Below are positions 1-64,000 of a stretch of DNA of 64,000 nucleotides, in pieces. The notes under the pieces were generated by a model. That model worked only from the letters and a program-made list of their open reading frames with translations, searched no databases and was not told where the DNA came from. Source of the stretch: Coleofasciculus chthonoplastes F2-STO-03. Lineage in GTDB: Bacteria; Cyanobacteriota; Cyanobacteriia; Cyanobacteriales; Coleofasciculaceae. Within the stretch, counting starts at the first letter, position 1, and each line of letters opens with the position of its first letter. The stretch is taken from positions 1 through 64,000 of the forward strand of contig JAVJWO010000179.1 in the NCBI GenBank assembly GCA_040222015.1. The letters are read 5' to 3'. Made by a program: the position numbers and the translations under genes.

Positions 1-561
1 TTGGCAACCTAAATCTATTCCAATTGAACCTGTACCTGTTTGGCGAGTCGGATTGCACTGCACGGTAATTGACGCATACCACTTACCGTTTCTAAAAAAG
101 ATTGTGCAGGTTGTTGGAGTTCCCCAAGTCCTAGCTTGACCTCGCATTTGAATCTTAAAACCAAGGTCTCTCAGTTCCAAGTAACCATTTTTACCATTAG
201 ACAAAACTTTCCAACCTGCTTTGTCTGGATATGTCCAGCCACTATACCGCCGCTTGGCTTTGAACCTGGGATACTTACCCAATCCTTGAAAAAATCGTTT
301 ATAGCTAAAATCAACCCGCTTTAATGTAGCTTGTAACGTATGAGAACCTAATTCGGCATACTCAATCCAAACTTCCTTAAAATCAGGTAAACAATTCTGT
401 TGCTCAAAATAGTCAACAGAATGACCAAAGCGCTTGTACTGCGTCCTCCGGTTAGCAATTGCCGCGTTATAGAGTTCACAGTGCATTTTTCTAGCCCAAT
501 GAAGCTGGTCACATTGAGCCTTATTTGGATAAATTCTATAGGTTGCTCTACGTGTTTTCAT
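1..561 (-). CDS. tnpB: RNA-guided endonuclease TnpB (IS200/IS605 family), 5' part; runs off the window edge
   Basis: Manual translation from ATG at 561: MKTRRATYRIYPNKAQCDQLHWARKMHCELYNAAIANRRTQYKRFGHSVDYFEQQNCLPDFKEVWIEYAELGSHTLQATLKRVDFSYKRFFQGLGKYPRFK, a typical TnpB N-terminus. Not in the ORF track because it has no stop in the window. Confidence 0.85.
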   Translation of the reverse strand, partial: MKTRRATYRIYPNKAQCDQLHWARKMHCELYNAAIANRRTQYKRFGHSVDYFEQQNCLPDFKEVWIEYAELGSHTLQATLKRVDFSYKRFFQGLGKYPRFKAKRRYSGWTYPDKAGWKVLSNGKNGYLELRDLGFKIQMRGQARTWGTPTTCTIFFRNGKWYASITVQCNPTRQTGTGSIGIDLGCQ

Positions 562-620
562 GCCTATATTTTACCATAAAAATTTGACAAACTGCGGAAT
601 ATTTAATTCCTAGTTTGTCT

Positions 621-677
621 GCTATCCTTCCCCGACTTACTGTCGTTGAAGTCGGGGAATGCCGCAATTACGTTCAA
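621..677 (-). mobile_element. IS200/IS605-type left-end hairpin of the tnpB element
   Basis: Stem TCCCCGACTT/AAGTCGGGGA upstream of tnpB; homologous to 46914-46969. Confidence 0.7.
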
Positions 678-763
678 TCGTAGAGCAGAAAGCGCGATCG
701 CACTCTTAGGTCGAATGGCACTGAAAATTTGCATTAGGGAATCACCGAAACCTTTGATATACC

Positions 764-875
764 CTAGTGGCGTGGCACACCTTAATTGGTGGATTAGCAT
801 CTTCTGGGGCGCACGGCGTGCGCCCAGAAAATCGCCAAAATCTATTCCACAACTTTAGCTATGCCACGCCAGTAG
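764..875. mobile_element. MITE family A (TIR CTACTGGCGTGGCACAGCTAA-like) with internal palindrome
   Basis: Inverted ends; further copies at 2615-2760 and 4481-4605, partial end near 41354-41375. Confidence 0.75.
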
Positions 876-987
876 TGGGCATTGCCCACCAACATACCAG
901 TCAGTGGCATTCCTCCTAGGTCATCAAAAAACTTGACAAAGTGTTGCGTACTCTGAATGTTAAGTTTGGGAAAGAGCCTCAGCATTG

Positions 988-1322
988 GTGTCAACTTAAG
1001 CTTAAAACGAAAGCAATACCTTGATCTTACCCCACCCTAACCCTCCCCTATCAAGGCTATGCGTTATACGCATCTTTCTTAACAATCCTGAAAGCCTTGT
1101 TTCACAAGGCTTTCAAAGCCAATCAATCCTATGAGACTTGACAAATTCCCACAAACTTTTCTTGAGAAAAGCTCAACTTTATTGAGAATTGCCTATGTAG
1201 GAATGGGGGTTGGAGAGGGCGAGAGCGATCGCTCTCGCTAATCTTAAGAAAGATGTGGGTAATGCATAGCCTATCAAGGGGAGGGAACTCGAACGGCTTA
1301 CTTTTTTACCTTAAGTTGACAC
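988..1322. mobile_element. Nested MITEs: outer element (TIR GTGTCAACTTAAG) interrupted by a 217-bp inner MITE at 1055-1271
   Basis: Inner TIRs GGCTATGCGTTATACGCATCTTTCTTAA / TTAAGAAAGATGTGGGTAATGCATAGCC; direct repeat TATCAA at 1049-1054 and 1272-1277. Confidence 0.8.
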
Positions 1323-1355
1323 GGATGGAGCGTAAGTCTTCTTCTTCTTCTTATT

Positions 1356-2549
1356 TTAATCGTTTGACTTGGCTTTTTTTCGTCTTATTGAATGCTCTCG
1401 CTTGAATAAAGCTCCAAATCCTAAAGCGGTTGCTGAACCAAGAATAGTCAGAGGTTCTGGGACTGGCGTAGAGTCAGATACAGGTGTTAATAAGACCTGA
1501 CTGGGGATATTATTAATCCAGCCTAGTCCCGTAATTTGTCCAACATCATTTATATTATTGGCAGCAAAGAGTTTAAAGCCGGAGTCAGCAGGAAATAAAC
1601 TGTTGATGTCAATCATCACTCCGTTTTCCCAGAGAAAAGGTTTTTGTCCTAGGAAATCGTCGAAGTCATAGGCATTGCCTACAATTTGACCAGCATTGTT
1701 AATGTCCAAAGCTTCGCTTGTAGGAAGATCATCCAGTGTACCCAAATCCGTCATCGTACCATCTTGCCACAGGAAAGCGCGGTGGTTGAAAGAACCCCCA
1801 CCACTAAGGTTTACATAACCAACGACCTGTCCAGAGTCGTTAATAGCATTAGGTATACTAAAAGAACCGCCTAGTGTACCTAAATCTGTCATCACGCCAT
1901 TTTCCCAAAGGAAAGCGTGACCGTTCCCACCAGTAGTTGGTTGTGCATTGCCAACTATCTGACCCGAATTATTGATATCTCTAGCCAAGCTGGTGCTACC
2001 CCCTAAAGTACCAATATCCATCATCTCTCCGTTTTCCCACAAAAAGGCACGTTGTTCTCCGTGCTCATTCTCTGCCCAACCAACTACTTGACCACTATTG
2101 TTGATAGAAATTGCTGAACTAATTAAACCGCCCAACGTTCCCAAGTCAGTCATCACTCCGTTTTCCCAGAGAAAAGCATGAGAGGGATAAATTGCATAGG
2201 GGAAAAAACCTGGCGTGTTAATCTCGGAATGACCTACTATCTGCCCAGAGTCATTAATATCAAGTGCTTCGCTCCTTAAACCCTCAAGACTGCCAAGGTC
2301 AGTCATCACGCCGTTGTCCCACAAAAAGGCACGCCTGTCCTCATCAAAGAGGAGTCCACTCCTGCCAACAATTTGCCCAACATTATTAATGCTGATTGGG
2401 ACATGAGGATCATTCTCTCTACCAGAGAGTGTACCCAGGTCAGTCACCGTATACAGGGATGCCGCTTCAGCAGATTGGAAAGCAGTCAATCCTAACACTG
2501 TCGCCGTTGCTAGTCCCAATGTGCCAATTTTATGAGCGGTAGTTTGCAT
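1356..2549 (-). CDS. PEP-CTERM exported protein with HAF-type extracellular repeats
   Basis: Signal peptide; repeated HAFLWENGVMTDLGTLGG..A.DIN.SGQIVG units; C-terminal VPEP + TM + basic tail. Confidence 0.9.
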   Translation of the reverse strand: MQTTAHKIGTLGLATATVLGLTAFQSAEAASLYTVTDLGTLSGRENDPHVPISINNVGQIVGRSGLLFDEDRRAFLWDNGVMTDLGSLEGLRSEALDINDSGQIVGHSEINTPGFFPYAIYPSHAFLWENGVMTDLGTLGGLISSAISINNSGQVVGWAENEHGEQRAFLWENGEMMDIGTLGGSTSLARDINNSGQIVGNAQPTTGGNGHAFLWENGVMTDLGTLGGSFSIPNAINDSGQVVGYVNLSGGGSFNHRAFLWQDGTMTDLGTLDDLPTSEALDINNAGQIVGNAYDFDDFLGQKPFLWENGVMIDINSLFPADSGFKLFAANNINDVGQITGLGWINNIPSQVLLTPVSDSTPVPEPLTILGSATALGFGALFKREHSIRRKKAKSND

Positions 2550-2614
2550 TACTTTTTCTGAATAGTCTGAGTTTTGATTATTTTGTGAATTTTATCACAG
2601 CTTGGACGTCGGTG

Positions 2615-2760
2615 CTACTGGCGTGAAACAGCTAAAATTGTGGGATAGACTTTACGGTTTAATCGGGCGCACGTCGATGTAAATTGGGCGCACGTCGGTG
2701 CGCCCCTACGGTTTCTGGGCGTAAGCCTAAACTATCAAATTGGGCGTGACACGCCACGAA
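2615..2760. mobile_element. MITE family A copy
   Basis: CTACTGGCGTGAAACAGCTAAAA start, GGGCGCACGTCGGTGCGCCCCTAC core, ACACGCCAC end. Confidence 0.7.
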
Positions 2761-2920
2761 TCGTTGGGTTCTTGCGAAGTCGAAACCCAACCGACACTAA
2801 TAACGATAAAATCAAAAAACTCAGAATTGTTTCCATACTCCAGAATCCTGAGTTGTAGTCCAAACATCCAACACAGATTATACGAAAATAGAACTGTAGC
2901 CCATCCTTTCCCATCTAACC

Positions 2921-4309
2921 TTGAGTCAATCATCATCCCCTTCCCCTAAACCCACCCGCAATCGCCAAGACTACTATATTCACCGCGCTCGTGCCAGTTT
3001 GCGGCACACTTTATTCTGGTACAACAACCTGCATCATCGCCGTCCCCTTCCCGATGTGGAACTGCAAGCCGCCCTCCAGAATGAACTGGAGGTATTGCAG
3101 TTTAGCTTAGACAAACTTGACCAAGGCGTGATTCGCATTGCCACCTTTGGTTTAGTCAGTCGCGGTAAATCGGCTGTTGTCAATGCGTTGCTGGGTCAGA
3201 AAATCTTGCAAACGGGTCCTCTGCATGGGGTAACCCAGTGGCCCAAGTCAGTACGCTGGACGCCTGGTGGTGAGGGGAAAGTACAGGTTGAGTTAATTGA
3301 TACACCGGGATTAGATGAAGTTCAGGGAGAAGCACGGGCGCAGATGGCGCGACAGGTGGCGTCTGAGGCGGATTTAATTTTATTTGTCGTGGCTGGGGAT
3401 ATTACTCGCACGGAGTATCAGGCGTTGTCGGAACTGCGACAAGCCCAAAAGCCGCTGATTCTGGTATTTAACAAAATTGATTTGTATCCAGAACAGGATA
3501 GAGACGCGATTTACCAGCAACTGCAAGAACTGGGTACAGGCACTCCCCGCGATCGCCGCTTACAAAAGATGTTATCACCTGAGGAGATTGTTCGGGTAGC
3601 CGCAGAACCCTCTCCCATACAAGTGCGGGTGGAATTGCCTGATGGAACCGTCAGTTATGAATGGGAAACCCTACCGCCTCAGGTGGATGAGTTAAAGCAA
3701 GCCATTTTAAAGATACTCAATCGTGAAGGGCGATCGCTCTTGGCACTTAATGCCCTATTTCAAGCCCGAACTGCCCAAGTTAGCATTGCCCAGAAAACTG
3801 TGGCACAACGTAAAGCAGACGCCGAAGATTTAATCTGGCGTTTTGCTAAGTATAAAGCTTTGGCAGTGGCGCTGAATCCGATTGGTCTGTTGGATATCTT
3901 AGGGGGAACTGTAGCAGACTTGGCACTGATTCGTTCCTTATCGCGACTCTACGGTTTACCGATGACAAGTTATGAAGCGGGAAAGTTATGGCGCAAAATA
4001 TTAGTTAGTTCTGGGGGTTTACTGTTGGGTGAACTGGGAAGTAGTGCGCTGTTGGGAATGGGTAAAAGTGCTTCAGCCGTTGCCAGTATTGGTGGAGTCA
4101 CGGCTTTTGCTGGAACCGCCGTGACTCAAGCTGGAATTGCCGGGTATGGGGCGTATACGGTTGGTCATGCGGCGCAAGTGTATCTGGAACAAGGCTGCAC
4201 TTGGGGACCTTTAGGTGCGAGTACGGTGATTCAAGATATTCTTAATCAAGTTGAACCAGATATGATTCTCTATCGCCTGCGACAGGAATTGGGTCAACAT
4301 CTATCTTAA
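2921..4309 (+). CDS. Era-like GTP-binding protein with DUF697-type C-terminus
   Basis: G1 GLVSRGKS, G3 DTPG, G4 NKID; hydrophobic Gly/Ala-rich C-terminal region. Confidence 0.85.
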   Translation: MSQSSSPSPKPTRNRQDYYIHRARASLRHTLFWYNNLHHRRPLPDVELQAALQNELEVLQFSLDKLDQGVIRIATFGLVSRGKSAVVNALLGQKILQTGPLHGVTQWPKSVRWTPGGEGKVQVELIDTPGLDEVQGEARAQMARQVASEADLILFVVAGDITRTEYQALSELRQAQKPLILVFNKIDLYPEQDRDAIYQQLQELGTGTPRDRRLQKMLSPEEIVRVAAEPSPIQVRVELPDGTVSYEWETLPPQVDELKQAILKILNREGRSLLALNALFQARTAQVSIAQKTVAQRKADAEDLIWRFAKYKALAVALNPIGLLDILGGTVADLALIRSLSRLYGLPMTSYEAGKLWRKILVSSGGLLLGELGSSALLGMGKSASAVASIGGVTAFAGTAVTQAGIAGYGAYTVGHAAQVYLEQGCTWGPLGASTVIQDILNQVEPDMILYRLRQELGQHLS

Positions 4310-4480
4310 AGTAGGTGGGGATTGTCATTTGTCATTTGTAGGGGCGGGTTTAGCTGTTTAATTTTGCTATCTACCGATAACCTCTCAACAAAACCCGCCC
4401 TTCAGATTAAATTAAAATGGGATATTTAACAGTGCTGGGAATTTCAGCAGACATGATCGTGCTTTTTGAGAAGGCTTAGT

Positions 4481-4605
4481 CTACTGGCGTGGCACAGCTA
4501 AAATGGTGGAATAGATTTGACCATTGAATCGGGCGCAAGTCTTTGCGCCCCTACAGTTTTCGGGCGTAATTCTAATTCATCAAATAAGGTGTGCCACGCC
4601 ACTAC
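4481..4605. mobile_element. MITE family A copy
   Basis: CTACTGGCGTGGCACAGCTAAAA ... AAGGTGTGCCACGCCACTAC. Confidence 0.75.
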
Positions 4606-4632
4606 TACATTTCAGAAATTTAGCTGACAACA

Positions 4633-4869
4633 TTAGGGTGTGTTGGCTTCAGCGCGACTCTGCATGGTGTCTTGCAAGTGTTCACCTTTCTCACGCTGCT
4701 GGGCTGCTGATTCTCGGCTTCGTTCTTGAGTCGGGGTATCAGCCGAGGGCGCTTCGACTTCTGCTTCTGCACGGTTGAGCATGTTTTGTTTCAATTGTTC
4801 GTCGGCGAGACGTTCTTGAGTGGCAATTTTCCGTGCTTGGTCTTGGGTATTCATAATTTTATTCTCCAT
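4633..4869 (-). CDS. Small hydrophilic hypothetical protein
   Basis: 78-aa ORF with two similar halves (QDQARKIATQER...QNMLNRAEA / QERSRESAAQQR...DTMQSRAEA). Confidence 0.65.
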   Translation of the reverse strand: MENKIMNTQDQARKIATQERLADEQLKQNMLNRAEAEVEAPSADTPTQERSRESAAQQREKGEHLQDTMQSRAEANTP

Positions 4870-5037
4870 ATTCTTTACACTGCAATGGTTATCGGAGTTT
4901 TTTGCTTGTTCGGATCAAATCTACATATCATCCGACAAAAGCCTCCGAGCCTATTCTCTTTGGTAACAAGATTTTGGTGTCCAGATCGTCCCCCAAAAGG
5001 GAGAAATTAGGCTGATGATCTAGGGCTAAAGCCCCTA

Positions 5038-6438
5038 CTACAAACCACATTGTTCCAACTTAGCCGCCATAACTTCAGCATGACGCCACCAGTCGTAATA
5101 TCCTCCCACCCAGCGACGGGATGGTAGATGTCCGGCTGGAGATTTGAGATTAAACTGATAGGCTGTATCCGGAACGTTAGGATTGTGAACCGACCAACCC
5201 ACGCGATCGCAGAAACTGGGATAATCGGCTTCAACCTCTTGATAGATGCGGCTTTGCACCGTAAAGCCAAAATGGTGTTTACTGTATTTCATCCATAGCT
5301 GATCCAAAGTCCGCAAGTCTTCACAGGGTAACTCTTGAATATCACTCAACTTCAGATAATAACCGGGGAATTTGCCACAGGCTTGACCCAATATTATCCA
5401 GGTTTCTTCATCTGCTTTTTGCCATTTATGGGGAACCAAAAGTTGCTTTAGTCGCTGATAGTCAATTCCCACTTCTGAGGCGAGACGATTTCGTTTAGTT
5501 TTGCGGGTTTTGGGTTGCCGAAAGTTGATAAAATGAGTGCCTACGGGAGGAGATATAGCAGGGGTCAAATCCGTGATCACCTCATCAGCCGATTGATAGC
5601 GTTGTTTGAGACTAGAATGAGTCAACTGATCCAGGATTTTGCCTAGGCGATCGCTAATCTGGGTTCCAGGGGGTAAAAAATCTCGCCACACCCAGGTTTC
5701 GTTGAATGTATCATACAGGTCAAAGGGAGATACCTGAGTCATTAGATAAAGGCAGGTTACTCCCACACTATACAGGTCACTTGCCCAAAATGCTTTACCT
5801 TTAAGTTGTTCGGGAGCCATATATTCCGGGCTACCAATAATTGTACCCGTTTGCAGCAAGGCGGTATCCGTCAGCAATTTAGCAACACCAAAATCAATTA
5901 ACACTAATTTCCCATCATCTTGGCGGCGGATAATATTGGCAGGTTTGATATCTCGATGGAGTACACGATGGGCATGAATATAGCGAATCAAGGGTAATAG
6001 TTCACGCAATAATTCCCAAATTTGCTCTTCGTTGTACTGTCCCTGCTGGGTTAACTCCTCGCTCAAGGTTAGCCCCGGAATAAAGTCTTGAATTAAATAA
6101 AGTTGTTGATTCTGCTCAAAATGTGCCAGAAGGGTGGGAATTTGCGAATGGTTACCCAATTCATCTAAACGGATGGCTTCTTGGTGAAACAGTTCTTTTG
6201 CCTTTGGTAAGGTTTCTGGCTCGGAGTTTTCCAGATAAAGTTGTTTGATTACACAATAGGGTTGACTGTGAATATCTTCGTCAACTGCCAAAAATGTTCT
6301 GCCGAATCCACCGCTACCGAGGGGGCGTAGAGGGCGATAGCGTTCTTTTAGCTGTAGCCTTTCCCCACAGGTTTGACAAAAGTGAGCGGAATCGATATTT
6401 TCCGGTGTCAGGCATCCCGGTTTAATACAATAAGTCAT
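5038..6438 (-). CDS. Ser/Thr protein kinase with N-terminal C4 zinc ribbon and C-terminal GUN4-like domain
   Basis: GSGGFG, HRDIKPAN, DFG, YMAPEQ; C-terminal WQKADEET...LPCEDLRTLDQLW...FGFTVQ...GHLP. Confidence 0.92.
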   Translation of the reverse strand: MTYCIKPGCLTPENIDSAHFCQTCGERLQLKERYRPLRPLGSGGFGRTFLAVDEDIHSQPYCVIKQLYLENSEPETLPKAKELFHQEAIRLDELGNHSQIPTLLAHFEQNQQLYLIQDFIPGLTLSEELTQQGQYNEEQIWELLRELLPLIRYIHAHRVLHRDIKPANIIRRQDDGKLVLIDFGVAKLLTDTALLQTGTIIGSPEYMAPEQLKGKAFWASDLYSVGVTCLYLMTQVSPFDLYDTFNETWVWRDFLPPGTQISDRLGKILDQLTHSSLKQRYQSADEVITDLTPAISPPVGTHFINFRQPKTRKTKRNRLASEVGIDYQRLKQLLVPHKWQKADEETWIILGQACGKFPGYYLKLSDIQELPCEDLRTLDQLWMKYSKHHFGFTVQSRIYQEVEADYPSFCDRVGWSVHNPNVPDTAYQFNLKSPAGHLPSRRWVGGYYDWWRHAEVMAAKLEQCGL

Positions 6439-6537
6439 ACTCTCCCCCGTCTTGTCTATCTTCCCCTTCTCGCCTTCAACCTACTCCTGTGAGGAAACTG
6501 GCGCTAAAGCGCAACTACAAACTCCTATCAATCATTA

Positions 6538-7503
6538 TTAGGAGACAATTTGAATCCCATGACTGGCAAACTTTGTCACCCAAAACCCTAAATTTGGATC
6601 AGGGATTTCTGACTGGACGTGTTGTAAAAGCGCTTGGGCTTGTTCCTGAGACTGACAAAGAGCGAATACTGTCGGACCCGAACCGGACATCATTGTGCCT
6701 AATGCACCGCAATTTTCAAAGGCTTGCCGCAGTTGCAAGACTTGGGGATAGTTAGGGAGTACAACTTGCTCCAAATCGTTGTATAGCAGTTGACCAATTT
6801 TGGCGACATTTTTATTTAAAATTGCTTGAACCATTGAACCCGAATGGACACGAGTGGGGGGATTTATCATTTCAGTTGTTATCGATTTATCTACTCCCTC
6901 AGAACGCCCATAAGTATTGCTAAACTGAGACCGATAGCTTTGATACGCCCAAGCGGTAGAAACGGCTAAATTTTGATGTTTAGCTAACACCACATAGAAC
7001 GAATCCAGACTGGGTAAGGGATCAAGTTCTTCGCCTCGCCCCGTTGCGATCGCGGTTCCCCCTGCTAGACAAAAGGGTACATCTGAACCGAGTTTCGCGG
7101 CTAACTCTTGTAATTCCGGCTGCGTGAGTCCCAGTTGCCAAAGCATATCTAATCCTACCAACACGGCGGCGGCATTGGTTGATCCTCCAGCTAATCCAGC
7201 CGCGACGGGAATATTCTTTTGGATGGAGATTTCCACACCGCCAAACTGCGCCCAGCAATCGGGAAACTCTTGACTCATCAATTCCACCGCCCGATAAGCC
7301 AGATTGGTTTTATCCAGGGGAACTTGCGGATGATCACAGTGAACTTGAATGGTTTGCGTACCAATCGCTCGGATGTTCACCTGATCAGCGAGTTCAATGC
7401 TTTGCAGGATCATTGCCAGTTCATGATACCCATCGGCGCGATCGCCTAGTATTTCTAGATACAGATTAATTTTGGCAGGGGCGATTAGGGAATAGGAACG
7501 CAT
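6538..7503 (-). CDS. ispE: 4-diphosphocytidyl-2-C-methyl-D-erythritol kinase
   Basis: [31 protein letters not shown] motifs. Confidence 0.97.
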
Positions 7504-7627
7504 GGGAATGATGAGTTATAAATTATGAATTATGAATTATAAATTACATCGAATAGGTTACTCGTGCAGCTTTGTGGACATAATCTATCAGTCAATTCCC
7601 TGCTCCCAGACGTGCCATGGCACGTCT

Positions 7628-8488
7628 CTACATTGCTTCCTCTGCTTCCACAGCTTCCCTTGCTTCCCCTGCTGTCTCATTTAAGCGATTGGCAAGAGTA
7701 ACCCATTGGCTAACGCTCAAGTCTTCAGCACGGGCTTGGGGATGACTCTCTACTTGTTCGAGTAATTGGTTAATTGTATCGCGATCGCACAGGGATTTGA
7801 GGTTATTTCGCAACATTTTCCGCTTACTGGCAAAACCCAGCTTGACTAAGGTTTCTAGCTGTTGGGGGTTATCGGCTGAGGGGTCTACAATTCGGGGACG
7901 CAAGCGGACAACAGCAGAGTCAACTTTTGGCGGTGGGGAAAAGGCAATGGCTGGGACATCACAGATCCAGTCACAGTCTGCCAGATATTGTACCCGCACC
8001 GATAATGCACCAAATGCCTTAGAACCTGGTTTGGCACATAATCGTTGTGCCACTTCTTTTTGCACCAAGAGTACAATTAACTCAAAAGCGGGATCAATGG
8101 GTTGGGCGATGGTTCCCAACAGCGTTTGCAAAATTGGTCCAGTAATGTTGTAGGGGATATTAGCAACGACTTTATTCGGAGACTGGAAATGAGGAAAGGC
8201 GGCGAGATGTTCGGCTAAGTTCAGGGATAGAATGTCACCTTGTAAGAGTAAAAAATTCTCGTTTTGACCTAAACTTTTGACCAAACGTTGGCACAAATCC
8301 CGGTCAATCTCAACCGCCACCACTGACTCTACCTCCGCTAAGAGTCGCCGCGTCAGCACACCCGTTCCCGGACCAATCTCCAGCAGGCGATCGCGTGGCT
8401 GCAACTTCGCGGCTGTCACAATTTGATTGAGGGCTTTTTCACTACGCAACCAATGTTGAGCGAATTGTTTCCGGGCTTTGGGTTTCAT
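7628..8488 (-). CDS. rsmA: 16S rRNA adenine dimethyltransferase
   Basis: KQFAQHWL, EIGPGTG, VANIPYNIT, FSPPPKVDS. Confidence 0.97.
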   Translation of the reverse strand: MKPKARKQFAQHWLRSEKALNQIVTAAKLQPRDRLLEIGPGTGVLTRRLLAEVESVVAVEIDRDLCQRLVKSLGQNENFLLLQGDILSLNLAEHLAAFPHFQSPNKVVANIPYNITGPILQTLLGTIAQPIDPAFELIVLLVQKEVAQRLCAKPGSKAFGALSVRVQYLADCDWICDVPAIAFSPPPKVDSAVVRLRPRIVDPSADNPQQLETLVKLGFASKRKMLRNNLKSLCDRDTINQLLEQVESHPQARAEDLSVSQWVTLANRLNETAGEAREAVEAEEAM

Positions 8489-8538
8489 TACTCAATTATC
8501 TTCTGATTTATTACTTATTACTCGTGAATTAGGGCGGG

Positions 8539-8622
8539 ATCGTAGGCAATAATCATCAGTTGCAAGGACTCCTGAATATCCGATAGTTTGGTTGAGCAAA
8601 ACTCTTCTTGCAACACTGGAAT
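8539..8622 (-). pseudogene. 84-bp fragment of the patatin gene
   Basis: 74/84 identical to 11146-11229 by manual alignment. Confidence 0.85.
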
Positions 8623-8649
8623 ACCGCAAGTGACGCCGCTTGAGAGAGT

Positions 8650-9567
8650 TCATGATTGAATTGGATCATCGACAACCTTAGTCCCGGATATCTTATCGTG
8701 CCAACCGCGTGGGTGCTTAGAGCTAAGAAATGAGAAGGTTTCAAAGGGAATAAACCGAGCGGCTGTTCTGCCAATAATTTGTCCAAAACTGGGTTTTTCA
8801 TTTCGGTTATTTACGACTTTGGTTTTGGTAATAAATTTGGCAGGGCTTTTACTCCAAATGGATTCTGAGATACTGTAATAGATAAATGTTATTAAATAAC
8901 CTATTAGATTTTTGAATGGCTCAATTTCCACTAAGAACTCCTCGGTTTCCACTCTTGCCGATCTTAATAGCTGTATTTTGGCGATCAAATAACCAACAAT
9001 CATGCTAGCCAACATATAGAATAGCATATCAAAAATATAATTGCGAAACCTTTTTTTTCGGCTGGCAAGCTTGAAAACAGGTTTAGGTTCTGGTGCCCAA
9101 TCAGATTGTAAATTGTTGGATTGATTGTCAGTGGTTTGGGCGGTTTTAGAGATAGAAGCTATATGTTGATTTGTTTTTGCTTTATCATTATCATTCGTAT
9201 ATGAACGTGAATTTTGAGAGATCTGCGTAAATGAACTCGTCGATGCATCAGTTTTTCTGTCATTTGATTCAATCGAGTTAGCTAAATCAATATCCTGACT
9301 CCAATCGGGAATCTCTTCACCAGTTTGACGTCCATAAATCTGAACTCGCTCAATTGATTCTACACCCAAATTAATCAATCCTTTGCAAATTCTTTGAGTT
9401 AAACCTATAGGTGGCATCTGAGCCGATTCCAGAATGACTTGTAAGTTATTATTTTCTCGACCTACTTTGGCTGTCACACCTTGGCGCTGGAGAGAACCAT
9501 TGAGCAAAACAGCAATAGCTTCAGGATCGCCTTGTTTAGCCAGTTTTTTTATTTTTGCAGGATTCAT
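8650..9567 (-). CDS. RDD family membrane protein with cyanobacterial N-terminal domain
   Basis: KRFRNYIFD...KSPAKFITKTKVV...GWHDKISGTKVV (RDD); N-terminal LAKQGDPEAIA domain. Confidence 0.85.
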   Translation of the reverse strand: MNPAKIKKLAKQGDPEAIAVLLNGSLQRQGVTAKVGRENNNLQVILESAQMPPIGLTQRICKGLINLGVESIERVQIYGRQTGEEIPDWSQDIDLANSIESNDRKTDASTSSFTQISQNSRSYTNDNDKAKTNQHIASISKTAQTTDNQSNNLQSDWAPEPKPVFKLASRKKRFRNYIFDMLFYMLASMIVGYLIAKIQLLRSARVETEEFLVEIEPFKNLIGYLITFIYYSISESIWSKSPAKFITKTKVVNNRNEKPSFGQIIGRTAARFIPFETFSFLSSKHPRGWHDKISGTKVVDDPIQS

Positions 9568-9777
9568 GAGAGATTAACCTTTGACGAAAGGGTGATGAAT
9601 AATACCAATTGGGTTTAGGTTTGACAACATCACCGATATGCGTGGATTATTACCCTTATTATCTAGTGTGGAAACCCCGATGCTCCGCCCAGATCATAAA
9701 ATTTTTGTAAAATTTGAGAAAACTTAACCCAAAGGCGATCGCAACAGGTGAGATGAGAATAGTGCCAACCCCCTATC

Positions 9778-10212
9778 CTAATTGCTGTACCGTTGACGCC
9801 GAAATTCAATCACGTTTTTCTTGACGGTAACATCATAACCCTCAAAAAAGTCCTGTCCCAGCAATCCAATGGTTTGAGCCGGAGGCGCAACCGATACCAC
9901 CACATCCGTTTTTACCCGACTATTGATTTTCTGAGAGTCCACTAAAGCCACAGGTAGCGTAACCACTGAACCATCGGCAATTGTGGCTAAATCCATACCG
10001 ACAACGGGTAAGTTTAATGCGGTAGCCATTGACTCAGTAATCAGAGTTTGACTCGCCCCCGTATCCAGCATCATGTTAAACCGATGCTGGTCATCGAATG
10101 TTACTTCAATGACGGGAATTCCTCCGAAGTCTGGGCTAGAGGTAGGTACAGCCTTTAATAACCGAATCGCTTCTTGCCAACGGCTTGTCGCTAATTCCCA
10201 ATCCTCGCGCAC
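9778..10212 (-). pseudogene. Retropepsin-like aspartic protease, apparently 5'-truncated with an internal deletion
   Basis: MMLDTGAS and GLLGQDFF motifs; the helical piece DWELATSRWQEAIRLLKAVPTSSP joins directly to GGIPVIEV; no convincing start. Confidence 0.6.
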
Positions 10213-10252
10213 AAATGCTCGTCGCCCTATCTCTTTCCCCTATTGCCTATGA

Positions 10253-10276
10253 AACACCGAGCGAAGCCGAGGTGTT
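10253..10276. repeat. 24-bp small dispersed repeat (SDR-like palindrome)
   Basis: AACACCGAGCGAAGCCGAGGTGTT; 23/24 identical to the reverse complement of 46511-46534. Confidence 0.8.
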
Positions 10277-10295
10277 GCCCATTGCCCATTGCCTT

Positions 10296-10350
10296 TTTGA
10301 GGTTATTTCACAACATTTTCCGCTTACTGGCAAAACCCAGCTTGACTAAG
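10296..10350 (-). pseudogene. 55-bp fragment of rsmA
   Basis: 54/55 identical to 7796-7850. Confidence 0.9.
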
Positions 10351-10575
10351 AACCGCTACCCCTGACTCCATCTCCGCCACGAGTCAGGTTAAAAAATCAG
10401 GCTCTCTTAGACTGGTTATGGCAAATTAGCAATTTAAATAAGCTTAATCTCTTAAATAGCAAAGGATCTAACAAAATAAAAAGCCTGTTTTATTAAAATT
10501 GCTTTTTTAAATCTCCATAATCCTTGCTACGCAAGAATCATGGAGATTATTTTGTAGTAATTTATCATAGCTAGT

Positions 10576-11556
10576 CTAGAAGAGCCAAAAATCCTTCAGC
10601 ACTTGTTGATTCTCGGCAATGTAATCACGGGCAAACATAGTCAAATTCGCAATATTTTCCGGACTAGCATTGTCGATCTCAAAACTCATAATATCGGGTT
10701 GGAGGCGAAGGTAACGCTGAACGTCTAGAGTATCAACCTCCTGAGTCCCCATAATTTGGCGAGTAATGTAATCGTGAATATCAGAAGAGGCATCAAATAA
10801 TACATCAATCAGGCGTCCTTTCCATCCCCATTGTGCCAATCCCCAACCGCGTGTCTCATTCCAAGGAAATGGACGCTCAGAACTTCCAGTACCAATTGAG
10901 AGTACAGAAATGTCTTGAATTGAATAATTTAATCGTAGGGCTTCTGCCAGAGCCGCCGCCGCCGGATTGTTGGCACCAACGCCACCATCAATGACCGAAT
11001 ATTGTCGCCGTGGTGTTTGTAAAAGGTGAGCTGGGAAATAGGTGGGTGCAGAGGAGGAACAGACGCAGGCTTCCCATAAAGGAATCGTGAAAAAATCTTG
11101 GTCTTGACGCCAACTTTTGAATACAATCGGTTTTCGTCCCATTGTATCGTAGGCAATAATCATCAGTTGCAGAGAATCCTCAATATCCGATAACCGGGTT
11201 GAGCCAAACTCTTCTTGCAACACTTGAATTAAGCCGTCGTCTGGGTAAAGCGGTGCGGAAAGACCGTATTGAAACACTAATCCCAACCGCCGGGGGGAAA
11301 AACGACCTTGATAAGGAAAAATTCTTGCCCCCTTCTCTTGATAGAGCCTGATAATCTCTTGACTTTTGCGTCCCGTGGCGATAGCTGAGGCGAGGATTGA
11401 ACCTGTAGACGTTCCGGCAATCAAATCGAAATATTGGTTCAAAGGTTGGTTGAGAACTCGTTCAACTTCTGCTAAGATAACCGCTGAGATAATGCCGCGA
11501 ATGCCTCCACCATCTAAGCTTAAAATTCGATATGTCACGTTTAAATGTCTCCCCAA
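10576..11556 (-). CDS. Patatin-like phospholipase
   Basis: SLDGGGIRG, GTSTG, SSSAPTYF, DGGV motifs. Confidence 0.93.
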   Translation of the reverse strand: MGRHLNVTYRILSLDGGGIRGIISAVILAEVERVLNQPLNQYFDLIAGTSTGSILASAIATGRKSQEIIRLYQEKGARIFPYQGRFSPRRLGLVFQYGLSAPLYPDDGLIQVLQEEFGSTRLSDIEDSLQLMIIAYDTMGRKPIVFKSWRQDQDFFTIPLWEACVCSSSAPTYFPAHLLQTPRRQYSVIDGGVGANNPAAAALAEALRLNYSIQDISVLSIGTGSSERPFPWNETRGWGLAQWGWKGRLIDVLFDASSDIHDYITRQIMGTQEVDTLDVQRYLRLQPDIMSFEIDNASPENIANLTMFARDYIAENQQVLKDFWLF

Positions 11557-11842
11557 CTATCGTTTAAGTGTAAATTATATTACAGTTTCTAGAAAAGCGT
11601 TTAGGTAATCAATAAATAGGGAAAGTGGAGAAAAGTTGGAATAGGGTATTTTTTTTTGCGTCACATTTATAACTTATATAGAATTTCCAAATCAGGCATG
11701 AAATCCCAGGATAGTTGCTAATGACACAAAAAACACTCGAACCACTTTCTTTTCTACTGTTTCCCGTTTCCCGTTCCCGGTTTCCTATTTAGGATTTAAG
11801 GGAACCATTTTATCCCGATTGACCCTTTACTAAACCATACTT

Positions 11843-12373
11843 ATGTCAGACCTATATGTTACTTGGTCAGAATACCATAAAAAAATTGAACGCCTAGCCG
11901 TCAAGATTTATCAAGCCAACTGGGAGTTTAACCAAATTGTCTGCATTGCTAAAGGAGGACTGCGGGTGGGGGATATCCTCTGCCGAATTTATGGTAAACC
12001 CTTAGCGATTCTTGCTGCATCCTCTTATGGGGGTTCCCAAAACCGTGTCCGAGGTGAAATCACGTTTTCCCACCATCTGACGATGACAACGGAAACCTTG
12101 GGGAATCGTGTGCTGCTTGTGGATGATTTAGTGGATTCTGGCGTTAGCCTGCGGGAATCGATGAATTGGCTAGAGGAACGGTATGGCAATGAACTGGAGG
12201 AGATTCGCACGGCGGTTTTGTGGTACAAGGCTCACTCCCTGATCACCCCGGATTATTACATGGACTATTTACCTGACAATCCCTGGATTCATCAACCCTT
12301 TGAACCTTATGAACGTATTAGTCCAGATGAATTAGCCGCCAGCTATTTGGTTAAGGATGTCCAATTTCCGTAG
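11843..12373 (+). CDS. Purine phosphoribosyltransferase family protein
   Basis: IAKGG and VLLVDDLVDSG PRPP-binding motif; WIHQPFE. Confidence 0.9.
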   Translation: MSDLYVTWSEYHKKIERLAVKIYQANWEFNQIVCIAKGGLRVGDILCRIYGKPLAILAASSYGGSQNRVRGEITFSHHLTMTTETLGNRVLLVDDLVDSGVSLRESMNWLEERYGNELEEIRTAVLWYKAHSLITPDYYMDYLPDNPWIHQPFEPYERISPDELAASYLVKDVQFP

Positions 12374-12552
12374 AGGTGTTTGAAGGGAATACAGCCGGGA
12401 AAATGCTCTTAGATTACGCGAAGGAATTCTTACTCATTCGACGAAGAGCGACTCGGCACTAGCTAAAGCTAAAAGGAAGCGGACTGCCGATAATTTACCC
12501 GTGCATAGCTTTCAAACGACTGATCAAGTCTCAGGTGAGCGATAGGAGTATT

Positions 12553-13555
12553 CTAAGAACCAGTCTGTTCAGCTTCTGCCTTTGCCAAATCTTGACTACT
12601 TGTGATTATTGCTTGAAGAGAAGGAGATGAGGATTCCTGAGACTGTTGCTTTCCAGTCTTTGATGCTTGCCATTGCTCCCCTTTGGTAATAACGTATTGA
12701 ATAAAATACTGATCGTCTGTAGATAAATTGGAGTCAAGTTTGTTAATATATTCCAAGAAAACGACTAACCCTAGCTTTTGGGAGTTATCAAGTGTAATGT
12801 AAACCTTTGAAAGCGTAGAACAAAGGCTTATAGCATTGAAGAGAATCGCGGCATGAACGACGGGATACCGTTCCCTAAACCAATCCACATCTCTGGCTAA
12901 ACGCATCTCAACTAACCACAAACGACAGTAGGCTTCCCCCGCGTTTATTGGTGTGGTATCGTAATCTACATCAATCCGATACTCCGGTAAGAAAAGGGCT
13001 TGATACTTCGGCGAGTCTCGCCTGAAGGTTTCTGAGAAGTTCTGCCAAAAGATCATTAATCACTTCCTTGCCAATATCAAGATAATGAAGTTTGAATATG
13101 TTTCCAAAAAGCGCGAAGAGGAACACCAGATTTAGAACACCAGTACCAATACCTTGTCCTTTGGGGGACTCAATTCTGCCAACTGCATTACGAGCTGCTA
13201 AAGCCTTAAAATTTTCCTGTCCCTGCTCAACTAATCGAGAGAATAGAGCAACATTTTGATCGGCTAGTCCATAGAGCGGAGCGAGTTCGCATAGGTACTT
13301 GAGTAAATTCACCATCGGGTGATAATCCAAGCGCTGATTAGAGATGGGATAAATTTTAAACGCTGCGACTAACGCTGGAGCAAATTTAGTGGGTGTTGCA
13401 CCCAGTTTCAGATTGCTGAGAAGAGCAATATCGACACCAGCGCTCTCCAGAACCTCTTGGCGCTCACTGGCATCGTTAACCTTAAGAGCAAATTGGTTTA
13501 GCGCTAACATTAAAGGTGCAACATCTTTCTGCTCCAAAAATAATTCATGATTCAT
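12553..13555 (-). pseudogene. Mosaic remnant: effector-associated-domain-like helical domain plus start of a trypsin-like peptidase, fused to further fragments
   Basis: ORF 12971-13555 loses similarity after AVGRIESPKGQGIGTGVL; ORF 12553-13056 contains a second helical segment resembling the first. Confidence 0.5.
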
Positions 13556-13860
13556 AATACTTTCATCTGTCCAGCTTAAATTTGAGTCGGTAAATTGAGA
13601 TAAGTCTTCCTATAAACTCTTCAAGTTGTACAGGTTCCATAAACTACATCTCAATTATTCTGTAGACTACTCTTCGTACATAGAAACAAACTTAGACGAG
13701 ATTCTGTTCTCCATGAAACAGCATCAATACAGCAGTATCAAATACGATGAAATTATTGAGTAGTGTCCTTATCCAGTTATAAAACATTCCCAGGTTCTGC
13801 CTGGAAACGAGGGAGGCAGAGCCTGGGAACGAGGGAGGGAAGAATATCTCTAGCAACTAC

Positions 13861-13949
13861 AGGACTTATGCAGGTACATCATATATGGTGGCAATGGTGC
13901 GTTACGCTACGCTAACGCACCCTACAGATAGAGGCGTTGCGTAAGTCCT
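13861..13949. mobile_element. MITE (TIR AGGACTTAYGCA) with internal palindrome
   Basis: AGGACTTATGCA ... TGCGTAAGTCCT around GGTGCGTTACGCTACGCTAACGCACCCTAC. Confidence 0.7.
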
Positions 13950-13961
13950 AAACCAGCGAGA

Positions 13962-15386
13962 TTACTGACGCCAGACTTCATCGACAACATCCCCGGATGA
14001 ACCGACTAATTGGATATGCAAAGGCATTTGACCAAACGCATGGGTGGAACAGCTTAAACAGGGGTCAAAGGCGCGAATTCCGGCTTCCACTCGGTTTAAT
14101 AACCCTTCCGGTATTTCATTCCCGTGGATGTAATGTTTGGCAATTTGTGCCACGGTTTTGTTCATCGCTAAGTTATTTTGACCCGTGGCAATAATCATGT
14201 TGACTTTCTTGATAATGCCATTTTCATCCACATTATAATGATGGAACAATGTGCCTCGGGGCGCTTCACTGACACCAATGCCTTCTAAACTGTTAATTCC
14301 GGCTTCAGCCCGAGTGCGTTTGGAGACAATATCTGGATCTTCAACTAATTGTTCAATCCGTTCTAAAGCTGCCAGAATTTCCACTAAGCGGGCATAGTGA
14401 TAGAAGAAGGATGACGTGGCTACACCGCCTGCGCGATCGCGAAATTCTTGTAACTCCCGATCCGCCGCTTCCGTACCCATGCGATCGCAGATATTCAGTC
14501 GGGCTAATGGACCCACTCGATAAATCCCATCGGGGTATCCTAGGGGTTTATAGTAGGGGAATTTCAGATAAGACCAGGGTTCAACCGCTTCACCCATAAA
14601 GTCTTGATAATCATCCTCACTGAGTCCATCAGCTACCATATTCCCTTCACTGTCTTTGAAGCGAAGATGACCATCATAATGTTCCCAGAGTCCATCTTTG
14701 CCGACTAACCCCATAAATAAGGAGGGGAACAGACCAAAGGTTTCTACCTCGGTAGAAAACTTATCCAATAACTGCTTAAACAAGCCCAGCGCGGTATCTA
14801 GAGTCGCACGGGATTCCGGTAAGCGATCGCGAATCCAAGCCCGCCCCTCTTCCGATAAAGGCGATCGCACGCCCCCAGGAACCGCCCAAGCCGGGTGAAT
14901 CTTTTTCGCCCCCAGCAGTTCAATCACCGTCTGACCAAACTGACGCAAGCGAATCCCACTCCGGGCTAAATCCGGATCAGCCGCAATTAAGCCAAACACA
15001 TTCCGAGTCGCCGGATCACTATCCCAACCCAATAAAAAGTCAGGACTACTCAGATGGAAAAACGAAAGGGCGTGAGACTGGGTAATTTGTCCCAAATTCA
15101 TCATCCGCCGCAATTTCTCACCCGCAGGCGGAACCTTCACCGCTTGAATTTTATCCCCGGTTTTCGCTGACGCCAGTAAATGACTCACCGGACAAATCCC
15201 ACAAATTCGGGCAGTAATCCCCGCCATTTCCCACATTGGGCGTCCTTCACAGAACTTTTCAAAGCCCCGGAATTCCACCACATGAAATCGGGCATCTTCT
15301 ACTTCTCCAGCATCATCCAGAAAGATAGAAATTTTCGCGTGTCCTTCAATACGAGTAACCGGATCAATAACAACTGTTTTAGCCAT
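13962..15386 (-). CDS. hoxH: Bidirectional NiFe hydrogenase large subunit
   Basis: [26 protein letters not shown]. Confidence 0.97.
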
Positions 15387-15517
15387 AACTTTCCTGTCTC
15401 TAGTTGTTTCTTTCTTTTGTGTCCTTTGCCCTTTGTGGAGTTGATCAGTTAATTATTATTTGTTACCCACCCTCAACTTTAACCCATGACAAAGGACAAA
15501 TTACCAATGACTAATGA

Positions 15518-16066
15518 CTATCCAAACTTAATCATTGAGCGTCCTTCCATAACGGGTTTTTCACCTCGCAGTAAAGGTTCGATTGTTGCTTTAATTCGGT
15601 CGGCTGGTGGTGGACAACCGGGCATAAATAAATCAACGTGAACCACCTCATGCACAGGACGCACGCGGTCTAGTAATTCTGGCACAATTCCGGGGAAATT
15701 AGGCAATTGAGGATTCGCGTCTCCCAACTCCAAATAACAGCGCTTCAGCACCGGTTCTGCCCCTCCTAACATATTCCGCAGGGCTGGTACATTCGCGGTT
15801 ACAGCACAATCGCCAAAGGAAATCAGGAATTTGGTACGTTCTCTCGCGATGCGAATTAACTCTAAATTTTCTTCATTAGCGACACCCCCTTCTACTAAAC
15901 AAACATCCACGTCTTCGGGGTAATCTTTAATATCAGAAGCCACGGGGCTGAAAACCACATCCACTTTCTCAGCCAGTTCCAGTAGCCACTCGTCTAGATC
16001 CAAAAAGGACATGTGACAGCCGGAACAGCCACACAACCAAATAGTCGCCAGTTTGATCTTTGCCAT
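15518..16066 (-). CDS. hoxY: Bidirectional hydrogenase small subunit
   Basis: GCSGCHMS, GDCA, PGCPP. Confidence 0.96.
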   Translation of the reverse strand: MAKIKLATIWLCGCSGCHMSFLDLDEWLLELAEKVDVVFSPVASDIKDYPEDVDVCLVEGGVANEENLELIRIARERTKFLISFGDCAVTANVPALRNMLGGAEPVLKRCYLELGDANPQLPNFPGIVPELLDRVRPVHEVVHVDLFMPGCPPPADRIKATIEPLLRGEKPVMEGRSMIKFG

Positions 16067-16180
16067 GTTTTATTTCTCCCAACAATTGGTGATTGGTGAT
16101 TGGGGATTTGTTAAAGAAAAGGGAACAGGAAACAGGAGTTTTGAGTTAACTTCCCCATCTCCCCCATCTCCCCTATTTTG

Positions 16181-16897
16181 TCACCGAGTCCATTTATGCT
16201 CTTCCCGTGCGGTGACTAAAAATTCTACTTTCCCTCTGTCTTTTTCCATTTCCGCGACTGTGGAACCCTTGCGGAAAAGAGAACCTGTGGGACAAGCATC
16301 CACACACTTACCACAAGAAGTACAGGCTTCCACCTCTCCCCAAGGCTGAGCCAACCCGCTAATGATACGGGACGCCGGACCCCGCCCTGCCACATCCCAG
16401 ACGTGAGCGCCTTCGATTTCGTCACAGACTCGCACACAACGAGTACAGAGAATACAGCGGTTGTGATCAAGACCGAAGCGATCATGAGATACATCCACGT
16501 CTCGTTGTGGGAAACGGTAGGGGAAACGGGTGTGATCCATCCCCACCTCAATCGCCGCATCTTGCAATTGACAATTGCCATTCACCACACAGACGGCGCA
16601 GATGTGATTCCCTTCGGAAAACAGCATTTCGACAACCATGCGGCGGTATTCTTGGAGGGTTTCGGTATTGGTATGAACTTTCATTCCCTCCGACACCTCA
16701 GTAACGCAGGCGGGTAGGAGTTTGTTAATCCCTTCAATCTCCACCAAACATAACCGACAAGCGCCCACATCGGTAACCCCTTCTAGATGACACAACGTCG
16801 GGATACGGACACCTGCTTCTTTGGCTGCGGTTAGCAGGGTTGCGCCTTCTTCAATGGCGACATCAACACCATCAATTGTCAATGTTTTTACTGACAT
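16181..16897 (-). CDS. hoxU: Diaphorase Fe-S subunit
   Basis: IPTLCH, ACRLC, CILCTRCVRVC, CTSCGKCVDACP. Confidence 0.96.
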   Translation of the reverse strand: MSVKTLTIDGVDVAIEEGATLLTAAKEAGVRIPTLCHLEGVTDVGACRLCLVEIEGINKLLPACVTEVSEGMKVHTNTETLQEYRRMVVEMLFSEGNHICAVCVVNGNCQLQDAAIEVGMDHTRFPYRFPQRDVDVSHDRFGLDHNRCILCTRCVRVCDEIEGAHVWDVAGRGPASRIISGLAQPWGEVEACTSCGKCVDACPTGSLFRKGSTVAEMEKDRGKVEFLVTAREEHKWTR

Positions 16898-17074
16898 ATC
16901 GTTTTTTGTCCTTTGTCCTTTGTCATTTATCCTTGGTCAGTTGTCATTTATCCTTCGTTCTTTGTCATTCGTCCTTTGTCAACAACGTGAGGAATAAGGG
17001 CGGGTTTTGTTGAAACGTTATCGGTTTTTCATTAGCGTTAGTCCCTAAACCCGCCCCTACAATTGACTGATGAC

Positions 17075-18691
17075 TTATGACTTCACCGCCACTTTTCCAT
17101 TTGGGCTATCTTGCAGTAGCGCCAGATACTCATCCCGGAAATAGCGCAGCGTACTCATGACGGGATTCGGTGCAGTTTGACCCAAACCGCACAAGCTGGT
17201 GTCTTTCACCATGCCACAGAGCTGTTCGAGTTGTTCGATATCCCTCATCGTGGCTTCTCCCTTGAGGATCTTGGTCAGCGCTTGGTACATTTGCACTGTT
17301 CCGACCCGACAGGGGATGCATTTGCCGCAGGTTTCTCCCCGACAGAATTCCATGTAGAACTGGGCAACTTCAATCATGCTGGTAGTTTCATCCATCACCA
17401 CCATGCCGCCAGAACCCATCATCGAGCCGATTGTAACCAGTGAGTCGTAGTCTACTGTGGTATCGAGTAGGGATGCGGGGATACAACCGCCAGACGGTCC
17501 CCCCGTTTGCACCGCCTTCACCTCACCATCTGGTACACCGCCGCCCATTTCTTCGACAATTTCGCGTAGGGTAATACCCATTGGCACTTCAATTAAACCA
17601 TTGTTGCGGATTTTACCCGTTAGAGCGAACACTTTTGTCCCTTTGCTCTTTTCGGTGCCGATATTGGCGTACCATTCGGCTCCTTCGCGAATGATGACGG
17701 CAATATTGGCAAAGGTTTCAACATTATTAATTAAAGTAGGACATCCCCATAAGCCCGATTGTGCGGGGTAGGGGGGACGGGGGCGGGGTAAACCTCGTCC
17801 GCCTTCTACGGAGGCAATCAGGGCTGTTTCTTCACCGCAGACAAAAGCACCTGCACCGATGCGGATATCAACTTTGAAGTCAAAGGGAGAGCCGAAGATT
17901 TGACTACCTAGAAGGCTGAGCCTTTTGGCTTGCTTGATTGCCTTTTGCAGGCGATCGATCGCGAGGGGATATTCCGCCCGAACATAGATGAACGCTTGTG
18001 TCGCACCAACCGCATATCCGGCGATCGCCATTCCTTCTAAAACCCGATGGGGGTCACTCTCTAACACCGAGCGATCCATGAACGCACCGGGATCACCCTC
18101 ATCCGCATTACAGATCACATATTTTTGCTCCCCAGGCATCTTCGCCATGGTTGCCCATTTCAATCCTGTGGGATAACCGCCGCCACCGCGTCCGCGCAAC
18201 CCACTCTTGCTGATTTGATCGACAACCTCCGCCGGGGTCATATCATGAATAACTTTATACAGGGATTGATATCCCCCAGCCGCAATATATTCTTCAATCC
18301 GTTCCGGGTCAATTTTGCCACTGGTTTCCCGGACGATTCGCACTTGGCGAGCAAAAAAGGGGTGATTCAGATCGCCCTCATCCGCCGTGGCTGTCCCGCC
18401 GTTAAGGGATTCAATAATACTGGCAGCATCATCGGGAGTCACTTCCTCGTATAGTTTGTCCTGGGGATCGATTTCCACCAAAGGACCTCGCCCGCAGAAC
18501 CCCATACACCCCACACCGACGACTTGCACGCGATCGCCTAAATCTGCTGCTTTAACCGCTCCTTCTAAATTTTTCTTTACACCCAAGGAATTCGCCGCTT
18601 GGCAACCTGTTGACGTACAACAATGTACGCGGATGCTTTTTTGCGCCTGACGTTCTGCTTCAGCAATTTCTTGCAGTTCCGTTAAATCCAT
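17075..18691 (-). CDS. hoxF: Diaphorase FMN/NADH subunit
   Basis: [38 protein letters not shown]. Confidence 0.97.
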
Positions 18692-18706
18692 AATTTTCTC
18701 TCCTCA

Positions 18707-19157
18707 TCAGTGGTGGAATAAACCCATCCGCAAAAACTTTATCCTTACCTAGTAAAACGTTCAGTTTATAGACTTTAGTCTACCTTCAATTTCCTAGGTT
18801 TTATCCTAGACATACTCTATTTTTCGAGGTATAACTAAATTCTACAGCACCTGGAAAACTTGGTCTATGGGGTCAGGGTAGGAAAAGCTCGGACGGGTAA
18901 AAACCCAAAGCTTCATGGAACAGTTTTCGACCCAAATAGCGGTGAAAAACCCGCACGGTCTTTAATGAACTGTGAGATGCAATTAAGCGCAATGTATGTG
19001 ACTTTATGTCAGCATATCTGAGCGTATAGGGGGTCTTTGACTGCTCCCACTGGTAAGATAGTCCAGTGACAGCCTGTAGTTGTGAAGTAGTGCGGTTTTA
19101 ACCCGCTACGAAACAACTGCTTAGAATCCCGCGTACTTTAGTCGCGGGAGAAGTCAA
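18707..19157 (+). mobile_element. ORF-less IS200/IS605-derived element between hoxF and hoxE
   Basis: Right end AGAAT-CCCGCG TACTTTAGT CGCGGG-AGAAG-TCAA (to 19157). The left boundary is uncertain; TCAGTGGTGGAAT near 18707 may be half of a left-end hairpin. Confidence 0.7.
18807..18859 (+). promoter_or_regulatory. Sigma70-like promoter followed by a BoxA-like motif
   Basis: TAGACA(18807-18812)-17 bp-TATAAC(18830-18835); GCACCTGGAAAAC (18847-18859) resembles cyanobacterial rrn BoxA GAACCTTGAAAAC. Confidence 0.55.
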
Positions 19158-19177
19158 TCCATCCATCCCTTCACCTT
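18842..19177 (+). ncRNA. Candidate standalone TnpB-type omega/reRNA with a 3' guide derived from hoxE
   Basis: Many hairpins between the promoter and the IS605 right end; no TnpB coding remnant recognisable. Confidence 0.5.
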
Positions 19178-19693
19178 CTCCAGTGCCAATTCTGCGGTTT
19201 GTTTCGGCGCAACTGTGCCATCAAACACTACGGCTGGGGCGATACCGCAGGCACCGAGACAACGGGCGCTGAGCAAGGACATTTCGCCATCAGGGGTGGT
19301 GTCACCTACTTGGATGCCAAAATGCTCCTCTAGTGCCGATAGCACTTGTCCACCACCTTTGACGTAACAAGCCGTACCCGTACAAACCACACAAGTATGA
19401 GTGCCACCGGGCTTCAGGGAGAATAGGTGATAAAATGTCGCCACCCCATACACCCGACTCAGGGGCAGTTTTAGCCCTCGTGCTACATACAGCAACACAT
19501 CCTCCTCCAGATAGCCAAAGGCTTCCTGTGCCTTGTGGAGAACTTCAATCAAAACATCAGGACGATACTGAGCCCGCTTCATTGTGATATCCAGAACTTT
19601 GAAGCGCTTATCACCACTGGGATGTCCTTTCTTGGCTTCCTTCGGCTTTTTCGCCGCCGTGGTGTCTGCACGAGACGTGGGCACAGTTGCCAT
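19154..19693 (-). CDS. hoxE: Diaphorase 2Fe-2S subunit
   Basis: ATG at 19693 after AAAGGAG; VATFYHLF, CVVCTGTAC, CLGACG. Confidence 0.95.
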   Translation of the reverse strand: MATVPTSRADTTAAKKPKEAKKGHPSGDKRFKVLDITMKRAQYRPDVLIEVLHKAQEAFGYLEEDVLLYVARGLKLPLSRVYGVATFYHLFSLKPGGTHTCVVCTGTACYVKGGGQVLSALEEHFGIQVGDTTPDGEMSLLSARCLGACGIAPAVVFDGTVAPKQTAELALEKVKGWMD

Positions 19694-19754
19694 AGTTAAC
19701 TCTCCTTTATTTTGAGTATCTGTAGGGTGGGCATTTGCCCACCCCACAAAAGGT

Positions 19755-22463
19755 TTACATCGTCGGTACGGCAGGTTGGGTATCGGATTTGATATTGGTA
19801 TCACCGATCGCACCATTGCCGTTGACGGTTTCGACATCAGGAACCTCACCCAAGTCGCCGTGATAGGCTTTGGTAAGGATTTCCTTAAGATCTGCAATCA
19901 AGGGATAGCGGGGATTCGCGCCAGTACATTGATCATCGAATGCCTGATCCGCAACTTCATCCAGCTTGGCGAAGAATTCCGCTTCACTTTCCTTGATCAC
20001 ATCCTTCAGCGCCGCCGGAATCCCCACCTGACGCTTGAGTTCCTCAATTGCCCCAATCAGGTGATTGATTTTCTCGTCTTCGCTATCGCCGCCCAAGTGC
20101 AGGTAATCAGCAATCCGAGAATAGCGCCATTTGGCATTAGGATACTTGTACTGGGAGAATGTCGCCTGCTTAAAGGGCGCATCCGTGGCGTTATAGCGAA
20201 TAACATGGGAAATTAACATGGCATTCGCTAACCCGTGGGGGACATGGAAAATAGCCCCTAATTGGTGTGCCATAGAATGACAGATGCCCAGGAAACTATT
20301 GGCAAACGCCATCCCTGCCATCGTGGCGGCATAGTGCATTTTCTCCCGCGCCTTGGGATCATTTGCCCCATTTTTGTATGCCGAAGGCAAGTATTTAAAG
20401 ATTAGGCGAATTGCCTCTAGTGCCAACCCATTGGTATATTCACTAGCTAACACCGAAACATAAGCTTCTAAAGCGTGAGTCAAGGCATCGACACCCCCGA
20501 ATGCGGTGAGACTCTTGGGCATATTTAGGACTAATTCGGGGTCTACGATCGCCATATTTGGCGTCAAGGCATAGTCCGCCAAGGGATACTTAATATCATT
20601 GCGGCGATCGGTTACTACCGCAAACGGGGTAACTTCTGAACCCGTTCCCGATGTCGTGGGAATGGCTACCATCATCGCTTTCTCACCCAAGGGGGGCAGT
20701 TCATACACCCGTTTGCGGATATCCATGAACCGCATCGCTAACCCCTCAAATTCAATCTCTGGATGCTCATACATCAGCCACATAATTTTGGCAGCATCCA
20801 TGGGCGAACCCCCACCCAAGGCGATAATCACATCGGGCTTGAAGGTGTTCATCAACGTCAATCCCCGTTGTACGGTTTCTAAGGAGGGGTCTGGCTCTAC
20901 GTCATAGAAGATATCGTATTTGATCCCAATTTCAGCCAAAACCTCTTCGACGCTAGCCGTCATCCCCAGATCGTAAATGGGTTTGTCGGTGACGATAAAT
21001 GCCCGTTCTTTCCCCGCTAACTCCCGCAGGGCGATGGGCAGGGACCCATACTTAAAGTACACCTTGGGCGGTATCCGGAACCAGAGCATATTTTCCCGCC
21101 GTTCCGCGATCGTTTTTATGTTCAGCAGGTGTTCGGGTCCCACATTTTCACTGATGGAGTTCCCTCCCCAAGTACCACAACCCAGCGTCAACGAGGGATC
21201 AAGGCGGAAGTTATAGATATCCCCGATCGCACCTTGGGAGGAGGGGGTGTTAATTAAGACGCGAGACGCCTGAACTTGGTCTTCAAACCGTTTAATATGG
21301 TCAGCATTGGCTGGATTGGTGTACAGCACCGCCGTATGTCCACGTCCGCCAAATTCAACCAATTGTCCGGCTTTGTCTACCGCATCCTCAAAATCTTTAG
21401 CCCGATACATTGCCAGAACGGGGGAGAGTTTCTCGAAGGAAAAGGGTTCATCAGTGCCAATCTTTTCCACTTCGCCAATAATCACCCGGGTTTGTTCCGG
21501 TAAGGCAAATCCAGCTAATTCGGCTAACTTCTCAACAGGTTGACCGACAATTTCGGCATTTAAGCGCCCATTGACAATAATTTTACTCCCCATTTTTTCC
21601 CGTTCTTCTGGCGTCAAGAAGTAAGCGCCGCGATTAATAAATTCTTGGCGAACTTCCTCGTAAACATTATCCAAGACAATCACCGACTGCTCACTGGCGC
21701 AGATCATGCCATTGTCAAAGGTTTTACTCAGAATAATCGAAGACACCGCCATTTTAATGTGAGCGCTGGAATCAATCACCGCTGGCGTGTTTCCTGCACC
21801 AACACCGAGAGAGGGATGTCCCGAAGAATAGGCGGCTTTCACCATTCCCGGACCCCCTGTCGCCAGGATCAGCTTCACATCGGGGTGCTGCATCAAAGCT
21901 TGGGAAAGAGGCACCGTTGGTTCATCAATCCAGCCGATAATATTCTCAGGTGCGCCAGCCGCTACCGCCGCGTCTAAGACGACTTTTGCCGCTTCCAGGG
22001 TGCATTGTTTGGCACGGGGATGAGGGGAGAAAATAATCCCATTTCGGGTTTTCAGAGCAATTAATGCCTTAAAAATCGCCGTTGAGGTGGGGTTGGTGGT
22101 GGGTACTATCCCCGCTAAAATACCAACGGGTTCAGCAATTTTCTGGAAACCGAACGATTTGTCCTCTTCGACAACACCACAAGTTTTATCATGTTTGTAC
22201 TTGTTGTAGATCATTTCCGAGGCAAAGTGGTTTTTAATCACCTTATCCTCAACCACTCCCATGGCAGTTTCACTGACCGCTAATTTTGCCAAAGGAATCC
22301 GGGCTGCATTAGCCGCGAGTGCCGCTTTTTTGAAGATGGCATCGACCTGCTCTTGCGTGTAGCCAGCGTATTGGGTTTGAGCGTTTTTAACCCGTTGAAT
22401 TAATTCTTCGAGTTCCTGATGGTTTGTGACTTTGATCATGTTAGTTGCAGTAAGTCTCGTCAT
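19755..22463 (-). CDS. adhE: Bifunctional acetaldehyde-CoA/alcohol dehydrogenase
   Basis: ALDH part (TNPTST, ATGG, MICASEQ), linker GCGTWGGN, Fe-ADH part (GGGSPMDAAK, PTTSGTGSE, HSMAH, HGLAN). Confidence 0.97.
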   Translation of the reverse strand: MTRLTATNMIKVTNHQELEELIQRVKNAQTQYAGYTQEQVDAIFKKAALAANAARIPLAKLAVSETAMGVVEDKVIKNHFASEMIYNKYKHDKTCGVVEEDKSFGFQKIAEPVGILAGIVPTTNPTSTAIFKALIALKTRNGIIFSPHPRAKQCTLEAAKVVLDAAVAAGAPENIIGWIDEPTVPLSQALMQHPDVKLILATGGPGMVKAAYSSGHPSLGVGAGNTPAVIDSSAHIKMAVSSIILSKTFDNGMICASEQSVIVLDNVYEEVRQEFINRGAYFLTPEEREKMGSKIIVNGRLNAEIVGQPVEKLAELAGFALPEQTRVIIGEVEKIGTDEPFSFEKLSPVLAMYRAKDFEDAVDKAGQLVEFGGRGHTAVLYTNPANADHIKRFEDQVQASRVLINTPSSQGAIGDIYNFRLDPSLTLGCGTWGGNSISENVGPEHLLNIKTIAERRENMLWFRIPPKVYFKYGSLPIALRELAGKERAFIVTDKPIYDLGMTASVEEVLAEIGIKYDIFYDVEPDPSLETVQRGLTLMNTFKPDVIIALGGGSPMDAAKIMWLMYEHPEIEFEGLAMRFMDIRKRVYELPPLGEKAMMVAIPTTSGTGSEVTPFAVVTDRRNDIKYPLADYALTPNMAIVDPELVLNMPKSLTAFGGVDALTHALEAYVSVLASEYTNGLALEAIRLIFKYLPSAYKNGANDPKAREKMHYAATMAGMAFANSFLGICHSMAHQLGAIFHVPHGLANAMLISHVIRYNATDAPFKQATFSQYKYPNAKWRYSRIADYLHLGGDSEDEKINHLIGAIEELKRQVGIPAALKDVIKESEAEFFAKLDEVADQAFDDQCTGANPRYPLIADLKEILTKAYHGDLGEVPDVETVNGNGAIGDTNIKSDTQPAVPTM

Positions 22464-22603
22464 GCGGATTGATTACGTTCCTCACACCCACTTTTAATTT
22501 TGTTCTGGTTATTTGCTCGCTCCTGTAGAAATCGGGCAGGTTTCCCCGCTAAAGCGACTGAGTTACTCCTTTAATTCTCACCGAGGATATATTACTATCT
22601 CCG

Positions 22604-22637
22604 GTTGTTTATAATTATAAGTTGTTTATAATTATAA
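22604..22637. repeat. Perfect 17-bp tandem repeat upstream of adhE
   Basis: GTTGTTTATAATTATAA x2, each with the palindrome TTATAATTATAA. Confidence 0.85.
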
Positions 22638-23268
22638 TTTGTGGTCTTAAGCGAAGTCCAAGGCATATTTTTCTGTCCTTTGTCCTAACCTATCGTCTGT
22701 TCTGATTACCGTTTCATCACTGGCAATAGTATCGACTCCCAGTATAAAGTGGGCGGGGAAAGCGAAAAATCTCCTCATGGGAATACTCACATCTGATCCC
22801 CCTAATTCCCTAGGATGATCAACCCGATTATCAACCAGCAGACAGTTCCTCCAAATGCAGTATAGATCAAGGATTCATGTCTAGGGTAGTCCTAGGAATC
22901 TAAGAAATACTTTTTCCTCCCATCACACCTACTATACTATCTCGAATGGGAGATTTGTAAACCAATAAATCCATTATTTTTTTAGGATTGCGCTAGACTT
23001 AAGCCTCCTGATTTTTAGACTTTCTTAATAAACAACGCTTGAGTTGTTCAAGTGCCAGACTAGCTTTTTCAACCTGCCAAAACTGTTAACCATGAACCAA
23101 GTATCCGACAAGACGACTGCATGTCCTTAATAGCACTTGCCGTATCGGTTTGTCGATAGGGGGAGAATTACCACTGAGGTGACGGGGTTCCTCTATCTCT
23201 AGACGTAAACGTTGCAAATTTAAAATAAACTTAACACAATGAAATTATTCTTTTAATATTGATAGGCG

Positions 23269-24399
23269 ATGACGACCACCGACGAACTAAAATCCCGACC
23301 CTTACCTCCCGGTCATTTCGGTTTACCGTTGATTGGGGAAACCATCCAATTTTTCCGTGATCCCGACTTTGCCAAGAAGCGTCATCAAAAGTACGGGTCG
23401 ATATTTAAGACAAAGTTATTTGGACGTCCGACGGTGATGATTAGCGGTGCAGACGCGAACCGCTTCGTCTTCACCCATGAGAACCAGTACTTTACCAGCA
23501 CCTGGCCCCCCAGCACAAAAATACTCTTGGGACCCACGTCTCTAGCGGTACAGGGAGGTTCAGACCATTTGAAACGACGCAAAATACTCTCCCAAGCCTT
23601 TCAACCTAGGGAATTAGCGGGATATTTGACCGCGATGGCAGAGATTGCCCAAGGTTATTTGCACAAATGGGAGCGTCTGGGTACATTTACATGGTATCCA
23701 GAACTGAGAAATCTCACCTTTGACATCGCCTGCAAGTTGCTGGTTGGCGTAGATTCCGCCTCAGAAACGCTGATGGGCAAATGGTTTGAAGAGTGGTGTC
23801 AGGGATTGTTTAGTATTGCCTTACCCTTACCGTGGACGAAATTTGGTCGTGCGTTGCATTGCCGCAAGCAACTACTGAACCAGATTGAGCAGATTATACG
23901 CCAACGCCAACAATCCAGCGACCCTGGTCAAGATGCATTGGGACTGCTGTTGCAAGCACGGGATGAACAGGGTAATCGTCTGAGTTTAGAGGAACTCAAA
24001 GACCAAATTTTATTGTTACTCTTTGCGGGTCATGAAACGTTAACATCGGCACTAGCGTCTACTTGTCTTCTATTAGCCCAGCATCCAGATAGTTTAGCCA
24101 CCGTCCGCGCTGAACAACAGCAACTGAATCGGCAAAGTCCATGGACGATGGAGGATTTAAAGCAGATGACCTATCTCGAACAAGTCCTCAAGGAAGTAAT
24201 GCGTCTGATTCCCCCGGTTGGCGGTGGGGTGCGCGAATGTTTAGGGCGAGAGTTTGCCAAATTGGAGATGAAATTGTTTACCGCATTGTTAGTGCGCGAT
24301 TATCAGTGGGAACTGCTTCCGGAACAGAATTTGGACATGGTTGCAGTACCGACACCCCATCCCCGCGATGGTTTGCGGGTTAAGTTTTCGCGGCGATAG
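23269..24399 (+). pseudogene. Cytochrome P450 (CYP120-like) with an in-frame internal deletion
   Basis: PPG, AGHET and EVMR motifs present, but PPVGGG joins directly to VRECLG; the beta/meander (PERF) region and the Phe of FxxGxRxCxG are missing; only 376 aa. Confidence 0.8.
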
Positions 24400-24499
24400 G
24401 GTGATAAGTAGTTTGTTGTCACATAGTTACGTAGGGTGGGTTAGGCGGGACTTAAATTCAGGCGATAATGACTAGTAAACTATCCGCCGTAACCCACCG

Positions 24500-24629
24500 A
24501 TAAGCTGTCATGTATTTAAATTGGGAATGAGTAGCGAGCAAGATGCTCAATGTAGCGAGCAAGATGCTCGCACTACATACAAGGATTTCGCCATTATTGA
24601 CATTAAGGTTTAAATGCCGAACCGCTTAT
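24500..24629. mobile_element. MITE family B (TIR ATAAGCTGT..GCATTTAAA) with GTAGCGAGCAAGATGCTCGCACTAC core
   Basis: Inverted ends; second copy at 60943-61045, solo end near 48982-49000. Confidence 0.75.
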
Positions 24630-25141
24630 CACTGATGAATCACCACTGGCGTTCCCACAGACGCCCAATTATATAACCACTCGGCGTGATCAACTGCCAC
24701 ATTCACACAACCATGACTCATACGAGTGCCAAAGTTATTGTGCCAATACGCCCCATGAATCGCATAGCCACCTTGGTAATACATGGTATACGGCACATTA
24801 GACACATCATAACCCGGACCCCGCATGCGATCGCGCCGCAGTTTGGTTTGAATGTTAAAGACACCGGTACGGGTAGGTGTAGCCTGTTTCCCGGTGGAGA
24901 CAATCACCGCATAAACTTGATTTCCGCCTTCCCAAGCAATTAACCGTTGATTGCTTAGATTAATTTCAATCCAGCGCTGGTTCGTATTTTGCAGCGCCAC
25001 CATTTTGTTGGCAATCTGTTCAGTGTGGGGTGTGGGATGGGCGATGGGTGTCTCAAACCCAAACGCGGTTATGGCTAAGGCGACGCCCGCTAGGAGGGTT
25101 CCAAAACGGCGCACCCAGTTGGTAAATCTGATGCTTTTCAT
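24629..25141 (-). CDS. L,D-transpeptidase (YkuD family)
   Basis: Signal peptide; [16 protein letters not shown]...SHGCVN. Confidence 0.92.
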
Positions 25142-25182
25142 GGAAAGTGGCGAGGTGACAGCATTATCCTCTTATTTCCATT

Positions 25183-25842
25183 TTAGGGATCACGGCTAAA
25201 TTGGGATCGAAGGTTTTTCGCCCGTTGGGTAATGGCTTGCCAATCCCCAGAGGCGATGAGGGATTTCGGAAACAAATCTCCCGCCAAACCGACTGCGATC
25301 GCGCCGGCTGTGATAAAATCTTTAGCATTGGCGAGTGTTACGCCACCTGTAGGAATCAGGGGAATATGACCCAAAGGTCCTTGTAAGGCTTTGATATAGT
25401 TAACACCACCCACTGCCTGAATCGGAAACACCTTAACGCAACTTGCCCCCGCATCCCAAGCCGTTACAATTTCACTGGGAGAAAGTGCGCCAGGAATGAT
25501 GGGGACTCCCGCTTGAGTTGCCGTATTAATCAGAGTGGTATTGGTATGAGGGGTAAACAGAAACTCAGCCCCCGCCTCAATTGCTTGGTGTACTTGTTCC
25601 AAGTTTAGTAATGTTCCTGTACCAATCGTACAGTCTGGTAACGCTTGGCGCAGGTGACGAATTAAATCAGCAGCAGCATCTGTATTCCAGGTAATCTCAA
25701 TTAACTTTATCCCCCCCCCTGCTACCGCCTGCGCCATTTGACGTCCTAACGATTGGTCTAACGATTGGTCAGACGTCCGAATCACGGCAATAATACGATA
25801 CTCTTGCAGAAGAGTCAACCAAGATTGATTTGATATACTCAC
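25183..25842 (-). CDS. eda: KDPG/KHG aldolase
   Basis: IAVIR, IEIT, GTGT, VKVFP, PTGGV. Confidence 0.9.
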   Translation of the reverse strand: MSISNQSWLTLLQEYRIIAVIRTSDQSLDQSLGRQMAQAVAGGGIKLIEITWNTDAAADLIRHLRQALPDCTIGTGTLLNLEQVHQAIEAGAEFLFTPHTNTTLINTATQAGVPIIPGALSPSEIVTAWDAGASCVKVFPIQAVGGVNYIKALQGPLGHIPLIPTGGVTLANAKDFITAGAIAVGLAGDLFPKSLIASGDWQAITQRAKNLRSQFSRDP

Positions 25843-26244
25843 AACGTTATAGTTTGTAAAAGTATAGTCAAATATAGATAGATAGACTGAATTTCATTTC
25901 AGAAATTCCCTTCGCTTTTAAGTCTTATCCGTTTCCTCTGTATATATTAGCCAACATGACGATATCTGACTATATTCTTATTGAAACTTTACAATACTTA
26001 CTGATGTTATTTAGGATCGATGCTAGTTTTTGGTAGGCTTCCTTGGTCATGGTTGTGTTTCAACTGGCGAACAACCCTACATCAACACTTTATCGCCAGT
26101 GCCTTGACCAAGGACATAGAACAAATGACCATTTCGGGGAAATTGCGACTCAGGGGTTCGGTTCTACGACCCCGGAGAGATGACGAGAGCCAGTATCCTC
26201 ATAGATAGACAAGTAGAATTGGCTGTTCATGGGGATAGATAGCG

Positions 26245-27888
26245 GTGCAAAAGTGGTTATTACCAAACATCAGTGAAGTTTTAGCTCAGAGTAAACAGAC
26301 TGGAGGGAACAATCCGGTCGAATCTCAGGTTGAATCGACAACGGTTGTCATGAATAAGAGACAGCGCAGTGCGGCGAGTCAACGGATGAGAGATGAAAGG
26401 CGATCGCAGCGAGAATGGCAAAGTGCGATCGCGTCTCTGGAAAAGTTACTTTTACAAGTCCTTTGCCCAGAGGAAGAGGATCAAGGCGACACTTCAACCT
26501 CCCTAAACGGGTTAGTTTTAGCCGGTCCTGCACCTGTTTTAAGCCACTCTGAGCTGCTTTCTCATTTTCAAACGGGGGTGTTTACCACTGAAACTGTAAA
26601 CCCCTGGAGTTTTATGCCCTTTCAATTGCCTCCAGCTCAATCGGAAAAAGCTCAAGGTACGGTTAATACTACTTATGAACTCTGCTTATTTCCGGCTGAC
26701 TCATTGACTGAGGAGCAGTTTTGTTTAGTCTTTACCCGTGGCTTCAGTTTAGTCATGGCAGCGGGAGAAGACTCAAATGGTGTACCTGGGTTTCGCTTCT
26801 CCTTTGATCCAGAGGATGTGCAAAAAGCTTGGGTGTCTCTTTATCCTCGATTATTATTAGCCAATCCCCATCAACTGAGTTATTTAGATACATTAGTTAA
26901 GCAGTTTGCGCCTCAGACCCCCGATTATAAAATTGTTATGCAATTCGGGCGTCAGTTGCTGCAAAATATGCCGGAATATTCTGCCGAACCGAAGAATGAA
27001 ACGATAGCAGTAACACCGATTAATTCAGTTACTCAAGTCTCTACAGACCCGGCGTACAGTGAGACAATTGAAGACCGGGATTGGCACCCCTTAGCCAAGT
27101 CAGAAACCCGTGTTAATCATCGAGTGTCCCAACTCCGTGAATCCGCCCCGGATGTGGAACTTCTGCAAGCTTTAACTCATGAAGTTCGCACACCACTAAC
27201 GACGATTCGCACCCTAACTAAATTATTATTAAAACGTAAAGATTTAGCGCCAGAAGTGATTCGGCGTCTGGAAATCATAGATCATGAATGTACAGAACAG
27301 ATTAACCGCATGGAGTTAATTTTTAGAGCCGTTGAATTAGAAACAAAAGCGGTGAAAGAAGCCCCGGTTAATCTCACATCAATGTCATTGACTCAAATTT
27401 TCCAGACTAGTATTCCTCACTGGCAAAAGCAGGCACAGCGACGTAATGTCAGTTTGAATGTCGTATTGCCGCAAAATCTGCCCACGGTGGTGAGTAATCC
27501 TTCGATGTTAGATCAGGTGTTGACAGGTTTAGTGGAGAATTTTACCCGTACCTTACCCGCCGGTGGTCATATTCAGGTGCAGGTAACTCCCGCTGGAGAC
27601 CAGTTAAAGTTGCAATTTCAGTCCCAACCTAACCCAGACAATTCGGGTAATTTGGATAAATTTGGACAGTCAACCTGTCAAACGTTAAAGTCAATTGGTC
27701 AGTTATTAATGTTTCAGCCAGAAACAGGCAGTCTGAGTTTGAATCTAAACGTGACCAAGCATTTGTTCCAAGCCTTGGGCGGTAAACTAATTGTGCGTCA
27801 GCGACCCCAAGCCGGGGAAGTGATGACGATATTTTTGCCTTTGGAAGTTGGGAATAATTGCGGGAATCAAGAGGGAATATTGGTGTAG
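26245..27888 (+). CDS. hik34: Atypical histidine kinase, Hik34-like
   Basis: PDVELLQALTHEVRTPLT HisKA; degenerate ATPase (LLMFQPETGSLSLNL); N-terminal GPAPVL/EEQFC/FDPE motifs as recalled for Synechocystis Hik34. Confidence 0.8.
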   Translation: MQKWLLPNISEVLAQSKQTGGNNPVESQVESTTVVMNKRQRSAASQRMRDERRSQREWQSAIASLEKLLLQVLCPEEEDQGDTSTSLNGLVLAGPAPVLSHSELLSHFQTGVFTTETVNPWSFMPFQLPPAQSEKAQGTVNTTYELCLFPADSLTEEQFCLVFTRGFSLVMAAGEDSNGVPGFRFSFDPEDVQKAWVSLYPRLLLANPHQLSYLDTLVKQFAPQTPDYKIVMQFGRQLLQNMPEYSAEPKNETIAVTPINSVTQVSTDPAYSETIEDRDWHPLAKSETRVNHRVSQLRESAPDVELLQALTHEVRTPLTTIRTLTKLLLKRKDLAPEVIRRLEIIDHECTEQINRMELIFRAVELETKAVKEAPVNLTSMSLTQIFQTSIPHWQKQAQRRNVSLNVVLPQNLPTVVSNPSMLDQVLTGLVENFTRTLPAGGHIQVQVTPAGDQLKLQFQSQPNPDNSGNLDKFGQSTCQTLKSIGQLLMFQPETGSLSLNLNVTKHLFQALGGKLIVRQRPQAGEVMTIFLPLEVGNNCGNQEGILV

Positions 27889-28054
27889 CAGTCTCACCGC
27901 CAGGGGTTTAAACCCCTGGCTAAAAGCTAAATTCGTGAAAATTGGTTATAAAGATTTGTCATTTGTCCTTTTTCATACATTCGGTTAAGAGCGGGTTTAG
28001 TAATATCTGGGTGGCAAGAAACGATAATGGTAAAATCAGCCCTGACAACCTGTC

Positions 28055-29455
28055 TCATTTATGATCACCAACAACAGGCAATAATACTTTAAACGTTGAT
28101 CCTATTCCCACTTGACTGGTCACCGAAATCGAACCTCCACAACGCAATAATAATTGCTGCACAATGGTTAATCCCAAACCCGCTCCCATTTTTTCCCCAG
28201 GAAGAGGACGTCCTCGATAAAAACTATCAAAAATCTTAGGAATGTCACTCGCGGCAATTCCATTTCCCGTATCAGTAAATGCCAACTGAACATATTCCCC
28301 CTGAAGACTCCCTAGTACCCTCACTTGACCCCCGGCGGAAGTAAATTTGAGACTGTTGTTCAGTAAATTAATAGCAATTTGCCGTAACCAGGTTTCTAAA
28401 CAGGAAACCCTGGGCAGATCAGCCGGGATGGTATAACCGAGTTGAATCCCTTTTTCTTGAGCCAATGGCTGATAGGTACTCACCACACCAGGAATAATCT
28501 CTGCCAATTCTACTACCGACTTGACTCCCGCTTGGGGTTCATCGGCTTCAACCAGATCCAACAATCCCACAATTAATGAATTTTGGCGATCGCATTCACT
28601 GTTGAGAAGCTGTAGGTAACGTTGACGCTGGGCGAGTTTGAGTTGAGGCGATTCCAAGAGACTCAGCGCTGTTTTCATATTCGTTAATGGAGTTTTCAGT
28701 TCCTGCGCCACTCGCCGTAGGAGTTCGTCTTTATGGCTGAGGTGATGGGTTAATTGGGTAATGGCGCTATCCTGTCCAGGTTCAGCTGTTGTTACTGACG
28801 GGAGAATTTCCGCCGTTCGTTGTAATTGTTTGACCAACACCTGGGTGATTAACGTCTTCTCATCTGTCGCTTGAACCAAGGAAAATCGGTTGTCCCCTCC
28901 AGCAAGTAACTCATCGGGCGTACTATCCGCGATCGCAATACTTCCTCTGAGTCCCTGCAACACCCGATAGATCACTCGTCGTTCAAACGTACAAATAGCT
29001 AGCCATGACTGAGACTGATCAGGACTTTCCCCCTCAGGTAGCTGATATGCCACAATCAGACTGGTCAATTGCTCAGACAGAACTAATAGAAACGACTCGC
29101 GTTTAAGCTGGCTTCCGGCGGCTAGCTGAATGGGGAACAGTTGAGCATCCGAGTTAACGGCTGGGTTATCCTGAGTCGCGATCGCATCAGAGACTTCACC
29201 AAAACAGGTACACCAATAGAGGGTTTGCGGAATACCCCTCTGTTGTGGATATCGCAACAGTTCCTCCCGCCACCCGGCGACGGATGGGAACTTAACCCAG
29301 ATGGTGGCGGGGATTTTTTCTTCAATCAGTACATCAACCATGGCTCCAATCAAGGTTTTGAGTCCCACTGGACTGATTGAGAAAGACTGAGGTGTTGTCA
29401 AATTATCCAGCGCTAGCTGGTAAAGGGACAAATCCGGTGTCGGTGGTGGGTTCAT
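28055..29455 (-). CDS. DICT-domain sensor histidine kinase
   Basis: N-terminal DICT-like region; QELKTPLT, NLLNNSLKFT, DTGNG, GAGLGL. Start placed at MNPPP because the upstream extension is repeat-derived. Confidence 0.8.
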   Translation of the reverse strand: MNPPPTPDLSLYQLALDNLTTPQSFSISPVGLKTLIGAMVDVLIEEKIPATIWVKFPSVAGWREELLRYPQQRGIPQTLYWCTCFGEVSDAIATQDNPAVNSDAQLFPIQLAAGSQLKRESFLLVLSEQLTSLIVAYQLPEGESPDQSQSWLAICTFERRVIYRVLQGLRGSIAIADSTPDELLAGGDNRFSLVQATDEKTLITQVLVKQLQRTAEILPSVTTAEPGQDSAITQLTHHLSHKDELLRRVAQELKTPLTNMKTALSLLESPQLKLAQRQRYLQLLNSECDRQNSLIVGLLDLVEADEPQAGVKSVVELAEIIPGVVSTYQPLAQEKGIQLGYTIPADLPRVSCLETWLRQIAINLLNNSLKFTSAGGQVRVLGSLQGEYVQLAFTDTGNGIAASDIPKIFDSFYRGRPLPGEKMGAGLGLTIVQQLLLRCGGSISVTSQVGIGSTFKVLLPVVGDHK

Positions 29456-29568
29456 TAGGGAGCAGAGGTGCTGGGATGCGGGGGTGCAGGGGGAAGCAAT
29501 GTAGAGACGTAGCATGCTACGTCTGGGAGCTGGGGAAGTCGCGAGTTAACTCAAAACTCTACCTTACA

Positions 29569-29632
29569 CTGTTCCCTGTTCCCTGTTCCCTGTTCCCTGT
29601 TCCCTGTTCCCTGACCAATGACCAATGACGAA
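29569..29632. repeat. STRR-type heptamer tandem repeats
   Basis: (CTGTTCC)n followed by TGACCAA units. Confidence 0.85.
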
Positions 29633-31138
29633 TCAACTAAATCGACCTAAGAGAGCCTCTCGCGCTTGTTCACGGTCATCGAAGTGTATTTTTTCGGTTC
29701 CTAATATTTGATAGTCTTCGTGACCTTTTCCGGCAATTAACACCCCATCACCCGGTTTGGCGTCTAAGATAGCTGTGCGAATCGCTGTGGCGCGATCGCT
29801 AATTACGATTGGCTCTACAGTCGCCGGAATTCCTTCTAAGATATCTTGAATAATCCGTTCTGGGTCTTCAGTACGAGGATTATCTGATGTCACCACCGCG
29901 ACATCGGCTAATTCTGCGCCAATTTTCCCCATCTTCGGACGCTTGGTGCGATCGCGATCGCCTCCACATCCAAATACGCAAATCATTTTCCCCTGAATAA
30001 AGGGTCGAGAGGCTTTGAGCAAGTTCTCTAAACTATCTGGCGTATGGGCATAATCGACAATTACGCTAATATCCTGATCCGGTTGAAGTTGCACCCGTTC
30101 CATCCGCCCTGGTACTCCCGGAAATTGGTTTAAGGTGGTGACTACTGTTTGTAGATCTAACCCTAAATTTAACACTGCACCAATAGCAGCCAAGACATTG
30201 GACAAATTGTACTGACCCACCAGGGGAGAATTGAATGTCACTTCACCTACTGGTGTGTGCAGTGTTCCTTTAACACCAATCAATGTATAAGTCAAGTTGC
30301 TCGTATACAAATCTGCCGAGGAATCTTGAACACTGTAACTCCAAGTGCGATCGCGTCCAACTTGTTCGATTAAGCGCTTACCATACGGATCATCGGCATT
30401 AATAATCGCTTTGCCGTGGAGATAATCGGAATTAAACAATAATGCCTTTGCCGCAAAATAATCCTCCATGTCGCGGTGGAAATCCAAATGGTCTTGGGTG
30501 AGATTGGTAAATACAGCGACATCAAACTCACAGCCTAACACCCGACCTTGGGCTAAGGCGTGGGAACTGACTTCCATCACCCCTAACTCACAGCCTGCTG
30601 CTACTGCTGAATGTAACTGCTGTTGTAGTTCTACGGGAAACGGTGTGGTGTGAACCGCCGTTTGGGAAAATCCTTGCCAACGGGCATAAAGGGTACCAAA
30701 AAGGGCAGTGGGACGTTGGGCTTGGGTGAGGATAAATTCAATTAGATGGGTGGTGGTAGTTTTGCCATTTGTACCCGTGACGCCAACTAACTGAAGCTGG
30801 CGGGTGGGGTAGTCATAGAACGCCGCCGCTGCTTGGGCGCAGGCTACCGTCATGTCAGTGGCACAGATAATGCAGGGCGGTTCAGCATCAGGTTTCGGCT
30901 GAGGGGGGTGTTTTTGTGCCGCTTGGGGAGAAATTAACGCCGCGACAGCACCCGACGCGATCGCACTTTGCCAAAATTCCCCACCATCGACACGGGTTCC
31001 CGGCATTCCAATAAACAAATTGCCGGGTTGACAGGCGTGGGAATTGGTACAGATTCCTGTGATTTGGGCGTCAAGTGCTGGATGATTCGGCAGTTGCACG
31101 CTATTAGGAATCGCCCTTAGTAAATCATGTAGCTTCAT
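29633..31138 (-). CDS. murE: UDP-MurNAc-tripeptide synthetase (meso-DAP ligase)
   Basis: GVTGTNGKTT, MEVSSH, NLTQDHLDFH, DYAHTPD, DNPR, AGKGHE. Confidence 0.97.
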   Translation of the reverse strand: MKLHDLLRAIPNSVQLPNHPALDAQITGICTNSHACQPGNLFIGMPGTRVDGGEFWQSAIASGAVAALISPQAAQKHPPQPKPDAEPPCIICATDMTVACAQAAAAFYDYPTRQLQLVGVTGTNGKTTTTHLIEFILTQAQRPTALFGTLYARWQGFSQTAVHTTPFPVELQQQLHSAVAAGCELGVMEVSSHALAQGRVLGCEFDVAVFTNLTQDHLDFHRDMEDYFAAKALLFNSDYLHGKAIINADDPYGKRLIEQVGRDRTWSYSVQDSSADLYTSNLTYTLIGVKGTLHTPVGEVTFNSPLVGQYNLSNVLAAIGAVLNLGLDLQTVVTTLNQFPGVPGRMERVQLQPDQDISVIVDYAHTPDSLENLLKASRPFIQGKMICVFGCGGDRDRTKRPKMGKIGAELADVAVVTSDNPRTEDPERIIQDILEGIPATVEPIVISDRATAIRTAILDAKPGDGVLIAGKGHEDYQILGTEKIHFDDREQAREALLGRFS

Positions 31139-31371
31139 ACTCAATTAACTCCTCACGATGAGAGGGATAGGGGCAAAGAAGAACTACAGAGTAGCACTCC
31201 TGTGGCTTGTTAGGATTACAGAGACGCGATCGCTATCAGGCGAAACCCATTAAATCCCTTAAACTGCGAGGTCGAAAGCAAAAGACGCTAATTTACAGTG
31301 TATTGGGACAAAAACCCCAGATCCAACCTCAACCTGATTCGTACACCCAGTCGGCTGCTGTTTTTTCCGGC

Positions 31372-31635
31372 TTACAAATATTTCTGTAACATTTTCTCTA
31401 ACTGCGGCACACTCAAACGGGGTGAAGGGCGAGGAAGCGGTGTTTCTTTCCCGTCTTTGTGATAACACAGCACGGGTACTTGATATTGATAAGCTTGGAA
31501 CCAATCGTCCCGCTGGGTAATGTTCCGCACCACAAGAAGAAAATCCAATGTTTGAATTTGTTCGAGCTTTTCTTGTAACCCTTCGCACAGGTGGCAACCC
31601 GGTTTGCTGTACAAAATTAAGGTGTCATTTGTCAT
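31372..31635 (-). CDS. Glutaredoxin-like protein (DUF836 type)
   Basis: LYSKPGCHLC ... VPVL. Confidence 0.88.
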   Translation of the reverse strand: MTNDTLILYSKPGCHLCEGLQEKLEQIQTLDFLLVVRNITQRDDWFQAYQYQVPVLCYHKDGKETPLPRPSPRLSVPQLEKMLQKYL

Positions 31636-31795
31636 TGGTTATTGGTCAACAGCATCTAGAACAATGAAGATGGGGCAGTTTTGAGTGGGAGCGGTTTGGA
31701 TTAACACCCAACACTCGGACGGCGTCCGGCTGGGTTTCGCTAACGCTAACATCCACCTGTGTCCCATCACCTTTTCCCCAATTCCAATTTTAGAG

Positions 31796-31869
31796 CGCCC
31801 TCGGTAGGACTCGAACCCACGGCCAAAGGATTAGAAATCCCTTGCTCTATCCACCTGAGCTACGAGGGC
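31796..31869 (-). tRNA. trnR: tRNA-Arg (anticodon UCU)
   Basis: GCCCTCG acceptor stem, D-loop AGGTGGATA, anticodon loop TT-TCT-AA, GGTTCGAGTCC T-arm; no encoded CCA. Confidence 0.95.
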
Positions 31870-32314
31870 ATAGATTTATAATACAAAAATTAAACCCCTA
31901 ACTGGCAAGATTCATTGTAGATCAGGGTAGCAGAAATATAGGATATGGTTAATGATTGTAACATTGTAACCGACATTGGGTTTTGCTTGTGCAAGGTGTT
32001 TGTCCCAATATTTGAGGAAACTAAAGACTCAAGCAGCTTGAGGTCAAGGTAAACTACTATAGACCAACATACATAACGGATCAAAACTTGTGTCAACTAT
32101 CCCACTCATAGCTGGGGGCATGGATGAGGTATCCAGCTGCGACAAACAGATCAGTTGTCAGTTTAGGAGATTGGCTCACAAACTGGATGTGCTTCTGTTT
32201 CACTCGCCCAAGTCCCAGACAAGACAGACAAGACAGACAAGATAGATGGTTAATTAGATTACAGCTCGTCCTGTAGCACCACCCTAGCCCGGTCAGGAGT
32301 CATTTGCCAGTGTT

Positions 32315-32974
32315 ATGTTTATTCTGAAAAGGCAGGATGTTGAAATTTCTAGCATTCAGCACCCGAAGCGAGAGCAGCAAATCCCGATTCTCAGTTATCA
32401 AGGGCAAACCTTTCGCTTGATCAGCGTGTTTCGCGCTCATCAGGAAGAAGAAGCCCGCTCCTTCTGGCGAGATTTGACAGATAATCAGGGAAAAGCTTGT
32501 GTTTTACTAGAAGAAACAGACCGCTTTAGTGTGTGGGGAAAAATTCGTCTAGAGCAATTAGGTACAGAAGGCGGTCCAGATACCAAAATTGCTCCCTATA
32601 CCCAAGCCTGTCTCCTACTGCTGCAAACAGTTTACCTGGATGTTGAAGATTTACTCGGAAATAGGCAAGCGGGATTGTTTCAGAAGGATATCACGGAAGT
32701 CTTTCAACAATGGCATTTTCCCCAAGCCGATTCGCCGGAAGCCGTGAATCACTTACTGACCGTCGATCCGCTCAACACCCTGCAAGTTCCACCGTGGGAA
32801 GAACACCATCTGATTACCCTATTGCAGGAACTCTATCGCTTGGGCAAGGAATACTTTGGCAATGCGAATTTTGCCGAAGGAGTGGGCGATATCTTACAGG
32901 ATATGCCAGCAAATGAGCAAACTCAGTTTATGGAGTGGCTCAAATCCTCTCCCCTAGGAAAGTTGTGGCAATAA
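32315..32974 (+). CDS. Conserved cyanobacterial protein (Npun_F0813-like)
   Basis: MFILKRQDVEI...FWRDLTDNQGKACVLLEE; family name recalled, not searched. Confidence 0.75.
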   Translation: MFILKRQDVEISSIQHPKREQQIPILSYQGQTFRLISVFRAHQEEEARSFWRDLTDNQGKACVLLEETDRFSVWGKIRLEQLGTEGGPDTKIAPYTQACLLLLQTVYLDVEDLLGNRQAGLFQKDITEVFQQWHFPQADSPEAVNHLLTVDPLNTLQVPPWEEHHLITLLQELYRLGKEYFGNANFAEGVGDILQDMPANEQTQFMEWLKSSPLGKLWQ

Positions 32975-33109
32975 TGGAACGTCAAGGATAAATAAATGTA
33001 TCATGGATGGTTGCCAAGATGGAATTTTAGGACATCAGCCGCTAAGTTTATAAATAAGTATTGCTTACGTAATTGCCATTGTTAGAGATTTCAAAATAAA
33101 GAAAGCATT

Positions 33110-34150
33110 ATGAGCAGCTCTGTAGATAAGTCATCTGGAACTCAATCCCTACTGACAGGTCAGAATATCGTCTATCTAGGAATTGGGTGGGCAGTAGTGT
33201 CTATGCTGTTTTTTCTACTGTTTAGCGTAAAACCACCGGGAGAAGAGTATCCCTTTTGGTACTCCTTTAGCACATATCTCCTGGAGTGTTTACCCTTCTT
33301 AGGAGCTGCATTACTCTGCTATAGAAATTGGCGTAGCCCTCAGATTGCCAGTGGACGCAATGTCTGGCTGGGAATTGGTTTAGGTATGCTTTTTTACTTT
33401 ATCGCCAACGTGATATTTGGCGTATGGGAGCTATACTTTGGTCTTGACCCAGATGTATCCCCTGCCGATTTCTTTTACGTGATTTCTTATATCTGTATTG
33501 GTTGGGGCATGATTTTAGCCGTTCTGCCGAGGCGCTTAAATTTAGAGTGGAAGCAGTGGGTAACGGTGGGATTAATCGCTGCTTTGGGGATTGCTTTAGC
33601 CGTTTGGGTTTTATTAGCTCCTCCTGTAGCCGTAGAGTCAGAGGCTAACAATTCTGTCTTGCCAACAACTGAGTCAGCAACAGCAAGAGTATCCCCCCGA
33701 TTGGTGGCTTCTCTTTCACTACGGGTGGCAGTTAGCCCAACTGAAGCTGCCGCAACGCCTGAAGCTGAGGTTCCAGAAACTGGTAAGTTGCCCGGTTGGG
33801 TTATTTCTTTGGATCAAGCCCTCAGTCCTTTATCAAAAACGTTGAATTTTGTATACATCGTTTTTGATGTCTTCCTACTCATCATTGCCTCAACACTTTT
33901 GTTAGCATTTTGGGGGGGGCGCTTTGCCCAATCATGGCGCATGATTGCCGCAGCAACATTTTCCCTATACATTGCGGATATGGGGTTTAAAGCTTATGGC
34001 GCTCTGGCTAAGGCTCGTGGTCAAGAATATGAAAGTGGGGGTCTCCTAGATGTCTTCTTTATATTTAGTGCCTTACTTTTTGCCATAGGCGCTGCCCTGG
34101 AATATGACGTCTCTAGTCGTTCTCGTCGCGGTTCACGTCGGCGAACTTAA
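33110..34150 (+). CDS. Multi-pass membrane hypothetical protein
   Basis: Several hydrophobic segments; basic C-terminal tail. Confidence 0.8.
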   Translation: MSSSVDKSSGTQSLLTGQNIVYLGIGWAVVSMLFFLLFSVKPPGEEYPFWYSFSTYLLECLPFLGAALLCYRNWRSPQIASGRNVWLGIGLGMLFYFIANVIFGVWELYFGLDPDVSPADFFYVISYICIGWGMILAVLPRRLNLEWKQWVTVGLIAALGIALAVWVLLAPPVAVESEANNSVLPTTESATARVSPRLVASLSLRVAVSPTEAAATPEAEVPETGKLPGWVISLDQALSPLSKTLNFVYIVFDVFLLIIASTLLLAFWGGRFAQSWRMIAAATFSLYIADMGFKAYGALAKARGQEYESGGLLDVFFIFSALLFAIGAALEYDVSSRSRRGSRRRT

Positions 34151-34158
34151 AATTAGCT

Positions 34159-35187
34159 ATGAGTCCAAGAAAACTAACTGAAACCGATAAAAAAAATATT
34201 TTGAACTTGTATCGACAGCCAGAAGAGACAACCTCAACCCTGGCTGATCGTTATGGTGTCAGTAATTCAACGATTAGCCGCCTGCTCAAAAGCACGTTGT
34301 TGGAGTCGGACTATGAAGCCCTCATCCAGCAAAAGCGAGCTAATCGCACGCCAGGATCAGGGACAGCGACGAAGCCAAAACCCAAGCTAGTGGAACGGAT
34401 TGAACCTAAATCATTGTCGGTTTCTCCCTCTCCCCAACCCTCTATAGAATCGGAAGAGGAAGAATCTATAGAATCGGAAGAGGAAGAATCAGAAGACGAA
34501 GAATCAGGATTTGAGTATCCCAATCAACGTCGGCGGCGCAAACGCTCTTCTGTAACTGATCAATCTGATGTAGAATCCCAGGCAAAACAAGGTGAGTTGC
34601 CTCTGGAGTTTAATCGAACAGAAACTCAAAGGGATACAGAAGACTCAGACGATCTGCTTGAAGAAATGGATCAGGCAGAAACCAGCCACCTAAAGGATTT
34701 GTTAGATGAAGATTTAATGGATTTAGACGAGGATTTAGACGAGGATTTAGATGAGGATTTAGATGAGGATTTTGAGGAGGATTGGGACGAAGACGAGGAT
34801 GAGGAAGATAGTGCTATTCCACAACCTCTGACGACGACTCATGTTCCCAGGGGGGCAAATATTCAGGTTTTACCCCTATCGGAAGCTTCTTTTCCGAAAC
34901 CCTGCTATTTAGTGATAGACCGAGCCGCCGAGTTAATTGCGCGACCTCTGCGAGAATTTAGTGACTTGGGAGGTATTCCGGCTGAGGAATTCCAGCAACA
35001 AACTTTGCCAGTTTTTGATAATCATAGGGTGGCACGACGCTTTTCCAACCGTTCCCAGCGCGTGATTAAAGTGCCTGATGGGAAAATGTTGCAGAAAACC
35101 TGTTCTTATCTACAAGCCAAAGGCATTACCCGCCTTTTGATTGATGGTCAGGTCTATTCATTGTTAACAGCACCGTTGTTTGAATAG
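34159..35187 (+). CDS. Conserved cyanobacterial protein with N-terminal HTH and acidic linker
   Basis: TTSTLADRYGVSNSTISRLLK; D/E-rich middle built from 12- and 24-bp tandem repeats. Confidence 0.8.
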   Translation: MSPRKLTETDKKNILNLYRQPEETTSTLADRYGVSNSTISRLLKSTLLESDYEALIQQKRANRTPGSGTATKPKPKLVERIEPKSLSVSPSPQPSIESEEEESIESEEEESEDEESGFEYPNQRRRRKRSSVTDQSDVESQAKQGELPLEFNRTETQRDTEDSDDLLEEMDQAETSHLKDLLDEDLMDLDEDLDEDLDEDLDEDFEEDWDEDEDEEDSAIPQPLTTTHVPRGANIQVLPLSEASFPKPCYLVIDRAAELIARPLREFSDLGGIPAEEFQQQTLPVFDNHRVARRFSNRSQRVIKVPDGKMLQKTCSYLQAKGITRLLIDGQVYSLLTAPLFE

Positions 35188-35299
35188 GGGCAGATGTTGT
35201 CATTGGTTATTCGTCCCTCATCCCCTAACCCCTTCTCCCAGAGGTTCCATCGATGTGGCACAATAAAAGGCGTGATTTATCGGTTATCAGGTAATCAAA

Positions 35300-36394
35300 G
35301 TGAGTCTGACTGCCCAAGCCCCTAAGACTGCTCGTCGCGTCGTTTTTCCGTTTACCGCCATCGTCGGTCAAGCAGAAATGAAGCTGGCTCTCCTGCTGAA
35401 TGTCATTGACCCCAAAATTGGTGGAGTAATGATTATGGGCGATCGCGGTACGGGTAAGTCCACCACCATTCGGGCGTTGGCTGACTTGTTGCCGGAAATT
35501 GAGGTGGTTGCCGACGATCCCTTCAATAGCGATCCCAACGAACCCGACTGGATGAATAGTAATGGAGAAGTACAATCTGATTCAACAGTCAAGAAAAAAG
35601 TTCCGATGGTTGATCTGCCCTTGGGCGCAACCGAAGACCGAGTGTGCGGCACGATTGATATTGAAAAGGCATTAGCCGAAGGGGTGAAAGCCTTTGAACC
35701 CGGACTGTTAGCTAAAGCTAATCGCGGTATCCTCTATGTCGATGAAGTAAATCTACTTGACGATCACCTCGTTGATGTGCTACTGGACTCAGCGGCTAGT
35801 GGTTGGAATACCGTCGAACGAGAAGGCATTTCCATTCGCCATCCGGCTCGTTTTGTGTTGGTGGGTTCTGGCAACCCGGAAGAAGGAGAACTGCGTCCGC
35901 AACTCCTGGATCGTTTCGGCATGCACGCGGAAATCCGCACGGTCAAAGAGCCAACGCTGCGGGTAAAAATTGTGGAGGAACGCGCCGCGTTTGACAAAAA
36001 TCCCTTGGATTACATCAAAGAACACCAGGAAGTCCAAGAGACATTGCAGCAGCAAATCGTCACCGCCCAGGCGCAACTGCCCCAAGTTGAAATGGACTAT
36101 GACATGCGGGTGAATATTTCTGAGATTTGCTCAGAATTGGATGTGGATGGATTGCGAGGGGATATTGTCACCAACCGTGCAGCCAAAGCCTTGGCTGCTT
36201 TTGAAGGGCGCACGGAAGTCACAGTGGATGATATTCGCCGGGTGATTACACTATGCTTACGTCACCGCTTGCGGAAAGACCCCTTGGAGTCGATTGACTC
36301 AGGCTACAAGGTACAAAAAGCCTTCGGTCGTGTATTTGGGGTGGAGACGGAACCAGAAGCCGATGCTGCCATGGCAGTGAGTGGATCTCGCTAA
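35300..36394 (+). CDS. chlI: Magnesium chelatase subunit I
   Basis: [34 protein letters not shown]. Confidence 0.97.
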
Positions 36395-36596
36395 GGTATA
36401 TTGGGGAAATTGGCGAACAACCTACACTTGGCTGACGCTAGGTGTAGGTTTTAAGACGAAGCGATCGCGTCGTTCGCAGTTGCGCTTGTAGTTGCGCTTG
36501 TAGTTGCGCTGTCTTCGCCATCAACTGAACACAGCCATCATTAACCCTATTTAAAATAATAATTAAACCCGCACCCCCCCATAAAAATCCAGCGCC

Positions 36597-39500
36597 GTGA
36601 TCCCCATCAACCTCGACCCAATCATCACTGCAATCAGCGCGATCGCACGTCCAGCCGCCCCCATACTCAAAAATAAGCTAGAACGCGACGAAACCGTCAT
36701 CAAACTCCTGAAAAAATTTAATCTCGATCCCGAACATCCCCATCCTGACTTTACCAGTATTTATCAATACGCCTTTGTCGAATATGGCATCGGCAAACCC
36801 CAGCCAATTCTCCAACTATTCCGCCAAAAAGAGATTCAACAGGCTTTTCGCCAAGCCTTCGATCGCAATAACCCCTCCATTCTCCTGCAACAAGGGGAAG
36901 CCTTTCTCGACGGATACGCCTTAGGGGATGAAATCCGAGAATTAAGAATTGACCCCAAGCGCGAATTTGCCGCATTTGCTACCGTATTCATTGAAGTCGC
37001 CAAGCGATCGCGCACTCCAGCAGACGTTCTCACCAACCAGAAAATCGACTCCTTACATAAATCGATGAGAACCCTGCATCAACGGTTGGATAGACTCCCC
37101 ACCTTAACCGGAATTCGCACCGAGATAGCGCGGTTGGCGACACAAGAATCTCTATTATCCGCCCAGGAATCATCAACCGAAATCCCTTGTCGGGCGTTTG
37201 GTTTAGCCCAAAAGATGAAAGGCTGGTTTGAAACCCTGGGTTATGACTTTGAACCCTATCAAATCTGGGATGATGCTTATGTTGAATGGATTGTCAACAT
37301 TCCCGCCCGACGCGGATATGACCGAATTTTGGTCAGGGGGATTGAGGGAGAAGCCGGAATTCGGGATGTCACCGCCCTGCGAGAGTCAGTGGATACTCAA
37401 CGCACTGATGAAGGCTGGTTAGTCACCCCACGCCGCATCAGTCGCGCCGCCCGTGATGCCGTGGAAACGCGGGAAAATCGTGATTTATTTTGTTACACCT
37501 TTGATGAATTATTGGATGAAGCCGCAGATTTTCGGGAGTATTTGAACTGGTTAGAAACAGAGGTAAAACGGCGAGGAATCGATCAAAAGTATGTGCCGTT
37601 AGCTTGCAGCAAAGCAGAGATTGATCCGATTACCCAGCGTCAAATTGCCGTGAGTCGTTACGATGAACGCGATGGCTGGATTGACGGGTATATTGACCTC
37701 TGGTTAGATGACCCAACCAAAGAGCATATCTCAATTTTGGGAGAATTTGGCACAGGCAAAACCTGGTTTGCCTTTCACTATGCCTGGATAGCATTACAAC
37801 GCTATCAGGAAGCTAAAAAACGCGGCGTTTCCCGTCCTCGCTTACCCTTAGTGATTACCCTGCGCGACTATGCCAAAGCTGTTGATGTAGAAAATGTTCT
37901 CGCGGGTTTCTTTTTTAGTCAGCATAACATTCGCCTGAATAGCAAAGTCTTTGATCAACTCAATCGCATGGGAAAATTGCTGCTCATATTCGATGGCTTT
38001 GACGAAATGGCAGCCAAGGTTGATCGCCAGCAAATGATTAACAATTTCTGGGAATTGGCGAAGGTAGTCGTACCCGGAAGCAAAGTTCTTTTAACCTGTC
38101 GCACCGAACATTTTCCCGAAGCTAAAGAAGAGCGGGCGTTGCTGAATGCGGAATTACAAGCCTCGACTGCGAATTTGACCGGGGAATCGCCTCAATTTGA
38201 AGTGCTGGAATTGGAAAAGTTTGAGGATGAGCAAATCCGTCAATTGTTGTCATTTCAAGCTCAACCTGCCACCGTTAATCAGGTGATGAAAAATCCGCAG
38301 TTATTGGATTTAGCCCGTCGTCCAATCATGACGGATTTGATAGTGGAAGCCTTACCAGATATTGAAGCAGGTAAACCTGTGGATATGTCCAGGATTTATC
38401 TGTATGCCGTGTGGCGCAAGATGGAACGGGATATTAAAGCCGAACGCACGTTTACATCGTTGGCAGATAAGCTTTATTTTCTGTGCGAGTTGGCGTGGGA
38501 GATGTTGTAAACGGATCAGATGAGTTTAAATTATCGGCAATTTCCTGATCGCATTCGTCGGTTATTTGGTTCAGTGGTTCGGGAGGAAAAGGATTTAGAT
38601 CACTGGCATTATGACATGATGGGGCAATCGATGCTGGTTCGTAATGCAGATGGCGATTATACTCCAGCACATCGTTCGCTATTGGAGTTTTTTGTGGCGT
38701 ATAAATTTGCCGCCGAGTTGGGGGTATTGGCGGCTGATTTTACTAAGTTGGCTCAAGCCCAATCTGATATTAATGAAAGTGCTACGCCTGAAAATTATAC
38801 CTGGTCATCTTATTTTCACCGTCAGATCAATGAGGCGGGGGATATGATTTATATTGCGCCGTTAAAGGGATTTAAGAGTGAGTCACTAGCGCATTTATGT
38901 CAAACATTAGGACAAGCAAAGTTGACGAAGGCGGTGATGGATTTGATTATACCGATGGTTGATTTAACCTCTCCAACTCCGCTGCTGGAAATTCTGGAAG
39001 CGACACAGGGTAAAAGTGAAGATGAAGTGGGATATGTTGGGGGGAATGTGGCGACACTACTGGTGAAGGTTGATCAGAGTGCGTTGGAAGGTAGAGATCT
39101 CAGCCATGCAGTTATTAAAAGCGCTGATTTTACAAGTGTTAGTTTGCGCGATGTAAATTTCACTAAAACAAATCTAACTGACTCTTTGTTTGGTAAGAAT
39201 TTAAGCACTATTTGGTCTGTGGCATTTAGTCCAGATGGACAAGTTTTAGCTACAAGTGATAATAGTGGTAGAATTCACCTATTTTCAACTAAAAACTACA
39301 GAGAATTTTTAACCTGTCAAGGAAGTATAAATCCTGTTTACTCAGTTACATTTAGTCCTGATGGAAAAGTCATTGCTGGTGGTGGTACTGAAAAAATACT
39401 GAAGTTTTGGAATACCATTACTGGTAAATGCATCAAAAAAATTCATGGACATAGTAATTCAATATCATCCGTTAACTTCAGTCCTATTGGTGACATCGTT

Positions 39501-41057
39501 GTTAGTGGTGGTTGTGACAATACGGTAAGGTTATGGGATGTCAATACTGGTCAATGCCTAAGAGTTTTTCATGGTCATGAAGGTACTGTGAATGCAGTAG
39601 TTTTTAGTTCAGACGGCATAGTAATTTATAGTGCTAGCAATGACGGTACGGTAAGGTTATGGGATGTCAATACTGGTCAATGCCTGAAAGTTTTTCAGAT
39701 GCATGAAGGTTGGGTAAAGTCAGTAGCCTTTAGTTCAAACAGGAAACTGCTTGCCACGGGAGGTGAAGATAAAACAGTAAGACTATGGGATGTTAATACT
39801 GGTAAGTGCTTAAAGATATTGGAAGGACATAATTTTTTTGTATGTTCAGTAGTTTTCAGTCCAGATGGAGAGATATTAGCTAGTGGTAGTCATGATCATA
39901 CAGTGCGATTATGGAATGTTAATACTGGTCAATGCCTAATAATTCTGAAGGGACATGACGGTTGGGTTCAAGCTATCTTTAGTCCAGATGGGAAGACTGT
40001 TGCTACTTACGGTCGTGACCAGGCAGTAAGGCTGTGGGATACCAGTACTGGTCACTGCTTAAAAAGCCTGCAAGGATTAAATAATTGGATATATTCTGTT
40101 GCATTCAGTCCAGATTCCAATACTGTTGTTAATAGTAGTAGCGATAAAACATTAAAATTATGGAATACAAAAACTGGTAAATGCTTAAAAATTTTTCCGG
40201 GGCATACAAAAGAGATACATTCAGTAACTTTTAGTCCGGATGGTCATTTACTTGCCAGTGGTAGTCATGACGGAACAGTTCGTTTGTGGGAAGTTAGTAC
40301 AGGTAAATGTTTGAAAAAAATCCTAACTCATAATTGGGTGGCTGCTGTTGTATTTAGTCCAAATGGTAAGACCATTGCTAGTGGCGGTAGTGATGACATA
40401 ATTGAAATTTGGGATATAGATACAACTAAATGTCTAAAAAAACTTTGTGGTCATACTAATTGGATATTTTCAGTTGCTTTTAGTCCAGATGGAGAATTGC
40501 TGGTTAGTGGTAGTGGTGATACAACAATAAGGATATGGAATATTAAATTTGGTATATGTATCAAAGTATTAAACACAAACATGGGTTGGATAAGGTCAGT
40601 TAATTTTAGTCCAAATGGACAAATTATTGCTAGTGGGGGTTCCAATGGAACAGTTGGCTTATGGGATACTAGCACAGGTAAAATTCTAAAAGCATGCCAA
40701 GGTCATACTGATATAGTAGAGTCAGTGACTTTTAGTCCAGATGGTAATATTCTTGCTAGTGGTAGTCGTGATCGAACAGTAAGGCTCTGGGATGCTAAAA
40801 CAGGTGAATATTTCAAAGTGCTGCGGGGTCACACAGATGAGATACATTCAGTTGCATTCAGCCTAGATGGTAAAACTATTGCTAGCGGTAGTGAAGATAA
40901 TTCACTTAAGCTCTGCGATGTTCAGACAGGTGAATGTCTGAAAACACTAAGGGATAGACCCTATGAGGGAATGAATATTACGGGGGTTATCGGTTTAACC
41001 GAAGCCGAGAAAACCACACTCAAAACTTTCGGTGCAGTAGAACTAACAAAAGATTAA
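36597..41057 (+). pseudogene. Restriction-endonuclease-fold / NACHT / pentapeptide / WD40 protein split by one in-frame TAA (38508-38510)
   Basis: Walker A GEFGTGKT, Walker B LLIFDGFDE; about 14 WD40 repeats; ORFs 36597-38510 and 38520-41057 share a frame (EML*TDQMSL). Confidence 0.85.
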
Positions 41058-41124
41058 GAATTTGGAAACCCGCGCAGGCGGGTTTTGTTTGTGTAGCTGC
41101 GGTTTCAACCGCCCAGCCAGTTTT

Positions 41125-41232
41125 CACTGCAATAATTACCCCGTCGTGCAGTTCATAGCGATGTTCTGAATTCTCTGGATACCAGGCAATAAATTCGTCA
41201 AATGTTAATTGTTTCGGTATAGCTTGAATCAT
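41125..41232 (-). pseudogene. 5' fragment of a Uma2-family endonuclease
   Basis: MIQAIPKQLTFDEFIAWYPENSEHRYELHDGVII, then runs into a palindromic repeat. Confidence 0.75.
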
Positions 41233-41576
41233 CGTCCCACAACCTGAACAATACCTGAGTTATATCATGTCCGCTTGAATACCCACAATCAGGACTGACA
41301 TTTCAGACGCGGAGCAATTTTTACAGCGTTTTGCAGCATTTTTCTAATCTCACAATTAAGGTGTGCCACACCACTATTACAGTGTGGCAGAAATAACTGA
41401 CCCGCTAACATCTCCCCTTGCTCGCCATAGTTCCACGCCTAGGAGTCTCTACAACCCCTGATTGCACAAAGGTGGTCAGTTACTTTTGCCGTCATGCACT
41501 AATATCAACAGGGGAAGCCATCGCTACAATTAAAACGGCGTTGTCCACCCCAAATCATGCGATCAATGAAACCCCC

Positions 41577-41706
41577 TAAGTAGTCGGACAAAAGAAAACG
41601 TCACTGTACTAAGTTTTGTAAACAAACCTTAAACCCTTACAAATGACAAATGACAAATGACGAATGACGATTTTCACCGTTCACTTTAAGTATGTCCACC
41701 TACTTA
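41577..41706. mobile_element. TA-flanked MITE carrying STRR heptamers
   Basis: TA|AGTAGTCGGACA ... TGTCCACCTACT|TA. Confidence 0.7.
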
Positions 41707-42488
41707 TGAAAGAACCACTGATTGAACTAAAGGGAGTCTCCAAGTCCTTTGGGGGTAACGTCATCCTGGATAATGTTGATCTGACGATTTATCAGGGCGA
41801 AGCCTTAGGTATCATTGGACCCTCTGGGACGGGTAAATCTACGATTCTACGCATGATGGCGGGTTTAATGCCCCTGGATGAGGGTGAAATCTATGTGCAA
41901 GGACAAAAGCGTTCGGGTTTAATTGAAGATGCCAAAGACCCAATTGGCATCGGTATGGTGTTCCAGCAGTCTGCTCTGTTTGACTCCCTAAGTATCCGTG
42001 AAAATGTGGGGTTTTTTCTTTACCAGCATTCTAAACTGTCTGAGGAGCGCATTCGGGAATTAGTAGATGAGAAGCTAGAGATGGTGGGGTTACCCGGAAT
42101 TGCCGATCAGTATCCGGCTGAACTCTCAGGCGGGATGCGTCGGCGAGTGAGTTTTGCCCGGGCGATTATGACTAACCCGGATAATCCCCAAGACAACCCG
42201 GAAATTTTACTCTATGACGAACCCACGGCTGGACTTGATCCGATCGCGTCTACTGTGATTGAAGATTTAGTTCGTCAACTGCAATGTGTTGAAGGCGGAT
42301 GTAAGACTTACGTAATGGTCACTCACCAAGATAGTACCATTCGCCGTACCGCTGACCGAGTTGTGTTTCTCTACAAAGGCAAGGTACAGTGGCAAGGTTC
42401 TATCGGCGAGATTGATACAACCGATAATCCTCTGGTGCGACAATTTTTCAGTGCCAGTACCAGCGGACCAATTCAGGTGGTTGGTTAG
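41706..42488 (+). CDS. ABC transporter ATP-binding protein (MlaF/TGD3-like)
   Basis: GPSGTGKS, LSGGM, YDEPTAGLDP; adjacent to a MlaD gene. Confidence 0.92.
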   Translation: MKEPLIELKGVSKSFGGNVILDNVDLTIYQGEALGIIGPSGTGKSTILRMMAGLMPLDEGEIYVQGQKRSGLIEDAKDPIGIGMVFQQSALFDSLSIRENVGFFLYQHSKLSEERIRELVDEKLEMVGLPGIADQYPAELSGGMRRRVSFARAIMTNPDNPQDNPEILLYDEPTAGLDPIASTVIEDLVRQLQCVEGGCKTYVMVTHQDSTIRRTADRVVFLYKGKVQWQGSIGEIDTTDNPLVRQFFSASTSGPIQVVG

Positions 42489-42583
42489 GATAAAGGCAAG
42501 GGCTTGATCGGTCATTTGCCATTGTCATCTATCCCGGCAAATGCCCGCCAATTTACCACATAAGGGTACAGTGAGGAGAAACC

Positions 42584-43987
42584 ATGCGATCGCGAACCAT
42601 TAGAGAAGGCTCCGTTGGCTTATTAATTCTAGTTGGACTCGCCGTGCTTGCTGGCTTGGCGATTTGGATTCGGGGTTTGAAGTTTGGCAATCGCAGTTAC
42701 AGCTTTGTCGTTAATTTTCCTAACGTCGCTGGGATGAAAGAAGGAGCCACTGTGCGCTATCGGGGGGTTGATGTGGGCAACATTACTGATATTCAAGCCA
42801 CAACCAACGGCGTTGATGTCACCATCGAAATTGCATCAGAAGACTTAGTGATCCCAGAGGATGTTGCCATTGAAGCCAATCAATCGGGTTTAATTGGCGA
42901 AACCTCGGTAGATATTACCCCACTTCGGGAAGTGTCCTCGAATATTCAGTCGATGAACCCTCTGAAGTCTGAATGCAATTCGGATGTGATTATTTGTAGT
43001 GGTGAGCAGATTGAGGGTGAGATTGGGGTTAGCTTTATTGAACTTCTCCGCAATACTGAGCGCTTAACCACCATCTATACCGATCCGCTATTTTTTAATA
43101 ACATCAACTCTCTCGCCCAAAATGCCTCCCTCGCCGCCAGTGGTATCGCTCAACTTGCGGGTGAATTATCCTTATTATCGCGTTCCGTGCGTCAAGAAGT
43201 CGGCGGATTTTCTCAGGCGTCTGATGCGATCACCACAGCGGCTACCCAGACAACTCAACGCATTGGCGATACAGCGGATCAATTTAGTCAGACAGCTGTG
43301 CAACTCAATCGATTAATTGCCTCAACAAATGATTTAGTCACCAGAAATCGAGCAGTTTTAGTCGGAACGTTAACCAGTGTGAGTCAAACCAGCGAACAGT
43401 TGGGCGTTCTGTTAAGCGACTTGAGACCAACTCTAGAAAATGTCAACACGACGATTGATTTAGTCAATGCACAAGTCGATCAAGCGGATGTCAGCACCAT
43501 CATTGAAAACGTCGAAACCGCCTCCGAAAATTTAGTCGCCCTCTCCGCTAATGCGGCTGAGGTATCTGCTGACTTACGTGATATCTCCAATTCTCTGGAC
43601 AGTCCCAGCACTGCTATCGTATTGCAACAGCTATTAGATTCAGCACGGGTAACCTTTGAAAATACGCAAAAGATTACATCAGATTTGGAAGATTTAACGG
43701 GTGATCCGGCGTTCCGTCAAAATCTAAAAGAGTTAGTCAATGGACTTAGTGAACTTGTTTCTTCCACGGAACAATTGGAACAGCAAATTGAGGTGGCACA
43801 AGTTGTCGAAGCCGCCAGTGCTGAAATTACAACGGCGGCGGTTCAGGTCGTGGATAAATCCCGTGAGCTTAATCCACAATCTATTGATGAGGAGTTAACT
43901 AAGTCTAAACATCGACTGAATCACCATCACCATATCCTGAAAAAATTGCCGCCAATTCCTAAAAAGTCAGTGGTGGATACGGATTAA
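42584..43987 (+). CDS. MlaD/MCE family protein
   Basis: REGSVGL N-terminal TM, VRYRGVDVG, long coiled coil. Confidence 0.92.
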   Translation: MRSRTIREGSVGLLILVGLAVLAGLAIWIRGLKFGNRSYSFVVNFPNVAGMKEGATVRYRGVDVGNITDIQATTNGVDVTIEIASEDLVIPEDVAIEANQSGLIGETSVDITPLREVSSNIQSMNPLKSECNSDVIICSGEQIEGEIGVSFIELLRNTERLTTIYTDPLFFNNINSLAQNASLAASGIAQLAGELSLLSRSVRQEVGGFSQASDAITTAATQTTQRIGDTADQFSQTAVQLNRLIASTNDLVTRNRAVLVGTLTSVSQTSEQLGVLLSDLRPTLENVNTTIDLVNAQVDQADVSTIIENVETASENLVALSANAAEVSADLRDISNSLDSPSTAIVLQQLLDSARVTFENTQKITSDLEDLTGDPAFRQNLKELVNGLSELVSSTEQLEQQIEVAQVVEAASAEITTAAVQVVDKSRELNPQSIDEELTKSKHRLNHHHHILKKLPPIPKKSVVDTD

Positions 43988-43992
43988 GGAGA

Positions 43993-44101
43993 GCAGGGGG
44001 AGCTGGGGGAGCTGGGGAAGCTGGGGAAGCTGGGGACAAATGACGAATGACGAATGACGAATGACGAATGACGAATGACGAATGACGAATGACGAATGAC
44101 G
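43993..44101. repeat. 9-mer (GCTGGGGRA) and 7-mer (TGACGAA) tandem repeats
   Basis: Directly visible between convergent genes. Confidence 0.9.
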
Positions 44102-44133
44102 ATCTGTGCCGTTAACTTTTATTGTCCTTAATG

Positions 44134-44439
44134 TTAAGTCCAGTCATCTTGGCTCTCGACAGATTTAGGTTGCTTATAAACGTGACCCTGGCTGTGAATT
44201 TGACGGGTTAACTCAAATAACCTGTCTTCGGTTAAACTCCACTGCTGGAGAATCCGTTCGAGCCCCTGTTGAATCTCTCTAGCGCCAGGAAACCGAGAAT
44301 AGCGAATCCGTAATCGCGCCAATTCGGTCAACTGATAATCTGTCGGATCTGCTTTGATTTCCAAGAGACGATCCACTAGGGCGCGATCGCTCTTTTCTTG
44401 GGGATGTTGTTGGTCTTTGTTTTCTAAGATTGATGACAT
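44134..44439 (-). CDS. DUF3288 family protein
   Basis: KDQQHPQ..DR, ELARLRIRY..FPGA. Confidence 0.85.
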   Translation of the reverse strand: MSSILENKDQQHPQEKSDRALVDRLLEIKADPTDYQLTELARLRIRYSRFPGAREIQQGLERILQQWSLTEDRLFELTRQIHSQGHVYKQPKSVESQDDWT

Positions 44440-44809
44440 AATTGTACTTGACTTTTTTGCCATTATTCTTTATTAGTCCGCTTTAAGTTCCCCGCAAATG
44501 TTACAGAGTTTGAAGTTCTGTAACTTAATCCTCAAACAGATGAGAGTGCTGCGGTAAACTAAGCCTTAATCCATTGTCTGCCTTACTGCGATCGGCGAGA
44601 ATACTCCTGTCATAATCGTTGATTAGACGGCGAGAGCGATCGCCCGTGTGTGAGCAGATCCATCTGCAATAATAGATTGCGTACTGTCACAGAACCTACC
44701 GTTAACTTGAATAAGGGATAACGGGGGCTTGTTAAAAGTTGGGACTGTGACCACCTTACCTGAGTCATCAGGTAAACAGTATGCCATTAGAATCCCTGAC
44801 TATCCCTAA

Positions 44810-45121
<312 letters not shown>

Positions 45122-45386
45122 GGGTATTTTGAGACCAATCTATACCATTGTAGGGATACAGGGGCATTGGTATTCGAGCTTTCGCTTGTATGGTAATGCT
45201 TCTGCATCTCTACTAAAAATTGCCAATTTTTCAGTAAATTTGAATACAAAAAGGCAAATTTCGTAGGGACACGATCTGCCGTGTCCCTCGGAAAAATGAA
45301 TGAATAACGTATGATGAAAAGCTGATCACGGCTAAACCTGGCTTAAGTCATGGTAATGATTCTTGACGTTCCCATGGGTTGCCCTC

Positions 45387-45649
45387 TAGCCTGTATCGAA
45401 TAAGATGTTCATGAACCGCATCTTACTTCGTGAAGACGCGGATTGCCAGAGATAACCTGGCAGTAGAGACCTTCCCTGGACGGTCTGTACATGAATAGGG
45501 CATGAGTTGGTAAGGGACAATCACTTCTGAACGTTTCTCTAGTTCAGCTTAAATGTAGGTTCAGGAATCTCTCTTGACTGGGTAAATCCAGGACACACCC
45601 TTGCCAATGCCTGAAGAGACGTAAACATTTACACGAGTGGATTATCTCT
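45387..45649 (+). ncRNA. omegaRNA (HEARO-like): about 20-nt 5' guide plus scaffold from about 45407
   Basis: Structured ~240-nt region directly 5' of a PLMP-domain gene; hairpins CCGCATCTT/AAGACGCGG, TGCCAG/CTGGCA, CTGAAC/GTTCAG. Confidence 0.75.
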
Positions 45650-46964
45650 ATGAATCGTGTTCCAGTAGTTAGTAAAGAGGGAAAACCCTTGATGCCCACC
45701 AAGCCATCCAGGGCTAGGCGGTGGATAAAAGAGGGCAAAGCGGTCGGGAAATGGTCGGACTTGGGCGTATACCACGTTCAACTTACCGCACCATCGCGCC
45801 TAGCAGTGCAACCGATTGCTGTTGGGGTAGATCCGGGAAAATCGTACTCTGGCGTCGGTGTCCAGTCGGCTAAATGTACCCTGCTACAATTGCATCTTAT
45901 CCTTCCATTTGGTCGCGTTAAAAAGCGGATGGAGACCCGCGCCATGCTACGACGGTCTCGGCGAGGCAGAAGGATTAACCGGGACGTTCCGTTTAAACTG
46001 CGTAACCACCGCCAATGCAGGTTCGACAATCGCAAACAGTGCAAACTCCCCCCATCCATTAAAGCCTCACGGCAGTTGGAGTTAAGGGTAGTCAAAGAGT
46101 TGGCGGCGATATTCCCGGTAACTGCAATTGGCTATGAGCGAGTTAGAGCTGACATAGACCAGACCAAACGCAAACGCGCCAAGTCGGGCAAAGGTTTCTC
46201 TCCGGTGATGACTGGTCAAAATTGGGCAATATCCCAGATGGAAAAAATCGCCCTTCGACAAGCTCAGGGTATCACCCCTGTCTACGTCCGCGAAGGCTTC
46301 TCAAAGGATGGGAACGGCACATCTCAACTCCGAAGCCAACTAGGTCTAGAGAAGGATAAGACCAACAAATCTATAGCCAAACCGGAGACCCACGCAGTTG
46401 ATGGAGTGGCATTGGCTTGCGGGTATTTCATCAAGTATGTCCCGTTTAATGGCTCTAACTCTCGCGGTTACACTCACTTTGGCAGCGTCAATATCACTCC
46501 CTCCCCATTCAACACCTCGGCTCCGCTCGGTGTTGACGCGCTCGCGGAGCCGAAGCGTCAAAATCATTACCCGTCCTGGCGCAGTAAAACGGGGGAAAGA
46601 GTATGGTTTTTTCCGCCGTCAATTGCACTTTGAAGTGCCGGACAAGTCAGGAAAAAGGAAGCGCAAAGGTGGGACAATCACCCCGTTTGGAGTTAGGATT
46701 GGTGACTTGGTAAAAGCCGAAAAAGCCGGAAAAGTCTATATTGGCTACGTCGGCGGATTCACTAAAACTAAAGATACCAAAAATATCTCTGTTTGTGACT
46801 ACACCTGGAAACGTATTGGGCAATTTGCCCCCAGTAAAGTCGAGTTAATCAGGAGGAATAACGGCTTATGTGTAGCGTAAAGGAGATGGACGTCTCCATT
46901 CTTCCAGCGTCCCGCTATCCCTCCTCGGATTACTTCGTTGAATCCGAGGACTCCCGCGAACACG
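45407..46964 (+). mobile_element. Non-autonomous IS200/IS605 element carrying omegaRNA + isrB
   Basis: Terminal hairpins with similar loops (ACTTCGTG, ACTTCGTTG) at both ends; no tnpA; lies between psaC and glmS. Confidence 0.8.
45650..46880 (+). pseudogene. isrB: IsrB (HNH-less IscB relative, RRXRR/PLMP domain), frameshifted
   Basis: GKPLMPT, RuvC-I VGVDPG, Arg-rich bridge helix, RuvC-II YE, RuvC-III HAVD; no HNH. Removing 46511-46559 joins both ORFs (...PSPF-KIITRP...). Confidence 0.85.
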
Positions 46965-46998
46965 TTGAAGGCATAATGTTTGAGGAGTGAGCAGTTCA

Positions 46999-48951
46999 AT
47001 GTGTGGAATCGTCGGTTATATCGGCACGCAACCAGCAACAGATATTTTAATGGCAGGGTTAGAACGACTCGAATATCGAGGCTATGATTCTGCCGGAATT
47101 GCCACCGTTTGGGAAGGAGAGATTCAGTGCGTTCGCGCTAAAGGCAAACTCTACAATTTACGAGAAAAACTGGAACGTACCGATAACCAAGCCCGACTTG
47201 GTATTGGACATACCCGTTGGGCAACTCACGGAAAACCGGAAGAATATAATGCCCATCCCCATACCGACACCCATCAGCGCGTGGCGGTGGTGCAAAATGG
47301 CATCGTGGAAAACTATCGAGAATTACGGGAAGACTTGAAAAAACGGGGACATGAATTCCGTTCTGATACCGATACCGAAGTGATTCCCCACCTGATTGCC
47401 GAGTTTCTCCCCGAACCCTCAACCCCGGATTTTCAACACCCGAATGCTTTTTTAGACGCCGTGCGCCAAGCGGTGAATCAACTCCATGGGGCGTTTGCGA
47501 TCGCGATTATTTGTGCCGACTATCCCGATGAACTGATTGTCGCACGACAACAGGCTCCTTTAATCCTGGGATTTGGTCAAGGGGAATTCTTCTGCGCCTC
47601 CGATACTCCCGCCCTCGTCCCCCACACCCATGCGGTATTGAACCTAGAGAATGGGGAACTGGCACGGTTAACCCCTCTAGGGGCAGAAGTCTATAACTTT
47701 GCTGGGGAACGTCTTCGCAAATTCCCCCGCACCCTCAACTGGAATCCCGTACAAGTCGAAAAACAGGGATTCCGTCATTTCATGCTCAAAGAAATTTTTG
47801 AGCAACCGGGTGTGGTGCGAACCTGTTTAGAAGCTTATGTTAGCAGTGATTGGTCAGCGGGAGAAAATGATGGCAGTAGCGCGATACCTGATCAAAACCC
47901 AGTCGCCGGAGACACCCCATCCATAACCACGCCGATACAATTGGGACTTCCTGAGTCGTTGTATGAAAACTTAGAACACGTCCAGATATTAGCATGTGGT
48001 ACCAGTTGGCACGCCAGTCTGGTGGGGAAATACCTGATCGAACAATTAGCTGGAATTCCCACGATGGTACAATATGCCTCAGAATTCCGCTATGCCCCCT
48101 CACCCTTAACGCGCAATACCCTCACCATTGGCGTTACTCAATCGGGAGAAACTGCTGATACTTTAGCAGCGTTGGAAATGGAAAAACGACGGCGTACTGG
48201 TTTAGGACAAGAGTATCAGCCGCGACTGGTGGGGATTACCAATCGTTCCGAGAGTTCTCTGGCGCATTTAGTCCCGCATATTATTGAGACGTTTGCGGGA
48301 ATGGAAATTGGTGTGGCGGCAACGAAAACCTTTGTCACTCAATTGGTGGTATTTTACTGTTTAGCTCTGGATTTAGCCTATCAACGCCAAACCCTACCCC
48401 CGTCACGGATTGCCGAAATTATTGCTGGGTTGCGTCAACTTCCCTCCCAGATTGAGTTGGTGTTATCGCGTCAGGAACATTATCTGGAAGAATTAGCCCA
48501 TGAGTTTGACGAAACCCAAGATTTCATCTTTTTGGGGCGTGGGATTAATTTCCCCATTGCCTTAGAAGGGGCGTTGAAGCTTAAGGAAGTCAGCTATATT
48601 CACGCCGAAGGGTATCCAGCTGGGGAGATGAAACACGGACCCATTGCCCTCTTAGATGCTAAAGTACCCGTGGTTGCGATCGCGATGCCGGGTACTGTGT
48701 ATGAAAAGGTGCTATCTAATGCCCAAGAAGCCAAGGCGCGGGATGCACGATTGATTGGGGTGACACCCATGCATGATCCAGAAGCGGCTCAAACCTTTGA
48801 TATTTTATTATCGGTACCCGTTGTTGAAGAATTACTGTCTCCAATTTTGGCAGTAATGCCTTTACAACTTTTGGCATATCATATTGCGGCGCGACGGGGT
48901 TTAGATGTGGATCAGCCTCGGAATTTGGCAAAATCAGTCACGGTGGAATAA
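46999..48951 (+). CDS. glmS: Glutamine-fructose-6-phosphate transaminase
   Basis: MCGIVG, LEYRGYDSAG, GHTRWATHG, PRNLAKSVTVE. Confidence 0.98.
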   Translation: MCGIVGYIGTQPATDILMAGLERLEYRGYDSAGIATVWEGEIQCVRAKGKLYNLREKLERTDNQARLGIGHTRWATHGKPEEYNAHPHTDTHQRVAVVQNGIVENYRELREDLKKRGHEFRSDTDTEVIPHLIAEFLPEPSTPDFQHPNAFLDAVRQAVNQLHGAFAIAIICADYPDELIVARQQAPLILGFGQGEFFCASDTPALVPHTHAVLNLENGELARLTPLGAEVYNFAGERLRKFPRTLNWNPVQVEKQGFRHFMLKEIFEQPGVVRTCLEAYVSSDWSAGENDGSSAIPDQNPVAGDTPSITTPIQLGLPESLYENLEHVQILACGTSWHASLVGKYLIEQLAGIPTMVQYASEFRYAPSPLTRNTLTIGVTQSGETADTLAALEMEKRRRTGLGQEYQPRLVGITNRSESSLAHLVPHIIETFAGMEIGVAATKTFVTQLVVFYCLALDLAYQRQTLPPSRIAEIIAGLRQLPSQIELVLSRQEHYLEELAHEFDETQDFIFLGRGINFPIALEGALKLKEVSYIHAEGYPAGEMKHGPIALLDAKVPVVAIAMPGTVYEKVLSNAQEAKARDARLIGVTPMHDPEAAQTFDILLSVPVVEELLSPILAVMPLQLLAYHIAARRGLDVDQPRNLAKSVTVE

Positions 48952-49005
48952 GTGCCAAACGTTATGTTCTAGAGTAAAAAGAAATGCCGAACAGCTTATT
49001 ATACA

Positions 49006-49039
49006 GATGCCCCATCCCCTTGTGGGTGGGGTTGTTGAC
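49006..49039 (-). mobile_element. Solo IS200/IS605 end hairpin (IscB-type omegaRNA start)
   Basis: Minus strand GTCAACAACCCCACCCACAAGGGGATGGGGCAT, cut off by a family B MITE end. Confidence 0.55.
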
Positions 49040-49433
49040 CGTTCTACTACTTAGGTCGAGATGCTTCACTCCGCTGTCGCTCCGTTCAGCATGACATTTC
49101 GCCACGATACTTCTATTCCTCACTATCGGCAAAATTGACGTTTTCATAAATATCGCTCAAATTGATCTGAAACCCGATTAAACCTAGTAAAACTCACGGA
49201 TAAAACTTGATAAATCAATACTTTGTTCGTAGTAGGCACGAAGCTTGCCAGAAGCACTTTAGCGCTTACTATAAACTCTAAAGTCAGTGCTATTCACTTT
49301 AATGGTATGTCCCCTGGCGAAGCGCGATCGCATTAGACATGTCAATGATCGCATTCTTCTATTTTGGCTTATGTTTAGTCAGCCGTGCAATCCTGGGTAC
49401 AATGATTGGCGTATCTATCATGACTGAACTACC

Positions 49434-50204
49434 ATGAATCAACCGTTACGGACATTAGGTGTCGCCCCCAATGCTTGGGGAGTGAATGATGCGATCGCGG
49501 ATCTCACTCGCCCCTCCCTAACCCCTCACCCCATTACCCTCACCACAGAAACCAAAAGCCTGCGCCTGGATTTAGTCAAATCTGCCATCCTGATCATCGA
49601 CATGCAAAATGACTTCTGTCATCCCGATGGCTGGTTAGCCCATATCGGCGTAGATGTAACCCCCGCCCGTAGCCCAATTGCATCCCTGACAAGCTTGCTT
49701 CCCCAGCTACGAGATGTCAACGTTCCTGTGATTTGGGTGAACTGGGGAAATCGTCCCGACTTACTCAATATTAGTGCTGGATTGCGCCATGTTTACAATC
49801 CTACAGGTGCAGGAATTGGACTCGGTGATCCCTTGCCCAAAAATGGGGCAAAAGTGTTAACAAAAGACAGTTGGGCTGCCGCAATTGTGGATGGATTAAA
49901 CCACGAACCCGAAGATATTTATATTGACAAATATCGCATGAGTGGTTTCTGGGATACTGCCTTAGACAGCATTTTACGCAATATGGGCAAAACCACTCTT
50001 TTCTTTGCTGGCGTCAACATTGATCAATGTGTCATGGCAACATTACAAGATGCTAACTTCCTGGGGTATGATTGTGTTTTGCTCAAAGATTGTGCGGCAA
50101 CAACGTCTCCTGATTACTGCTTTAAAGCCACTATTTATAATGTTAATCAATGCTTTGGCTTTACCAGCGATTCTCAATTACTTATTAAAGCGATAAAAGC
50201 CTAG
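49434..50204 (+). CDS. Cysteine hydrolase (isochorismatase family)
   Basis: IIDMQNDF, K.RMSGF, GVNIDQCV. Confidence 0.9.
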   Translation: MNQPLRTLGVAPNAWGVNDAIADLTRPSLTPHPITLTTETKSLRLDLVKSAILIIDMQNDFCHPDGWLAHIGVDVTPARSPIASLTSLLPQLRDVNVPVIWVNWGNRPDLLNISAGLRHVYNPTGAGIGLGDPLPKNGAKVLTKDSWAAAIVDGLNHEPEDIYIDKYRMSGFWDTALDSILRNMGKTTLFFAGVNIDQCVMATLQDANFLGYDCVLLKDCAATTSPDYCFKATIYNVNQCFGFTSDSQLLIKAIKA

Positions 50205-50342
50205 TCCAAAAAGGCAGAAGGTAAGGAGTAAAGTAGCAAGGGAGAAGGAAATAATCACGGTTGACGAATGACCAATGATAAATAACAAATAACCAATGAC
50301 AAATGAACAATGACAAATGAACAATTTTAGGAGAAAATTCCC

Positions 50343-50795
50343 ATGGAATTCCGTTGTATGATTCCCGTTATGAAATCCCCCAAGGACTACCAATCCTATC
50401 GCATTAGTCCCCAGGATAGCAACCGTTTAGCCATTATCTTCGATCCGGCGATCGCGGATTCATCATTAACCGTTTGTGTGGAGATTTTTGATCAAGGCGG
50501 CAAAACTCCCCCTAATCGTCATCAAATTGCTGTAGAAATGTTTTTTATCCTTAAAGGGGAAGGAATTGCCCGTTGTGATGGCAAAAATGTGCCATTTCGG
50601 GCAGGAGATAGTTTATTAGTCCCGCCAACGGGTATTCATGAAATTATAAATACAGGTCAAGGTCGTTTATATGCGTTATGTTTTATGGTTCCTAATGAGG
50701 ATTTTGTCGAACTTATTCGCAGCGGTATACCTGTAGATTTGGATGAGGAAGATTTTCGTGTATTAGGACGTACTGATGCTGTGGTTTCGTGTTAG
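50343..50795 (+). CDS. Cupin domain protein
   Basis: PNRH..AVEMFFILKGEG ... GDSLLVPPTGIHEIIN. Confidence 0.9.
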   Translation: MEFRCMIPVMKSPKDYQSYRISPQDSNRLAIIFDPAIADSSLTVCVEIFDQGGKTPPNRHQIAVEMFFILKGEGIARCDGKNVPFRAGDSLLVPPTGIHEIINTGQGRLYALCFMVPNEDFVELIRSGIPVDLDEEDFRVLGRTDAVVSC

Positions 50796-50974
50796 GACAC
50801 AGGGAATAGGGTAGGGTGGTAGAGATATAGTATACTACGTCTGGAACAGTCAGGGCGGGTTTTGCACAAATGTTATTATCAATAGCCAAAAGAAAGTTCC
50901 ATTACCCGCCCCTACAGACGCGCCATGACAGACGCGCCATGACAGACGCGCCATGGCGCGTCTCTACACACACT

Positions 50975-51111
50975 TTCCCTTTTTTCCAATCCATAATCCC
51001 TTGTTGCGCGATCGCGTGATGAATTCCATCAGGATAAATCTTGGCAACCTCAGGTTGTTGTTTTTCCACTTGATACTCATTCCAGACGGTAACGCGAGGA
51101 TTGGCTGTCAT
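50975..51111 (-). pseudogene. 5' fragment of a ThuA-like protein
   Basis: RVTVWNE...VAKIYPDGIHHAIA, then breaks into a repeat. Confidence 0.7.
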
Positions 51112-51152
51112 ATTAATATTATCAGTAAACTATTCTTTTTTTTATTATGCCA

Positions 51153-51213
51153 ATAACAAATGACAAATGACAAATGACAAATGACAAATGACAAATGACA
51201 AATGACAAATGAC
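51153..51213. repeat. STRR heptamer (TGACAAA)n
   Basis: Directly visible; overlaps the ATG of the next gene. Confidence 0.9.
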
Positions 51214-52948
51214 CAAAATTCATAAACAAACCGCATCAATATTAACCCGCGATGGAATTCGCCTAGATGCTGATATTTACTATCCCGATACCGATACCGA
51301 CTTACCCGTACTCCTGATGCGACAACCTTATGGAAGGGCGATCGCATCCACTGTCGTCTATGCCCATCCCTTCTGGTATGCCGCCCAGGGGTATATTGTC
51401 GTAATTCAGGATGTGCGGGGACGGGGGACATCTGGGGGAGAGTTTCAGCTATTTACCCACGAGGTTGCTGATGGAATTGATACCATTAACTGGGTGTCGC
51501 AGTTACCCGGTAGCAATGGACAGGTGGGTATGTATGGCTTTTCCTATCAGGGGATGACTCAACTGTATGCAGCATCAGCAAATCTGCCCGCGTTGAAAAC
51601 AATTTGTCCGGCAATGATGGCGTATGATTTATATGCAGATTGGGCGTATGAAAATGGGGCATTTTGTTTCCACATTAATTTTGGGTGGGGGGTACAGTTA
51701 GCCGCCGAAACTGCCAGATTAAAAAATGATCCGATTGCCTATCAAATTCTCTATGCGGCATCTCGCAATTTGCCCTTTTATGACCTATCTCCCCGATTTA
51801 TCGAATGTTTAAATAAATATACACCAAATTCTTTTTATGATGAATGGCAAAACCATCCTGAACCCGGAGACTATTGGCAAAAACTCTCACCCAATCTAGA
51901 CGGTGTAGACTTGCCGATGCTGCATATTGGTGGCTGGTTTGATCCGTATCTGCGGGGTAATCTGCGTCTCTATAAAGACCTGGCAAAGCGGAGTAAATTT
52001 CCCCAGCATCTGATTATAGGACCTTGGGCGCATCTGCCTTGGGGAAGGAAAGTTGGGGCAAGAGATTTTGGCGCAGAGGCGGTAAGTCCTGTGGATAGGT
52101 TACAAGTGCGTTGGTTTGACCAGTTTCTCAAGGGGATTGATACCGGATTGTTGGACAAACCGCCTGTCTATTTATTTGAAATGGGGAGTAATCAATGGCG
52201 TTATTTTGATTCGTGGTTACAAGATAATCAGAAATCCTATTTTCTTAACAGTACAGGTTTAGCCAGTGTGCGAGACGATTCCGGGACTCTCCTATCCTGT
52301 CCGGTGGAAGACTCACGCTTGGGTGGAGACAAGGCAGAAGGTCAGAAAGAAGGGAATAATGATAGTTTAGGCGGACTTGATATTATTCCCCAATCTGAAT
52401 CTCCGGCAAAATTGCCTGTATTACCTGCTGCAACTGATGTATTTGTTCATGATCCGTGGCGTCCAGTTCCAGCGTGGGGAGGTCATGCGACAATCCCGGC
52501 TGGGTCATTTGATCGGTCTGCAATTGATAGTCGCACCGATGTTTTAACGTATAATTCGGCACCGTTTGCTGAAGATTTACATCTAATGGGTGATGTTGCA
52601 ATTGAGGTTTTTTGCTATTCCGATACATCCAGTTTTGACCTCTGTGCCGTGTTATCTGAAGTGCTTCCGAATGGGATGGTTTATAATTTCACTCAGGGGT
52701 ATGCGACTGTAAGTCTGGGTCAAGAAATAAAACCTGTTAGGATTGAACTCCAGCCGACTTGTATGAAAATTACCAAAGGGAATGGATTACGTTTGAGTCT
52801 AAGCGCCGCTTGTTTTCCAGCGTATCCGGTAAATCCAGGAACAGGCGTATCCTCTGCTGAAACGTTTATGATGGATGCTCAGATCATTACGGTCACGGTG
52901 AATTGTGGTGGAAACTTGACATCAAAACTTTTGTTACCAATCGCTTAA
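51209..52948 (+). CDS. CocE/NonD family hydrolase
   Basis: RDGIRLDADIY, RQPYG, QDVRGRGTSGG, GFSYQG, GWFD, GPWAH. Confidence 0.93.
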   Translation: MTKIHKQTASILTRDGIRLDADIYYPDTDTDLPVLLMRQPYGRAIASTVVYAHPFWYAAQGYIVVIQDVRGRGTSGGEFQLFTHEVADGIDTINWVSQLPGSNGQVGMYGFSYQGMTQLYAASANLPALKTICPAMMAYDLYADWAYENGAFCFHINFGWGVQLAAETARLKNDPIAYQILYAASRNLPFYDLSPRFIECLNKYTPNSFYDEWQNHPEPGDYWQKLSPNLDGVDLPMLHIGGWFDPYLRGNLRLYKDLAKRSKFPQHLIIGPWAHLPWGRKVGARDFGAEAVSPVDRLQVRWFDQFLKGIDTGLLDKPPVYLFEMGSNQWRYFDSWLQDNQKSYFLNSTGLASVRDDSGTLLSCPVEDSRLGGDKAEGQKEGNNDSLGGLDIIPQSESPAKLPVLPAATDVFVHDPWRPVPAWGGHATIPAGSFDRSAIDSRTDVLTYNSAPFAEDLHLMGDVAIEVFCYSDTSSFDLCAVLSEVLPNGMVYNFTQGYATVSLGQEIKPVRIELQPTCMKITKGNGLRLSLSAACFPAYPVNPGTGVSSAETFMMDAQIITVTVNCGGNLTSKLLLPIA

Positions 52949-53014
52949 GTTTATCTTATATAGTACTACGCACTAAAATTTTAATATTAACCTTTTCCCT
53001 CTTTCGTTTGACCA

Positions 53015-56000
53015 ATGATGAACAAACCACCCTTTCTAGAAACGACCCCCCAAGATAATCACCAGCAACCGTTGGCACAGCCTCATAAGTCTTGGCGTCC
53101 CCGTCATTTTCTAGTCTGGATGGTAGTGGGTCTAACCACCGTGGCGATTGGCGCTGTCGCCACAGTCAGCTATTTTGGAGTGCGCCAGCTAATCCTAGAA
53201 AACATCAAACAAAACGCGCTCAATTCAGTGCAAGCCGAAGCCAGTGAAATCGATCGCTGGCTAGCCACGCGCAAGGCTGAAGTCGAAACGATCGCCAGTA
53301 CCCCGATCCTGCGATCGATGGACTGGTCGCAGATTAAACCGTACTTGCAACGAGAAGTCCAACGCAGCCGGGATTTTACCTCGTTTTCTGTGATCAGGGC
53401 GGATGGAACCTTTCAAAGCAGCAATGAAGGTCAGGGGAATGTTCAAGATCGCCAACATTTCCAACAGGCGATGGCGGGAAAAGTGTATGTCTCTGATCCC
53501 CTAATCAGTCGGGCGACCGAATTACCGATTATTGCCATTGCCGCCCCGATTGTGGCAATGCCCCCTCAGCCTCCCCTAACCGTTGGTACAACGGCGGGTG
53601 CGATCGATATTGAGCGCGTGGAAGAAGTTGTTGAAAAGATATCCTATGGCAAGGATAGCTACGCCTTTGCCCTCAACTCTAGAGGCGTGCCGATTGTTTA
53701 TCCAGAGGAAAAACCCTTAGGAACTGAAAGAAAACCTGATTCCAGTTTACTGGAGTCAACCGAACCGGATCTAGCCGCGATCGCTCGCCAGATGGTGAAC
53801 CAAGAACAAGGAATTCAACAGGCAAACCTGTTCGGGGAATCCGTTTACGTGGCGTATGTCCACCTAGAAGAGGCAAACTGGTCGATTGCCTTAGTTATGA
53901 ACAATGAGAAAATAGAAAGTCCAATCTGGTCACTCAACTTGCTAGCTATCGTTCTAGTTGCCCTCTTGTTCGTTGCCATATTTTTCATCAGGCGACAGGT
54001 GAAACTATTTGAGATGACACGGGCTAAAGCCGCCAAAGAAGCACTGCTCAACCGCTTGACCAATCGCATTCATTCCTCACTCGACCTGGATCGCACCTTA
54101 CCCGCTACTTTAGAAGAATTGACATCGCTGCTGGGCTTAGAACGAGTCATTTTCGGCTGGTTGCTCGACAATCAGACGTTAAGAATTGCATATATGTACA
54201 CGGAGGAGGGTTTATCGAGCGAATGTAGACAGTTAAAGATAGCGACGTCCAGTAACTTAGAGACTCAGTTACGCAAGGGTGAGACCGTTGACTTTAAAGT
54301 ATCCATGATCAATGGTCAATCGGATAATGCTGGTTTAGAAAACACCCCAGATAACCCTTTCTCGTCCCATCCTGCTACCTCTTCAAAGGAAACCTATATC
54401 CTGGAAAATGGTCACTATTCAGCGATTCCCATCCGTCCTCAAACCGGATTCTTGGGCTATTTAATCTGTATCCACGCCACAAGTTGGTCGTGGAGTCCCA
54501 GCGACATCGAACTATTAGAAGCCATTTCTAAACAAATTGCCAGTGCTTGCACCCAATCCCATCTCTACACGAAAACCCAAGACCAAATCCAACTTCTCGA
54601 CAATACCTTAGACTCATTAGAGCGAGAACGCCGACAACTGCAACAAGTGATCGCCAGTGCGCCCATGGCAATGGCAATGTTTGACAAGGAAATGCGCTAT
54701 ATGGCTCATTCCCAAAAGTGGCTGATGGTGCAAGGGATTGAGGGGGAATCCATCATTGGTCGCTGCCATTACGAGATGATCCCAGATGTACCGGAACACT
54801 GGAAGCAGATTCATCAACGGGCGCTCACGGGGCAAGTGATCACTAACCCAGAAGATGTCTGGGAACGTAGCGATGGTTCTATCGTTTACATGCGCTGGGC
54901 AATTAACCCCTGGTATACTCCGAATGGTCAAGTGGGTGGGATTGTCATTGCCACCGACCAGATTAACGAATTAGTCGAAGCCAGAGAAGCGGCACTGGAA
55001 GCGGTACGGTTTAAGTCCAAGTTTCTGGCGAACATGAGTCATGAAATTCGCACGCCGATGAATGGCGTCTTAGGCATGGTGGGACTCCTGTTACAGACTC
55101 AACTCACGCCGCGACAGCGAGACTATGCCCAAACGATTCGCCGTAGTGCTGACCATTTACTGACCATCATCAACGATATTCTGGATTTCTCCAAGCTAGA
55201 AGCTGGAGAAATGGAACTCGAAACCATTGAGTTTGACCTAGATGGCTGTATCGAATCGGTTCTTGATGTGTTAGCCACTCAAGCCGAAGAGAAGAAGTTA
55301 GAATTGGCAACCTTAATTGACCGCCAAGTCCCCCGACAACTCAAAGGTGATCCGGCTAGACTGCGACAGGTTCTGTTAAATCTAGCGAACAATTCCCTCA
55401 AATTTACCCCCCAAGGGGAAGTGGTTATCCATGTCACGTTAGAAACCGCTACCTCCAAAAATGCCACCCTCCACTTTGCTGTGTCGGATACGGGAGTGGG
55501 TATTTCCCCAGAAGGGCAAGAAAAACTCTTCCAATCCTTTTCCCAAGTTGATAACTCCACCACTCGTCAATATGGTGGCACAGGCTTAGGGTTAGCTATC
55601 TGCAAACAGTTGGTCGATTTGATGGGCGGTGAAATCGGCGTGGAAAGTCAGGTGGGTAAAGGGTCCACGTTCTGGTTTACGGCAAAATTTGACACCCAAA
55701 CCAACGCTGAATCCCCCACCACTCCCTTTGCCCTCACCCATCTAAAACTGTTGGTCGTTTCCGAAAGTCGCACTACCCGCCAATCAGTGCGTTACTTAGT
55801 CAATACCTGGGGAATTGGGATTGATGAAGCCAACTCCGCAGAACTGTCCCTAGATGCCCTGCGCCAAGCTGCTGCGGTTAACCAGCCTTATGATGTGGTG
55901 ATCTGTGATTGGCAACTGCCCCAAATCGAGGATGGGTCCCTGATTAAAACTATTCGCTCTGATTCAGCGTTGAGCCATACCAAAGCCGTGGTGATGACAC

Positions 56001-57046
56001 CGATGAATCAACGGGATCAAGTCGAACAATTACTGTCTATGGGAGCGGCGAGTTATTTGCTCAAGCCAGTGAGAGCCTCACGGCTATTTGATAGTTTAAT
56101 GGCGGCTGTAGCGCCCGAAATGATTAAAGAACAGCAGGAGGAAGAACTAGCACAACATACAACGACTGGGGACTTCACTCATAAACAACCTGCGACTCCT
56201 CTGAATATCCTCTTAGCTGAAGATCATCCGATCAATCAACAAGTTATTCTCAATCAGTTACAGATGTTAGGTTATGAAGCCGACTGCGCCCCCAATGGTC
56301 AAGTTGTCCTGGAATTAGTCGAGCAAAATTCCTACGATATCATTCTCATGGACTGTCAGATGCCTGTTCTGGATGGCTATGCGACTACCACTAAATTGAT
56401 TGAGCGTTACGGTAGCACTCATCCGATTATTATTGCTCTAACCGCTCATGCGTTTCCTGAAGATCGAGAACGATGTGCGGCAGTTGGTATGGATGACTAT
56501 ATCAGCAAACCTGTTGATGAGGAAATGTTGAGCGAACGATTAGAGTATTGGGCAACCCAGATTAGACATGATGGGGACAAAAGGCAAATGGCAGATGGTT
56601 CTATGAAGGCAGAGGACAAAGGGCAGATGGCAGAAGGAAACGAGAAGGCAGAGGACAAAGGGCAGATGGCAGATGGTAAGGAAGACATTAATTCAACACT
56701 CAACAATTCCCCAATTAACTGGGAACACCTTGAGCGTGTCACCCTCGGTAAAAAATCGGCTCAAGAACGACTGTTGCACGCTTTTATCGAACATGCGGAA
56801 GCGGATTTAAAAGATATCCAAACCGGAATTGCCGCCGAAGATTATGAACAAATCTATGCCAAAGCCCATCGGTTGAGAGGATCAAGTGCCAATTTAGGCA
56901 TGGACGCGATCGCAGAATTAGCCGCCCAACTCGAAAACCATGGACGTTGCAGTTCTCTAATCGCTATCCAGGAAAACGTTGGCGAGTTAGAACGACAACT
57001 GACTACAGTTTGCGACTACATCCGCCACATTAATAGTCAATCATGA
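53015..57046 (+). CDS. Hybrid sensor kinase (Cache-GAF-PAS-HisKA-HATPase-REC-REC-HPt)
   Basis: [37 protein letters not shown]. Confidence 0.93.
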
Positions 57047-57099
57047 ATTCCCTATTCCCTATTCCCCATTCCCTATTCCCTATTCCCTAACAAATAACC

Positions 57100-58362
57100 A
57101 TGGCAAAAATTCTTGCAGTTGATGATGATATAACCGTCCAAATCATTCTCCAAGAATTGTTAGAGAGTGAAGGTCATGAAGTTCTGCTAGCGGATGATGG
57201 AGAAGCCGCACTCCGACAAACCAAAAAACTTAAACCTGACTTAATCATCTGCGATTGGATGATGCCTAAACTCGATGGCTTAGAACTGTGCCGCCGCATC
57301 AAGGCAGATCCGCAACTAGCAACCATTTTTCTGATTCTACTAACCATACGTGAACAAGTCGCCGATCGCGTCCAAGGGTTAGATTCGGGGGCGGATGATT
57401 TTCTCTCAAAACCCATTGAACCCAGTGAATTGCAAGCCAGGGTGCGTTCGGGATTACGGCTGCATCAATTAAACAAACAACTTTCACAAGCCCTCCACCA
57501 TCTCAAGCAAACTCAATCTCAATTAGTTCAGAGTGAAAAAATGTCCAGCTTGGGTCAAATGATCGCTGGAATTGCTCATGAAATTAATAATCCAGTTACA
57601 TTCATTCATGGCAACTTATCCTACATCGAGGACTATAGCCAAGACTTGTTCGATCTAGTTGAATGTTATCAACAGGAGTATCCCCATCCGAGTCCGCGTC
57701 TGCAAGATAAAATAACCGATGTGCATCTTGACTTTTTAAGCCAAGATTTTCCCAAAGTATTGGCTTCGATGAAAGTCGGTACTGAACGCCTGCAAGAATT
57801 GGTGTTATCCTTGCGGAAGTTTTCCCGGCTCGATGAAGCTGAACGGAAACCAGTCGATCTTCATGAAGGAATAGAAAGCGCTCTTTTTCTAGTCCAACAT
57901 CGCTTATCCACTTCCGCCGGACAGCCCGGGATTCAAATCATCAAAGAATACGGCAAACTTCTCCCATTTGAATGCTATCCAGGACAACTAAATCAGGTTT
58001 TTCTCCACATTATTAATAATGCTATTGATGCTTTAGAAATGGATCAAGAAAAAGAGCAAGATAACAGCTCTTTACCTCAAACTATCCCAACGATTAAAAT
58101 TCAAACGACTCTGCAAAACGACGGTCAAGTAATTATTTGTATTATTGATAATGGAATTGGCATATCCGACAGTGTAAAACCTCGAATATTTGATCCGTTT
58201 TTCACCACAAAACCTGTCGGTAAAGGTAGAGGATTAGGGCTGTCAATTGCCCATCAAATTGTGGTAAATCAGCATGGCGGTGAATTGGACTGTGTTTCTC
58301 AACCGGATGTCGGAACTGAGATGATTATTAAACTTCCGTTTAAAAAATGTTTGCTAAATTAA
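57100..58362 (+). CDS. Response regulator-histidine kinase hybrid
   Basis: N-terminal REC (DWMMP), GIAHEINNP, PFFTTKPVGKGRGLGL. Confidence 0.93.
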   Translation: MAKILAVDDDITVQIILQELLESEGHEVLLADDGEAALRQTKKLKPDLIICDWMMPKLDGLELCRRIKADPQLATIFLILLTIREQVADRVQGLDSGADDFLSKPIEPSELQARVRSGLRLHQLNKQLSQALHHLKQTQSQLVQSEKMSSLGQMIAGIAHEINNPVTFIHGNLSYIEDYSQDLFDLVECYQQEYPHPSPRLQDKITDVHLDFLSQDFPKVLASMKVGTERLQELVLSLRKFSRLDEAERKPVDLHEGIESALFLVQHRLSTSAGQPGIQIIKEYGKLLPFECYPGQLNQVFLHIINNAIDALEMDQEKEQDNSSLPQTIPTIKIQTTLQNDGQVIICIIDNGIGISDSVKPRIFDPFFTTKPVGKGRGLGLSIAHQIVVNQHGGELDCVSQPDVGTEMIIKLPFKKCLLN

Positions 58363-58982
58363 GCTGATTTATAACATCATAAATTATTTTTGCCGCTTTG
58401 TACTCTGGAACTCTCTGCCTGGTTTCCGCTACTGATTCTGATCCGAGGAATTTTAAAGATTTGTAACAGTCCGCTCACTTTTGCATAAAATTTTCCCTCT
58501 ATCTGTGACTAAATCAATACAGACTTAAGCCGCACCAAGTCTAATTGCTAAATTCGGTCTAGTGTCCATCTTGTTTCTCACTAGTGCAAGAAAGCAGAAA
58601 TAACTGAACAGCTAATATCTCCCCCAGCTTCCCCAGCTCCCTTTGCTCCCCCTGCTTCATCGTATCTACGAAGCTGCTCAAGTATTTTTGCCGCGCTGCA
58701 CTAGCGGGATTCTCGTCGCTTGGCTGATTTTTGGATTTCTGGCGTTTGGTAAACAGGCGAGACGAGCTAGAAAATCGGAAAAAGGGATTGAATAGGGAAA
58801 GGGGTTGGCGGTGTAGAGACGTAGCATGCTACGTCTCTACTCTACACCGCTTCTATCGTACCTATCTTAAAATGAGCATATCCACGAATCAGAAGGTATC
58901 TAGTTGGCTTTTTAGTCCCGGATTGCGGTCACGGGGTTTGTAGGAAAGTATGCTATCCGTCTGCTTTTACATTGTAAGATCC

Positions 58983-59477
58983 ATGCTCACACATCACCGC
59001 TTACCTGTTTGCCTTTCGGTTGTATCGACGGATCTACCGATTTGGTTCACGATCGAAACGGCGGCTACGCTGTATCAAAAAGAACGCGATCGCTTTCACT
59101 TACTCTTGAGAGAACCCCCACTCCCGGAATGGGAATTCCGACACCCTCCCCAAACTAGCCCCACGGATGTCGTTAAGCGCACTCCCCAGCGACTCTTGTG
59201 GCTAGAAATTTCCCCCTATCGGATGATTATGACGATGCAGGCAAACGATAACTTAAGTTATCGTCACCGTTGGGAGCGAGGGGTTTATGGTATCAGTCGC
59301 TATTGGCTTCATGAAAAGGCGACAAAGAACCATCAGTCTTTGCAACTGCGAAATTATACCCGGATGCTGAAACTAGAGGGATACCCCTTACCCCGAAGCT
59401 TGGAACTTGACTATGAACTCTGGTCTGGCAAGGTGCGCCTGGGTCACTACCTGCTTCGGCTACAGATGTATCATTGA
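58983..59477 (+). CDS. Conserved cyanobacterial hypothetical protein
   Basis: LLWLEISPYR...WERGVYGISRYWL...LRNYTR; start placed at MLTHH. Confidence 0.7.
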   Translation: MLTHHRLPVCLSVVSTDLPIWFTIETAATLYQKERDRFHLLLREPPLPEWEFRHPPQTSPTDVVKRTPQRLLWLEISPYRMIMTMQANDNLSYRHRWERGVYGISRYWLHEKATKNHQSLQLRNYTRMLKLEGYPLPRSLELDYELWSGKVRLGHYLLRLQMYH

Positions 59478-59590
59478 TGGGATTAAGTTAAGTTCGGTAA
59501 ACCCAATATTGTTTATTAAGGAACATTAAGATTGAAATAAACTTTCTTACGATGCGTGACTTAGTACATTTGCAGAGGGGGAACTTCAGA

Positions 59591-60448
59591 TTAAAATTTT
59601 CGTTTGGGAATCGCATATCTGATGCCTCCCTTTTTACCCATAACATCTCCCTGGTAACGCGGGAGAACATGAATACTGGTGTGCATCATTTTTTGTCCCG
59701 CCTCTCGATTCACATTGAATCCCACATTAAACCCATCGGGATGAAATTGATCGGTTAAAAACTCTTGGACTTTGTTAACCATGAACCAGCAAGCGGATTG
59801 TTCTTTAAAGTCCAGATCAAAATAATTGGCAACATGACGTTTAGGAATCACCAGAACATGACCTTTACTAGCTGGATACCCATCGAACATGGCATAAGCT
59901 GTGGCTGACTCGGTTAGGACTCGCAGACTTCTGCGGGGGTTACAAAAGATGCACTTATTTTCTGAATGTCTTTGATAGTTATAATGAACGTATTCGTAAA
60001 TTTCGCAATACTCGTCTAGGTGAATGGATTGAAATGGGAGTTTGACTATGCACTGATAGGTGGGCTTTTTATGAATATAATGTTCTCGAAATCCTTCTTT
60101 TTTTAGATCTCGCCTCACGGCATAATAGGCTTTTCCACCGGGTTTTAATAAATGTGAAACATTCATGAGAACAGTTGCTTGTTCTTCAGCAAAGAGAACA
60201 TTTAACACATAAAAGCAGAGGATGGTATCAAATTTAATCGTGGGGTATTCGCGGAAATAGTAGGGGTCATATCCGGTGATATCAAAGCCTTTTTGCCGCA
60301 AAAGTTTGACATCATTACCCAAACCACAACCAAAGTCTAAAATTTTGCCGTGAAGCAGCTTTTTATCAACGAGAAGCTGTCCGGGAAAGGAGAGATAAAC
60401 TCTGTCTTTAGCGGTGAGATGACTGAATGTATTGGCTTGCTTTTTCAT
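59591..60448 (-). CDS. Class I SAM methyltransferase-HIT fusion protein
   Basis: ILDFGCGLG, YVLNV; CIFC, DGYPASKGHVLVIPKRH, GFNVGFN. Start placed at MKKQ because the upstream extension is repeat-derived. Confidence 0.88.
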   Translation of the reverse strand: MKKQANTFSHLTAKDRVYLSFPGQLLVDKKLLHGKILDFGCGLGNDVKLLRQKGFDITGYDPYYFREYPTIKFDTILCFYVLNVLFAEEQATVLMNVSHLLKPGGKAYYAVRRDLKKEGFREHYIHKKPTYQCIVKLPFQSIHLDEYCEIYEYVHYNYQRHSENKCIFCNPRRSLRVLTESATAYAMFDGYPASKGHVLVIPKRHVANYFDLDFKEQSACWFMVNKVQEFLTDQFHPDGFNVGFNVNREAGQKMMHTSIHVLPRYQGDVMGKKGGIRYAIPKRKF

Positions 60449-60705
60449 CGGACAGGAACTCCCCCAAAAAGCCACAGTTGCCCGCAAACTACAATTAGGT
60501 TGGGTTAGATATACCGTAGGGTGGGCAATGCCCACCAACCTTAAATCAGTGACCTTCGTATTAGGTTAAATGGCACTGACTTTAGAGTTTGTAGTAAGCG
60601 CTTAAGCGCTTACTACGAACCCAGCTTAAGTCAGCTACATTCGTATTAGGTTGGGTTTCGACTTCGCTCAACCCAACCGAAAAAGTAAAATGAGCGGATT
60701 AGCGA

Positions 60706-60831
60706 TTAATCGATGATCGCATTGACTAAGACTTCGGCTAGTGTCATATCCGCCATGTCATCTAGGGTAGCAGTGTCCGCAATATCAAACTTAGCACCTG
60801 CTCCTTGCAGTTCATCATCCAGAATCTTAAT
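60706..60831 (-). pseudogene. 3' remnant of a vWA paralog
   Basis: Translates KILDDELQGAGAKFDIADTATLDDMADMTLAEVLVNAIID*, matching the end of 61113-61730. Confidence 0.85.
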
Positions 60832-60942
60832 TAGGTTGAATGTCACTGACTGGTATGCTGGTGGGCATCGCCCACCCTACGGTATATTAAGAATCTCGGC
60901 AATCCCACAATGCTTATTGAGCGTGCCATTGAGCTTAAGTTG

Positions 60943-61045
60943 ATAAGCTGTCATGCATTTAAATTGGGTATAGGTAGTGAGCAAGATGCTCACACTACAA
61001 AAATTTCCCATTCTTGATATTACGGTTTAAAAGCCAAACAGCTTA
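60943..61045. mobile_element. MITE family B copy
   Basis: ATAAGCTGTCATGCATTTAAA ... TTTAAAAGCCAAACAGCTTA. Confidence 0.75.
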
Positions 61046-61112
61046 GGGACGGTTTAACTGATAACATTATTAATCAAACCAATAACTTTAGTAAACCCGC
61101 CCCGCTTAAGGT

Positions 61113-61730
61113 TCAATCCTCAATGGCGTTCAACAAGATTTCAGGTAACGTCATATCTGCCATATCATCCAGGGTAACGGTGTCAACGATATCGAATTTA
61201 GCACCCGCCCCTTGCAACTCATCATCAAGAATCTTGAGAAATCGCGTGGCTGTGGGATCGTTACCCACTTGAATCATAGAAATGGCTAATTCTTCATCCC
61301 GATCCATCTGACGCGACGCTTCCACAATCACTCGCATCACAGCTTTGCGATCGTCCGGTTCCCCATCGGTGATGACTAAAATGGTTTCGCCTTCGGGTTT
61401 GGTTTGTCCGGCTGATTTGCGCTGAAAGTAGCTATTCAGTGCATCCTGAAGTACACTAGCCAAGTCAGTCCGTCCCATGGGGTCATTTTCTAAGAAGATT
61501 TGTCCCACTTTGTCTGAGATAACGTTATCGTAGCGTTTAAAGCGACTGGAAAAAAGGTAAACGGTTATACCATCGGGGTCAAACTGTTCACATTTTCGGG
61601 CGAGGGCGAGAGTTGATTCTTGGGCGGTATACCAACGGGTTTGCCCACCGGGTTGATCCGGTGTAGACATGCTGCCACTTTTATCGATGATTAGGGTGTA
61701 GTCGCGGTTTTCCATAATTGAATCTGCCAT
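61113..61730 (-). CDS. vWA domain protein
   Basis: MIDAS DKSGS, ITDGEP. Confidence 0.9.
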   Translation of the reverse strand: MADSIMENRDYTLIIDKSGSMSTPDQPGGQTRWYTAQESTLALARKCEQFDPDGITVYLFSSRFKRYDNVISDKVGQIFLENDPMGRTDLASVLQDALNSYFQRKSAGQTKPEGETILVITDGEPDDRKAVMRVIVEASRQMDRDEELAISMIQVGNDPTATRFLKILDDELQGAGAKFDIVDTVTLDDMADMTLPEILLNAIED

Positions 61731-62312
61731 AACACTGATTTCGCGGATTTATATAGAGAGATTGGGCTGGGGATTTGGGATTTTGGTCACACTGATTTCA
61801 CGGATTTATGAGAGCGATCGGGCTGGGGATGTCCGAGGGTAGTAGCACTGATTACACGCTCGGTTTTGGTACTCAAGGGCGGGTGTATGTCAACGCAAGT
61901 AGGTTGGGTTGAGGAACGAAACCCAACGAGAGCAGGTGAGCTTGAACATCTTGTACAAACCTGATCTGCTCCCCTCAACTGTTGATTACTTTTTAGTCTA
62001 CCTCTATGCGTACCTGAGGTCATACACCTTTTGGTTGAATGTCACCGACTTAAGGGTGGTGGGCATTGCCCACCCTACGGTATATCCTGACTTTTCACGA
62101 GAAGTATAGAAACCTGAGCCGGGGCGGGCGCGAGTCACTTATGGGTGCAACCGAAAAGATAGTAGTGAAACCCGCCCCTACAGGATGCTGCTAGCGAATT
62201 TAACATTTTGCCCTGGAATGACCGAAATACGTTAGAGCCGCTAACGATTTTATTGGCTTTGAGCGTTCTTTTATCACATTCGCCAGCAAAGCTACAGGTT
62301 ACAGGATTAGGA

Positions 62313-63398
62313 TTATTTCCATCCTGCCCGATCCATTAATTTCACGGCTTCTGGGTTCTTTTCTCCATAACTGACGACATCTAACTCTGATTCTTTGAAG
62401 TCGCCAAAGTCAGCCACAACGGGATTGGGTTCCATATCTGTTACGACAGGATACTCATTCGCTTGATTGGCAAAGATTTCCTGGGCTTCGGGTGTCACCA
62501 GGTACTCTAGAAACTTAACGGCATTCTCTTGGTTCGGTGCATTGGTAACTACACCACCACCACTGATGTTGATATGAGTCCCATCGGCGGTTTGATTAGG
62601 GAAGAACACGTCTACTTTTTCCGCTACGTCTTGATCTTCCGCGGCATCGGATTTTTTGAGACGGGCTACATAGTAATGGTTAACGATCGCAACATCACAT
62701 TGACCGGCGGCTACGGCTTTAATTTGCGCGGTGTCATTGCCTTCGGGGGGACGGGCAAAGTTATCCACTAAGCCTTTGACCCAGTTTTCTGTCTCTTCCA
62801 TCCCTTTGCCTTCGATTTTAGAGGCGACTAAGGATTGGTTGTAGATATTTTCGGAACTGCGGATGCACACTCGTCCTTTCCATTCGGGTTCGGCTAAGGC
62901 TTCATAAGTGGAGAGTTCCTCTGGCTGAACGTTCTCTTTGTTATAGACAATGATTCGCGCCCGTTTGGATAATCCAAACCATTCTCCTTGGGGATCACGG
63001 AGATTGGCGGGAACGGCTGATTCTAAGGTTTCTGAGGAAATGGGTTGTAACAAGCCTTCCTCTTGTGCCCGCCACAGGCGCCCCACGTCAACGGTAATTA
63101 ATACGTCCGCCGGACTGTTTTCGCCTTCACTCTTGATCCGTTCGATCAACTCATCGGCGTCTCCTTCAATCAGGTTCACCTCGATTCCCGTTTCTTCGGT
63201 GAAGTTCTCGTAGAGGGCATCATCGGTGTCATAATGGCGGGCGGAATAGAGGTTAATTTCTCCCGCATCGGCTGTGTTTTCAGCCGCGCCATCTGTACTT
63301 GCAGTATCGGCGGGTTCGTTGGGATTTGAACAGCTTGCAACGACTAACAGGGCGAGTCCAGAGCAGAGTCCAATTATACTACGTCTAGTAATTTTCAT
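62313..63398 (-). CDS. futA: Fe(III) ABC transporter substrate-binding lipoprotein
   Basis: Lipobox VASC, LYSARHY, IYNQSL, NHYY, HINISG. Confidence 0.93.
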   Translation of the reverse strand: MKITRRSIIGLCSGLALLVVASCSNPNEPADTASTDGAAENTADAGEINLYSARHYDTDDALYENFTEETGIEVNLIEGDADELIERIKSEGENSPADVLITVDVGRLWRAQEEGLLQPISSETLESAVPANLRDPQGEWFGLSKRARIIVYNKENVQPEELSTYEALAEPEWKGRVCIRSSENIYNQSLVASKIEGKGMEETENWVKGLVDNFARPPEGNDTAQIKAVAAGQCDVAIVNHYYVARLKKSDAAEDQDVAEKVDVFFPNQTADGTHINISGGGVVTNAPNQENAVKFLEYLVTPEAQEIFANQANEYPVVTDMEPNPVVADFGDFKESELDVVSYGEKNPEAVKLMDRAGWK

Positions 63399-63533
63399 TA
63401 GTGAACCAGTCTTTTTGTGATTTAGGTTGAGTCCCAGTGAGCCGCGACCCTTGATCAGTGACCCGTTGCTATTGCCAGGGGTTCACTCAGGGTTACGATG
63501 CTGCACTGGAGTAGACAGATGATTATTGTACCT

Positions 63534-63570
63534 GTTAATGCAATTAATTCTTAATTGAGTTCTAATTAGA
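63534..63570. promoter_or_regulatory. Candidate Fur box upstream of futA
   Basis: AT-rich TAATGCAATTAATTCTTAATTGAG upstream of an iron-uptake gene. Confidence 0.4.
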
Positions 63571-63690
63571 GGCTGTTGAATAAGTATTGTGGTGGGGAGA
63601 GGCAACTCTTAACAGGGAACAGGGAACAGTTTCAACCCCCTGTTGAGTGCCTTTTTACTGGACGTATGTACTGATAGGGAGGATAATCTG

Positions 63691-64000
63691 TTGGCAGACG
63701 ATCGCGCTTATTGGTTAGCTTGGTCACAAGTCCCGCGTGTGGGACCGGTGTTACTGCGACGCCTACAGCAGCATTTTGACACATTAGCAGAGGCTTGGGC
63801 GTCTCCAGCGAGGGAGTTGGGTCAAGTGGAAGGGTTTGGGCGGCAATTAGTTCAGGCTGTGGAGAAGACGCGATCGCACCTCAATCCCCAACAGTTTCTG
63901 GAACAACACTGTATCAAAAATCCCTGTTTCTGGACACCTGCTGATCCGGATTATCCCCGCTTATTGTTAGAGATTCCCAGTCCACCGCCTGTATTGTACT
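63691..64000 (+). CDS. dprA: DNA-processing protein DprA, 5' part
   Basis: GGAGG then TTG; MADDRAYWLAWSQVPRVGPVLLRRLQQHF...DPDYPRLLLEIPSPPPVLY. Confidence 0.9.
   Translation, partial: MADDRAYWLAWSQVPRVGPVLLRRLQQHFDTLAEAWASPARELGQVEGFGRQLVQAVEKTRSHLNPQQFLEQHCIKNPCFWTPADPDYPRLLLEIPSPPPVLY

Follow-up and report, generated by a model that had tools for sequence, protein, structure and literature searches.

A protein-less, probably IS608-type element with a putative omegaRNA scaffold between hoxE and hoxF of a cyanobacterium

The hox operon of the window (the whole stretch of 64,000 nucleotides analyzed; contig C179, JAVJWO010000179.1, of a 7.7-Mb genome) carries between hoxE and hoxF a discrete 409-bp insertion, window 18749-19157, located 3' of a TTAC. 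This insertion is very probably a non-autonomous, protein-less element of the IS200/IS605 family, of the IS608 type and PATE-like. An earlier note, made from the letters of this DNA, had described the region as a protein-less guide-RNA cassette aimed at hoxE. The explanation that we favor, and consider probable overall, is that of a selfish PATE-like element bearing a TnpB guide-RNA gene used in trans, its match to hoxE being incidental. The element would have inserted recently 3' of a TTAC that lay across the hoxE stop codon. Its cargo would be a guide-RNA gene in which a TnpB omegaRNA scaffold takes up the last ~140 nt and probably a total of ~230-310 nt; as this scaffold ends at the right boundary, the transcript would run into the flank and acquire TCCATCCATCCC... 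as its guide. TnpB from a related IS elsewhere in the genome may load this RNA in trans; its only cleavage site would be the one vacated on excision by TnpA, where the guide match comes right after TTAC, and recombination of the cut site with another chromosome copy would then restore the element. That the hox element is transcribed from a promoter inside it, that TnpB loads its RNA and that it homes is inferred by analogy with known systems. This kind of element is already known, since Meers et al. (10.1101/2023.03.14.532601) describe the homing logic of TnpB omegaRNAs, which take their guide from the flank, and say in their Discussion that PATEs 'often encode omegaRNAs', for which TnpB has to be supplied in trans.

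Table 1. Window coordinates of the hox region and of the parts of the inserted element
Feature	Position	Strand	Description
adhE	19755-22463	-	902 aa; Aldedh and Fe-ADH domains
hoxE (maximal ORF)	19154-19897	-	PF01257, E 8e-43
hoxF	17075-18691	-	PF01512, PF10589
hoxU		-	Fer2_4, NADH-G 4Fe-4S
hoxY		-	PF01058
hoxH		-	PF00374
TTAC target/transposon-adjacent motif, left junction	18745-18748	+	reverse complement provided the original stop codon of hoxE
Left end, non-canonical	18749-18803	+	starts CTAGTAAAACG; 5-bp hairpin TAGAC-TTTA-GTCTA at 18769-18782
Segment of ~39 nt absent from L027	18804-18842	+	holds the candidate promoter TAGACA-17-TATAAC; no other copy in the genome
boxA-like 13-mer GCACCTGGAAAAC	18847-18859	+	unpaired; opens the 5' leader module
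Rest of the 5' leader module	18860-18915	+	helix 1, 18860-18866/18902-18908; helix 2, 18875-18881/18890-18896
Middle part of the RNA, GACCCAAATAGCGG...CATATCTGAGCG	18926-19017	+	conserved in 6 protein-less copies from 4 genera
Putative omegaRNA-type scaffold core	19018-19157	+	common to tnpB-linked right ends; covariation
Right end	19125-19157	+	GAAT 19125-19128; hairpin CCCGCG-TACTTTAGT-CGCGGG 19129-19149; AGAAG; TCAA 19154-19157
Flank that would be read as guide (TCCATCC...)	19158-19177	+	antisense to the 3'-terminal codons of hoxE; guide role by analogy with TnpB omegaRNAs

Insertion at the hoxE stop codon

Open reading frames and Pfam domains define the minus-strand gene order adhE, hoxE, hoxF, hoxU, hoxY, hoxH (Table 1); the adhE-type bifunctional aldehyde/alcohol dehydrogenase gene lies directly upstream of hoxE and overlaps the longest hoxE ORF. 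The element lies in the 462 nt that separate the hoxE stop (19154-19156) from the hoxF start (18691); in congeners this spacer measures ~57-170 nt. The region and its flanks were compared with 41 related genomes, and both flanks were found together in four genomes of the same genus. The element is absent from all four, with 112 nt in its place in G002 (flank identity 99-100%), 41 nt in G005 (95-97%), 40 nt in G004 (92-95%) and 0 nt in G008 (90-94%). The window reads ...TCCTTAC/409 bp/TCCATCCATCCC..., and the unoccupied site in G002 reads ...TATTATTAC/TCCATCCATCCC..., i.e., TTAC/TCCATCC uninterrupted. The boundaries are thus directly observed from the empty sites: the feature pointed out in the earlier note is real, but it extends over 18749-19157 and not over 18707-19177. 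Insertion took place 3' of a fixed tetranucleotide, with neither target duplication nor terminal inverted repeats, and TTAC is also found at the left boundary of related elements, as inferred by eye. IS608 of Helicobacter pylori, which encodes both tnpA and tnpB, targets TTAC and bears a GAAT/TCAA pair at its right end; the hox element resembles it in being inserted 3' of TTAC without duplication and in its right end, where GAAT precedes a hairpin and TCAA marks the cleavage point, but encodes neither tnpA nor tnpB. The insertion is young, its flanks being so close to those of the unoccupied G002. Other small insertions are seen at the same spot in relatives. Loci L008 (G005) and L009 (G004) have, between hoxF and hoxE and at the same site as the element, a 40-nt insertion containing a perfect 28-nt palindrome, with a GTAG start and a CTAC end (a REP-like repeat), and the 112-nt insert of G002, at the hoxE stop region, is different. 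The hoxE stop region is therefore an insertion hotspot.

The insertion hit the stop codon of hoxE, and the TGA now in use comes from the terminal TCA of the element. HoxE ends in ...KVKGWMD* in the window and in ...KVKGWME* in the four relatives (4/4), whose stop codons are TAA, TAG, TAG and TGA, so that the protein cost is a conservative E-to-D exchange at the final position. The HoxE reading frame and the hoxF ribosome-binding region are kept despite the insertion.

In agreement with the protein-less character proposed earlier, blastx against all 14,566 genome ORFs of at least 80 aa detected in the element no similarity to TnpB or TnpA, including no remnant of a decayed tnpB, and its one ORF, of 53 aa, matches no Pfam family. 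Y1 transposase (19 PF01797 matches) and TnpB genes (78 PF07282 and 58 PF01385 matches) are present elsewhere in the genome as putative trans helpers. None of the 78 PF07282 and none of the 58 PF01385 matches lies on contig C179, and the TnpB or nuclease-dead TnpB evoked in the earlier note is accordingly not encoded on this contig.

The right end, its scaffold and its guide

The core of the element (18930-19157) matched 14 of the 52 family genomes at a threshold of E <= 1e-8, and 20 loci were inspected. Eight of these (L027, L028, L029, L030, L012, L036, L017 and L031, from five other genera) are full-length elements without a protein gene, and apart from one orthologous trio no two of them have the same flank; copies with unrelated flanks, which the earlier note had suggested looking for, do exist. 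At three loci limited by the contig (L039, L033, L040), TnpB C-terminal coding sequence runs into the scaffold, two (L041, L035) retain only a decayed TnpB C-terminal trace of 33-41 aa, and the remaining seven are truncated fragments or contig-end pieces. The trio, L028, L029 and L030 (G061, G064 and G062), corresponds to one protein-less element found at a single locus in three species that belong to another genus. Its members are 88.5-95.6% identical, compared with 91-96% for their flanks, and this insertion is old, vertically inherited and diverging about as fast as its surroundings. The 5' parts of the protein-less relatives differ, each having, in a by-eye reading, its own promoter-like box: TATAGT in L028-30, TAGAAT in L031, TGTGATAAAAT in L012 and L017, and CATGATCAAAT at that position in L036. 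The hox copy is the only full copy in its assembly, in which two solo fragments of the same lineage were found: a left end with the canonical left-end hairpin at C206:18240-18330 (L003) and a right end with TCAG instead of TCAA at C203:1052-1097 (L002).

Every motif listed in the earlier note was found in the sequence at its place. On the plus strand, the hairpins GGGT/ACCC, GCGG/CCGC (twice), CACGGT/ACTGTG, CACTGG/CCAGTG and GTAGTTGT/ACAACTGC were confirmed, and the RNA 18842-19177 (+) folds with -110.3 kcal/mol, against -91.8 +/- 5.1 for shuffled sequences (z -3.62; 0/100 shuffles as good). One of them, GGGT-AAAA-ACCC, is present but not conserved, its bases forming a different, covarying helix in relatives. 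Sensitive blastn against the genome, followed by inspection, showed that the last ~140 nt resemble right ends of the form ...TTTGACTG...TTAGAATCC-hairpin-GGAGAAGTCAA. The arrangement GAATC-hairpin-GAAGTCAA is common to copies located directly 3' of tnpB at C30 and C210, which answers the earlier suggestion to identify TnpB genes with the same right end, and similar right ends occur at contig ends where IS copies collapsed (C213, C56, C38, C39). The IS608-type right end claimed for this element, GAAT-hairpin-AGAAG-TCAA, is therefore present and homologous to the right ends of tnpB elements. At C30, the tnpB ORF (432 aa; PF01385 OrfB_IS605 and PF07282 TNB domains) ends 34 nt before the right end, and the scaffold therefore overlaps the coding sequence there, a usual situation for omegaRNA scaffolds. 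The hox element has in common with the omegaRNA/reRNA of the tnpB-bearing C30 and C210 copies the covarying 140-nt scaffold, its end at the right boundary and the AGUCAA pseudoknot; it differs in that their scaffold overlaps the 3' coding part of tnpB, whereas its own upstream part is non-coding.

We aligned 16 right ends (10 without tnpB, 3 with tnpB, 2 remnants and C38 at a contig end), leaving out L029 and L033 as near-duplicates and, as short fragments, L023, L037, L034, L032, L038, L002 and C46. GAATC is invariant (16/16) and TCAA is found in 15 of the 16, while the right-end hairpin displays compensatory changes at 7 of its 9 pairs. The alignment supports six nested helices and a pseudoknot between a conserved UUGACU loop and the terminal AGUCAA (19038-19043 with 19152-19157 in the window). 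In this structure, 83.2% of the cells are paired, a measure that favors the window sequence from which the structure was derived, and 28 of the 42 pairs show compensatory changes; 0/500 shuffles reach any of the measures, and slid controls are 34-45% paired. An independent RNAalifold run on a wider alignment found compensatory changes at 16 of 21 pairs. Covariation among homologs, the lack of which would have spoken against a guide RNA according to the earlier note, is thus present. Conservation of the right-end hairpin could serve TnpA on DNA rather than an RNA; the upstream helices and the pseudoknot argue for RNA. Since this covarying fold, pseudoknot included, is common to right ends that overlap tnpB 3' ends, the last 140 nt are best read as an omegaRNA-type scaffold, as the earlier note had proposed: they are homologous to tnpB right ends and end at the transposon boundary.

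The covariance model built on this alignment, R1, has 14 matches in the genome, which include the tnpB-linked ends at C30, C210, C194 and C162, several of them directly 3' of tnpB or overlapping it, as well as solo remnants at C203 and C46. All 3'-scaffold helices are intact in the hox copy, which is a training sequence of the model and obtains the top score, 154 bits. Further upstream, the middle part (18926-19017) is highly conserved, with too little variation and covariation to support a structure. Rfam gave only sub-threshold chance matches on the window (HgcC, 15.2 bits for a cut-off of 50) and no match on four related loci. The nearest tnpB-linked scaffold of the genome is ~64% identical to that of the hox copy, and loading by a cognate TnpB is for this reason presumptive. 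The most similar scaffold adjoins the C30 TnpB (L042 952-2250, G000), in which, by eye, the contexts of what we take to be the D/E/D motifs are kept and no cysteines stand at the positions presumed usual for the TnpB zinc finger; a phmmer search of this protein against PDB sequences returned 0 matches.

The origin of the guide in the 3' flank, as put forward in the earlier note, agrees with a scaffold that ends at the boundary with the flank (19158-19177) adjoining it. Within the assembly, the sole match of a 16- or 20-nt guide is this flank itself, preceded by TCAA and not by TTAC; even when up to 3 mismatches are allowed, no matching site follows a TTAC. The only target would thus be the donor joint formed on excision, TTAC+TCCATCC..., as in G002, with TTAC+TCCATCCATCCCTTCA as the candidate vacated-site sequence. 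The claim that the RNA is aimed at hoxE did not survive this search: the match is a by-product of the position of the element, and because the guide is the flank by construction, it is uninformative on targeting.

These observations also bear on the idea of a domesticated guide RNA that, loaded by TnpB or a nuclease-dead TnpB, targets the 3' end of hoxE to control the hydrogenase. Such a role would make use of the complementarity of the guide to hoxE mRNA and DNA, and TnpB-derived RNA-guided transcription factors exist (10.1101/2023.11.30.569447). We nevertheless regard it as highly improbable: any such element has its flank as guide automatically, no TTAC motif stands at the match site, the 4/4 congeners with the same operon do not have the element, which is thus no conserved part of hox regulation, contig C179 encodes neither a tnpB-like gene nor an adjacent nuclease-dead homologue, the relatives sit in unrelated flanks, and the guide is the immediate flank rather than a promoter away from the transposon boundary. 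The nuclease-dead TldR factors, as presented in that paper, likewise involve a TnpB-family guide RNA matching a host gene, but the hox element has no adjacent tnpB or tldR, a guide that is its own flank and no conservation with the operon.

A boxA-like leader in protein-less elements

The boxA-like 13-mer recognized in the earlier note proved to be part of a conserved and strongly covarying leader. A leader search matched 22 of the 52 family genomes, and as many as 16 places within a single one. Across 24 aligned copies (L047 being omitted as a near-duplicate), the 13-mer is unpaired and nearly invariant, GCACCTTGAAAAC, and the conserved leader block of 74 nt starts exactly at it. The two helices that follow are 95.8% paired, with compensatory changes at 11 of 14 pairs and 0/500 shuffles as good on four of five measures, slid controls being 14-46% paired. 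All the leader loci that were fetched (23/23) are protein-less elements ending in ...GTCAA, of ~350-480 bp and starting after TTAC or TCAT in a by-eye reading, and no TnpB match was found within 2.6 kb downstream of the leader at the 23 inspected loci. The covarying boxA-like leader, found only in protein-less elements, is the one point of this work that is possibly new; our literature searches found nothing that joins boxA with TnpB RNAs or describes the leader, and the 13-mer string only in unrelated work.

In the cyanobacterial ITS, boxA reads GAACCTTGAAAA (PMC8461337). The 13-mer matches it at 10/12 positions in the hox copy, at 11/12 in the consensus of the related copies and at 12/12 in L065; compared with GAACCTTGAAAA(C), it differs at 2 positions in the hox copy and at 1 in the family consensus. 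As second base, 22 of the 24 copies have C instead of A. The leader resembles the boxA leaders of rRNA operons and CRISPR arrays, the latter reportedly described by Stringer et al. in 2020, in that the 13-mer, itself unpaired, opens a long structured RNA that is not translated. Under the boxA idea, the leader sequence GCACCUUGAAAAC may be a putative NusB/NusE site, and an antitermination or folding role of the leader is plausible by this analogy; the invariance of the 13-mer could equally reflect protein or tertiary contacts. Pairing of the 13-mer's GAAAAC with GUUUUC was considered and rejected, the complement being found by eye in the hox copy and L045 and not in the other copies.

The exact boxA GAACCTTGAAAAC was also encountered in four CRISPR leaders of the genome (C47 62027 and 48775, C77 35464, C216 87659, all minus), where a TATAGT box precedes it by ~20 nt and the first repeat follows after ~70 nt (...ATCCCTA.TAGGGATTGAAAC), which suggests antitermination of CRISPR arrays in this cyanobacterium. 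The exact motif also precedes a tRNA in the genome, and a loose boxA pattern has 28 genome matches versus ~7 expected (our own base-frequency estimate). The boxA of the genome's rRNA was sought via a 16S 3' end motif, and no such contig was found in the assembly.

A second protein-less, IS605-like family of ~400 bp (TTAC/...GGAGTGTCAA) was identified in the same genome, G000 (loci L045-L048; copies at C216:81420-81825, C217:14212-14583, C218:37159-37428 and C130:142784-143146, and on C110 and C112). It has GCACCTTGAAAAC and the next ~60 nt in common with the hox copy, with an unrelated 3' scaffold; the element shows no blastn likeness to the tnpB-linked right ends of the genome and is absent from Rfam. 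As it is common to two families with unrelated 3' scaffolds, the leader is modular. The left flank of the second-family insertion at C216 is a ~48-nt repeat, GGGAATTTCTGAAATGAAATTCAGTCTATC...TTGACTATACTTTTAC, which is also present in the window at 25856-25903 (-), where it ends in TTAC and is unoccupied; more copies are found on C217, C108 and C14.

Condition of the hox copy and consequences for the operon

Whether the hox copy is still active is close to an even question, which we lean slightly towards answering yes. Its left end is without the canonical G+C-rich subterminal hairpin segment of ~52-56 nt seen in L027, L036, L012 and the C206 fragment, in which the canonical left end is followed by 32 nt identical to 18747-18778. 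The 5-bp hairpin of the hox copy lies 20 nt from the boundary, a spacing similar to that of the canonical hairpin (~20 nt). With a AGTAAAACG start and a hairpin of its own, the short left end is either a functional alternative or the mark of a copy truncated and fixed, and because the canonical hairpin is missing the copy may no longer be excisable. The closest relative, L027 (G056), is 84% identical in the core and does not have the region that holds the candidate promoter of the earlier note. The pair TAGACA (18807-18812) and TATAAC (18830-18835) is indeed present with its 17-nt spacer, but was not flagged by a sigma-70 scan because the second hexamer lacks the final T. The hox leader is partly decayed, with a T-to-G change in the 13-mer and 5/7 and 3/7 pairs in helices 1 and 2, against 6/7 and 7/7 pairs in L027 (own count).

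An inert relic, that is, a decaying and immobilized remnant whose fold reflects ancestry, with neither guide-RNA transcription nor excision and a 409-nt spacer left in the hoxEF transcript, would account for the non-canonical or truncated left end, the degraded leader helices and 13-mer, the lack of a consensus promoter, the presence of one full copy and, at C206 and C203, of solo pieces from its lineage, and the orthologous copies of another genus that evolve like their flanks. This explanation is rather unlikely in our estimation, although it is the most serious of the alternatives: it has to contend with a young insertion, whose flanks are 99-100% identical to unoccupied G002, with 3'-scaffold helices that are all intact and an R1 score that is the highest, albeit for a training sequence, and with a left end that retains a start motif and a hairpin at the ~20-nt spacing.

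The same insertion allele was found in RNA-library contigs of three studies, all public and unstranded. Three contigs extend over the left junction (18509-18795, 18596-18831 and 18522-18778, the last reaching 30 nt inside the element), and others lie inside the element or over the right junction (18824-19087, 18956-19179). These could be guide RNA, hox read-through or DNA carry-over. They also touch on a possible side effect on hoxEF expression that would involve no RNA-guided targeting, through the longer structured spacer or convergent antisense transcription. The lengthening of the spacer from ~57-170 to 462 nt, left-junction contigs that enter the element by only 30-83 nt from the hoxF side, and a sigma-70/terminator scan that predicted no terminator-like site on either strand are consistent with such an effect, and preservation of the hoxF ribosome-binding region and of the HoxE frame speaks against it. 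We consider it improbable as an explanation of the element.

The favored reading, a selfish PATE-like element with a guide-RNA gene used in trans, can be set beside the PATEs of Geobacillus stearothermophilus (10.1101/2023.03.14.532601). Both have IS200/IS605-type ends and no protein gene, and in PATEs, as described there, a right-end omegaRNA is used in trans by the TnpB of another IS, with mobilization by TnpA in trans. Relative to that description, the present element is cyanobacterial, its RNA is prolonged on the 5' side by a long part whose boxA-like leader is common to a second protein-less family, and the left end of the hox copy is non-canonical. Tentatively, and with more doubt than confidence, the hox copy might be a degraded representative of a class, so far undescribed, of protein-less IS200/IS605 elements abundant in this cyanobacterial family. 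Such elements would be mobile transcription units for a guide RNA alone, whose omegaRNA genes have acquired their own promoter and the 74-nt leader opening with a boxA of the rRNA/CRISPR type.

For the interpretation of such loci, the right-end guide of an IS200/IS605 element always matches its neighbor; that a guide is complementary to the gene beside it therefore says nothing in favor of regulation. For hydrogenase biology, the insertion is a natural one that leaves HoxE almost unchanged and places 409 structured nucleotides between hoxE and hoxF, and congeners without the element are ready-made controls for any effect on hox. The occurrence of the leader only in protein-less elements offers a testable answer to the question of how guide-only elements get their RNA made without a tnpB message. 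If the hox copy did belong to such a class of guide-only units, selfish guide RNAs would recruit the antitermination or RNA-folding machinery of the host after losing the translated tnpB message.
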